Shown one piece after another: positions 1-64,000 of a stretch of 64,000 nt of DNA. The translations under genes and the position numbers were made by a program. Positions within the stretch are counted from its first letter, which is position 1, and the number at the start of each line of letters is the position of its first letter. Source of the DNA: Felis catus (lineage: Eukaryota); contig NC_058368.1 in NCBI RefSeq assembly GCF_018350175.1, positions 55,740,001-55,804,000 on the forward strand. Reading direction: 5' to 3'. The notes beneath the pieces are model-generated. The model did no database searches. It was not told where the DNA came from and saw only the letters and a program-made list of their open reading frames with translations.

Positions 1-1247
1 TGGGAAGCATTAAGCATAGTCTATAATGATCTAGAGACCTTGAGTTTTTATATCCAGGATGGAAGGAAATTCTGTCCCCTGAGCTGGGTGACCTTGAGTT
101 GAGCAACTTAGTTATAAGCATGTTCCAACTTTTTTAGTTGAGCGATACTAGTTTTCCCATTATAGCTAAAAATGGGTGGCATATAGAAATAAATTAACTT
201 ACCCAGGATCATGGAAGTTTTCCAGCCTCAGACCCCAGTTGAGTGGAAACATAAAGCTTTGGGAAAGCTGAGAAAGAAATTAGAGCAAAGAAAAAAAGTA
301 GGTTATCACTAATTGCATAAAGTTTAATACAGGTGTGTTGGGTTATAAAAGAACAAATTCGAGAAAAATGTCGAACTCACAGAGACTTAAATAAGTGGGT
401 TAACAATCACATTTTATGTTGCTATATTTTTATAATATGCACTTCAGAGAATAGCTTAATTCAAATTGATATTAAGCTATATAATGAAGGAATGTAAAAA
501 GCAAAACTAAATAAAAATACTCCATCTAGACAATGTAATTAGTGAAAATGTATTCATACACAAAAAATATTCCATGAAAAAACAAAAAAATTGCCTAGCA
601 TTATGTTAAAATGTCAAAAAGCATATATCTTAAAAAATACATGAAAATACAAATTCATATAATATAATCATCTTCAGCCATAATCACATTTAAAAATATT
701 TAACCCATGTGGATATGTATTATAAAATATAATATGAAACTAAAGTTTCCTTAGAGTATGGTTTTATAATATCAATGTTTAGATTAATGGATATTTAATA
801 GAAAGCTTAAAACAAAAAAAAAACATATGGGCATTTAAAGCCTTTTATTTTAGGTATGCTATATTTTAGTGCAAAATTAAACAGAACTTTCAAAATATTA
901 TTGCAACATGAGTTTAAAAAGTACTTGCACTACTGAGTGACTGTATCTTTTTCTGATTTCTTTTCCCTAATGAGTCCAAATCTGTGTAGTGGGAGGAAGA
1001 ATTAGTCTAAGAAATGTTTGCTGATCCAGTGATCCAGTAGGGCTTCCTGGTAACTTAGTGTCTGCGTGGGTGCCTGAACTAAAAACGTCTTTCCTCAGAG
1101 ACTTATTACCTCTTCTAGTCAGGGTAGAATCTAGTATGAAGTTGAGGTTCAGATAACTTTGTGGTGGAGAGAGTAGGGAAATGTGAAGAAGTTTGGATGC
1201 TTGAATTGGCACAATATTCTCTCACCCTCTCTGAAATATACTTTGGT

Positions 1248-1430
1248 ATATTTCATATTATGAAATATTCATATTTCACATTATGAAATATTCATATTTC
1301 ACATTATGAAATATTCATATTTCATATTATGAAGTGTTCATATTTCATATTCATTCATATTATTTGTATTCATACTCTTCATTTCATATTCATTCATATT
1401 ATTTCATATGGTATATTCATATTATATGAA
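1248..1430. repeat. AT-rich 23-bp tandem repeat (tatttca(c/t)attatgaaatattca), 4 full units plus a degenerate tail; units internally palindromic
   Basis: Units start at 1249, 1272, 1295, 1318 and (partial) 1341; atatttcata-t-tatgaaatat is self-complementary. Confidence 0.9.
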
Positions 1431-3419
1431 TTATCCGTTTGTATTACTGGGTGCTAATTGCTTACAGTTAATGATCTTAACTACTTTCAGGGATTTTGTG
1501 ATTGTGGTCATTTGCTCTCAGTTTCAAGGCTCCTGAGTGCTAAAGCCACTTTTTTTTTTTTTTCCGATGCAACCCTCTTCTGGTCCAAAATGACCTAAGA
1601 TATGCAAAGGGGTGTGTATGCTCAAACAGTCACCCAGGCTTGCAGGAAATTTTTAGTGATCTGATCAGCATTGGCAGACAGGAGTTTCCCCATCCAGTTC
1701 TGTTCTGCTCTAGCCACTTCTGCCTGTGCCGCTGTATCAGTGCCCTGCACATGCTGGGTGTGGTTGAATGCACAGACACTCCTGGAGGCACACCTGCTCT
1801 CATTAATCAATCAAGGATGCCCTGATATTATATATATAATAGCAACACATTTTTAAGAAATGGACTTAATTTTTCCAAAATTGCCTCTTTGGAGATGATC
1901 ATGTTTTTTAACATAATTGTGAATAAAATACTGGATATTTTAAATTTTTGATGTTTTTATTTTTCCCATTCAAAGACACAACCAGAAGATCAGCAAAAGT
2001 CCATAGTAACTTTGATAATGAGGACAAGGAGGAAGGCTTTGCAAATTGGTGAGAACTACTGGGATAAAATATGCTTCTCTGCAAGTAAAGAAGGAAATCA
2101 ACTAGAATAGATAGGCTGTTGGTCTGAGCAACACTGGGATTGCTGACATTGCATAAAGAGAATGGAAAGAGGAGTGATAAAGTCATTCTTGTGTACCTGG
2201 AGCCAAACTACTTACCAATGGTTTAATATTTTAGTGAATTGCAATCTAATGTTGGTTTAAGACAATGTCCTGATTCCCTGACTCCCTGAAAAGAGCTTCT
2301 GACACAAATTAGGGGACATGGATACACGGAGAGAATGAAGCATTACTGAAAAAACTAATTCCCAGAACACATACAAAGATTGCTTCTTTTTCAGTGATGG
2401 TAATAGTCATACAAACATGAAGAAAACGAAAACTCAGAAATGGCTGTAATTAAAAGCCTGGGAGAGGTAGAAAGGGCAGTCATGAGAAATGTTGCTGGAA
2501 AAGGGATTAAGAGAAGGATTAAAATACAAACTACAGGTATATATGAGAAATTTTAAAATAATAATATCCATAAAAACTGTAGATATAAAGCATATATCTG
2601 TGAAGAGAAAAGTAAAACTAAATGAATACAAATGGTGACATCAACCAGCATACCTAATTCCTTACATTCATGTTAGGTGAAACATGGAAAGTGGAAGCAG
2701 GAGAAAACATTTCAATACTGAAATAAGTTAAAGTTCTCTTAAACCAATCCATAGTTATTTTAAAATTGTTAATACTGCATTTTTTTGCACATAAAATGTG
2801 GACAGGGCATTGAGAAGTGTCTCAAAGATGAATAAGATAGGGGCACTTGATTTGAAGGAATTTATAATTTAGTGAGATATACAAATAAATACTATATGTC
2901 TATCATTTACCACAACCCCCCTCCCCCCAAAAGGAAGATATAAACAAAGGTGCCTGAAAACATCTAAAAGGGAAAGTTTATTTTGACTCACATGTCAGCA
3001 TCTACCCAACAAAGCTTGCAACAAATCTGATATAGAGTCGTACGTCTCTGAGTGCTTGTCTTAAAAGTAAAGTAAAACATCCTAAATGGAATTCTACTTA
3101 AAAATCCTATTTTGTTGAACTTAAATCAGTGTTTTAAATTTATATTCATTGTGTTTTAATCTCTTAGCCAAAAAATATAAATCTAATGGCATGCAAGGTA
3201 CTCTCTTCTCAAAATCAAACATTTCCAACTATTTTATCATATACCACATATTTTCTTTATAACTCCTGGATTATAATAATCCTTAAATTTGTTAATATAC
3301 CTACCTATTTCTTACTTCCTTCCATTATTCCCTTCCTCCCCTTTCTCTCTACCTTCTTCCCTCCCTTCTTTCTCCCTTTGCCTTCTCTTCCCTCTTTTTT
3401 TTTCCTCCATCCATTCCAT

Positions 3420-3720
3420 TTTTTTTAAAATTAATTGACTTTATATTTAAAGCAGTTTTAGGTTTACAGGAAAATGAGCAGAAAATACCGAGTTTTTGTA
3501 TTCCCCCTCAATCCCCTAGCCCCCTCTCATTTCTCCTATTTTTAACTTCTTTTATTTGTGTAGTAAATTGGTTACATTTGATAAGTCAATCATTGACACA
3601 TTATTATATACTATGACACATAGTTTGCATTACTGTTCACTGTTTGTGTTATACATCCTAGGGATTTTGACAAATATAATGTCATGTATGTACCATTTTT
3701 CTGTGCCCTTTTCAAAAATT
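3420..3720 (-). mobile_element. Old L1 (L1MC-like) 3' end fragment
   Basis: T-rich tail then agcagttttaggtttacag...aaatgagcagaaa, resembling the antisense L1MC 3' UTR. Confidence 0.65.
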
Positions 3721-3817
3721 CTTCCTCTCTCCTTTAATTCCTTCAACTAATTACCTGTTGACTGAGAACTAGGACTTTAAGAAAATGTACTCATTTAGTG
3801 TCAGTAAATGTGGGTAA

Positions 3818-4015
3818 GGCAGTGCCTAGGTGGGTCAGTCAGTTTAGCATACTACTCTTGATTTCAGATCAGGTCATGATCTGGGTTTGTGAGCTGGAGC
3901 CCCACATTCTGCTCTAAGCTGTCAGTGCAGGATTCTCCCTCTCTTTTTCTCTCTCTGCCCCTCCCTCACTCACACTTTCTCTCTCTCTCTCTTTCAAAAT
4001 AAATAAACCTTCAAA
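3818..4015 (+). mobile_element. CAN-SINE (older subfamily)
   Basis: tRNA-like head, caggtcatgatc core, CT tract, caaaataaataaa tail. Confidence 0.9.
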
Positions 4016-4815
4016 AAGTGGCAAGATAAAGTCTGCACCAAATTGACACAGATGTTTATGTAACAGATAAACAGAGAGACAGTTCCATATTGCAAAGTAA
4101 AAGCATTTACCATAGGAACACAATAAAGACAGGCAACTTACTGTTTTTGTACAGCTCAAAAGTTAATGTTTCAGATTTGAAAGATTAAGGCATATGCTAG
4201 AAAGTACAAATATTATTTATTGATTGTTCACTGGCGGGGATGTTTGCTCCTCAAAGGAGAGGTGGGAGCTGTGCCTGGAGAGATATGCAATAGGATGGTA
4301 ATTAAAGGTATTAAATGCAATGTACAAAGTTAGAAAACTGGCCAAAGTTGACATTGCTTAAGGCAATTGGCTGGTGATTTGAGAAAGAAAAATACATGTT
4401 AGGTGGTTACAAATGTCAAAATAGAAAAAGAATTTGTGTGGGGTTTTGCCATATCTTAAAAAGGAAAATCTCAAAAGCATGACAACACACACACATTTTT
4501 GAAAGTTTAATAAATTTGGAGAATGTGTTTGTAGGATTCAGTTGAAGTGCCTGATTTTCTACATAAAACTTGAGAATTCTGACACATCTAGTGTGAATGT
4601 CACATTTCTAATAACATAGCAGTATCATGTTCTGCGTTAATAAGAATCTTATAAACAATTAGCATTATATAGACACTTTTTATTAAAAGTTATAAGATAA
4701 TATGTTTAACAACCCTTTCAAGTAAACCTGTATCTTGTAGTACATGGCAGTTTCGGGAAATTTTTATTCACTTGCCTCATTTTCACGTGAAAAGGTTTTG
4801 TTCCACCAGCGCTTG

Positions 4816-4880
4816 TGTTTTTTGTTTTGTTTTGTTTTGTTTTTGTTTTTTGTTTTGTTTTTGTTTTTGTTTGCTTGTTT
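4816..4880. repeat. (TTTTG)n-like simple repeat
   Basis: Directly visible. Confidence 0.85.
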
Positions 4881-5156
4881 GCACTTTATAAACCACTTCC
4901 TGACCTAATTGGGGTGTGGCATATATTGTTTCATGTTTGCCTGGGTGGACCCAGTCTAATAAATAGTTACAAACAATGGAGCTATTTTTCTTTCTTGTTT
5001 TTCCTTTATTCCACACTACTTGTAGCAAAACTGCAAAAATATATTGAGTCTTCTACACTAATACTTTCCTAAGAAGTGCTGTTTCAAGCTTCAGGATGGA
5101 TAGAGGTGTGTATATTCAGGTGTTCAGATTTGGAACCACTTTCTCCAAATAGCCTA

Positions 5157-5644
5157 TGAAAAGTGGTAGAATATTCTACCCCAAAATGTGCCAGTTTGGC
5201 ATAAGGATTCTTTTGAGAAATAGGCACTTGAGAATCAGTAGATGCAAGGTCATTCTAATTTCCTTTACTTTCTGAAAACAGGAGATAAAAACTCCATGTG
5301 AAAGATACTCTCCCTGTACCAAGAGAAAAGAAACATTCTTTGACAGGGAAGCAGAGACCAGAGAAAATTCTGTACAAATAGACCTGGGTAAAATAATTAT
5401 TTTCTTCTTTAGACTTTCCACATAGTTCAGTTACTTTTCAAAACTGCCTGTCTCTGTTCAACCTAGTATAAAAGGATTTAGATTTTGCCACTTCTTTGGG
5501 TCTCCCTTTCCTTATGAGGAGTCTTGTGTCGCATAAAACTTAAATTTGTATGTTGTTTTCCTGTTAATCTTTCTTATGTCAATTTAATTCTCAGGCCCAA
5601 CCAAAAATTAAAAAGGATAGAGGGAAAATCTTGCCCCCTCTACA
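5157..5644 (+). mobile_element. MER34-like ERV1 solo LTR
   Basis: TG...CA termini; ccccaaaatgtgccagtttggcataaggatt head; tataaaa and ttttcctgttaatct motifs typical of the MER34 group. Confidence 0.75.
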
Positions 5645-8299
5645 TTTATCAGTACAAACCAGGGATTCTCATTTCTATTTACATGACCCACCTTCCCTCC
5701 CTCTGTGACTATGGAGGAAAATAAAGGCTTGTTAGTCATTGTATCTCTCTGATACAATATTTTTGGTGTGCTAATATAAATTAATATCTTGGGAATTTTT
5801 GGAAAGAATACCCTATGTTAGAATTTTTAATGTATTCTTTAATCTCCATAGTTTCATTCATTTAACTCTTGACCTTGAAGTTATTTAAAATGGAATATAT
5901 GAACATATATTTATATAGACATAATTCAACTAGTTATATTCACTTTTCTCCTCGAAACTAGCATAAATGAAATTAAATAGGGTGACAAGAAATTTTACCA
6001 AAATAAACTAAATTCATATGTAGGGTGTGGCTTTCTGAAATATTTTATTATAGTGACACAGATATATAACTTCAGATCCAGACAGATCCTTGGTAAACAT
6101 TCAGAAATTATTTAGATGTAATTTTGATACCAGTAGGAATTGTCGCCTATAATAATAGAAAATGAAAAAGAAGGGGGGGGGGAGGTGAGGGGTGGGAGAC
6201 ATTATTTTAATCAAATCATAAAATAGAAACAGGTTGCTGCAGAATTGTGTAAGGGTATAAAATCCAATGTAATTGTACCAAACTGTTACTAGGGCCAAAT
6301 AGGAAACTTTAAATTCTAACACTAGAAAATATAAAATTTGTCCAGATAGTAGAGGTTGGTAAATATTATTTTAGTATGTGTGTATGTGAAGGGAGAGATT
6401 TAGACATGTTTATCTCCCTAGCTCAAACACAAGACTAAGACATGATATGAACTTGAACACACAGACATGAACAGTAAGACCATAGTCGTGGTTCCAGTTT
6501 AACTAACACAATGAAACATGGGATACTCTGCATGTGTAAATATGTATGACAGTTATCACCCTGAATAAAAATTATCTGGCAAATAAATAACCTTAGTAAC
6601 CTGAGCTGTTAACCTCATTTCATTTTTGTTAATTCTAATTTACTTGGAATATTGTAATTATATCATTAAGGTTAAGAGTTTTTTAACCCTGAAAAGGTTT
6701 AGAATATAATATAGAGATGATGTAAATCATATACACATTAATGATATCTTTTTGTTTAGGGATAATATCTGCATTTGGAATAAAAATGTAATGATTAAGA
6801 TAATTAACTGTTGTAGAGACTCTGAAAATGCAGTTTGGTAGTTCTATTTAAAATGTGTAACTGAATGGTAGGTTTTACACTTCATATTTTAATTTAAAAG
6901 GTCTTTGAAGATGTTACTAACTGCAAGCGACATTGGAATATTGAAGACAACTTGAATCTATTTATAAATTTACTATATTGAATTTATTATTATAGATTGA
7001 ATAATTAGGATTAAATACCAGTAACTGATATTTTCAGAGAATTTTATGTTGATTAAAGTAAATAAAAAATCCCAGGTGTCTGTTTCTTCAGAGGAAATTG
7101 TAGTACTCTATTTTCCCCTTTGAAGAGTATCTTGTGATTTTTTTCATTTTTTTTTCTGAAATTATATTCCATTAGGCTAAGATATTTGATTTGTCTCCTT
7201 AGAGAAGTTACGTTTTATATCATGTATAAAATAAGACTCTTAAATCAGGTGATTTTTAAATGCCCCTGCACTAAGCATCAGAAACAAAAACGTGAAGACT
7301 ATAATCAAAGAATTCAATCTGTTAGGGGATGTTTTTAAAAAAAGGTAAAATCATACTCTCACACATGGCTAAGGAGAGATTGCTTCCTGCAGAGAGACAA
7401 GAACTGAATGAGAAGCTGTGCATTGCTGAGGGTTCTCAGAGTCCCCACACAACCAGAGAGGAGAAACCCCACTGAGCATCTTGGTCATTCAGTGGAGACC
7501 AAAAAAAACCCAAAAAAACAAAAAACAAAAAAAAAAGCCACTCTTACCTCATCTTCTTAGAGTTTGAAATAATAGCTTCCTAGTATCTGATATACATTTT
7601 AAAGACGAACTCAGACTGCTCTTTTATTAGTGTGAATATATGTTTTTATATATGTACATTTTATGTTCTATTCTTGAAAAAATATGGATTTAAACAGAAG
7701 ATTTATTGTCATGATTCTAAACACTTACCTTGATTTTTAAAATATAGCTTAAAATTCCATGAGCTAAAATATTTTTATAAGAAAACTTGTAGGAAGTTTT
7801 TGCTAGCTATTGAAATGGCTTTAGGCATTCGTCTGAGAAGCTGAAGAAAACAGTCTTCAAGTTAAACATACACATACACACAGGCACAATCAATAGCATT
7901 CACATTTCAAGTTTTAATGACCTTCGTGGAAGTCCATGTATTTCAAGTTCCAAATGCCCAGCCTAGGCATTCCTTGGATAGAGTTCTCATTAATTGAAAT
8001 ATTTTTTTCCCCTGAAGAGTGACTTATACATATCTACTAAAGAGCAGAGTTGAAGGCTAGAGATTAAAGGTCTATCTTCAATGCCTCCAAATTTTTCATC
8101 TCAAAATTCATGCTACTTTACTGTGTTTCAATTGATTTTTTCATTACTATGGATTATGTTTAATGTTCTAATTCTTAATATTTAAAAGTAATAGTGTTTT
8201 TTAAAAATAACTCATTTTAAAAGTAATTTCCTTCAATAGTTAAATATACATCGTATAATGATCTAATTATACGTTTCATATATTTGAAATATATGTTAA

Positions 8300-8955
8300 A
8301 TTCAGTTGTCTGAAATCTGTGAGGAATCAGGAGATGTTTGCCTCCAGTTGGTCTTTTACAAAGGGTAATAGGCTGCTTCTCGGCTGTATCTGACTAAGGC
8401 AACAGATTTGAGAGGAAAATGTTTTCAAACTAAAATGCTGCTCTGCCTTCCTATCCCTCAACTCAAGGGTTTCTTTGACTTACTCTTCCAGTCTATCGCT
8501 AATACTCTCTCCCATTAGCTACTGCTGAATATCCTCCTGTAGACTCTACAAGTCTTAGATCAGGTGCATGGGCAACATCGGCTCTGTAGCAAAGGATACT
8601 AGTGGTTCTCGCATTTCTCCTGTGTTGTTGAGAGACATGTGCGGGTTCATTCTTTCAAGTATGTTCTTCCTCTTCCTTGTAAGTTCTGCCTCATCCTTTT
8701 TGCTTCTACCTTGTCTTCATTGGTTTTAGTTTGTTTTCTTCTTCCGTTTTTTCACATTCAAACCTTCCTTCAGCTGCTGTCAGCTGCTGTCTCGGCTGAC
8801 CTATAGATTCTTCACACCCAATGCTATAAACAGAAGCAACAGCCACGCAGATACTTTTCAGTCAGCCCCCACTATTTTGTAAGAGTTCATATCTGAGACA
8901 AATCTCTTACATCACTCATATTCGTTATACTTCACTGATAAGTTTTGACAGATAA
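8300..8955 (+). mobile_element. Ancient ERVL-type LTR remnant
   Basis: 3' part (cagcccccacta...aaatctcttacatcactc...tgacagata) resembles degraded LTR40/41-class ends. Confidence 0.4.
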
Positions 8956-9178
8956 ATATACTATTTATTATCTCAATAAAAACATAAGAATCTAGAACCT
9001 AAACATTCATATGATCTCCATTTGGAAAACACTAAAACATTTTTAAGTAATGGATAAAAAGAATCTTAGGTAAAGGAAACATACTGTTGAATGAGATGAA
9101 TGAGATGACCTATAAGCATTATTTTTTACAATTAATTTTCAAATTAAATTTTAATAAACATTTCATTTGGTTATATAT

Positions 9179-9226
9179 ATTTTTTATTTTTATTTTTTTA
9201 ATTTTTTTTAACATTTATTTATTTTT

Positions 9227-9263
<37 letters not shown>

Positions 9264-9424
9264 CAGGGGAGGGTCAGAGAAAGAGGGAGACACAGAATCT
9301 GAAACAGGCTCCAGGCTCTGAGCTGTCAGCACAGAGCCTGAGGCGGGGCTCGAACCCACAGACTGTAAGATCATGACCTGAGCCCAAGTCAGACGCTTAA
9401 CCGACTGAGCCACTCAGGCGCCCC
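9179..9424 (-). mobile_element. CAN-SINE (SINEC_Fc2/3-like) with 16-bp TSD
   Basis: TSD tcatttggttatatat at 9163-9178 and 9425-9440. Confidence 0.97.
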
Positions 9425-9794
9425 TCATTTGGTTATATATTAAGAAACTTGATAAACTGTTCCTAAATATGTGGAAGAAAAAATCACAAATAGCTAGGAC
9501 AGTTATAAACATAATATATATAAACAGGTAAAATTCTCTACCAAATATTAAGACACTTCAAAAAACCATAGCAATGAAAGCATGTCCTCATTTCAGGATC
9601 ACAGTCAAGGTTTGGCTGTATAAATTGTGAGTTTAAATGGAAATTATGTAGACACTATATCTCACGGGTATCACATGAGGCTTGCCTAATTTGTGTCTTC
9701 ACAGAAATGTAGTGAGATATGTAGTAGTGATTAAGCCAATGTAATGTTGCTAATCAGTTCTAAAATCAGTATTTTTGGTTTAATTCATTTTTTA

Positions 9795-10261
9795 CATTTA
9801 GTAGTTTTCCATGCTGCTGTATGAAACTACCAAAAATTTAGTAGCTTAAAAAACCATAAGTTTATTGGTTTACATTTCTGTAGAAATCTGGCATGGGTCT
9901 CAGAAGTGTTGGCAGACCTAGGTTCCTTTTTGGAGGGTCTAAGTGCAGGGTCTTTCCAGATTCTAGAGGCTACCTACACTCTTTCTTACATTGTCAAAGG
10001 CAGTAACAATGTCTCTCTGTGACCATTCTTCAATAGTCACATCTGTTTATGACTCTGAACTCAGCCAGAGAATGGCCTCCAATTATAATGACCCATGTGA
10101 CTAGATTTAACTCTTTGAATAATCCAAAATAATTTCCCCACCTCTGTGTTCATAACTTAATACCATCTAGAGAGACATTTTTGCTATGTGAGGCAACATT
10201 TTTTCTGGTTCCAGAGGTTAGGTTGTGGACATTTTAGGGGAGATTTTATCTACCTTTAACA
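9795..10261 (-). mobile_element. MLT1 (MaLR) solo LTR
   Basis: gctgctgta..aactaccaaaaatttagtagcttaaaa start; ttccagattctagaggc and ggttccagaggttagg motifs. Confidence 0.75.
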
Positions 10262-11991
10262 TATGGTGTCAGTTAAGGTGATAAAATGAGTACCTAATAT
10301 GAATAGGAACAGTGGTCTCAGAAAGTTCTTCACTACAACGCAAGAAGCCTCAGCGTTTTTAGATCTGTGGATTTTCTCCTTAGTGCAGGGGTGTGAAGTC
10401 TCTTGACTCTCCCAAAGTGTGAATGTCGTCTTTCACGAGCACCTCTGACCTTGCTTTGACCAAAACTCTTGCGAGATGCCATCTACAGTTTTACCGTAGG
10501 ATTCCTGGATCTGATCATAGTAATATTTTCAGAAAGTTTGGAGCCTAATTGAGACTGATAATGAACAATTTAAGTCATAGTTTTATTCCAATTTATGTGA
10601 TTTTGTTTTCATTAGAAGCACCTTACTTCTTGCATATGGATAAGACAGATGGTTGCCTTTAAATAGTGTTGATATAAACTTAGATGATAAAAGTGTAATA
10701 TTTTGTCAGAGAATCAAGCATATCCAGAGTATATCAATGACATGAGCTCTTAAAAAAAATCAAATACATGAAATTGATGATGGGCTGGGGGTGAGTGTGT
10801 TAGAGGATGGAAAACCTGATGAAGCAAACAAACATTTGGAGAGAACATACTTGAATAAGCATACTGCAAGTTAAGAGGTAGAATTAGAAGATAGCTTGTT
10901 TTTGAGTTTGTGATTTAGATGATTGTTTGAGAGATGAAAAATTTAACCTCACAACTGGAAATGGGTTGTTGAGGAGAATGGAAGAGAAAAATTGTGATGG
11001 AAGGTCTATTTTCATGTATGCTTAAATAAGGTATGTTAATGAGAGGAGTTTTAATATAGAAGGATGTGATACAGAGCTTGAGCTATCAAAGGAGGATATA
11101 GGTTTAGCAGAAAGTAAATCAGTAATCCTTATATAAAGGTCATGGGAACATCATAGAAACATAACATGTTACTCAGTGGAACCAGAATTTTTAACACAGG
11201 ATGGAAAAGCAATATTTTGAAAATAATGTTCGGAAGCAAGGGTGATACTAGTGCCACTTCTGTACTCTGAGTTATATGTAGCATGCAAAAAACTAATACT
11301 TTCAGGTGTTAAGGGAAATAAGAACCAAGTGATAGTTTAATAAAATCAAGGAGTAACATTCAGGGGAACACTTGTTGAACATAAATAGAATTTTCAAAGT
11401 ACCTTCTGGAAAAGTTAGTCAGTTGGAGGGAAAGGAGCTATTAAATACATCTAAATGCACAGATCATGCAATAGGCAATTTAAATTAAATACATGATAAC
11501 GAATATGGTACAGGCACCAAACAACCAGGACAGATACTGAATAAAATAGCCAGTAGAGTCATACTCATTTTTAGAAGCTGAACATTGGCGTTAGAGTTCT
11601 GTTCTAGAAATGATAGAAAACTTGCACTTAAGACAGTGTCATAAAAAAAAAATTGAAAGACAGGCATGTATATTGTAGTGGAGAAGGGAACACACAGGCT
11701 TAAGTTGATGAACCCAAGATGGTATTAACCATAATCTCATGGATATCTACAGTGATTGTTGCCATTTGTGTCAGCAGTGTGCAAACACAGTAGAATCAGA
11801 TAGTTTTTCTCTCTTTAGAAGCATCTAGCAGTAATTTTAAATGAAACCACCTAGAGAACTACTGGTAAAGCTACTCCTATGGTGATAGGAAAATTTTAAA
11901 GGCCTATTGATTGATGAGGATTCATAGCTGCTTCCCTGATTAAAATAGAAGAGAAATTATCTAAATATTGGTTATTCTTTCCAACTGTACC

Positions 11992-12160
<169 letters not shown>

Positions 12161-13330
12161 ATTGGGGGCATGAATTGAATGATCTGTTTTTTTTTTTAGC
12201 TTCGTGTTTATCTACATTGATTCTGTATTATCATGTCATCACTTTGCACCTTTGGAGTCATATATGAAAACCTTCTGGTCATTTTTACTCTTCTGTACAG
12301 AAAATGACATTCACTTAAAGGCCAAGTCCTCAGAAGAAAGCACTATTTTTGGAAAAGTGTTTCTGTACAAATCTGTGTCTCTATCATGTTTCCTACAAAA
12401 ACAGCAGGAATTTTCAACAATGATTCCTGAACTCTATATATAATTCCACTGTTTTTAGAAAGCAAATTTGAAGCAGCCGTTCTCAGAGACAGTTACCCAC
12501 TGAGAGCATAGCAAATACAGTTTTACCTATTATCTTGGATTTACTTCTATTTTCTGGTCTTTACTACTAGTGTCAGTGCCTAGTCCCTGCAATTTCTCTG
12601 AAGGCAAAGTGAGTCTAAGAAAAATGAAACCAAGAATTGATTTACCATTCAGCGCATCCCTGTATAGAGATTGCGTTTACTGGATTCATTTACAACTGAT
12701 ACATGCAGAAATTAGGTATATATCATATATGTTTGCTTAACAAAAAGGGGGAAATATGCTTGAAAAATTCTAAGGCTTAATCAATTTTACAGTTTTCCCT
12801 TCAGCTCTTTGTCCAATAGTTAGTAATTCTTAGAGACTCCTGTACTGCTGGATGACTCCAGATCAATGATTTCTAATTGGTGTAGGGCAATTGGTACTAT
12901 TCTTCAATGATTTTGTCCCTTCATATATTTCAGTGATATTTGCACATCTGCACTCTTCTGCTGATATTAGCACTTCCCTGTGTAACCATCTCCTACTTCC
13001 TCCAAGAAAATTAGTCGTTGGGCAGAAACTGCATCATTTCAGTATTTTTGCGCTGAAAGTAAATTCTGTAAAGACACAAACTCACACACACGTACGTGCA
13101 CATGCATCCTTCTCAGAGGTCTCTCTTCTTTCAGTTTTTTCACTGGTTTTTCTGGTCCAATCCATACCTATCCCATTTAAAACCGTTTTCCGTACCTTAG
13201 ATCTATTGATATTTTGCTGTTGAAGCCAATTGAGAAAGATGCTCAGGCCTTCCCCACCCCACCAAAACAAAAGAATCTTCCCATATCTCTGCACCCTATG
13301 ATAGCTTACTATGAAACAGAATGCAGCATT

Positions 13331-13537
13331 TAAAAAATTTTTTTAAGTTCATTTATTTTGAGAGAGACAGAGATAGCAGGAGTAGGGGAGGGGCAGAGAG
13401 AGAAAGAGAAAAAATGCCAAGCAGGCTCTACACCAAGCGCAGAGCCCGATGAAGGTCTCAGACCCACAAAATCGTGAGTGAGGTCATGATCTGTGCCGAA
13501 TCCGAGAGTCGGATGCCTCTGAGTACCTAGGTGCCCC
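13331..13537 (-). mobile_element. CAN-SINE
   Basis: tttattttgagagaga...aggtgcccc; degenerate TSD cagaa(t/g)gca. Confidence 0.9.
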
Positions 13538-14114
13538 AGAAGGCATTATTATTTTTAATCTGTGCTTACTTCTTAACATACTTCAATCTGAGGTCTTCCT
13601 TCATCTCTTACATAATATCTTTGCAAAGTCATTATTGATCTCTATTTTTCTCTTTAAAATTGTACCCTTAGGAAAATAATTTTCCTAAGAAATTTATTTA
13701 TTGTCATTGCTCCAACTACTACTTGTATTTCAAATGTTAGCTAATCTGAAGTACGGGCTTAGATTGACATTTTTTGCAGGCAAGTATTTTGTTTTTTTTT
13801 TTTTTGTTTTTATTTTTGTTTTTTTTTTTTTGTGCTGATCTGTATAACCTATTTTTTTCATTTGTTTAAATTAATTTATTTTTTTAATTTTTTTAAAATA
13901 TGAAATTTATTGTCAAATTGGTTTCCATACAACACCCAGTGCTCATCCCAAATGGTGCCCTCCTCAATGCCCATCACCCATTTTCCCCTCTTCCCCGACC
14001 CCCATCAACCCTCAGTTTATTTTCAATATTTAAGAGTCTCTTATGGTTTACCTCCTTCCCTCTCTGTAACTTTTTCTCCCCCTTCTCCTCCCCCATGGTC
14101 TTCTGTTAAGTTTC

Positions 14115-17100
14115 TCAGGATCCACATAAGGGTGAAAACATATGGTGTCTGTCACTCTTTGCCTGACTTATTTCACTTAGCATAACACTCTCCAGTTCCA
14201 TCCAAATTGCTACAAAAGGCCAGATTTCATTCTTTCTCATTTCCAAGTAGTATTCCAATGTATATATAAACCACAATTACCTTATCCATTCATCATTTAA
14301 TGGACATTTAGGCTCTTTCCATAATTCGGCTATTGTTGAAAGTGCTGCTATAAACATTGGGGTACAAGTGCCCCCTATGCATTAGCACTCCTGTATCCCT
14401 TGGGTCAATTCCTAGCAGTGCTATTGCTGGGTCATAGGGTAGATCGATTTTTACTTTTTTGAGGAACCTCCACACTGTTTTCCAGAGAGGCTGCACCAGT
14501 TTGCATTCCCACCAACAGTGCAAGAGGGTTCCCATTTCTCCACATCCTCTCCAACATCTATAGTCTCCTAATTTGTTCATTTTAGCGACTCTGACCAGTG
14601 TGGGGTGATATCTCAGTGTGGTTTTGATTTGTATTTCCCTGATGAGGAGTGACGTTGTTCATCTCTTCATGTGTCTGTTGGCCATCTGGATGTCATCTTT
14701 AGAGAAGTATCTATTCATGTCTTCTGCACTTTTTTTCATTGGATTATTTATTCTTCGGGTGTGGAGTTTGGTGAGTTCTCTATAGATTTTGGATACTAGC
14801 CCTTTGTCTGATATGTCATTTGCAAATATCTTTTCCCATTCCATCAGTTGCCTTTTAGTTTTGTTGATTGTTTCCTTTGCAGTGCAGAAGCTTTTTATCT
14901 TCATGAGGTCCCAGTAGTTCATTTTTGCTTTTAATTTCCTTGCCTTTGGAGATGTTTCAAGTAAGAAATTGCTGCGGCTGAGGTCAGAGAGGTTTTTTTC
15001 CTGGTTTGTCCTCTAGGGTTTTGATGGTTTCCTGTCTCACATTCAGGTCCTTCATCCATTTTGAGTTTATTTTTGTGAATGGTGTAAGAAGGTGGTCTAG
15101 TTTCATTCTTCTACATGGTACTGTCCAGTTCTCCCAGCAACATTTGTTAAAGAGACTGTCTTTTTTCAATTGGAAAAAATTCCTGCTTTGTCAAAGATTA
15201 GTCGACCATACATTTGTGGGTCCAATTCTGGAGTCTCTATTCAATTCCATTGGTCTATGTGTCTGTTTTTGTGCCGATACCATGCTGTCTTGATGATTAA
15301 AGCTTTGTAGTAGAGGCTAAAGTCTGGGATTGTGATGCTTCCTGCTTTGGTTTTCTTCTTCAAAATTACTTTGTCTGTTCGAGGTCTTTTGTGGTTCCAT
15401 ACAAATTTTAGGATTGCTTGTTCTAGCTTTGAGAAGAATGCTGGTGCAATTTTGATTGGGATTGCATTGAATGTGTAGATAGCTTTGGAAAGTACTGACA
15501 TTTTAGCAATATTTATTCTTCCAATCCATGAGCACATAATATTTTTCCATTTCTTTGTATCTTCTTCAATTTCCTTCATTAGCTTTCTATAGTTTTCAGC
15601 ATACAGATCTTTTACATCTTTAGTTAGGTTTCTTCCTAGGTATTTTATGCTTCTTGGTGCAGTTGTGAATGGGATCAGTTTCTTTATTTGTCTTTCTGTT
15701 GCTTCATTGTTAGTGTATAAGAATGCAACTGATTTCTGTACATTGATTTTGTATACTGCAGACTTTGCTGAATTCATGTATCAGTTCTCGCAGACTTTTG
15801 GTGGAGTCTATCAGGTTTTCCATGTATAGTATCATGTCATCTGCTAAAAGTGAAAGTTTGACTTCATCTTTGCCAATTTTGATGCCTTTGCCAATTTTGA
15901 TGCCTTTGATTCCCTTTTGTTGTCTGATTGCTGATGCTAGAACTTCCAACACTATGCTAAACAACAGCAGTGAGAGTGGACATCCCTGTCATGTTCCTGA
16001 TCTCAGCTGGAAAGTCTCAGCTTTCCCCATTGAGGATGATATTAGCTGTGGGCTTTTCATAAATGGCTTTTATGATGTTTAAGTATGTTCCTTCTATCCC
16101 AACTTTCTCGAGGGTTTTTATTAAGAAAGGATGCTGAATTTTGCCAATTGCTTTTTCTGCATTGATTGAGAGGATCATATGGTTCTTATATTTTCTTTTG
16201 TTAATGTGATGTATCACGTTGATTGATTTCTGAATATTGAATGAGCCCTGCAGCCAAGGAATGAATCCCACTTGATCATGGTGAATAATTTTTTTATATG
16301 CTGTTGAATTCGATTTGCTAGTATCTTGTTGATGATTTTTGCATCCATATTCATCAGGGATATTGGCCTGTAGTTCTCTTTTTTTGCTGGGTCTCTGGTT
16401 TTGAAATCAAAGGAGTGCTGGCTTCGTAGAATGCGTCTGGAAGTTTTCCTTTCCTTTCTATTTTTTGGAATAGCTTGAGAAGGATTGGTATTATCTCTGC
16501 TTTAAAAATCTGGTAGAATTCCCCCCAGGGGAGCCATCTGATCCAGGACTGTTATTTGTTGGGAGATTTTTAATAACTGATTCAATTTCTTCACTGGTCA
16601 TGGGTCTGTTCAGATTTTCTATTTCTTTGTGTTTGAGTTTGGAAGTGTGTGAGTGCTTAGGAATTTGTCCAGGTTGTCCAGTTTTTTGGCATATAATTTT
16701 TCATAGTATTCCCTGATAATTGCTTATATTTCTGAGAGATGGTTGTAATAATTCCATTTTCATTCATGATTTTATCTCTTTGGGTCTTCTCCCTTTTCTT
16801 TTTGAGAAGCCTGGCTAGAGGTTATCAATTTTGTTTATTTTTTCAAAAAACCAACTCTTGGTTTCATAGATCTGTTCTACAGTTTTGGTTTTTTTTTAGA
16901 TTCTGTATTATTTATTTCTTCTCTGATCTTTATTATTTTTCTTCTGCTGCTGGGTTTGGGGTATCTTTGCTGTTCTGCTTCTGGTTTCTTTAGGTGTGCT
17001 CTTAGATTTTTGTATTTGGGATTTTTCTTGTTTCTTGAGATAGGCCTGGATTGCAATGTATTTTCCTCTCAGGACTGCCTTTGCTGTATCCCAAAGCATT

Positions 17101-18208
17101 TGGATTGTTGTGTTTTCATTTTCATTTGTTTCCAATTATTTTTTAATTTCTTGTCTAATTGTCTGGTTGACCCATTCATCCTTTAGTAGGGTGTTCTTTA
17201 GCCTCCACGCTTTTGGAGGTTTTCCAGACTTTTTTTCTGTGGTTGATTTCAAGTTTCATAGCATTGTGATCTGAAAGTGTGCATGGTATGACTTCATTTC
17301 TTGTGTACTTATGAAGGGCTGTTTTTTGACCCAGTATATGATCTGTCTTGGAGAATGTTCCATGTGCACTGGAGAAGAAAGTATATTCTGTTGCTTTGGG
17401 ATGCAGAGTTCTAAACATATCTTTCATGTCCATCTGATCCAATATATCATTCAGGGCCCTTTTTTCTTTATTTATTCTCTGTCTAGGTGTTCTATCCATT
17501 GTTGTAAGTGGAGTATTGAAGTCTCCTGCAATTATCACATTCTTATCAATAAGGTTGCTTATGTTTGTGATTAATTGTTTTACATATTTGGGGGCTCCTG
17601 TATTCAGTGCATAGACATTTATAATTGTTAACTGGATAGACCCTGTAATTATTATATAATGCCCTTCTTCATCTCTTGTTACAGCCTTTAATTGAAAGTC
17701 TAGTTTGTCTGATATAAGTATGGCTACTCCAGCTTTCTTTTGACTTCTAGCAGCATGATGGATAGTTTCCATCCCCTCACTTTCAATCTGAAGGTGTCCT
17801 CAGGTCTAAAATGAGTCTCTTGTAGGGGCGCCTGGGTGGCCGACTTCGGCTCAGGTCATGATCTCATGGTCCGTGAGTTCAAGCCCCACATCGGGCTCTG
17901 TGCTGACCTCTCAGAGCCTGGAGCCTGTTTCAGATTCTGTTTCTCCCTCTCTCTCTGCCCCTCCCCTGTTCATGCTCTGTCTCTCTCTGTCTCAAAAATA
18001 AATAAACGTTAAAAAAAATAAGAAAAATACTTTATAAAAAATAATAAAATAAAATGAGTCTCTTGTAGACAGCAAATAGATGGGTCTTGTTTTTTTTTAT
18101 CCATTCTGATACCCTATGTCTTTTGGGTGGAACATTTAGTCCATTTACATTCAGTGTTATTATTGAAATATACGGGCTTAGAGTCAGTGTGATATCTGTA
18201 GTTTTCAT
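14115..18208 (-). pseudogene. L1 ORF2 (endonuclease/reverse transcriptase), disrupted by frameshifts, stops and a SINE
   Basis: TLNVNGLN, IAGDFNTPL, SDHNAMKLE (EN); LADDMILY (RT, FADD position); [18 protein letters not shown] (Cys-rich C-terminus). Confidence 0.95.
17825..18050 (+). mobile_element. CAN-SINE inserted in the L1 ORF2 EN region, 17-bp TSD
   Basis: TSD aaaatgagtctcttgta at 17808-17824 and 18051-18067. Confidence 0.97.
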
Positions 18209-18255
18209 GCTTCTAGTGGTGTCTCTGGTACTTTGTGGTCCTTGCAACATTTAAC

Positions 18256-19139
18256 TCACAGAGTCCCCCTTAGCATATCTTGTAGGCTGGTTTAGTGGTG
18301 ATGAATTCCTTCAGTTTTTGTTTGTTTGGGAAAACCTTTATCTCTCCTTCTATTCTGAATGACAGACTTGCTGGGTAAAGGATTCTTGGCTGCATATTTT
18401 TCCTGTTTATCACATTGAAGATTTCCTATCATTCCTTTCTGGTATGCCAACTTTCAGTAGATAGGCCTGCTACTACCCTTATGTGTCTACCTTTGTATAT
18501 TAGGGCCCATTTATCCCTAGCTGCTTTCAGAATTGTCTTTATCCTCGTATTTTGCCAGTTTCACTATAATATGTCATGCAGAAGATCGATTCAAGTTACG
18601 TCTGAAGGGAGTTCTCTGTACTTCTTGGATTTCAATGCCTGTTTCCTTCCCCAGGTCTGGGAAGTTCTCAGCTATGATTTGTTTAAATATACCTTCAGCC
18701 CCTTTCTCTCACTCTTCTTCTGGAATTCCTATGATACGGATATTGTTCTATTTGATTGCATCACTTAGTTCTCTAATTCACCCCTTGTACTCCTGGAATT
18801 TTTTATCTTTTTCTCAGCTTCCTCTTTTTTCCATAATTTTATCTTCTAATTCATCAATTGTCTCCTCTGCCCCTTTAATCTGTGCAGTGGCCACCTCCAT
18901 TTTATTTTGCACCTCATTTATAGCATTTTTAAATTCATCATGAGTATTTTTCAGTCCCTTGATCTCTATAGCAATAGGTTCTCTGCTGTCCTCTATGCTT
19001 TTTTCAAGCCCAGCGATTAACTTTATGACTATTACTCTTAATTCTTGTTCTGTTATATTGGTTAAATCGGTTTTGATGAATTCATTAGCTGCTGTTAGTT
19101 CTGGAATTTCTCTTGAGTAGAATTCTTCCGTTTCATCAT
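18256..19139 (-). pseudogene. L1 ORF1 (coiled-coil RNA chaperone), frameshifted
   Basis: Starts ATGATGAAACGGAAG; heptad-rich FKNAINEVQNKME...AEETIDELEDKIME; ends LQDMLRGTL-stop. Confidence 0.85.
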
Positions 19140-21249
19140 TTTGGCTAGTTTTCTGTCCCTTATGTGTTTTAAAAGCTTGTGTACTCTTCACCTGCGAGCA
19201 CTCCTATATTAAAGGAGGGTCATATAGTGTCCAGGGCCTGGCCCTTCAAGAGGTGTTTTTTCAGGTATTGTTACTTGCTTCCTGTTGTTGTGGCTTTGGT
19301 TATTTTATTACCCTACTTGTAGTAATATTTTGGACCCTCACTAGATGTGCTTCAATTTGTTCCTTGGAGTAGCCCTGTAAAGGAAAACAGACAAACAGGA
19401 GACAAAAACACACAAACACACAAACAAATAACACCAACAAACAAATAAAGAAAAACAAAAAACTAAAGACTAAAAACAAAAAACCCCAAAACACTGACTA
19501 CAAGTAAAGAAGAGGGTGGAGGTGGTGCTGATGGAAAAGCACATACAAAGAGAGAAATGCGGGGGTGGGGGGGGCTGGGGTGAGAAAAAATAAACATTGA
19601 TTAGGCAGAGAGACTAAAAGGCTTAATCCAGAGAGAGAGAAAGGACAATAAAGAAGGAGGCGGGGAAAACGAAAGGAAGATAAAATACCCAGACAGAGAG
19701 AAACTATATGGCTTTATTATTCCAGAGAGAGAGAGAGAGGAGTGTAAAAAAAGGAGGTGTAGAACATATATCAAGACAATAGATTAAATATATCTGTTTA
19801 GAGAGACCAATAACTAGAGTAACCAGCCCACGGGAGGGAAGAGATAAGAAGGAGAAATGGGGGCAGGGAGGGAGAATATATCTATATATCCAGAATTGAC
19901 CTAGAGTTAATCCAGGCAATGCTGCATCGCTTGTTGGGAGTACCTGTCCACAGGGTCTGTGCCACTGTGGTGGATACGCAGTTAACCCAGCACAAAGGGG
20001 CGTGGTTTGATGTAATCTGAACCCACCTCCACTGGAGTGGATCCCTGAGGATCCAGGAGTGATCCCCGAGGCCCTGCCTTGGTGGTGATGGTCAGGGAAG
20101 GTGGGGGGGGGATGGTGATCCCCCAGTCTCTTCTCCACCAAGCCGGACCTGGTGGACTCTGTTTGAGTCGTCCTCACTGTGCCGCAGGCACAGATGAGGC
20201 AGTCCTTCTCGCTCTGCCAACTCCCCTGACCCAGCACTTGGCTAGGATCCAAAGTCCCGCTCTGTGCGCTCTGGCACTGGGGAAGTGCCTCTCAGTGCTG
20301 TGATATGTGGTACCAGCTGGCTTTGTCTGTGCACCTTCACTTCAGGGAGGACCACCTTCTCCTGCTGCGGACTGAGCGGCTGCCCTCCCTGGGAGCCACC
20401 TGTGTGGCCATCGCAGGCAGGCTTTGTCTTTTCCCATGGCACTCCAGGAAAACGGTGGCCTTATCCTCCTGCAGACTTAGCCCTCGGCCTAGCCACTGTG
20501 GTGTGTGGTGAATGCAGGCAGGTTCTGTGCTATTGTGCAGCCCTCCAGGGAGGGAACCACTTTCTCCAGCTGCGGACTGAACCCCTGACCTGCAACCGCA
20601 CCAAGGCCTGGCTCCCCTCCTCCCAAGGTGCGAGAACAGGGAGCCGGCTCCAGTCTGAAGAAAGCCCCACAGTTAGAGATCTGATCCCTCTCAGTATCAG
20701 TCCGAGGTCTTTCTCCTGTCCAGATATAGCCCTGCACTTCCCTAGCCACTCTCTGCAGGCAAGCATTTTGGATCATCACCATTTTTTTTCAGATTATCTG
20801 GATGTCTTATATAAAAACAATCCCATTATCTTTCTCTGAAGTATTAATTTTACTTTACTTTTATTAAGTTTTGTATATATATATATCCACTTCAACCCAC
20901 TTTTTTAAAATCACTTTTAGCATTCCCTTTCCTTTCCTTTATTTACAATAATACATATCAGACAAGGACCGACAAACATACAATTTCTTAGCACACTTTG
21001 CACAAATGTGCTTCTACTCATAGACCCATTTTCCTGCTGTATAACCCTGTGCATTTGCCACAGGCATTTTATATTCTACAAATGCCTACCCCAAATCTGT
21101 TTCTTCTGTTCATCTTCACTTTTCTTTCTCTGACTTCATCATCTTTTACTCTCCCCAGTCAGAAATTTGTCTTTAACTCTTCCGTTTTTAAAACTTTTGA
21201 CATATAGTCAATAAGTTTGCTTGTTTTGCTTCTTTATTACATAGTAAAT

Positions 21250-21700
21250 TAATCCCTTTATCTTTGTCCTGACTGCCTGTGATGGTTAATTTTCTGTATC
21301 ATGGAACCTTAATATACCACTCCTCCTGATGATTGCTGTAACTTCCTAACTTGTCTTTTTTCCTCCAGTTTTTCCCCACTAGGTCGATTCATCTTCCTGC
21401 CAGACAAGTCTCTATCTTAAACACAATCTGGCCAAGTCATTCCTGGTTGGAAACTTTTCAATGATTTTTCATTCCTTTTATGATAGAATACATTCTTTTT
21501 TAGTATGTTAGAGTTGCCTCTGCTTTTATCTGTATTACCTCATACGTTATTTCTACTACTACATACATAACCATTATGTAACAGCATTTATATAATTTGC
21601 TTTATAAACACATTTTACTATCCATGCTTTTTGTTATTTCACCTCACCTGTCTCGGATGTTCTGGCCTCCTTTTGCCTCTCCTACTACTTTCCTATTCTC
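21250..21700 (+). mobile_element. L2 relic
   Basis: cttcctaacttgtc...aatctggccaagtcattcc...ttcaatgattt resembles the L2 3' region. Confidence 0.45.
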
Positions 21701-22386
21701 TCTAATCCTCATTTTACAAGGATTCTTTACTTGAGTTACCACTGTACATTGAAAAAAAAAAGGTCATGATAATTAAATATTAAATGGCAACTTGTTAAAT
21801 TAGACCTCTCTGAAACAACTTTTTTTTTCAAATATGGATTATGTTCCTTACTTATAGCATCAATCTGTTTGTGAATCCATTACTTACTGATTGTAGGATT
21901 TATAGTAAATATACAGTGTAAATCAGTTGCAAAGTAAAATTACCAATGCAGCCCCAAAATAGTTTTATCAATTATATGAAAATGGTCCTAGAGAAGTGCT
22001 AAAAATCACAGTAAGAGGAAAAGTTGGAGAAAATAACAGGTAGATGCATGAAAAAATGGGTTGAAAAGTTCTTTAGACAATTGAGCATCTCTTGATTATT
22101 TTTGGAAAAAAAACAGTTCTCTTTATGGTTTTCATATAAAGATCAAACATGAAATTCAAAATAATAACATTACTTTACATTGTAATGTTGAAATAAATAA
22201 AACAGATAATCACTAGATTCAGACTTTGATACAGAATCAAATATACAAATAAGTATATAAATATAACCTATATTTTGTTAAATGCAGGATAAACTCAATT
22301 TTTGCAACAATTGTAAATTATACTGTTCACCTGAATGTTAACATATATTTTTCATTATTTGTAACGAATTTCTGTTTCTCATTTTA

Positions 22387-22596
22387 TTTTTTTAAAGTTT
22401 ATTTATTTTGAGAAAGAGAGAACAAGTGTGAGCAGGGGAGGGGCAGAAAGAGAGGGAAGGAGAAAAGCCCAAGCAGGCTCTGTGCTGTTAGGGCAGGACT
22501 TGGCATGGGGCTCGAACCATGCTTGAACTGTGAGATCACGACCTGAGCTCAAATTAAGAGTTGAAAGCTTAACCAACTGAGTCACCCAGGTGCACC
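22387..22596 (-). mobile_element. CAN-SINE with 16-bp TSD
   Basis: tctgtt(t/c)ctcatttta at 22371-22386 and 22597-22612. Confidence 0.95.
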
Positions 22597-24078
22597 TCTG
22601 TTCCTCATTTTAAAGAATTTTTGGGGAGGGTATCAGTGAGGTTTGGTATATCTCCATGTTGACTTTCATGTACATTCCTCTGTAAATGTACTTGTGATAT
22701 TTCTGTAATGTATGTATTTGCTTCCCTTCTAAACATATGCATCATTATGTGTAAGCTTTTGATGATAAGTTAATATTACATTTTTAATAAAAAATGTGTC
22801 AAATATAGGACCTAGGATCTAATAAGTACCCAAATAAAATCCATTGAATATGATTCAAGAAAATCTGCATTCACAGAGTAATCAAGTTCAATATTTGAAA
22901 TTATTTTCTGGCACAGAAGAGTCACAAAAAATGTTATGTTCACTCACAATCCAGAGAAAATGACCACATAAGGAAAATATAGTAAATGGTAAATACCAGG
23001 GAGAGAGAAGGAAGGAATAGAAACAAATAATAGTTCCTAGCAAGAGAAAAAGACATACACGAGGAAGCTTCAGCTGTTGGTGAGTGTCATATTTTGATAA
23101 TGGAGGGATATAATGGATACTACTTATAGACATCACATGTTTTGCTGATTCACACTCAGAATGCACATTCATACAAATGTGTATGATTTCATACTTAATA
23201 TGTTCACCAAATAAGTATCCTTTTGGAAAAAAATGAAGTAAAATGACTGTATTAAATATTTTAAGAGAGGTGAAATTATTCCAAGATGATGATACAGGAA
23301 ATCAGGCAAAAATCAAACACATCTTATTAACCTGTGGAAAAATATGTGGACATATTTCAAACTTCACAATGAGGTGAAAAATTGACAAAGTTTTAATAAA
23401 AGTTATGAAGTCTGAAAATGTTATGTATTAAACATATGTTATAAAAGCCTGAGTTTGAAAATTAGGAGACTGGATTTTTTTAAGATCATGGCTGTAATAA
23501 ATTCCTCAACCATTTTATGGTAATGTTTCTATTTATTGTATTTTTTATCATTAACACTGGGGATGCCTTGCTAACACATGATTTAAGAATTTAATAGTGG
23601 CAGGTCAGTGAAACACATGTACAATGAAAATAATTATGGTGCAAATGTTTCAGACTGTAGGTAGTTACCAAGAGACATAAATAAAATTTCTTCTATATTT
23701 ACATTAAATGTACTTTGTTAGAACAAAAACATTAGGTTTTATTGCAAGCACCATATTCAGATTATGTTTAAAGAATCTACATAAACATTTGAAGACTTTA
23801 ACTATGTGTGTGAATGTATTTGTAGCATGCATATAGCATTTGTTGTAGAGACAGTTTTCAGAAAAAAGAAAACAACTCTACATTTAGAGGCCTTGTTTTT
23901 AATATCTACACCTATTTATAACAACCCTTGTCAGATAAAAAAGAGATTTTTCAGTAAATTATAAAGCATAAAGTTTATGACACATAAAACTTAAAAACTA
24001 TTAATTTGTGAAACTGTTTCTCTAGATAAGTATATTAGCCTAGGTTATTTTGAGAGTAATTTGACTATAGTATTTAGA

Positions 24079-24200
24079 GGAAGGAAGGAAGGAAGGAAGG
24101 AAGGAAGGAAGGAAGGAAGGAAGGGAAGGAGGGAGGAAGAGAGAGAGGGAGTGTGGGAGAGAAAGAGAGAGAGAGAGAGGGAGAGAGAGACAGGGAGAGA
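24079..24200. repeat. (GGAA)n microsatellite followed by a GA-rich tract
   Basis: About 11 consecutive GGAA units. Confidence 0.95.
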
Positions 24201-24483
24201 CAGTGCTCAGGCTGGAAATAGGAAGTGGGAAGGAGGACCTAAGGAGTGAAATATGAAGGAAGAGAGAAGAAAGAGGAAAGAACAAATCAAAACAGTTCTT
24301 AGGGCAGACAGAGCCCCCAATTACGAGAGTACATACACATATCTATAAATACTGATGAGCAGATTAGGATTCCTTCCTTGGGCATAAGAATTTGAGAGCT
24401 GAAATAAACATTTCAGAATTTCACTTACCATTACTCATGTGAGAAACACATTTAGACTGTAGAAACATAAAGTGAACTTCTCT

Positions 24484-24691
24484 GGGCCTTCTGGGTGGCT
24501 CAGTCGGTTGAGCATTCGACTCTTGACTTTAACTCAGGTCGTGATCTTGCAGTCATGATCTTGTGGTGAGAATGCGCCCCAGGTTAGACTCTGCATTGTG
24601 ACAGTGTGGAGCCTGCTTGGAATTCTCTCTCTCCCTCTCTCTGCACCTCTACCACTCATGCATTCTCTTTTTCTCTCTCTCTCAAAAAAAA
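24484..24691 (+). mobile_element. CAN-SINE
   Basis: ctgggtggctcagtcggttgagc head; TSD-like gtga(a/g)cttctct on both sides. Confidence 0.92.
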
Positions 24692-24974
24692 TGGTGAGCT
24701 TCTCTCTGTAGAGTGACTACTTGAAAAGCTTTTGTGTGAGGTTCAGCAGTGAGGGATTTTCATAACAAACGCAAAAAGTTCAGAGCTGTTCTATTTTCCA
24801 CCCCTATTCCTTCTGCCAGTACTAAGTGAGGTAAGGGAAAGTAAAATCGCAAGAAACAGTGGTATCATCTTCTTCTCCATTGTCACTACTTTCCCTATCC
24901 TCATTTCTTTCTCTCCTCTCTCCTTCCCCACTTCCAGTCTTCTCCTTACCCGTCCCCATCCTCTTCCTCATATC

Positions 24975-25700
24975 TCCTTTCTAACTTTTATTTTGCACTG
25001 GCCTTTTTTTTGCAATATGGTAAGGCTTATGGGCTACTTTTCAGAATAGTGTTTAAAAACTACAAAGACACATGGATTGTAAGGGGGAAACAATTCTGTT
25101 AACATGTAGCTATTAAAATTTTTGTAATATGGGGCGCCTGGGTGGCGCAGTCGGTTAATCGTCCGACTTCAGCCAGGTCACGATCTCACGGTCCGGGAGT
25201 TCGAGCCCCGCGTCGGTCTCTGGGCTGATGGCTCGGAGCCTGGAGCCTGTTTCCGATTCTGTGTCTCCCTCTCTCTATGCCCCTCCCCTGTTCACGCTCT
25301 GTCTCTTTCTGTCCCCCAAAAAATAAATAAACGTTGAAAAAAAAAATTTAAAAAAAATAAAATTTTTGTAATATGGAAATTTATATGCTTCTATATTAAT
25401 ACATTTAATAATATGATGCAGTGTCATGTTAATAAATACTGTAATTTCAAAATAGTGACAAGCATAAATGATTTTTAAGAGATATATGCAACAAATGTAA
25501 TATGGTATATAAATATCTGTGACATCTATTTCTAAAAAAATGTCATGGTATTGCTCTTACTAATGTGGTTTATGACAGATATGTAATTGGAAGAAATGTT
25601 AAATTTCAATGAGAGAGTAATAAAGAGTAATAAAAGTATAGTATAATTTTTCTCATTCAAATTCATGAAATCTTCACATTCTATTCAAGAATCCCTTGGA
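24975..25700 (+). mobile_element. MER119-like hAT-Charlie DNA transposon fossil, interrupted by a SINE
   Basis: cttatgggctacttttcagaatagtg...gtaatttcaaaatagtgacaagcataaatga...gaaatgttaaatttca matches the recalled MER119 consensus. Confidence 0.7.
25131..25357 (+). mobile_element. Young felid SINE (SINEC_Fc type), CpG-rich, 17-bp TSD
   Basis: ggggcgcctgggtggcgcagtcgg...cagccaggtcacgatc...ctgatggctc; TSD taaaatttttgtaatat at 25114-25130 and 25358-25374. Confidence 0.97.
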
Positions 25701-26698
25701 TATGGTTGTATCATGCTGGTAGCCCAAAGAACAATAAATTATCTCTATAGAGAAATGACGAGCCTTTACTCGGTTCTCTCCTTGGTTCGGAAATAGCTTT
25801 TGGGTAAAACCCACTAGTCTTGATTAAAGTCATGTAACTTAGGCATTTAAAACTCAATTACCATACGGAAATTTGCACATTTTATTTTTTTGTTTTTATT
25901 GTTTAATATTTGGTTTTTAGAGTCCAGATCTCTCCATGGAGTAAAACCATCCCATGACACTGAAACTCTTTTCTCTGTGCTTTAATAAACTCATAGTCCT
26001 TGATGTTCATATAATTACCAGGAAAATGTGGGATCTTAATGCTTTTCCTCCTTAAATTTGTAGTTATTGAAAAAAATGATGCTCAATTACATAGAAAAAA
26101 TCATGAGAAGCTAGATATCTTGATTTTTAAATTGTCTTAGTCATTGTACATAAATCAGAATATGGATATAAATTCCACATACCTGGTAAACTTTTCCCTT
26201 GATATGATATTTCATTTTCTATGCTCAAAATAAAATTAAGCAATTCAGTTTCATAATATATAGCACAATTAAGAATGCATAGTAAATGATAACTTCAGAT
26301 GAATGGGAAGGGATAAAAATTATTAGTTATAATTTATTATCAGCATAAATAAATTCAAACACAGGAATTGGTCCTTCTTTGCACAGTTAAAATCTCAAAC
26401 TCTTATATAGTTTCTCTCCATGTTGTACTTGATCATTCTGGGTCATTATGTCTCCATCACTGGGAGAATTCACTGCACTAGTGAACCTTGCTCTAGATAT
26501 ATAGTTAGAAGAAGATCTAGATTTAATATTTTTTTAAGGCCATGTTCTGCCCCCTGGGTCTTGTCCCATCATCCTCTTCCATGCCCCTGTCCTACCCTCT
26601 GGGTTTGAACATGCCTCTGCTCTACCCCCTGAACTGTGACCATGTCTCTGCCCCACCCTTCTGGTTTTGGTCTGGCTTCTCCAACTAGCCTGGCCTAT

Positions 26699-26733
<35 letters not shown>

Positions 26734-26739
26734 TTATTT

Positions 26740-27207
26740 AGCTTAAAACAAAATGTATTATTTCACAGTTTTTTGTGGGTTAGGAATTACTTGGCTTACT
26801 TGGGTCCTCTGCTTCACAGTCTCCTATAGGCTGCAGTCAAAGTATTTTCTGAGTCTGTGGTATCATCCAAGGGCTTGACTGCAGGAGCATTTGCTTTTAA
26901 GCTCACTCATATAGCTGTTGGACTGTTAGTCTTTGTCTCTCACTGACTGGTGAACTAGAGGTCATCCTCACTCCCTCACTCCCATGTAGTCCTCTTTATC
27001 ATGGAATTATGTAAGAAGAGCTAGACAAGGAATGTTAGGAGGATGGAAGTCTGAGTCTTCTATAATTCACCTCAGAAATGACATCTCGTTGCTTGAGTCA
27101 TATTTTAATTCATTAGAACCAAGTCAGTAGGTCCAGTCCATACACAAATAGACAGTATTACATAAGGTTTGACTATTAGGAGGTCAGATATACTGTATCT
27201 GATATAC

Positions 27208-27262
<55 letters not shown>

Positions 27263-27312
27263 TATGCTATATATAGTATATACTAGTTGGCCTTCTAAAA
27301 TGGCTTTCAGCA
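26740..27312 (-). mobile_element. MLT1 (MaLR) LTR remnant
   Basis: gcttaaaaca...tttcacagtt...agctcactcatatagctgttgg...agaaatgacatc...gtccagtccatacac. Confidence 0.7.
27184..27287. repeat. AT-rich palindrome built on (TA)n
   Basis: Symmetric tatgta...tacata core and atatactat...atagtatat flanks. Confidence 0.85.
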
Positions 27313-28390
27313 TTTCTTATTAATATTGACACTTAATACTCACACTTTGTGAACACCTGTATTTAAACATTACCTTTGTTAATATATAGATTTTTAACTT
27401 TTTAAAGTCATTTAACTTCTCCATTTTTCAATTAAATGCTTAATGTAAATCAAAGGGTCACATTTTTGTAACAACTAGCTCAGATTCATGGGAATGGGCT
27501 TTATTTTAATAACAAACTATACTTCTCTCTGGTTATAGAATAAAATAAAACCTACACAATTTAGGATAAATCAGTTCTATTCAACATATTTTTTGTTGTT
27601 ATTTTTTTGTCTCTTTTGACTTTGTCTTGGAAGAAGCACCTATATGGAAAGAGCATCCAGTCTCTTGTTCTTGGTTGTTGTATTTCCAATTGGTATCCAC
27701 CAAGTCGCCCATTTTCATATCTGGTCCTTCATGCTGGCATCAGCTTAGATGTTTACCTTCTCACCTTGTCTCCACATTTCTTTTATTCCTGCATGCACTA
27801 CCACATTCTGTTCTGATTACAAGTCCTTTCTTTTTTTCCTGGCTTCAGTGCCATATTCTCTTAATTAAAAGGAAAGATCATCTTGCTGCTTTTTCCTTGC
27901 TGGGCTGTAGAGGGACTTTGCTTTCATTCCATCTGCTTATATTTTGTACATAACTATCTTACATAACCCTTACTATTTGTATTTTAGCCTGGGTATTGTT
28001 TCTTCTCTGTGAGGTTTACCTACTTTCCTGAATCTTAACCAGAAAATGAGGCTGCCATAACCTTGTTCAGTAGGTTTCCAAAATAGCTGGCCTTTTATTT
28101 GTTCTACCTATAAACTATCATTTGAAAGCTTAGCTTCAAGTCAGAGAAGCAGAGAGCAGTTCTCTTGAGACCTATTCCAGCTTCAGTGTGTTCTGATGTC
28201 CTACTTGACTACTTTGTTTCACGAAGACAAGAAAAGTTCTCATTTTAAAAGCTCTTAGTGAGAAGGAGGGAGACAAAAACTGTGTCAGATTTAGGAAATC
28301 TCTCTCTCTCTGTATATCTATCTATCATGTACAGATTCTTAACTTTTCTGATTATAACTGTATATAATATTCAAAGTTAAGAGCTTCTTT

Positions 28391-28542
28391 AGGTCATGAT
28401 CTCATGGTCTGCATCGGGCTCTATATTGACAGGTCAGAGCCTGGTGCCTGCTTCAGATTCTGTGTGTCTCTCTCTGCCCCCTCACCCCGACTCATGCTCT
28501 CTCTCCATCTCTCAAAAATAAATAAATGTTAAAAAATTTTTA
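28391..28542 (+). mobile_element. 5'-truncated CAN-SINE with internal deletion
   Basis: Starts at aggtcatgatc; TSD aagagctt(c/g)ttt at 28379-28390 and 28543-28554. Confidence 0.9.
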
Positions 28543-29218
28543 AAGAGCTTGTTTCATTCTCAAGTTACTTTCCTAAGCCAAGAAAACAAACAAACAAACA
28601 AACAAACAAACAAACAAACAAACAAAGTCTAAAAGGTCCAGAGGGTCTAGGGGCAGGGAGTAGCATAGAGCAAGGAATGAATGAGAATGAAAGCTCATTA
28701 GTTAACAGATCAAAATCTCATTCTATCAGTATATGAGAGTAATTTGTAAACTCTGAAGCTACACCCACACTGACACACACAAATGCACATTTATAGATGT
28801 ACCACACACACAAATATTGTTGCACTATTAATAGGATTATTTACTATTTTTTAAACATAAAGAACATAATCATTAACAGTATTTATATCGGAAATGCTTC
28901 TCAGTGGTCCTATAGTTTAAAACAAGTTTGTAAAATGTGTTTTTTATTCAGGGTAAAACTATTTTGTTTAAAAAATACTATAACATCAAATTTATTGATT
29001 TTATTATGGTATCACCATAATTAACTAATTATATTTAAGCACAATCACAAATTAGAGAGAGCAAATTACATTAAAAACCTATTTCAGAGAACAAAGATGA
29101 GGTTTACAAGTCATTGTATTCATAATTACTGCTAGTACTTGACAATAATATTACTTTATTCAAATGTATGAATTGTAGAGTAAATGACGAAAAAGATGAT
29201 TTACTCAAGAAAAATATG

Positions 29219-29320
29219 AGTACCAGGTATTTTATGGAAGTGTTGAATCACTATATTGTACACCTGAAAAAAGACTCTATGTCAACTAACTGAAATTGTA
29301 ATGAAAACTTAAGAAAAAAA
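29219..29320 (+). mobile_element. Short carnivore L1 3' terminus
   Basis: ggaagtgttgaatcactatattgtacacctgaaa followed by an A tail. Confidence 0.8.
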
Positions 29321-30109
29321 AGAGGTCATTGGAGAGGCCTCTGAAAGTTTAAAGAAACTGAACAAAAACTGAACTAAACATGTTAAGTCAATAAAAAATA
29401 TTATACTCATGTGAAGAAGTAAAAGCAAAAACAAAGACACAGTAATTTAATGTAATTTCATGTTAATTGCATTTCAGAGTGTTTATGACACTATCATTTC
29501 ACTTCTTAATATGGGGAGTGCCACAAAGTTACCATTTTATTAAACTGTGGATGTATATTTATGTAAAGGAAATTTTCACATTATTGCTGACCATTTAAAA
29601 ATCTATATATAAAGGTTTTTCAAGTACCTCATTTTTTAATGGAAACTGGAAAATGTCCTAGAAACCTACTCTTTTACATTCTGACAATTCATTCATTTCT
29701 AAGGAAAAAAAAAATCAGATTATTTGATTTGTGAGTCTACCTTTCTTTGATAAAAATCAGAACATAATAGATACTATGTTTACTGCAAAGATTGTGCTTC
29801 ACCCTTGTTACCAATATCCATGATTGTCTTGGCACCAAACTCTTTTTTTCCTTGGCTCTTAATTTGCGATACAGTCATCTCTTTGTCAGAGTAATCACAC
29901 TGGAACATTACTGTGAAAGAGTGCTATGATATCCTAGGGAGAAGACACTTGGAGAGACAAGAAAAAATATAATACAAATTCCAAAAAACTATATGTGATC
30001 CTGACTCATCACATTTTATGAGAAAAAACATGTCATGGAGAATTTCTTAAGCTCTTTTACATCACCATATTATTAGCCCTCTTATTAGCTACACTACAGA
30101 AATATTTTA

Positions 30110-30318
30110 AATATTTTTAAAATTTATTTTTGAGAGAGACAAAGAGAGAGAGAGGGAGAGAGAGAATGAGTGGTGGAGGGGCAGAGATAGAGGGGAACAA
30201 ATTCCGAAGCAGGCTCCATATTCACAGCAGCGAGTACGATGCAGGGCTGGAGCTCAGGAATCATGAAATCATGACCTGAGCTGAAATTGATCAGTCCCCT
30301 GGGCCACCCAGGCTCCCC
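30110..30318 (-). mobile_element. CAN-SINE
   Basis: tttatttttgagagaga...atcatgacctgagctgaa...ccacccaggctcccc. Confidence 0.92.
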
Positions 30319-30936
30319 AAGAACTGTTTTAAAATAAACTATGTATTTATAAAGTTTTAAACCTACACAGTAACAGGAACTAATATTTAATATGTGGGCA
30401 ATATATATAGCTTTCTTCCATATCCTTTGTCTTCTATTGATTGAAATACCAAGTTATCTCCTAGATGGGTAATTTGAAAATTTTCCTTATATTGAAGTCA
30501 CCTAAGTTTTGTTTTTTTCCCCCTTACTTTGTCTATCATCAATTCTGAACCTCCTCTCTCTAGTCTTTGAAAAATAGTGGCTATTTGTGCTTAGTTGCTC
30601 AATTTAGAACTTCAGAGTAATGGCTGATGCCTCTTTTGTTCTTCAGATGTTCCCCCTGCCAACTGATTTATCAACAATACCTCATTCATGGATCCATTTT
30701 ACTCTTCATCTTCACTGTAACTACACAGAACACATCATCAGCATCCTTAGCTTGCACCATAACGTATGTTATAACTAGCATTTTATATGTTAATCATACC
30801 TCAGAAAGATTTAAAAAATCTTTCAGCATCTCTCATTCAAATGCAAACTCAGTTACCTTAGACAACAAGACCCACAAGATGTGGGTCCCGTCTACTTTAT
30901 GACTTTGTTTCTTACTAGTCTCCTCATTGTTATTAG

Positions 30937-30938
<2 letters not shown>

Positions 30939-30977
<39 letters not shown>
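30939..30977. repeat. (GT)n microsatellite
   Basis: Directly visible. Confidence 0.95.
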
Positions 30978-30981
<4 letters not shown>

Positions 30982-31139
30982 CATTTTGTTTTGTGATGAT
31001 AATCACTCTTTCTTGTATTCACACTGCTGATTTTATGGTTTTTAGCAGTGGATTCCTTCCCCTGAATCTGTGAATGATGTCAGGTCATTTAGAAAGTTTG
31101 TATCTTAGTTTAAATGTATACAGACAGTCTCATCATATA

Positions 31140-31575
31140 TACAGATATTACTAGAAGTATTAATTGCAATTGCCCATCAAATTTGAATAGATAAAATGAA
31201 GTACAATCATTGGATAAAAACTATGCAGTAATAAAAAGTAAACATTGCCAGTCAGGTATAACATAGATGAAACTTAACATTGGTTAAAGAAGGCACTCAC
31301 AAAATAATAACATATTCTATGAATCCACTTATGTAAACCTGAAAACTGGTAAAAATTCATTATAATTTAATATTGTTTCTATCCGGGAGGAGACAGAAGA
31401 TAGTGATAGGAAAGGGACATAAGGAGGCTTTTGTGGTATGCAGGCGATGTTCTTTTTATTGACCCACATGGTGTTTATAATGATATCTTCATTTTGAAAT
31501 AATCCATTGAGTTCATTTATCATTAGTATGGTTTTTCTGTATGAAGGTTACACTTCAACTTAAAAGGTTTATTAA
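31140..31575 (+). mobile_element. Old L1 (L1ME-like) 3' UTR
   Basis: aattgcccatcaa...gataaa...gttctttttattgacc...ttcacttcaac-like 3' end. Confidence 0.6.
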
Positions 31576-33179
31576 AATGACGGGTGTTTAGGTAGTTAGC
31601 AAGTGGAATAAGGATGTCAGATTTGATTAAGAATACACATGTTTTGTAATTAGTTGGTAGCTACAAAATCCATGTAAAGGATAATAGAAGGATGTTTTCA
31701 GTGAAAGCTAGGATGGGGCTGTAAAGAATACTGAATCCTAAATTAGGGGTATAAATTTTAGCTTACACATAATAAAGAATTATTGAAATCTTTATTCCAT
31801 TTTGCTCAGTTAAGAAATTATCCCAAGGTACAAATTATTCCCTCCTAGAGAAGACGGTTATATAATTCAGAAATGAAATTAGATATATTAGTGATTATGT
31901 CAAAAGTCAATTATCAGGCCTAGTTTTCCTTTGCACAGGTGTATCCACATCCTCTCTTCATTGTAGGCAAACTGCTAATTGTGCCTGTACTGTGCAGACA
32001 GGATAAAAAATGTCCTCACCTACTGAACGAAACTGGGGAAGTCCAGGCCCTGCATTTAATCAGGAATCCGATTTTTACCCATTGTTCCTTATGGACGTTT
32101 CATCTCAGAGAATGATATTTTAGAGACCACTGTTTACATTTTGGTATAGACTTCTCATCTTTCTCAACTGCTTATTTAATGCAGAAGTGGACTCTGTAGG
32201 TTTTCTTCCTACTTCATTTGCCATTTGTAGTTTACTCAGTGTTTTGCCGTGAAGACGATCCTCGGGGTCTAGTCCTGAGTCCTCTTTTCTTTCTCTTTCT
32301 TCCTTTCTTCCTCCCTCCCTCCTTTATTTCTTCCCTTCCTAACTTCTTTCCTTCTTTCCTTCTTTCTTTCTTTCTTTCTTTCTTGCTTTCTTGCTTTCTT
32401 GCTTTCTTGCTTTCTTTCGTTTTTACTTTACACTTCCTGAGTTATCTCATCCATTCCTGTGGTGTTACACACAAATCCTGCACTGATCTTCTCCTTGGCT
32501 TTGGCAGATGTTTCACACTTGTAAAATTATAATCATAAACCGTAAATATCTTTAATTTATCCTTGATGAAATTTGATTAACACCATATGCCACATGCCAA
32601 TAGCAGAAAACTTGACAGGACACAAATGCTTTTGAGGATTCAAAGCACTTAACAATTAGTGTTTGGAAAGAAGGTAAGCATATTAATGAATATTTACAGA
32701 CCAGTTATCATACAATTTTACTTAAGTCCAATATGTTATCTGCCTTGATAGCTAAAATATATAACCTATTTAAAAATAACAAAAATGTTCCAGTAACACC
32801 AGTGTTATTTTTTTGCTTTCTTTTAACTGGTTCCAATAACTGTTGGTTTATAATCTTATAATAATAAATGTAAGCTTAGAGTTCACTTAGAGTTGTATCT
32901 GATTTTACCATTTTTTGTCACTGACATGATAACAGCTCATTAACTATAGCCTCAAGAATCTATTACTAATAAACTCAATAGATTATGTTAATAATTAATA
33001 TTAGTGACATTGTACATTTATCTTTTTAAATCCAAATAAAACACAGGCCTACTCATTAATTTTCATATATATATATATGTGTGTATATATATATATTTCA
33101 TGTATGTGTTTGATGTGTGTATGAGTCTCTACATATATATACTTATAGGTATGTATATATAAATACATTTGTTGAATAA

Positions 33180-34275
33180 CTTAATATTTTAATCTAGATT
33201 TTTCCTCATCCTCTCATGTTTAACCTATCAAAATTAAACTCCATATTTTGCTCCCAAAACTGTTCCTTAGCAGATCTATCCCCTTCTAGCAAATTACATT
33301 GGCATCTATCCAGTTAATTAGAAACCTAATAATAACTCATACTTTTTCCCTCTTTCACCTCCCCCATCCATTACATTAGCAATTCTTGTCCTATTTTTAT
33401 TGAACTGTCTGCATTTTATTGCAATTAAAATAATCAAAGCCACCATACTTTCTTCCTTTTATTCATGTTCCATTCAGCATTACCCATCTACAGGAAGTCA
33501 TCTTAAAAATATATGTGGGGGCCCCTGGGTGGCTCAGTTGATTAAGCATCTGACTCTTGATTTTGGCTGAGGTCATGATCTTAGGATTTGTGAGATCAAG
33601 CCCCGCATAGGTCTCTGTGCTGTCAGCACAGAGCCTGCTTTGGGGTTCTCTCTCTCCCTCTCTACCTTTCCCTCGTTCATGCTCTCTCTCTCTCAAAAAT
33701 AAATAAGCATTAAAAAATATATGTGATGTGATAGTGTTACTCCCTTTCTTAAATCATTTGATGGTTTTCATTTTACTTTTTAAAGTCTAAACTACCTATG
33801 CTGACTTATGAGAATCTACCTTCAACTGCTTTTCCCAAATCAACACTTAGACCCTTTTACTTGGTAAGCTCTTTCTTGTCAAAATGCCAGAATTCTGTTC
33901 TTTGAGCATCAGGCTCCTCTACTCTTTACAATTTGTGAGCTCACTGTTCTGTCTTGGAAATGCTGTTTTACAGTATTCTGAGCACAGTTGACTCCAGCTT
34001 AATAGTTACCAGTGTCTGTGTTGTCTTCTGAAAGATTCTAGCCCACTGCAAACTGCAGACCTACTTAAGTAACTGTTTCTTTTTTTGCAGACTCAACACC
34101 CTGCTTTTCCTTTCCTTGATAGTTACTTTCAATCTAATTTTGCTTGCTTGTAACCTTTTTTTTTTTAAATTTCTTGTAGCAACACCTAAAAGCTAGGCTC
34201 TTATAGGACAAGGATGCTTTTCTGGCTTGTTTCATCATCTATTGCTAACACTTAGCAAAGATACTAGTATATAGT
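33180..34275 (+). mobile_element. L2 relic, interrupted by a SINE
   Basis: cccccatcca, ttactccctttcttaaatc, ggacaaggatgct...aacacttagcaaagatactagtatatagtag 3' end. Confidence 0.55.
33517..33712 (+). mobile_element. CAN-SINE with 12-bp TSD
   Basis: aaaaatatatgt at 33505-33516 and 33713-33724. Confidence 0.95.
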
Positions 34276-34277
34276 AG

Positions 34278-34760
34278 TGAAGGAAACCAGAATGGGTCAC
34301 CCTAAAATTATTGACATTAAAAATTCTTTTGAACTGAAGGCAAATAAGAAGCAGCAAATACAAGAGAAGCTCTGTCTACTTTCTCCTTTTCTGCCTAAGG
34401 AAGGGTGTAGATTTTCCCTCTACTGGAGACAAGACTCATCAGCCCAGAGATGGCACCAGAGGAATCTGCAAACATACGTTTACTCCATTTGTTCCTTATC
34501 ATATACTTACCACAGTTTGCTGCATTTGGAAGCCTAAAACTACTTTCTTTTGTCCTGCCATTTCTCTATAAATGCCTTGTTCTTTGTTGAAGATGTTATA
34601 TAAGCTGGAGTTTTGACTCCCTGTTTTGAGTTACTTTTTGTTTAGGTTTCTCCTGCATGATGGCTACTGCACTTGTTAATGAACTGTTTTTCTCTTATTA
34701 ATCCTTTTGTCACAGTATCAGGCAAAAATCTAAGAATAGTAAAGTTTTGTTTGTCCTACA
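34278..34760 (+). mobile_element. MER34-like ERV1 solo LTR
   Basis: tgaaggaaaccagaat...tttgaactgaaggcaa...tcctaca; near 4-bp TSD gtag/atag. Confidence 0.72.
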
Positions 34761-34836
34761 ATAGATGTAATTGTTTGCTATCTCTGCTGTAAGAAAACTA
34801 CCACAAATTTAGTGGCTTTTAAAAGAACACAAATGT

Positions 34837-35033
34837 GGGACGCCTGGGCGGCTCAATCAGTTGAGCATCTGACTTCAGCTCAGATCATGATATCGCGGTT
34901 CGTGAGTTTGAGCCCCGTGTTAAACAGCTCAGAGCCTGGAGCCTGCTTTGGATTCTGTGTCTTCCTCTCTCTCTGTCTCCCTGTCCCCTGCTCATGCTCT
35001 GTCTCTCTCTGTCTCTCAAAAATAAATAAATGT
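34837..35033 (+). mobile_element. CAN-SINE lacking its poly(A) and full right TSD
   Basis: gggacgcctgggcggctc...caaaaataaataaatgt, then an abrupt switch to the duplicated segment. Confidence 0.93.
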
Positions 35034-35532
35034 CACTATCATTTATATTTCCCTTACTATGGACCAGGCAGTGTACTAAGCATTTTCTATTAGTGTAGTT
35101 TAATATAGTTAGTACAGTCTCTCATTCTCAAATCAACCCTAAACGGTAGGTAGTATCTTATCATCACTCTTTTACGTATGAATCACAGCAAGTTTCAACA
35201 ACTGCCCCTAAGTGACAAAGCCAGAACTCTTGTGCAGAGTAGTGCTCTTGGCCATTATACAGTATTGTCTCTCATATACCTAGGATTGTTCCTGCTTAGG
35301 CAAACTAGGGAAAAAGCCAAAGTAGCTATTTTTTATAACCGTTTGTGAATACATTTTTAGTTTGTTATAACTGTCCATCTATGAATTGACTTCACCATTG
35401 CTTAGCATATTTCCACACATAAGTTAGCAGCTCAGGCATCAAATATTTCTCCTTTTAAGAAAAATTTCATCTACTTCAGGTAAATTTTCCCCATGTTCAA
35501 CAACCAAAGAAATATTTTATTTGCATTCTTCT
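35034..35532 (-). repeat. Inverted-repeat arm A (derived copy, 499 bp)
   Basis: Reverse complement of 39288-39786; no mismatch found on base-by-base reading. Confidence 0.97.
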
Positions 35533-36429
35533 GGAGGTTGAAAGTCCAAAATTAGTATAAGTGGGCTAAAACTGATAGCCTGTTAGCAAACAGGACTGAA
35601 TTTCTTCTAGAGGTTAAAAGAAGAGTCCATTTCCTAGACTTTTCCATCTTCAAGAAGCTGCCCCATTCCTTGGTTCATGGCCCAAACTTCATCTGCATCA
35701 GCACTGAGCTGAGTGTTCATCATGGTACCATCTCTCAGGTGCTTTTTCTTTTGCCATCCCCTTCCACTTAGAAGGACCCTTGTGATTCTGTTAGGCCCAG
35801 CTGGATAATCCAGGATAATCTCCCCATCACGGGGCCAGCTAATTAGCAACCTTAATTTTATCTGCACCCTTGTTTCTCCAGTGTCATGTAACTTTACGCA
35901 TTCACATGTATTGAGAAGCAGGACATGTATATATTGGGGGACCATTATTCTGCTTACCACAGTCGGTAATCATAAGTCTGTTTGGTTTTGTTTTTCAATA
36001 AGTGAAGAAGTAATAAATTTTCTTTTAAATACCTGTTAAGTCACTACTATGAATGTTTGAATAAGTGAGTTAGGTGACATTACATTCTTTCTAAGCAAAT
36101 ATTCAGAATTAATAAAATTTTATTTTTATGTACACATTCTTTATTTGACAGTATTCTTCCCCCAAATAAACAAAAACAGAATTATTTTTAGCGTATGAGG
36201 CAACATAATGCTGTGCGCAGGTTTGGGTCCTGAGGAAAAACAGAGCTGAGGTTGAAATGTTCCCCAAAATTATTCAAGTGATTTGTAAAATCGTGGCTAA
36301 TTCATAAAGCCTTTCTATTTCTGATTTTTTTAACATACGAAATAGGGATATTATCATTTATAATACTTCAGTCCTATTTGGGAAATACTTTACAGAGGGT
36401 GGGTGTCAATAAGTACTGAAAGTTTCAGG

Positions 36430-36564
36430 AACCAACAACTGTATGGTCAACTAATCTTCAACCAAGCAGGAAAGAATATCTAGTAAAAAAAGACAGTCTC
36501 TTCAACAAATAGTGTTGGGAAAACTGGACAGCTGACATGCAGAAAAATGAAACAGGACCACTTT
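36430..36564 (+). mobile_element. Isolated internal L1 ORF2 fragment (~135 bp)
   Basis: tatggtcaactaatcttc...gacagtctcttcaacaaat...gggaaaactggacag; homologous to ~15090-15220 of the big L1. Confidence 0.85.
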
Positions 36565-38369
36565 GTAAAGTGACTTTTTTCATGAAGTTAGTGATTTGGC
36601 AGGTTGTATCTGTCAAAAGTAGACTATAGGAAAAGTCACTAAAAAGATTACTTCAGTTCTCTAATACCCATTCTTTCTTCTCAAATGTTGGCTTCATTTC
36701 CTTTAACATCTGCTCTGAAATAATTTACCATTTCAGCTCTGTTTAACATCTAGCGTTTGTGACTCATTCTGCTTTTCTTAATCACTTCCAAAAAAGTAGT
36801 CATAATCTTCCTCAATTGCTTGGGGGAGAGGAAGTTGAACACATTTATTCCTTTTCATCACAATTTAAACTTGATGCAAATCATGTTCATAAAAATAATT
36901 TTCAAATGATGGCAAGTTAAAACACTTATTTTTACACCTCCTGTGATAAGAATGCATTGTATCTATATTTTTAAAGATTTCAAGGAGACAAATGTTATAA
37001 TTTCTATTACCCAATCCATTCTTCATTGTTAGCCTTTTCATGTGACCTATGAAACATCGGAAGTGCCATTAAAATCTCTTTTCTATGTGGGCATGGGTAT
37101 TTTCACTATGTATACATAGACATACACCTAAGTTTGTGTTTTTACTACCTTTATATGTGAAGTTTATTTCACTTATCTGTTCTACAATTATTGGTTTTTT
37201 AGTTTAAGGGCCTTTTTTCTCAGTTGTACTTTTTCTTTTTTTCATATTTGAGTAATAAATGTACACAATTTTGAAGTCATATAGTGTAATGAGCTTATAA
37301 AATTTCAGTAGATGTTCGCTGGCCTCTTTTTCTCAAAACATCATCCCAATGTCTAGAGGCTGTACTTTTCGTTATTTTAACTCTTGCCATACACTGCTGC
37401 ATTTTATTTACCATGTTATACATTATCATTTGGCTTCCTGTCATAGAAGATGGGGGTTATAGCTTTCTTATATTCTTAGCCCTTCCCTTTCATGAAATGT
37501 CAACATTGTGTTTGTACAGAAAATCACTTGTTTTGATATTGTCATTCAGTGAGTGGTACTTCATTTGTATTTTCTTTATTATACAACACGGGCTGTTAAA
37601 ATTGCCTAATTTTTTTCATATTTTATGTTTCATTTTAACATTAGTCATCAGCATTTGTTTAAAAAGTACTCAATATAATTTTATATATAGTCAATCCTCT
37701 CAAATATTTTCACTAGTTTTTTGGGGGGAGGTTGAGGTGGGTTGTATCTGATTGTCTTTTGTTTGTTGTGTGTTTTCAAAAAAATTCTTCTGTGTCTTTC
37801 AGGTGTCTCTCTCCAACCAACTTTAGTTTTGAGTTTCTATTAGGACTCCTGTAAAACTTCTGTCTCAACCTCTCCTAGTGTTGACAGTACTGAAATTCAC
37901 TTTATCTTTATAATTGTATAGATATCCACAACAAAAGTATATAATAGCTTACATGAAGGAACAAGTCTGTTATTTCTTACCGTTTTTCTTTAAAATAACC
38001 AGATGCAGAGTTTATAAATTTATTGGAAGAACTTTATATTTTGTAGTTTTCATTTGAAATTTATTATTAACCATAATAAATAAAACTTACTAGTAAAACT
38101 AGTATCTTAATTTTACATAATGATATTTTCGAGAGTACTTCCATCAGAATGAAGTAATCATCACATTTTAATATATATTTTATATTACATTTCAATATCA
38201 TTAGAATCATCATATGATGTTTGCTTTCAACTTAAAGCTTTTGTAGTGCTATTTCCATTCATTTTAGTATTGAAACCCCCATTCTGCATAAAGCCAGTTC
38301 TCTATTTATGAATTTCCTGGAACAACCTCAAGTAGACACTTAGAACCAGTTGAGATGGTGAAATTTTTT

Positions 38370-38641
38370 CATTTCTTTTTTTCTTTTTTCCTTTCTTTTC
38401 TTTCTTTTGTTTTTCTTCTCTTCCCTTCTCTTTTCCTTTTATTTTTTCTTTTTCTTCTCTTTTCCTTTGTTTTATTTATTCATTTATTTATTTATTTATT
38501 TATAATTTAAAATTTAAATTCCAGTTAGTTAACAAACAGTGTAACAGTAGTTTCAGGAGTACAATATAGTGATTCAACACTTGCATGTAACACTCGGTAC
38601 TCATCAAAGCAAGTGTGCTCCTTAATCCCCATTACCTATTT
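38370..38641 (-). mobile_element. 5'-truncated carnivore L1 3' end with expanded T/CT-rich tail
   Basis: ttccagttagttaac...tttcaggagtacaatatagtgattcaacactt. Confidence 0.8.
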
Positions 38642-39287
38642 ATTTTCTGAATTATTTTATTCTCCCGTTCTCTGTGACAACAATTTCACTTCTTTTCAAA
38701 AATTCAGAATCTCTTACTTCCTTACTACTCACAACTACGCACTTTGCTTTCTACTTCATGGAGATACTAGAAACTATAGAAAAAGTATTACAGTATTTTG
38801 CTTGCCTGCCCCTGAGATACTGTGGAAACCTATGGTACCTACAATTTTGTAACATAAATGGTCACAAAAATATAATTGTTGACATTTTAAATATTAACAA
38901 GATATTTTGATGCTAGAAGTTTCAAAGCTGTTTTAATGTTATCTATTCAAAGGGAAATGCAAGAGATTAAGATTTGGAATAGGTAATAGATGCACAATTT
39001 TATCATAAAGTAATCGAGAATGATTGTAAAAGTGGAATTGTAACAACAGATCCAACATAATACCTCCATCATAAGTACATTTTAGGTACTTTAGTTTTCG
39101 GAAAACTATGAGATTCTTAAAATATATTCCATCACATTATCCATACTGCAGACACCCGGCAAAGTCTTAGAGTACGTTTATAGTTATTCACAGTTTGAAG
39201 ATGTTGCTCTGGAATATGGAGAATTCATAGAGTTTTAATAATGAGTATTTTCTTGGCTCAAACTATTTGGGAAGAGGCAATACCAGT

Positions 39288-39786
39288 AGAAGAATGCAAA
39301 TAAAATATTTCTTTGGTTGTTGAACATGGGGAAAATTTACCTGAAGTAGATGAAATTTTTCTTAAAAGGAGAAATATTTGATGCCTGAGCTGCTAACTTA
39401 TGTGTGGAAATATGCTAAGCAATGGTGAAGTCAATTCATAGATGGACAGTTATAACAAACTAAAAATGTATTCACAAACGGTTATAAAAAATAGCTACTT
39501 TGGCTTTTTCCCTAGTTTGCCTAAGCAGGAACAATCCTAGGTATATGAGAGACAATACTGTATAATGGCCAAGAGCACTACTCTGCACAAGAGTTCTGGC
39601 TTTGTCACTTAGGGGCAGTTGTTGAAACTTGCTGTGATTCATACGTAAAAGAGTGATGATAAGATACTACCTACCGTTTAGGGTTGATTTGAGAATGAGA
39701 GACTGTACTAACTATATTAAACTACACTAATAGAAAATGCTTAGTACACTGCCTGGTCCATAGTAAGGGAAATATAAATGATAGTG
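39288..39786 (+). repeat. Inverted-repeat arm B (donor copy, 499 bp)
   Basis: Identical in reverse complement to 35034-35532; the contained MIR continues past 39786 here only. Confidence 0.97.
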
Positions 39787-39815
39787 TTTATAATAGTATT
39801 AGTAGTAGTAGTAGT
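39555..39815 (+). mobile_element. MIR
   Basis: tataatggccaagagcac...gtaaaa..gatgataagatactaccta...gcttagtacactgcctggtccatagtaag...aaatg. Confidence 0.75.
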
Positions 39816-40204
39816 ATACAGTGTATACCAACAGAAATATAAAACACATAAAATTATATGCATATATGTAGTACACATATATATTATCTATAATACTGTA
39901 TGTATTAAACTTACACATAACATTGGTTTCTTATTATATACATGAAAACTACTCAGTTACCTAAGAAAGTTTTTAATGTGGTCTCCACAGTTATCTGGTT
40001 AATAAGAAGTGTTTAGGTACTGAATGTTTCCTGGGTATCTAAATTTCTACTGTTAAGATATGGCTAGATTTGGAATGCAGCTCAGTCAATTTAATTGATC
40101 AGTTATTATTTGAATAATTGTTTAATCTTTCAAACTATAGATATTTCAAAACATAAGACTCAGGAGAGTTTGTTTTAATTATAACTAATAAGTCCCTATT
40201 TTTT

Positions 40205-40405
40205 TTTTAAATTTTTTTTAACGTTTATTTATTTTTGAGACGGAGAGAGACAGAGCATGAACGGGGTAGGGTCAGAGAGAGGGAGACACAGAATCTGAAG
40301 CAGGCTCCAGCACAGAGCCCGACGCGGGGCTCGATCTCACTGACCACGAAATCATGACCTGAGCCGAAGTCGGCCGCTTAACCGACTGAGCCACCCAGAC
40401 GCCCC
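40205..40405 (-). mobile_element. Fairly young CAN-SINE with 15-bp TSD
   Basis: aagtccctatttttt at 40190-40204 and 40406-40420. Confidence 0.97.
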
Positions 40406-42560
40406 AAGTCCCTATTTTTTAAGATTAGTGCCCCGGGTATAAAAAGAGCTATTTTGTATATGTAATTTCTAATCTTTATAGTCACAGAAAAAATAATATT
40501 TTAATTAATATTTAAGAATCCTACTTAATAGGTAGGATTTTAATTTCCCTAATGACAGTTTAGATGCATAATTTCTACTTAAATACAAGTTAACGTTCAG
40601 AAAATACTAGTGTCAAATGTATGAAAGCAAAATAATGAGAAGAAAAAGGAGAGAGGAGGAGCAGGAGGAAAAGGAGGAAGAGAAGAAGAAGAAACCTACT
40701 TGGATTATTTTCTGTATTTCCTATTTACTTCTCTTACAATTTCATAATTAAACTGATTTGGGTTAACTTGTTTTATAACTTATAAAAATGTATGTTGTCT
40801 CTTAAATGGAAAAGTACAGCTCTTCTTTTAAAGGATATTATTTGCATATTTTTAGCTCTTAAACTCTTGGAAAACCCTTGCAAATCAAGAGCAAACAGTG
40901 GAAAATAATAATTTTCTTATGTTACTGAAAATGGATAGTATTATGGAATTCTATTGCAATAGCTTTATTATGATAATTTAAATTTCACATTTTGAACCAA
41001 ATTTAATTCTTAGCAAGTTGAAAGTACAGAAAAGTTGTTTCTGTAATCTTGGCCAATATATATTTTAATTATTTCTTAATTCATCAAGGAATTTTTCCTC
41101 TAAGGATTATGTACAATATTAAATAGGAAAAAGAAATAAGAAATAATTATTTTAGTTTCAAAATTGGTTCAGTGAAGCATTTTTGGTTCCTAACTAATCT
41201 ACATGGTAAAATTACTGATTTGACTTTGAAGATAATTTAGGGGTACTTTTGGTTTGAACATGATGAAATAATTTTCTGCATCTTCTCTAAAAATCAATCA
41301 GAAATGGAAAGAAAAACAAAAAAAATCTTTTAGATAAAACCTATCATTGCAAAGAAAAATTTATGTAGTTGAAGCATTTTTAAAGTCACCTACTTATTTA
41401 AAAAACAAACAAAAATAGAACAGCAACAGAAAAATGCAGGTTCCCAAACTTGCAGAAAACAATGAAAAGTGGGAAAATACGTCAGGATTATCACAGAAAC
41501 AATTTGTGATTGATCCGCTTGTAGAATGGTAGGAAAGATTAAGCAAAAAATGTGAACATAGAGAAATTGGATAAAAGCATGTTTAAAAGGCTATCTGATG
41601 CCATGTCCCCCATCTTACCTATTGATCTCCTCCTTCTAGAAGCCTAGAATTTTCAGGAATTCCATCTAGAGACATTGAACCAAAAACTCTAGATTAGGAA
41701 TATTATTCACAAAGGAATGAAATATGGAACCTGGCATACTAATTGTTAAGGACTCTCAAACTCCCTTCATTTTTCCAGATCCTTAGAATTGCCAAACAGA
41801 ATTTTCTGATGAGATTTTGGCATAGAGTCTACTTAAGAGAAACTGAATCATATAGATAAAGGAGCTAAATATCAGAAGTTATTCCCAAAAATCTACTGGT
41901 TTTCCTTTCAGTAAACTGAGTCTTTCAAAGTATCATATATGCCTCATTTCCAACAAATCTTTTATTAAATATAAAATAGGTAATCAACATCACCCAAAAT
42001 TTGAGGAAATCTTCTAATGTGAAAGAATGAAATCCACAACTGGCAAACCTACAAAAGCACACACAAAAAGTAATTCATTGGAAGTACCGAAGTGAAAAAT
42101 CTGGAAAAAAGGTTCATATCTCTTCATTTTCCAAGAGGTAATAGAACAAATTTCATTTATGAAATGGATAACAAGGTATATGCAGAAAAATAAGAAATAC
42201 AAAGCATAGCTCCTAGAAATAAACACAAAAATGTTGTTCTTTTTTAAATAACCATTTTGGAAGATACATTTTAAAAACTTTCCAAAAAATACAACAAAAA
42301 CATACAGATCTGGAAAAGAAGAGAAATTATAGGATGTTAAAGAGTAAATCCACATGGTCAACTGTTAACCTAAGAACAAATATAAGATAGTAAATTAGGG
42401 AAAATCATGGGGGCAGAAATTATCCAAGAAAATACAATATAGAGGGGAATTTTGAACAACTGTGGTCTGTATTAATATGCCCTCTGGATGTTTAGCACAA
42501 TGAATTAAAAATTAAATCACAGATACTAGCACAGTGAATTAAAAATGAAATCACAGATAC

Positions 42561-42955
42561 TGCTTCAAGATACTGGTTTCAAGTTTTTTGGATAATACTC
42601 AGAAGTGGGATTTCTGGATCGCACAGTAGTTCTAATTTTAATTTCTAGACAAACCTTCATACTATTTTACATATGGTTGTACCAATTTATAAATGCAGCA
42701 ATAGTGTAAGAGTTCCTTTTTTTTTTTAGAATTCCCTTTATACAACATACTCATCAACACTTGTTATTTTGCTTGATTGTTTTTTGTTTGATAATAGCTG
42801 TTTGAACATTTGTGAAGTGCTATCTCATTGTGATTTTCATTTTCATTTTCATTCTCTGATTATTAGTGATGTTGAGCAATTTTTCATGTACTTCTTGGCC
42901 ATTTGTATGTTATCTTTGGAGAAATCTATAATCAGTATCTTTTTCCATTTTTTTT
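42561..42955 (-). mobile_element. Old L1 ORF2 C-terminal fragment
   Basis: cagaagtgggatttctggatc...gatgttgagcaatttttcatg...ttggccatttgtatg. Confidence 0.8.
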
Positions 42956-43586
42956 AAACAAGTTTTTTGTTAAAAATACATACTTTTCATTTATGTTAAA
43001 ATTACATACATACATACCTGTGCCTTCAGGTATGATCTTGGGTTTAGTGAAGCTGAAAGAAGCAGAAAAAATCATATCCCCATTATTTATAACAAAATAG
43101 CATTACTGTTACTATTTTTAAGGTAATTATATAAAATTTAATAATTTGGGAATCCTTAAATATTCTTCAAAAATTAATATTATTTAATAAAGTAATTACT
43201 GATTTGTAATTATAACAAGTATTTATGGTCCATACATAGATTTGAGATTCTTAAGGAAACGATGACATGATGACAATTTTATCCCATAAATCTTAGAGCA
43301 AATAAAAATCCAAATATGTAGGAGGGGAACATGAAATCAATCAAAAGCAAGGCAGGTCATTTAAACAGGATAGTAAATAAGTTTCATTCAGATTTAGTTT
43401 GGGATGTATTTTGGGGCAAATGAATTCTTAAATTTGTAGGTATGTATTAATGCTGCTTTTGATCTTTGCAGTAATAAACATATCTACATAAATCGTAAAG
43501 GGCATAATAAAGGACTTCTCGGATTTTTTTTTAAATATATTTCCAGTAGCCTACTAGCTAAACAATGTTTGTCACTTACTCTTCTT

Positions 43587-44580
43587 GTTTTAAACAGCTT
43601 TATTGAAGTGCAATTTATATAAAAAAGACCCTGCACATATTTAATATATACAACTTGATGACTTTAAACATATGCACGTGCCAGTGAAACCATCACCATA
43701 ATCAGGGTAACAGATATATTTGTTAAAAGCTTCCTTGTGTGTTTTTCCTTTTTGTTGTTTTTGTTTTGTAAGAAGACTTATGTGTTCTATAAACTTAACA
43801 ATTTTGTAGGTGTACAATGCAGCATCAATAAACTATTACCACTGTGTTTGCAGTAGATCTCTAGAACTTTCTCATCTTGCATAACTGAAATTTATATCCA
43901 TTGAACAACTCACCATTTTCACCTTCCCCCAACCCCTGGCAACTACCCTTTTATTCCCTGATTCTATGAGTTGGATTATTTGTTACCTCATATAAGTGGA
44001 ATCATGTAGTTGTCTTTTTTGTGACTGGTTACTGTCACTTAGCATAATGTCCTCAAGGTCCATCCATGTGGTCACAAACGGCAGGATTTCCTTCTTTTTT
44101 TAAGGCAATTATATAAGTATTATATGAATAAACCCATTTTCTCTACCCATTTATCTGTTTCCATATTTTCGCTATTGTGAATAATGCTACAATGAACATG
44201 GTAGTGCAGATATCTCTTGGGGATCCTGGATTTCAGTTTCTTTGGGTATATATCCAGAAGTTGGATTGTTAGATCATATGATGGTTCTATTTTTAATTTT
44301 TGAGGAGCTTTCATACTGTTTTCTATAGCATCTGTGCCATTAGTGGTTAGGATTTGCATTTCCCTGATGATTAATAATGTTCAACAACTTTTTATATACC
44401 TTTTGGCCATTTTTATGTTTCTTTGGAGAAATATCTGCTCAAGTCCATTGTCCATTTTATAATCATGTATTTTTTCTTTCTGTTTAGTGAGAAGTATTTT
44501 TTAAAATATATTTTGCATATTAGCTCTTTATCAGATATGTTGTGCAAACATTTACTCCTTTTCCATGAGTTTACTTTTTG
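43587..44580 (-). mobile_element. L1MB/L1MA-like 3' fragment
   Basis: agctttattga, agatctctagaact, ccctggcaac motifs; ORF 44120-44359 encodes L1-like LLDIYPK. Confidence 0.85.
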
Positions 44581-47500
44581 CTATTAAGATGTTGTACTTA
44601 AGGGGCTTTAAAGATACAACAGTTAGGTGTAGTCAGCTCATATAAAAGTCCTCTATCAAAATGAGATTTGCATGAAGAACTAGGAACTTGTTATTGGTTT
44701 AAGTATATAGGACCCAATTATTTCCAGGTCCAAAACACATCTCATCCTTAGGTACAGTTGTAGAGAATCAAATTTAGAGAGTTTGGATAGCTTCCAACTA
44801 TCATTTGAATGAGTGATGGGAATAGGGATTGAACAATAAATCATAAATCTCCCTGATTCTCTGGTGAAATTTTCTCGATACTTAAACTAATGTAATGAAT
44901 AATTATGAATTATGGCTTATGGTCTATGATTTGTGGCTTCAAGTTGAATAGTCTTGCTGCCACAAGAATATTCATGATAATGAAAAAGTCATAGAAACTA
45001 TGTTTAGGATATGAGAGTTTCAGGAATTCAAAACCCAATCATAGAAACAATTTTAAAAATTTTAATCTCTTTAAAAGCCTTTTGACCTTTTTATCAAACA
45101 AGGAGATGTATAACTTCAAATCTCATGTCATGGAGTCATTTTATGTTGGCAAATCCTGAATTGTTTAAGTTATATAATAATAAATAGGTAAGATATTTTT
45201 AACAGAAATCACATTTGTACAGCAAAATGATTCATAAAGCAAACTGGTGTATAACTGGCTTGCTTAGATCGGATTCATTTTGAATTTTCTGAACAGATAC
45301 AGATGACCAGAAGTTTTGATTCATCCCATTTTTAGCATAGACCATTGGTTTCACTATAAGCAAAATCTGTGAGATGGGCTTTTGTAATCTCACTTTGTCT
45401 TAATTTTTATTTTCCACTGAGTTCCAGGTGCTGAGTTAAAGAAAGTTCCACTATCAATAAATTAGCTAGGAATTGAAGAGCTCTATTCCATTTTAGTGGA
45501 CAAAGATGAAAACTGTGTCCTGAATTTTATGAGGTTTGAATTATAATTAAATGAAAGAAATTAAAATTCACTTTTTTAGGGAAAACTCAGAAAGAAAAAA
45601 ATTTAAGAGTGCCTGGTTACAAGAAATTTTTATATTTTTGTCTAAAGACAAGAACAGATCAGAGTTAATGACCCCAAACCAAGATCAAACAAGTCTGAGA
45701 CAAGCATGAACCTGCTTGTAAAACAAATTGTCAAAAGAAGATAATTAAGTAAGCAGAGACATTTCTCAGAGTAAGTTGGAATAACTTGAGCTTCATTTTT
45801 CTTTTTTTGTTACTTTCAAATGATTCATGAAGCTACAGCAGAGCACTTCTGTGTGAATGTAATTGATCATCCTAAAAGGGTGAGAGCAATGCCACCTTCA
45901 GTATGTGTGTATTAGTCGTATTGTAAGTATATAAATATTTATTGAAATAAATTTATAATTCATGATATTTTAGTCTTTCCTAAGATTAGTTACAAATTGG
46001 AGGGTCCAGTGAAACATTGGAATATGATACATTGCAAAGAATAAGCGATCACCCTCTACTTTTCAAATAATATCATTTGAATCATATTTCTTTTTCTGAC
46101 TGCCGAGAGCAAAGAGTTTTTTTATTTTATTTAAATTAATTTTGTTTGTGTTTGATGACTAGACAGAGTTTTTAATCTCCTAGGAAAAATTAGAAGAATT
46201 AGTCATTTAAGACAGTAACAATAGCATGGTCTTTACTCAGAGAGTGTCCCTAAGTAATCCTTCTTGCACAATACAGTTTTCTTCAAGGCAGTGAGAGCAG
46301 TATAATTGATGATTTGGGTATGGAATTATTATGTACTAATAACAGTGTATGGCCTATTACCATGTGATATCTCCTGCTGCTTTATAATTAGCTGCATGTG
46401 TGGTTTGGACAAGTGGCTGTGTACTTCACGGACTGTTCACCAGGTAGAACATAACGGCTCCTTGGGAGCCAATTAGTTGGGCCTGTCAAGGCCAATTTCA
46501 GCGATTTTTAGTTTTTGGATTATAAGCCAAAAAACTGTAATTGTGACAAACCTATAAAGGAGTTGATATGCAAAAATATGATATCCACTTGGACAAGATA
46601 AATTATTTTCCATTCATGTCTACTCATTATTATACCAAAGAATTATTTCTTAGAAGTCTATGATTCTGAAATTGCTGGACTGTTCAGCTAACAATGAGTA
46701 ATAACTAAGAGTTCTTGTTTTTAGGATAGAATCTTAATTTTGAGTGAAAATAAAAGAGCCAAAGGAAGGGAGGCTGCATTTGTCTTTTGCAAAGACAATA
46801 ACGATACTTGTTAGAATATATTAACAGTTTCTTTAAGAATTAAATCCATGTTAAAGCAACAAACACAGAAATAAGTTATGTTTCATAATGCATTTTTGTT
46901 GTTTTTATTTCAGGACTAACATTTTCCACAAATTCTGAGCCATTCTGTATGAATGGTAGCACTAAATTTAGCCCGAGGCTGTATTAGTAGAATCTGGCAT
47001 ATATATATAATATTTTATCAACCCCCTTCTTTTTTAACAGCAAGAAACGGATCCGTGAATATTCTGTTTCTCCTTATGTTACACATGGAGAAAGTACATA
47101 CCTGGAAACCAGGCACCACCCTGTTCATGGGAGAACATGCCACCTACATGTGAATTAAGGGGTGACACAGGGGAGTAGTCAGCATCAAAAATTTACAGTA
47201 TTAGACCAATTTATAGAATAAACTATTGTGTCATACTATTGGTGATGAATGCAAAATAGAGAGAGCATACAGGCAATTTCCTAAAGGCATTGTTGCATAT
47301 TTCAAAAGAAAATGGTTAAGCTGTTGACTAGTTAATACATAAAGGTCAGCTGTAGTACCGAAGTTACAGAGGAGAAGTCAAGTCTGTCCATATCAAAAAT
47401 ATTCCAGGAGCCAAAATGAGGTGATGTGAGACACATTTACGTATAAAATAGTCAAAATGTGGGTTTTAATATATCACTCATTCTGTAAATTACTGAAATT

Positions 47501-47800
47501 GTACAAATTACTTTAATAATTAGAATCTTTTAAGAAGTCTCTTACAGTAATTTGTCTATTATAAACTAAATTTCTCCTAATAAGGAGACACATTTCATTT
47601 GTGTAACCATTTTCTACATTGCTAAAAAGCATGGCTATTTTTGACAAAGTCATATATATTTTTTTACTTTTCTCTAAAAGAAATTTTTAATAGTACTGTG
47701 AATTTCATAAAATTCAGTAGTGACCACCTAATGTTTCTTTTAGATGAGAGTGCAGGAAAAAGCCCCCAAATTTTTCAAATGTCTCACTCTTTCATTTCTT

Positions 47801-48020
47801 TAAAATTTTTTTTTAATGCTTAGCTATTTTTGAGAGAGACAGAGACAGAGTACAAGCTGGGGAGGGGCAAAGAGAGAGGGAGACACAGAATCCAAAGCAG
47901 GCTCCAGGCTCTGAGCTGTCAGCACAGACAGAGCGTGATGCAGGGCTGATCCCACGAACCGTGAGATCATGACCTGAGCTGAAGTTGGATGCTCAGCTGA
48001 CTGAGCCACCCAGGTGCACC
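47801..48020 (-). mobile_element. CAN-SINE with 17-bp TSD
   Basis: tcact(c/g)tttcatttctt at 47784-47800 and 48021-48037. Confidence 0.95.
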
Positions 48021-48779
48021 TCACTGTTTCATTTCTTAAATAATTTTTTACAAACGATTATGACGTAGTAGTGTTATATCTAGAATACAGTTTTTATATA
48101 CTGATTTTGGCTATAGATAAAATGATACAAGTGTAAGTCAATCATACAAATTGTATTATATTTGTAAAATTCTGTTTGGAGTTAAATGAATAAAAATTAT
48201 TAAGATTTGCTTGTTAACCTTAGACATGGAAAAAACCCAATATTTCTTGCAAGAATAATACCCCAATTAAAGTAATATCCAATTTATGTCATTGTATATT
48301 CTTCTTGGTATACAAATTTAATTTAATAGAAGAAATTATAATGTATGAATTTTAATTATTAAATTTCAAATTATTTAATCCAATTATATTAAAATACTTC
48401 ATGAACAAAAGCCATATATAAAATAATAGTGATAAATAAATTTCATTGGTATCCTATGTTTAGATTTCAATGAAGTTATTAAAATGGTAATAACTAGAAA
48501 GCAATATTGTGTTATTAAGATGTTAGCAGAGATTAAGGATTATACCTGAATTGTGACTTTAATACTATTAAGTTACTAGCTTAAGATATAATGCACAAAG
48601 ATATCCTATATGCTGGTCCACACAGCAAAACTACATAAATTGCAAAGGGATAAAAGCATGCATAAAGTGTACTTTAACATTTAATAGCAAGAAGATACGT
48701 AGAAAACCCCGAATACCTTGGGTCTTTGGAATTCCATTTATACACAAACCATGAGATAAAAAAGATATCACAAGAGAAA

Positions 48780-49290
48780 TTAAAACAAAAACATCAAAAC
48801 TGAATCATAATAAAATTATATTATGTAAACATATGTTATAACCTAAAACATCACTAGAGATAAATTTATAGTATTATAACTATATACTTGAAAAATGAGA
48901 GAATCAACGCTTTTAGTTTCTACCTTAAGAAATCAATTAAGAGTAAATTAAACACCAAGTAAGTGGAAGGAGGGGAAACAGTAAAAATTAAATCAGAAAT
49001 CAGTGAGGCAAAATCAGCAAACCGCTAAATATGTTCTTTGAAAGGTTAGTCATGTTTATTAATCCCTAGTAAGGTTAATAAGAAAATATTACATATAACT
49101 TTGTGTCAAAAATATTCAACAGTTCAAATTCTACACACACATACACACACAGATGGAAACTTTGAATAGATTGTTACCTGTTAATGATACCAATTTTGAT
49201 ATTTAAAAAACTTCCCACAAGAAAACCCCGGCCCTATTGGCTTTATTGGTAAAGTCTATCAAATACTGGAGAAGGAAAAAGTACTCATAC
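48780..49290 (+). mobile_element. Old L1 ORF2 internal fragment
   Basis: ttctaccttaagaaa...gttctttgaaag...aaacttcccacaagaaaaccccggccc. Confidence 0.6.
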
Positions 49291-49356
49291 ACTCTTATGG
49301 AAAGCTTTAAAATAACAAATTTGGTATCTTTAACAGATAGCAAGCTATTCAAATTT

Positions 49357-49358
<2 letters not shown>

Positions 49359-49402
<44 letters not shown>
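49359..49402. repeat. (GT)n microsatellite
   Basis: Directly visible. Confidence 0.95.
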
Positions 49403-49403
<1 letters not shown>

Positions 49404-49485
49404 TGAATTTGAACTGTTGAATATTTTTGACGCAAATTTGTATGTAATAGATGGTTATTATTACCAAAATATCAAATAAAAATTT

Positions 49486-50534
49486 TATTTTATTTTATTT
49501 TATTTTATTTTATTTTATTTTATTTTATTTTATTTTATTATTTTATTTTATTTTACTTTATTTTAATATATGAAATTTATTGTCAAATTGGTTTCTATAC
49601 AACACCCAGTACTCATCCCAAAAGATGCTCTCTTCAATGCCCATCACCTCCCCTCCCTCCCCTCCCTCCCATCCCCCCATCAACCCTCAGTTTGTTCTCA
49701 GTTTTTAAGAGTCTCTTATGCTTTGGCTCTCTCCCACTCTAACCTCTTTTTTTTTTCCTTCCCCTCCCCCATGGGTTTCTGTTAAGTTTCTTAGGATCCA
49801 CATAAGAGTGAAAACATATGGTATCTGTCTTTCTCTGTATGGCTTATTTCACTTAGCATCACACTCTCCAGTTCCATCCACGTTGCTACAAAGGGCCATA
49901 TTTCATTCTTTCTCATTGGCATGTAGTACTCCATTGTGTATATAAACCATAATTTCTTTATCCATTCATCAGTTGATGGACATTTAGGCTTTTTCCACAA
50001 TTTGGCTATTGTTGAGAGTGCTGCTATAAACATTGGGGTACAAGTGCCCCTATGCATCAGTATTCCTGTATCCCTTGGGTAAATTCCTAGCAGTGCTACT
50101 GCAGGGTCATAGGGTAGGTCTATTTTTAATTTTTTGAGGAAGCTCCACACTGTTTTCCAGAGTGGCTGTACCGGTTTGCATTCCCACCAACATTGCAAGA
50201 GGGTTCCCATTTCTCCACATCCTCTCCAGCATCTATAGTCTCCTGATTTGTTCATTTCGTCCACTCTGACTGGCGTGAGGTGATATCTGAGTGTGGTTTT
50301 GATTTGTATTTCCCTGATGAGGAGTGACGTTGAGCATCTTTTCATGTGCCTGTTGGCCATCCAGATGTCTTCTTTAGAGAAGTGTCTATTCATTATTTCT
50401 GCCCATTTCTTCACTGGATTATTTGTTTTTTGGGTGTGGAGTTTGGTGAGCTCTATATAGATTTTGGATACTAGCCCTTTGTCTGATATGTCATTTGCAA
50501 ATATCTTTTCCCATTCCGCTTTAGTTTTGTTGAT
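49486..50534 (-). mobile_element. Young 5'-truncated felid-type L1 (~1.05 kb) with (TAAAA)n tail and 12-bp TSD
   Basis: ORF2 C-terminus open over 49791-50534; TSD aaataaaaattt at 49474-49485 and 50535-50546. Confidence 0.96.
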
Positions 50535-50756
50535 AAATAAAAATTTAAAATCCACAATCCCATTGCCTAGAAAATTTCCTTTGTGCCTCCACTTTCCCCT
50601 TAGTCTTTATGCTAGATAGTTGCTTTCTGATTTCTAGCACTCCCAATTAATTTTGACTGTTCTTGAAATTCATATTAATGTAATTATACTGTATGTAGCA
50701 TTTTTGTGTCTTTTACTCAGCACTGTGTTTTGGAAGCCATCTATGTTGCTATATTT

Positions 50757-50890
50757 GTGAGACCCTAAAGCAGAGAACTCAGTTAAGCTGTGCCTATACT
50801 TCTGATCTTCAGAACTGTAAAATAATAAAAGTATACGCCTAAACTACTCTGGTTACGGTAATCTTTTACATAGCATAGAATTCTAATATA
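50757..50890 (+). mobile_element. MLT1 3' end fragment
   Basis: gtgagaccctaaagcagagaactcagttaagc...cagaactgta..ataataaa...ctaatata. Confidence 0.75.
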
Positions 50891-50999
50891 ATAATATACT
50901 TTCATTTTCTAATTAAAATTTTATTTAAAAAATTATTGACTATTAAAATAATTATTTTTTTCCTTGTTAAAACGTTTATTATGTAGTATGCCTGAGCTC

Positions 51000-51450
51000 C
51001 AAAGAATAGAAATGTGATTCCTATTGGATTGATCCATAAGAGATTTTATTGGCCCACAGAACTGGAAGCGCAGGGCTGGGTTGGAATTCATGCACAGTTT
51101 GATCAGGGTAGCTCTGCTTGTTCTACCTTTTTAGCCTGGATCCTTCCCCTTGTTTTCAATGCTATAGCAGCATCTGGTGTCTCAAGATTTCTGATTCATC
51201 CAAAGTGTTCTATTTTAATGATCTATAGAGGCTTCCCATCCTGAAGCCAGTGATAAACCTCTTCTTCCTTTTATTGAAACAAATTTGCATAGGTGTTTCC
51301 ATCTCTGCATCAAAAGAGCTAGGCAGATGGAATGATCATGATTGCTAAAGGCTCAGCAGTACCCCCTTCTGGAGCTAGTGACCAGTACCCCAGACTTATT
51401 TATTGCCACACCATGGGGGAGGGTGAAGTAGACTTAGGGGTTTATAAATA
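51000..51450 (-). mobile_element. Old MLT1J/K-like fragment
   Basis: ttttattggcccacagaactggaag...gcacagtttgatcaggg...ggaatg. Confidence 0.45.
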
Positions 51451-51750
51451 ATGTCCTTCGCAAATATTCCCTAGAAATGCCCCACATGTACAAGATAAAG
51501 TCCATACAATTAACACATCATTCATAACTGTACATCACATGACCCCTATTTGGCATTTCAGCTTTACCTCCTTCATCTCAGCTATTTTCTCCTTTTTCTT
51601 CTACACAGTTTACTTCTATTGTTGTCATATGAATTTACCATGCAGAGGAATTGTGTTTTTCTGTACTGAGCAATATAGGTTCCCTGTGCCTTCTTTAGAT
51701 GTTGTTTCACGTCTGATACCTAATTAAATCTTTAAAAATATATTAATTCT

Positions 51751-51836
51751 GTGACACCTATCTAGCTCAGTTAGTGGAGCATGTGACTCTTGACCTTGGG
51801 GTTGAAAATTTGACCCACACATTGGGTGTAGAGGTC
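51751..51836 (+). mobile_element. Short tRNA-derived old carnivore SINE (SINEC_old-like)
   Basis: ctagctcagttagtggagcatgtgactcttgaccttggggttg...cacattgggtgtagag. Confidence 0.8.
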
Positions 51837-52097
51837 TCTAGAAAGTTTCTAGAAAAATATGTTGATGTCTTTATTTACATGGTCATAGAGAATGATTAGA
51901 TGATCACACACAAGAAGTCATTTTAAAAATGCTTTTCCACATTTGTTAGGAAAAGTTGCTTTTTTTATAATTCAAATCTAGATTTTATTTTAATTTTTTT
52001 AACCTTAAATAAAATTTTTATTTTGAATATATTTCAATTCAGAGGCAACGTGAGATCGTACAAAGAAATTCCACAATATATAATTTCCCCTATTATT

Positions 52098-52405
52098 CTT
52101 ATTTTTTTAATCTTACTTAAATCTAGGTTGGTTAAAATATAGTGTATTACACTATTCATATAACTTACATATTCTTATGTAACTTACATATCTCTTATGG
52201 TTTGCCTCCTTCTCGGTTTTGATCTTATTTTTCTTTCCCTTCCCCTGTTTATCTGTTTTGTTTCTAAATTTCACACATGAGTGAAATCATACAGTATTTG
52301 CCTTTCTCTGACTGACTTTTTTGCTTAGAATAATACAGTCTAGTTCCATCCATGTTGTTGCAAATGACAAGACTCCATTCTTTTTTATCACCAAGTAATA
52401 TTCCA

Positions 52406-52410
<5 letters not shown>
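52098..52410 (-). mobile_element. Carnivore L1 3' fragment with internal deletion, followed by (TA)n
   Basis: ctcttatggtttgcctc...cacatgagtgaaatcatacagtatttg...tagttccatccatg. Confidence 0.8.
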
Positions 52411-52459
<49 letters not shown>

Positions 52460-52479
52460 ATATATATATCCCATTATTT

Positions 52480-53770
52480 TCTATTATTTTTCATTGTGGT
52501 AAAAATGTATTTACCATTTTAATATTGTCTTCTGTATTAGTTTGGCAGTGTTAACACTTCACATTGCTATATAATAGATCTCCAGAACTTTTTTTTCTTA
52601 CTTTGCAATATCAAAATCCTATAACCACTGAATAATAACTCCTGATTTCTCCATCCTCTCCAGGTCCTGGTAACCACCATAATACTTTTCATGTCTGTTT
52701 GTTTGACTACTTTAGATTCTTCATATGAATGGAATTATACACTATTTGTCTTTCTGTGACTGGCTTATTTCCCTTAGTATGTCTCAAGTTTCATCCATGT
52801 TGTTGAATACAGCAGGATTTCCTTATTTTTTAAGACTGAATAATAATCCATTGTTTCTGTATATCACCTTCTCTTTATCCATTCATCTGTGGATTGATGT
52901 TTATATTGTTTTCCCTATCTTGGATTTTGTGAATAATGCTGCGATGAACATGGGAGTGCAAATATCTTTTCAAGTTCATGATTTCAGTTTTTTGTATATA
53001 TACCCAGAAGTGAAATTGCTAGATTATGTATGGTAGTTCTGTTTTTGAGGAAACTCCATACTGTTTTCTTGGTCGCTCCATTGTTTTCCATTCCTACTGA
53101 TAGTGTACTTGGATTCCAATTTCTGTAGCTGACACTAGGTTTTTTTTTTTTTAATTTTCTTAAAATAATATTAACAGATGTGAAGTGTTAGCTCAGTGTG
53201 TTTTTGATTTACATTTCCCTCATGATTGTGGTGTTGAGCATCTTTTCAAACACCAGTTGGCCATTTGTATGTCTTTGGAGAAATTTCTGTTTAAGTCCTC
53301 TGCCCGTTTTTGAGTTGATGTTGTTGTTGTTGATGGTGATGATGATTGCTGTTGATTTGTAGGAGTTTAAAAAAATTTTTTTAATGTTTATTCATTTTTT
53401 GAGAGACACAGAGAGACAGACCATGAGTGGGGCAGGGTTAGAGAGAGACACACACACACAGTCTGAAGCAGGCTCCAGGCTCTGAACTGTCAGCACAGAG
53501 CCTGACATGGAGCTCGAACCCATAAACCCTGAGATCATGACCTGAGCTGAAGTCAGACACTTAACCAACTGAGCCACCCAGGTGTCCTGATTTGTAGGAA
53601 TTTCTTATGTGCTTTAGATATCAGCCCATTATCAAATGTGTAATTTTCAAGGATCTTCTCCTATTCTGTAGGTTGCCTTTTCATTCTGTTGTTTCCTTTG
53701 ATACTCAGAAGTTAAGTTTGATATAATCCACTTGCCTAGTTTTGCTCCTATTGCCTGTGCTTTTAGTGAA
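52480..53770 (-). mobile_element. L1MA/MB-like 3' fragment, interrupted by a SINE
   Basis: agatctccagaact, cctggtaaccacc, ttttgaggaaactccatactg, ttctgtaggttgccttttc. Confidence 0.85.
53369..53587 (-). mobile_element. CAN-SINE with 16-bp TSD
   Basis: tgatttgtagga(g/a)ttt at 53353-53368 and 53588-53603. Confidence 0.95.
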
Positions 53771-53839
53771 ATTAGTATTGATTTTGCAACTAATATGGAA
53801 TAAAAAAAAGTACAAAAAATGAATGAAAGGTAAAATATT

Positions 53840-54900
53840 TAGCCACTTAATTTTTTTTAGATTTTATGCAAAGATACAGTATAATATTGCTTGAAGGTAC
53901 ATTGTGATAAGTTAAAGATATGTAAAATCTAGTATAACCACAGGGAAAATAAATCAAACAATGAAAGACACCTAAGAAGTCAGTTTTGTATACATAATGG
54001 AATACTAAGTTACTAAAAAAGTAATAATCCAAAAGAAAGCAGAGAATGGAGAAAACATGAGAACATACAAAGATGATGGGTTCTCAACTTAAATGCATCA
54101 TAAGTTAAAGTTAATATGAATGATAAAATAGTTCAAATAAAAAACAGAGATTGTCCAACTGGATAGAAAAGGCAGCCTAAACCAATATATAGTGTCTACA
54201 GAAACACACTTTAAATATACAGGTATAGATAGGTTAATATTTAAGGAATGGGAAACTATCCCCTACATAGCACTGACACAAAGACAGTCTTAGTAACTGT
54301 ATTAATATCAGATAAAGTAGAAATCAAACCAAGAATAAGGAATAAAGAGGGACACTGGATACTAATAAATGGTGAGTTTATCAAGAACATTGCAGTTTTC
54401 ATCGTATATACACCAGACTGCAGTATCAATATACACCAAACGAAATATGGTATAATTGAAAGAAGAAGTAGATAAATGTTCAATGATGGTAGAAGATCTC
54501 TTCATTTTCAATTTTTATTAAAAATAGATTAAAAATCAATAAGAGTACAGAGCAAATTATCAATCTATTAACAAAAATTTATTTTATTAACAAAACCGAG
54601 CAAAGCACAAATTATCAACTTAGTGGAATTGACATTTTTATAACATGCTGTTCAACAGCAACAGAATACCCATCCCAATCATATGTTCATGAGACATACC
54701 AAGACAGAACATATGCTAATCAAAGAAGTTACCATGAATTTAAAGTAATTTAGAACATACAGTGTATCTATTCTGACCACAAGAAAATTAGAGAATAAAT
54801 AATGGCGAAATAGCTGGGTTATTTCCAAGTGTGTAAAGATTTAATAACACACTTGTGTGTAACAACAAATAGATTTTGAAAAATGGCAATTGATGTTTTT
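53840..54900 (+). mobile_element. Old L1 spacer and ORF2 endonuclease region
   Basis: ORF 54248-54475 VLISDKVEIK...KEGHWILING resembles L1 EN; tctgaccac motif near 54772. Confidence 0.75.
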
Positions 54901-55692
54901 TGAACACAGGGATGGAATAATTATTTTCAGGACCTGTGGTAATATTTTAATAGTTTTAATATAGTGTAAATTTAAGTTATAATATCAGCTTTGATGATAA
55001 AAGTCTGAGAGAAAATGTTAGAGTTTTTTTTTTCAATTATATGCAATGATAGAATTAGGAATGATCAAATGAGGAGTCAAAAAAGTTTGAGGTAGGAACA
55101 GAGGTACTTCTTGGCTTGGAAATCTTAGACACATTATTTTCTAAGTCATTGAGGTATGTTGCACTTGATTTTTAGTGACAGCTAGAATGTTTTGTATGGT
55201 AACTTTAGGTCTCTTTATTTGAAGTTAGATTTTTATTACTACTTCTATCACTTAAGTTCAGATAGTTGTATATTTTAATTGAGTTTCTTATTTGAAAATG
55301 TGTGTAAAACTATGACACGTTTAATATTGTAACAGCAAGGAAACATTTTTTGCATTTTTTATTTCACAAAACAAGTGAACATTCTTGTATTTTTTCTTTT
55401 TATTTTAGGAAATTATAAAGTGTTAGTTATCAAATTTATATATATAATTTTGATTTTATGAGCTCTTTCTTGTATTAAACAGTTTAATGAAACCCTGTAT
55501 CAGATTAGTTTTCTTAAGTATGTATGCTCTTTATTAATTGATAGGTGGAAGAATATAACTTTTGTGAGTCATTAAAAATAAATACCCAACTGCCCTGATA
55601 ACAGTCTGAACAATCGGGTGGCATGTGCATTTTGACCCAGCTCACTTTTTTGCAGCCTACCATCTTGCCCTTGCGACAGCTAAGTATCTTTA

Positions 55693-55841
55693 GAGAGAGG
55701 GAAACACAGTATCCCAAGCAGGCTCCAGGCTCTGAGCTGTCAGCACAGGGCCCACGATGCAGGGCTCGAACTCACAAACTGTGAGATCATGACCTGAGCC
55801 AAAGTCAGACGCTTAACCAACTGAGCCATTCAGGCATCCCT
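55693..55841 (-). mobile_element. Tailless (3'-truncated) CAN-SINE with 17-bp TSD
   Basis: aca(g/a)ctaagtatcttta at 55676-55692 and 55842-55858; no poly(A). Confidence 0.92.
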
Positions 55842-58392
55842 ACAACTAAGTATCTTTAATGTTGAAATTGTTATGGTAGTTTCTAGTGTTTTTAAACATA
55901 GTATTGCTACACAATACTTCTTCTAAAACTGTACATGTGAGCTAGAATTAATTCTAAAAGCTGACTCAAAGTACCAGTAAGTGGCATACTCTTACTGCCT
56001 AAAGTCTTTGTAGGTTTGCTCATATTGAGCTATTGTTGTACAGCCATGCAATTTGATAGTCCTAATATCTATTTAGAATAATTATAGAATATTAAATGAA
56101 CTCTATATGAGTAAATCAATTAGATCTTGATGTCACTATATATTCATTAGTCTTTTTATTTAATTTTATGAAACACATCTTACTGTTTTTACTAAATGGG
56201 CTACACTGATTTCTGTTTGTGAATGTCACTGGGTGTGCTTATGAACAAAATTGGTCTTAGGGACTGTTGTCTAACTGGAAGGAATATCAGAAACACCATA
56301 GTACATTTATTTCAATAGCATTGGACCTTTTTTTATTGATTTAATTTTATTTGTTAAGAGCTACTTTTCATTAGAGGTCACATCTCTAGGAGTTACCAAT
56401 GACAAAGACATCTGAATAATTAAAATAATAATATAAAAACAACTAGACACAATTAAACATTATTCAGTATACAGCTAACTGTTGGAAGATTTTAGAATTT
56501 TCTCTGGGATTTTTCCCAGTTTTCTTTAACACATTTATAATACCAATTTAAGAAGATTAGCCATTTGCTTGTCAGATATTTTAGCTCTGTGGCTAATTTT
56601 AACCTCACAACATTGGGAAAGAGTTTGAAAATAAAATGTTCCATCCAGTGGTAATGAAAATCTCTGATTATTTTTAATGCAGAGATTTAATTAACTTTAA
56701 ATTTTAAATCATTCTTATTTGAGTTGTTTATCTACTCACCCCCAATCTGGATTATTTGAAGGTAAAATCTGACATATTTTTATGGTCTTTTTTTCTTTTT
56801 CAACAGAATGAAATTATTTTCTTATCTTCACTGATTTTGACAGTTTTCTGTCATAGTGACCCAGGAACCAGCCCTAGTGATCATCATAACTGATATCCAA
56901 GTATCCTGATAGCAATCTGAAAGTTAATCAACTGGTAGGGTACACCTTGAACCAGGTCACTTCTGGAGCCTGGTGTCTGACCCTCAAGTCGTCTAGGTAT
57001 CACTTCTGACAGAATGACCTCTCATAGTGCCAGATTCTGACAGCATGAGCCTTAACGAACTCGCGTGGAGCAGCTACAACAATGCAGGTTCACTGTCCCT
57101 GTCCTTAGACTGCTCACCATCCAAAAGGCTTCCTGATGGCTAATTAGTCAGTGTCCCCAGCACAGCTCAAATACAGAGCCTTCTGTTGGCCTCAGGTGGA
57201 CTAAAACTGACGTTAAAAAAAATGAACAAAAGGAACACATCACACACACACATACACACACCCCTTGGAAATATTGCCTCTAAAAAATATGAGCTAAAAC
57301 TATTCAGAGTTATGGACAAATTATGACAAAAAGAAAAAAATACAAATTATTATTTATAAAGTTTTGAAGGATATTCTAAGGTTATCAGGGAAGGGAAGTA
57401 TAGCTCCTTAGTGTCCTACAGTCATGACTGAACCATGCCAATTTAAGTACCTTGGAAGAGGAAATAACCAGTCCATGCTAGTGATTAGTCAGTTGAGGAA
57501 AGTCTTGTCCTTGGCAAAGATGATGCTGACTCCCATTGTGAATCTCTTATGTTTAGTTTGGTTATGCATTATACGATTTAATTGAGTTTTAGAAACATCT
57601 TTATCTTATAACACTGTCTCCAGCTTTAAAAAGAAAGGTAAAAGATCCTCTGCTCCTAAATTCTTGTCTTGAAGCAGCTTTCCAAAATTAGTGTCTTTAA
57701 ATAAAAACTTAAGTAAATAAATAAATAAATGTAATGTTAAAATCTTGGAAAACGACATACATTCCGTGTTCTAGACTTTTTTGGAAAAAAAAAACAGTGC
57801 TTCTCAATTTTTAATTTTTTTTTTGCTCAAGCAAAACATGACTAATGTAATATCAAAGTTTTGAAAATCTGCAAAATGTTTTCTTCTTATTTAAAAAATA
57901 AAGCATTGACACTAATTTTAAACTATTTCAAAACAGGGCAGACCAGAAGCAAAGGATGACAGAACACACTTAAGATAACAACGTAAGAAAAAATATATAT
58001 AACAACATAAGGTTAGTGTAATATTCATGCCAGAGCATGATGACAGCAGAAGACTAAAGATACAGACACAAAAATTCTGCACAAAATATTATCATAACAA
58101 ATAATATGTTGCAAAAGGAATAATGCATCATGAAAAGGTAGAGTTTCTTTCAGGAATGAAAATTTGTGTTAGTCTTTTAAAGAAATGATAGAATTCACAC
58201 TTACAAGGTATACGAAAGAGTTCACATTGATAAGATGAAGGAAAGAATCATATGATCATCTCAATCAAAAGGGAAAGCATTTGATATAATTCTATAAGTA
58301 TTTGTGATAAAAATTCTGTATTAATTAGGAACAGATGGCTTTTTCTCTTAACAAAATACATACATACATACATACATACATACATACATACA

Positions 58393-58393
58393 T

Positions 58394-58436
<43 letters not shown>

Positions 58437-58612
58437 GAGTGAGCACATGCTTGTGTATGTGCTTGCAGGGGAGGGACAGAGAGAGAGAGGGAGAGAGGAT
58501 CCCAACAGTCTCTGTGACTTGGGGCTCAATCTCATGAACCAAACCACAAGATCATGACCTGGGCCAAAATCAAGAGTCAGACTCTTAACCAACTGAGCCA
58601 TCCAGGAGCCCC
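58393..58612 (-). mobile_element. CAN-SINE with tail-derived (ATTT)n, preceded by (ATAC)n
   Basis: agatcatgacctgggcc...cttaaccaactgagccatccaggagcccc. Confidence 0.92.
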
Positions 58613-59967
58613 TTGAAGGTCTTTTACATAATCTGACAGAGTGTATCAACAAAAATGTTATAGCTAGTGTCATATAAAATATTGAAAGTCTAAATGTTTT
58701 CTTTCTAAGATTCAAAGAAAGAAAGAAAGATCTTTTCTTACCACTTATGTTCATATTATACAGTATATTTGGCCAGCAAAACAAGGTAATAAAATAAAAT
58801 AAATGCCATAAAGATGGTAAAGAATAAATTTTTAGCAAAACAATGAAATTCAATCAAGTCAGAGATGTAAGGTTCATATAAAGAGAATATGTTGCTATAA
58901 ACTGGAAACAAACAGTTGGAAACATAGATTAAAAAATTAGAATTCACAATTCACACTAAAATACTCAAGAATAAATTCAGCAGAATCAGTTTAAACCCCT
59001 TTCAATAAAAATATTTTAATATTGCTGAAGAAAATTTAAAAGTATTTAAATAAATGGAGAAATATATATATGATATATATATCAAAATACATATCAAAAA
59101 TATTTAGAAGTCTATTAGATATTGATGTATAGATACAACACTGTCTCATTCAGAATCTCAGCTGAATTTGGGGGGAAGGAGAAATCAACAAGCTTGAATA
59201 GTCAAGACTCTTTATTTTTCAATAAAAAATAGCAAAGTGTGAGGCCTTAGACTAAATGATGTTAAAATTATTTCTAAAACTAAAATAATTAGAATATAAT
59301 CTGGTACAGAGAGACATATAGAAATGGAATAGAATTGAGAAGCCAGAAATGGGCCCAAATATATTCAGTTGATTTTAAATATATGCTCCAACATAATTGA
59401 ATAAAGAATGTATAGTAAAATAAAAATAAATAAAATAGAGGTGTTGAATAAAATTCAGATATATGTACAGAAAAAAAATATTAAATTTCAACCCCTACTT
59501 CACACCATACAGGAAGATTAGTTATAAATGAATCATAGGCCTAAAGGTAAAAGAAATTCCAAATCCTTGAGAAGGAAGTTAGGAGAATATCTTTACAACA
59601 CTTAAGTAGGCAAATATTTCTTAATCTGTTTAAAAAGAACATTAAATGTAAGAGGAAAATGATAAACTGGACTTACCAAAATTAAAACTTCTATTCTTCA
59701 TAATACTGTATTAAAAATTAAAAGCTACAGACTGAAAGTATTTACACTACACATATGTGGCAAATAAATTGTACCCAAAGTATATAAGAAAGTTATATAA
59801 TTCAATAATAAATAAACAAGCCTACCCCCCCACTCCCCCTCCAAAAAAAGTGGGCAAAGGATTTGAACATATTCTTCAGAAAAAGATGTTCAATAACATT
59901 AGTCATTAGAGAAACAAACATTAAAATCACGAGATACCATCACATAGGTTCTAAAATGGCTACATTT

Positions 59968-60101
59968 GGGGTGCCTGGGTGGTTCATTCAGTTAAGCATC
60001 TGACTTTGGCTCAGGTCATGATCTACGGTTCATGGATTTGAGCCCCGCATCAGGCTCTGTGCTGTGTCCAAATCAGAGCCTGGAGCCAGGAGCCTCTTCG
60101 G

Positions 60102-60160
<59 letters not shown>

Positions 60161-60226
60161 GCCCCTCCCCTGTTCAAGCGCTATCTCTCTAAGATAGATA
60201 AACATTAAAAAAAAAAGTTTAAAAAA
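59968..60226 (+). mobile_element. CAN-SINE with expanded (CT)n
   Basis: ggggtgcctgggtgg head; TSD-like aatggct(a/g)ca on both sides. Confidence 0.93.
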
Positions 60227-60276
60227 TAATGGCTGCAATTTCAAAGCTTGAAATAGCAACAACTGACTAGGGTGTG

Positions 60277-60864
60277 TGACGTAGAAAATGTGGTGTTCAG
60301 AGGCAATGGCCAAGAAAGAATTCTTGAAACCTTTTTGGTGAAGAAAGGTAGCTTTATTAAAGCATGAGGACAGGACCTCTGAGCAGAAAGAGCTGCACTG
60401 GGGTTTTGAGGAATGGCTAATTATATACTTTCAAGTTGGGAAGGGGTTAGGAATAGCACAAGCCTCCACCGTTTTTTGGAAACAAGGTTTACAGGATCCT
60501 GAGGGGGCCAGCTATTGTTAGGAAAAGGGCATGTATTACTTTTTTAGTAAAAACTCAGTCATGAGACTCTTCAGATGTAAGTCAGTAGTCCATATGCTTG
60601 GAGGATGATTGCTAACATACATTTGGGGGATTGAGGTAGAGGAAGTTTCCAAAGGAACTTTTTTATGTGTTAAAGTAGACTTCCAGGATCCTGGAGGTCA
60701 GGATAATGTTAAGCTAAGATTGCCTTTTGCCCTTAGCAAAGTGTCATCATTGAGGCAACAGAGTTCCTAGAGGAATATCACTCTTGTTGTATCAAGGACT
60801 TGTCAATGGGCTGTAAACTGTAAGGAAATTTAATTTTTTTCTTCTGCCTTTGTTTCCCACATCG
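60277..60864 (-). mobile_element. Carnivore ERV1-class solo LTR inserted in the old L1
   Basis: Inverted termini tgacgtag...ccacatcg; 4-bp TSD tgtg (60273-60276, 60865-60868); antisense poly(A) signal tttatt. Confidence 0.8.
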
Positions 60865-61599
60865 TGTGGAACAATTGTACTTTATGTGCACTGTGTATGA
60901 GAGAATAAATGGTGCAACCAGTGTGGAAACAGGCTGGAATTATTTATAAAATTAAACATGCCCTTAACTTATAATGTAGAAATTTCAGTTACCAGGAATT
61001 TACCAAAGAAACTTGTATATGAATATAGCAAATTTACTCATGATTCCTCAATGCTGAAAATGACCCATGATTCCTCAATGCTGAAAATGTATCTTTCTAT
61101 GAGTGAATAATAAACAGATTGTGATGTTTATTTCAAAAGGGTACTGCTTAGCAATAAAAAGTAATGAACTACTGATATAGCTAGCTTCCTGGAGGACTCT
61201 CAAAATAATCATAGTAAAATAGTGAGACACAAAGGAGTGTGTATTCTGTGATTCTATGCATTTGAGTTTCTAGAACAAGAAAAAAATAATCTATAATTAC
61301 AGAAGTCAAATCAGTTTTGTAGACGGGAGTTAAAAATTGGAGGAATTTTCTGCATTGGAGCATGAGGAAACCTTCTGTGATGTTGGAAATATTCTCTATC
61401 TTTACTGGGTAGTGGTTCCAAGAGTACATAAATTTGTGAAAATGACTCAAAATATATATTTACAGTGGTGCAATTTTAATGTAAATTATATTGCAAAATA
61501 TTGATAAAATATAAATAAAAGCATAAAGCAGATTTTGTGGATTGACTATGCTAAAATTATTCATAGTCTGTTTCTCTCTTGACTTCATCTACCATAGAT

Positions 61600-62040
61600 C
61601 TTGAATATATAGACTCACTTAGAATTTCTTCTAGTTGGGGCTTATCTCATGACCCAATTCTCACTAATAAGATGTAAGCTGAAGTCACTATCAATTTCCA
61701 GGAAAGTTTATTAAAAGTAGAAACTTACAGGAAAGACTTCTTCAACCCTTCAACATTTAATGCTGCGGCCCTTCCACTTCTGCCTTTTGAATGGGATATA
61801 ATGACTGAATTGGCAGCAGGCTGTCATGGCCAAGAGAACAAAAAAACATATGCCAGATCAGTGGGGAAGGAAAACAGGAGAAGGACGTGTTTAATCACAT
61901 CTTTGAGTAGTCAGTAGTCTTACAAGGCTTATCTCTGGACTTAACATAACTAACAAAAGATTCTACTGGTTAAAAGAATTCAACACAGTTGTTTTTTTTG
62001 TTTTGTTTTGTATTGTTTGGGGCTGAATGTGTAACTTCCT
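61600..62040 (+). mobile_element. Old MLT1-like LTR remnant
   Basis: catgacccaattct...aataagatgtaagctgaagtc...cttatctctggactt. Confidence 0.5.
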
Positions 62041-62246
62041 ATATAAGGAATGTAGTCTGTACCTCCCAATCTTACCCCTGACAACTAATATAAGGAAAGA
62101 AATAATAATGAGCTTTTAAGAGCTTTTCTATATTCTCCTTTTGTGTATGTATGATAGCTATGTGGTGAATATGTATGTAAAGAGAAAAACAATAGCAACA
62201 ATAAAAACACAATCATGTTCAAAATGGTCGTTAAAAATAGATTTTA

Positions 62247-62415
62247 GGGGCACCTGTGTGGCTCAGTTGGTTAAGTGTCCGACTCTTGATTTTGGCTCAA
62301 ATCATTATTGCATGGTTCCTGAAATCAAGCCCAGTGTCAGCCTCTGTGCTGAGAGTGTGGAGTCTGCTTGCCTCTCTACTCAGTGCTCTTTCTCAAAATA
62401 AATAAATAAACTTTA
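62247..62415 (+). mobile_element. CAN-SINE with internal deletion
   Basis: ggggcacctgtgtggctcagttggttaag; TSD-like aaaa(t)agatttta. Confidence 0.92.
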
Positions 62416-62569
62416 AAAAAGATTTTAAATGGTTTAGAATTAGGCAACGCTCATTAAAGATTTTAAAGAACTATTTGCCAAGAAAGGTAGGGTGATCTTA
62501 TGGGACTTCTGTTCAGATTAAGTTATCTATAAATCAATTATCCAAATACTATGCATTGGTAACAAAATC

Positions 62570-63000
62570 TGTCAAAGAAAAATTGCACCAGACAAGTTGC
62601 ACAGGCAAGGAAGATTTTATTGAAGCCTACTGCAAGAGTGGAGAGAAACTGAATTAAACTCCAGTGAAACAAAAGGGAATAGAATTTTTAAGGGCTGCAG
62701 TGATAAAGAATATTAGACACGTGTTTGCTAATTTGCATAGAGACTGGAAGATTAATCCACTTTTTTCCTCAGTGATTGCACTGAAAACAGATAGCTTCTA
62801 GGTCCTTGACAAAGGTGTTTCTGTGGTTGAGAGATTTACATCATAAAGGGGCAGGGAAATAATTTACAATTGCAAATTTTCTAAGGTAAATGCTTTAAGG
62901 AAACATGGTCTGGGGACTAGAATCCTTAAGAACAAAAACAAACAGAAAACACTTTTCTAAAGGCTCATCAAACTAAAGGGAGCCTTGAAGCTGTCTAGCT
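62570..63000 (-). mobile_element. ERV1-class (MER4-group-like) LTR remnant
   Basis: tgtcaaagaaaaa...agattttattgaa...ctaaggtaaatgct. Confidence 0.55.
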
Positions 63001-63904
63001 TAAATTCAACTCAATTTATGAGTTGGAGATAGCTCACAATTTGGTCATCTGCTTCTACACTCTAGATGAAATGGGGATGAGAGAAGACTAAGAGGTCTTC
63101 ATTTAATCATGACCAGAATATGCTTCTTACCAGCGATAAAGTATAGATATTTCAGCCTGGCCAGTCATTTGTGATTTCCAGCAAACCTAGGGAATAAAAT
63201 TGTATTTTAACGGAAAGACAGCTGAACCTCTCTCCTCTCTGAATAGTTGATAACTAAAATTCCACTTTCAAGCCTTTGTTGTATATTGTGTACTTGATAC
63301 AAATATTTAAAAGGAATAGGAAAAATAGAGCATATACAAAGTACTTTGTCACTGAAGAAAGAATTAAAAGAAGTATTAGTATGTACAAGGTGGAGGACCA
63401 GAAAAGGGCACAAAACACATATGATGATGTTTACATTATGTTAAATTTTTCGTGTGTCCCATTTACATGATATAGTGTTTCACTATTGTATGGCAGAACT
63501 TTGAAATATGTCCATTCTGAGTCATATGATATTGGTTTGAAATCATCTGAATTTCTTTCAGAGTTAGCAAAATTCAATCTCTTGTGCCTCACCTACACTC
63601 ACCTTCATTTTCCAGATGTTCTGTCTTCTTGGTGCTGCATTAGTCTTGAAGATGATAAAAATTTTACACTAAATTGATCTCAGAGTATTAACACTTGGGT
63701 TTATTGTTTGGCTCAATTTGTTTGAACTCCACAGGCACTAGAAGTCTTTTATTTGCCAGAAATACAACCACACTATCCATAAATAACAAAATAAAGTATT
63801 TAGGATTTTGTTAATGTGGGGAGAGATTATGTTATGAGGGCTAAGAGCATGCATTCTTGAATCAGGCCAACTGAATTTGAATACTTGGCCAACCACTTTC
63901 TATA

Positions 63905-64000
63905 ATTTTTTTAATGTTTGTTTATTTTTGAGAGACAGAGACAGAGACAGAGTATGAGTGGGAGAGGGGCAGAGAGATACATGGTAGCACAGAGCCTGAC
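63905..64000 (-). mobile_element. CAN-SINE 3' part (runs off the window)
   Basis: tttatttttgagagacagag...agcacagagcctgac. Confidence 0.85.

Follow-up and report, generated by a model that had tools for sequence, protein, structure and literature searches.

The inverted pair and its setting

The window, meaning the whole stretch of 64,000 nucleotides that was analysed, is mammalian DNA, rich in AT and laden with repeats, among them a broken L1 and at least 13 copies of a tRNA-derived SINE. The locus under study comprises two inverted arms around a spacer, a truncated SINE and the two parts of an LTR-like relic (Table 1). Elsewhere in the window, the long broken L1 occupies approximately 13850–20750 on the minus strand, with reverse-transcriptase and endonuclease Pfam matches in separate frames; it carries a SINE at approximately 17826–18050, flanked by a 19-nt repeat, and over its 3' kilobase it is 87% similar to a second L1 piece, 49516–50534. 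A short tandem array lies at 1250–1430; its AT-rich unit measures about 23 nt and breaks down into shorter ones.

Table 1. Features of the inverted pair and its immediate surroundings (window coordinates)
Feature	Position	Strand	Description
LTR-like relic, 5' part	34762..34832	+	aligned to paralog 9793-9859, 54/67 identical, score 66 vs shuffle maximum 33
tRNA-derived SINE	34837..35033	+	3' end cut; without A-tail and without target-site duplication
Arm A	35034..35532	+	likely the derived, inserted inverted copy; exact reverse complement of arm B, within the LTR-like relic
LTR-like relic, 3' part	35533..35975	+	start of the spacer; same orientation as the 5' part
Spacer	35533..39287	.	3,755 nt; ancestral orientation relative to the left flank; short L1 fragments
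Arm B	39288..39786	+	likely the native donor; spacer-to-arm B join present in contigs of 4/4 runs

The original prediction of a perfect 499-bp inverted duplication around a 3.75-kb spacer was borne out: in a comparison of the whole window, arm A and the reverse complement of arm B differ at 0 of 499 positions. An exact match of this length is far beyond chance expectation. Among exact inverted matches in the window, a 46-nt (AT)n run comes next in length, and the 24 others of the 25 longest inverted pairs reach a complementarity of only 71–90%. The identity ends sharply on both sides of the arms, and a search for decayed homology in their 300–400 nt flanks found none (scores of 31 and 23 vs shuffle maxima of 38 and 41). 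It had also been claimed that the identity extends to CpGs; this holds, as the arms are identical, but it carries little weight given that the arm (35% GC) has just three of them. Part of the arm content we take to be a MIR by resemblance; its continuity past the outer end of arm B, sought in five comparisons with three candidate regions of the window, stayed at shuffle level throughout. Within the spacer, 36431–36564 is a 79% match to the window's L1.

The window holds another, older inverted pair, 49069–49222 and 49293–49464, with 129/149 identical positions and a 70-nt spacer; one of its arms has an expanded (TG)n run. Its sequence resembles a fold-back or template-switch duplication that has aged.

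The arm DNA is apparently non-coding. The Pfam scan covered 73 frames of the window (71 of the 98 listed and two more) and gave matches in the L1 at 15.7–19.2 kb and nowhere else, apart from one below the cutoff at 40.6 kb. None of the 30 frames that lie between 34743 and 39942 matched a Pfam family, a test that short exons would escape. No Rfam family was found in the arms or the spacer, and the sole match in the window is a tRNA on a sister copy of the SINE at 9335–9419. A single arm folds no better than its shuffles, 94 of 100 of which fold as well.

Arm A interrupts older repeats

The 5' part of the LTR-like relic, presumably of the MaLR/MLT1 type, and its 3' part are separated by the SINE and arm A, and the two align in order to one paralog elsewhere in the window. 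The evidence for the 3' part comes from 35641–35975, which aligns to positions 9953–10284 of that paralog (198/310 identical, score 57 vs a shuffle maximum of 40), while neither arm A nor the far end of the spacer scores better against it than shuffles do. As the relic keeps its order across the left flank and the beginning of the spacer, the spacer is unflipped and retains its ancestral orientation.

The SINE that abuts arm A, which we assume to be of the carnivore Can-SINE type, is incomplete at its 3' end. The A-fraction in the 25 nt past the end motif is 0.20, the lowest among 13 copies (0.32–0.72 in the others), and its best flanking direct repeat measures 4–5 nt. A flanking repeat of 7–19 nt was found in 10 of the 12 other copies; for an eleventh, the automatic procedure gave 5 nt and a hand-set head 19 nt, and the remaining one, a partial copy, has 4 nt. 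The lack of both hallmarks implies that the SINE lost its A-tail and its target-site duplication at the point where arm A starts. The SINE had been described as visibly diverged, in agreement with its identity to two other copies in the window (171/203 and 152/176).

These surroundings bear on two further routes to the observed arrangement, a staggered-break inversion with a flipped spacer and a chimera of SINE and arm A made by L1 and inserted as a unit, which together are extremely unlikely. Staggered breaks flip the spacer and leave an inverted duplication at each of its ends, and inverted arms flanking a spacer are indeed the signature seen here; the relic order, however, continues from the left flank into the left end of the spacer, so that the flipped spacer of such an inversion is lacking, which speaks against this candidate. 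The direct contact between SINE and arm A is what an L1 chimera would give, but no direct repeat of at least 7 nt links the head of the SINE with the start of the spacer, neither end of arm A has an A- or T-run, and the SINE is about 15% diverged whereas the arm is 0% diverged.

Evidence from sequencing runs

A search of sequencing runs with 629 sampled words of 33750–40150 listed 24 runs, all from one organism; the runs are ranked by their likeness to the window, so that the sample says nothing about allele frequency. Four of them are on record as Illumina; contigs that lack a library record make up the other 20, and none of the 24 is recorded as long-read. Twenty of the 24 runs, from 12 studies, carry 0.93–0.94 of the sampled words, and 0.94 is the maximum in any run. 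This ceiling may reflect masked repeats or fixed differences of the window from the organism of the runs.

Contigs were placed on 35400–35740 for four of the 24 runs, one each from four studies. In all four, a contig (105 nt in three runs, 705 nt in one) covers exactly 35503–35532 and continues beyond it as the reverse complement of 39258–39287 (30/30), which is the join of spacer to arm B. The contig of the arm itself terminates exactly at 35532 in three of the four runs, and none is displayed in the fourth. Logan contigs are described as containing each 31-mer once, after simplification heuristics of the SPAdes type (PMC12424806). Since 31-mers are unique in these contigs, the assembly graph has a branch wherever contigs break off while overlapping by 30 bases. 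In graph simulations, two copies of the arm produced a break at 35532 and one copy produced none; one copy combined with an unpopped SNP at 39287 yielded junction pieces of 61 nt, unlike the 105 or 705 nt seen. Because the observed junction pieces are longer than the SNP would predict, and unsplit, a second, different sequence enters the inner end of the arm in four independent samples.

The arm contigs are 920, 938 and 938 nt long and thus run past the outer end of the arm. If they continue through arm B into the right flank, their ends fall at 40207/40225, within the T-rich tail of the SINE that follows. An unsimplified graph with two copies predicts a break at 499 nt, at the outer end, where the arm contigs are unbroken. 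Short links are pruned by assembler heuristics, and the likely reason for the unbroken outer end is that such a link, leading into the high-copy SINE tail, was removed by graph simplification. On the far side of the break, contig records on 35533–35740 number zero in all four runs, with a filter that hides some records, and are uninformative on either allele. The ratio of arm to spacer contig depth was 1.29, 1.24 and 0.94 in three runs, with 1.0 expected for no copy, 1.26 for one and 1.52 for two; the values are mixed, and depth provides no copy number here. The contigs of three of the four runs also stop at approximately 39213, 75 nt inside the right end of the spacer; the window contains no second copy of the 30-mer at this point, and the contig ends there are probably due to a common SNP or indel.

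The original prediction had cautioned that an assembly artefact must be excluded. In such an artefact, arm B would have been misplaced as arm A, for instance during gap filling or by a chimeric read. The complete identity of the arms would suit such an error, as would the continuity of the arm contigs across the outer end, and neither junction of arm A is directly present in the contigs, placed on a stretch that takes in the inner junction alone. The convergent break exactly at the inner end in four independent studies nevertheless demands a second sequence leading into the arm. Furthermore, the window contains no N, and the flanks keep a colinear order, the loss between them being small and clean, with no fold-back. 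On this indirect graph evidence from four runs, an artefact is decidedly unlikely.

Direction of copying and mechanism

The asymmetry between the two arms reveals a probable polarity. Arm A cuts into the SINE tail and the LTR-like relic; for arm B, reads show the join with the spacer. Arm B is therefore likely the donor, and arm A an inserted inverted copy that came with a small deletion at the target. This likely polarity was overlooked in the original prediction. With L and R for the flanks and S for the spacer, the simplest history suggested by the sequence would be L-S-B-R -> L-B'-S-B-R, with the loss of tens of bases. The lost piece would comprise the SINE tail, the target-site duplication and about 0–16 bases of the relic. 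Divergence of the paralog leaves the place of the inner junction, and with it any microhomology there, ambiguous: 35533 corresponds to 9864 under four scoring schemes, with weak alignment blocks, vs 9880 by eye. There is no microhomology at the outer junction of arm A.

It is quite probable that one recent germline event gave rise to arm A as an exact inverted copy of arm B, cutting the SINE tail and the LTR-like relic. Most likely, a broken or stalled end would have arisen in or near the A-rich tail of the SINE; the freed 3' end would then have copied 499 nt of the other strand at a distance of 3.75 kb, and the copied end would have rejoined its own template beyond a lost piece of a few tens of bases. 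The route may be template switching during replication (FoSTeS/MMBIR) or synthesis-dependent end joining, which are not distinguishable here. The description of Mako attributes DelInvdup-type events mainly to MMBIR, citing earlier work (PMC9510932).

Age of the arms

The original prediction offered a very recent duplication or an older one that is kept identical by gene conversion between the arms. The per-year mutation rates given for the cat, 2.3e-9 from pedigrees and 1.54e-9 from divergence (PMC9290555), serve as a proxy for ageing the arms. At these rates, 0/499 differences translate into a 95% upper age of 1.31–1.95 Myr, and the chance of finding no difference after 12 Myr is at most 1e-8. 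A recent duplication is thus supported, and we infer an age below about 2 Myr.

The second would have a gene-less 499-bp pair predate the split of several related species and stay letter-perfect by arm-to-arm conversion or recurrent flipping of the 3.75-kb spacer, which is very improbable. The break at the inner end in four of four runs agrees with it to the extent that the allele may be common or fixed, although these runs were chosen for their likeness to the window. However, even a common or fixed allele requires no gene conversion, because zero differences fit any age up to about 1.3–2 Myr. The identity also reaches the last base, with uneroded edges, and the decay of the older pair to 129/149 indicates that inverted pairs can age in this window. 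In addition, the palindromes known to convert, as described for sex chromosomes, are defined by arms longer than 8 kb and mostly carry genes (PMC8327919). The present locus resembles them in its inverted arms of more than 99% identity around a spacer; it differs in its 0.5-kb arms, in the absence of any gene found and in a clear distinction of donor and copy. At 499 nt, its arm length falls outside their range.

Comparison with known systems

A recent, one-step inverted copy has ample precedent. In the structural variant map from phase 3 of the 1000 Genomes, inverted duplications are reported to account for 54% of the inversion sites that were characterised (229 in all); nearly all of them are shorter than 1 kb, with the other copy within 5 kb, and they usually have no link to retrotransposition (Sudmant et al. 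2015, PMC4617611). The locus agrees with this description on each point: the inverted segment is 499 nt long, 3,755 nt lie between the arms, and arm A has neither A- or T-runs at its ends nor a flanking direct repeat. The genome here is non-human, and the match to the class is one of sequence criteria. What had been singled out as the strongest unexplained structure of the window hence fits a common class of structural variants as published (PMC4617611).

The arrangement also has a name in two variant-calling schemes. ARC-SV designates an inverted duplication that is interspersed and comes with a deletion as AD'CDE (bioRxiv 10.1101/200170), and DelInvdup is its counterpart in Mako (PMC9510932). 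As these sources lay it out, the order is the same as observed here, namely flank, inverted copy in place of a lost piece, spacer, donor and flank, and the loss at the site has its equivalent in the missing A-tail and target-site duplication of the SINE. The locus departs from AD'CDE in that the lost piece would amount to tens of repeat-derived bases and in that no gene or regulatory element is known to be affected. Taken together, the locus has the look of a real and recent inverted duplication, with a local template and a small deletion at the target, of a kind already known.

Templated sequence insertions (TSIPs) provide a further comparison. Class 1, which is mediated by L1, is defined by a poly-A tract together with a target-site duplication of at least 5 bp at each of the two junctions (Onozawa and Aplan 2016, PMC5110952). 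The one shared 5-mer at the locus lies away from the junctions of arm A, poly-A is absent, and the lack of poly-A and target-site duplication argues against an L1-mediated insertion. A class 2 insertion would be an RNA or cDNA patch at a double-strand break, its donor being near by chance or through local transcription. The absence of target-site duplication and poly-A and the small deletion at the site are shared with this class, but such patches are described as coming from distant regions (PMC5110952). Here the donor is local, at a distance of 3.75 kb, and in inverted orientation like the proximal class (PMC4617611), and arm A does not qualify as a class 2 patch, an origin with very little probability. 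Among the matches listed from the felid literature, the term 'inverted duplication' is absent; the locus has no name, and its absence from print is not implied.

Significance

Nothing in the locus points to a function, and the event was presumably neutral. Some expressed inverted duplicates have been proposed as hairpin RNAs (PMC5398296), and nothing links the present locus to those described there. A 499-bp RNA duplex may form if the region were transcribed from end to end, and the perfect arms may permit recombination-driven flipping of the spacer, both of which are speculative. The locus would gain importance if it were true that both arms are old and co-evolve across species. Conversion of the arms, if it did take place, would mean that concerted evolution reaches arms some 16 times shorter than the cut-off of 8 kb, and would provide a minimal natural locus for measuring it. 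Read instead as the recent inverted copy favoured here, the pair is of little importance, one further small proximal inverted duplication. It can be of use as a marker of lineage or population, and it is a site where short-read callers would call a false inversion.
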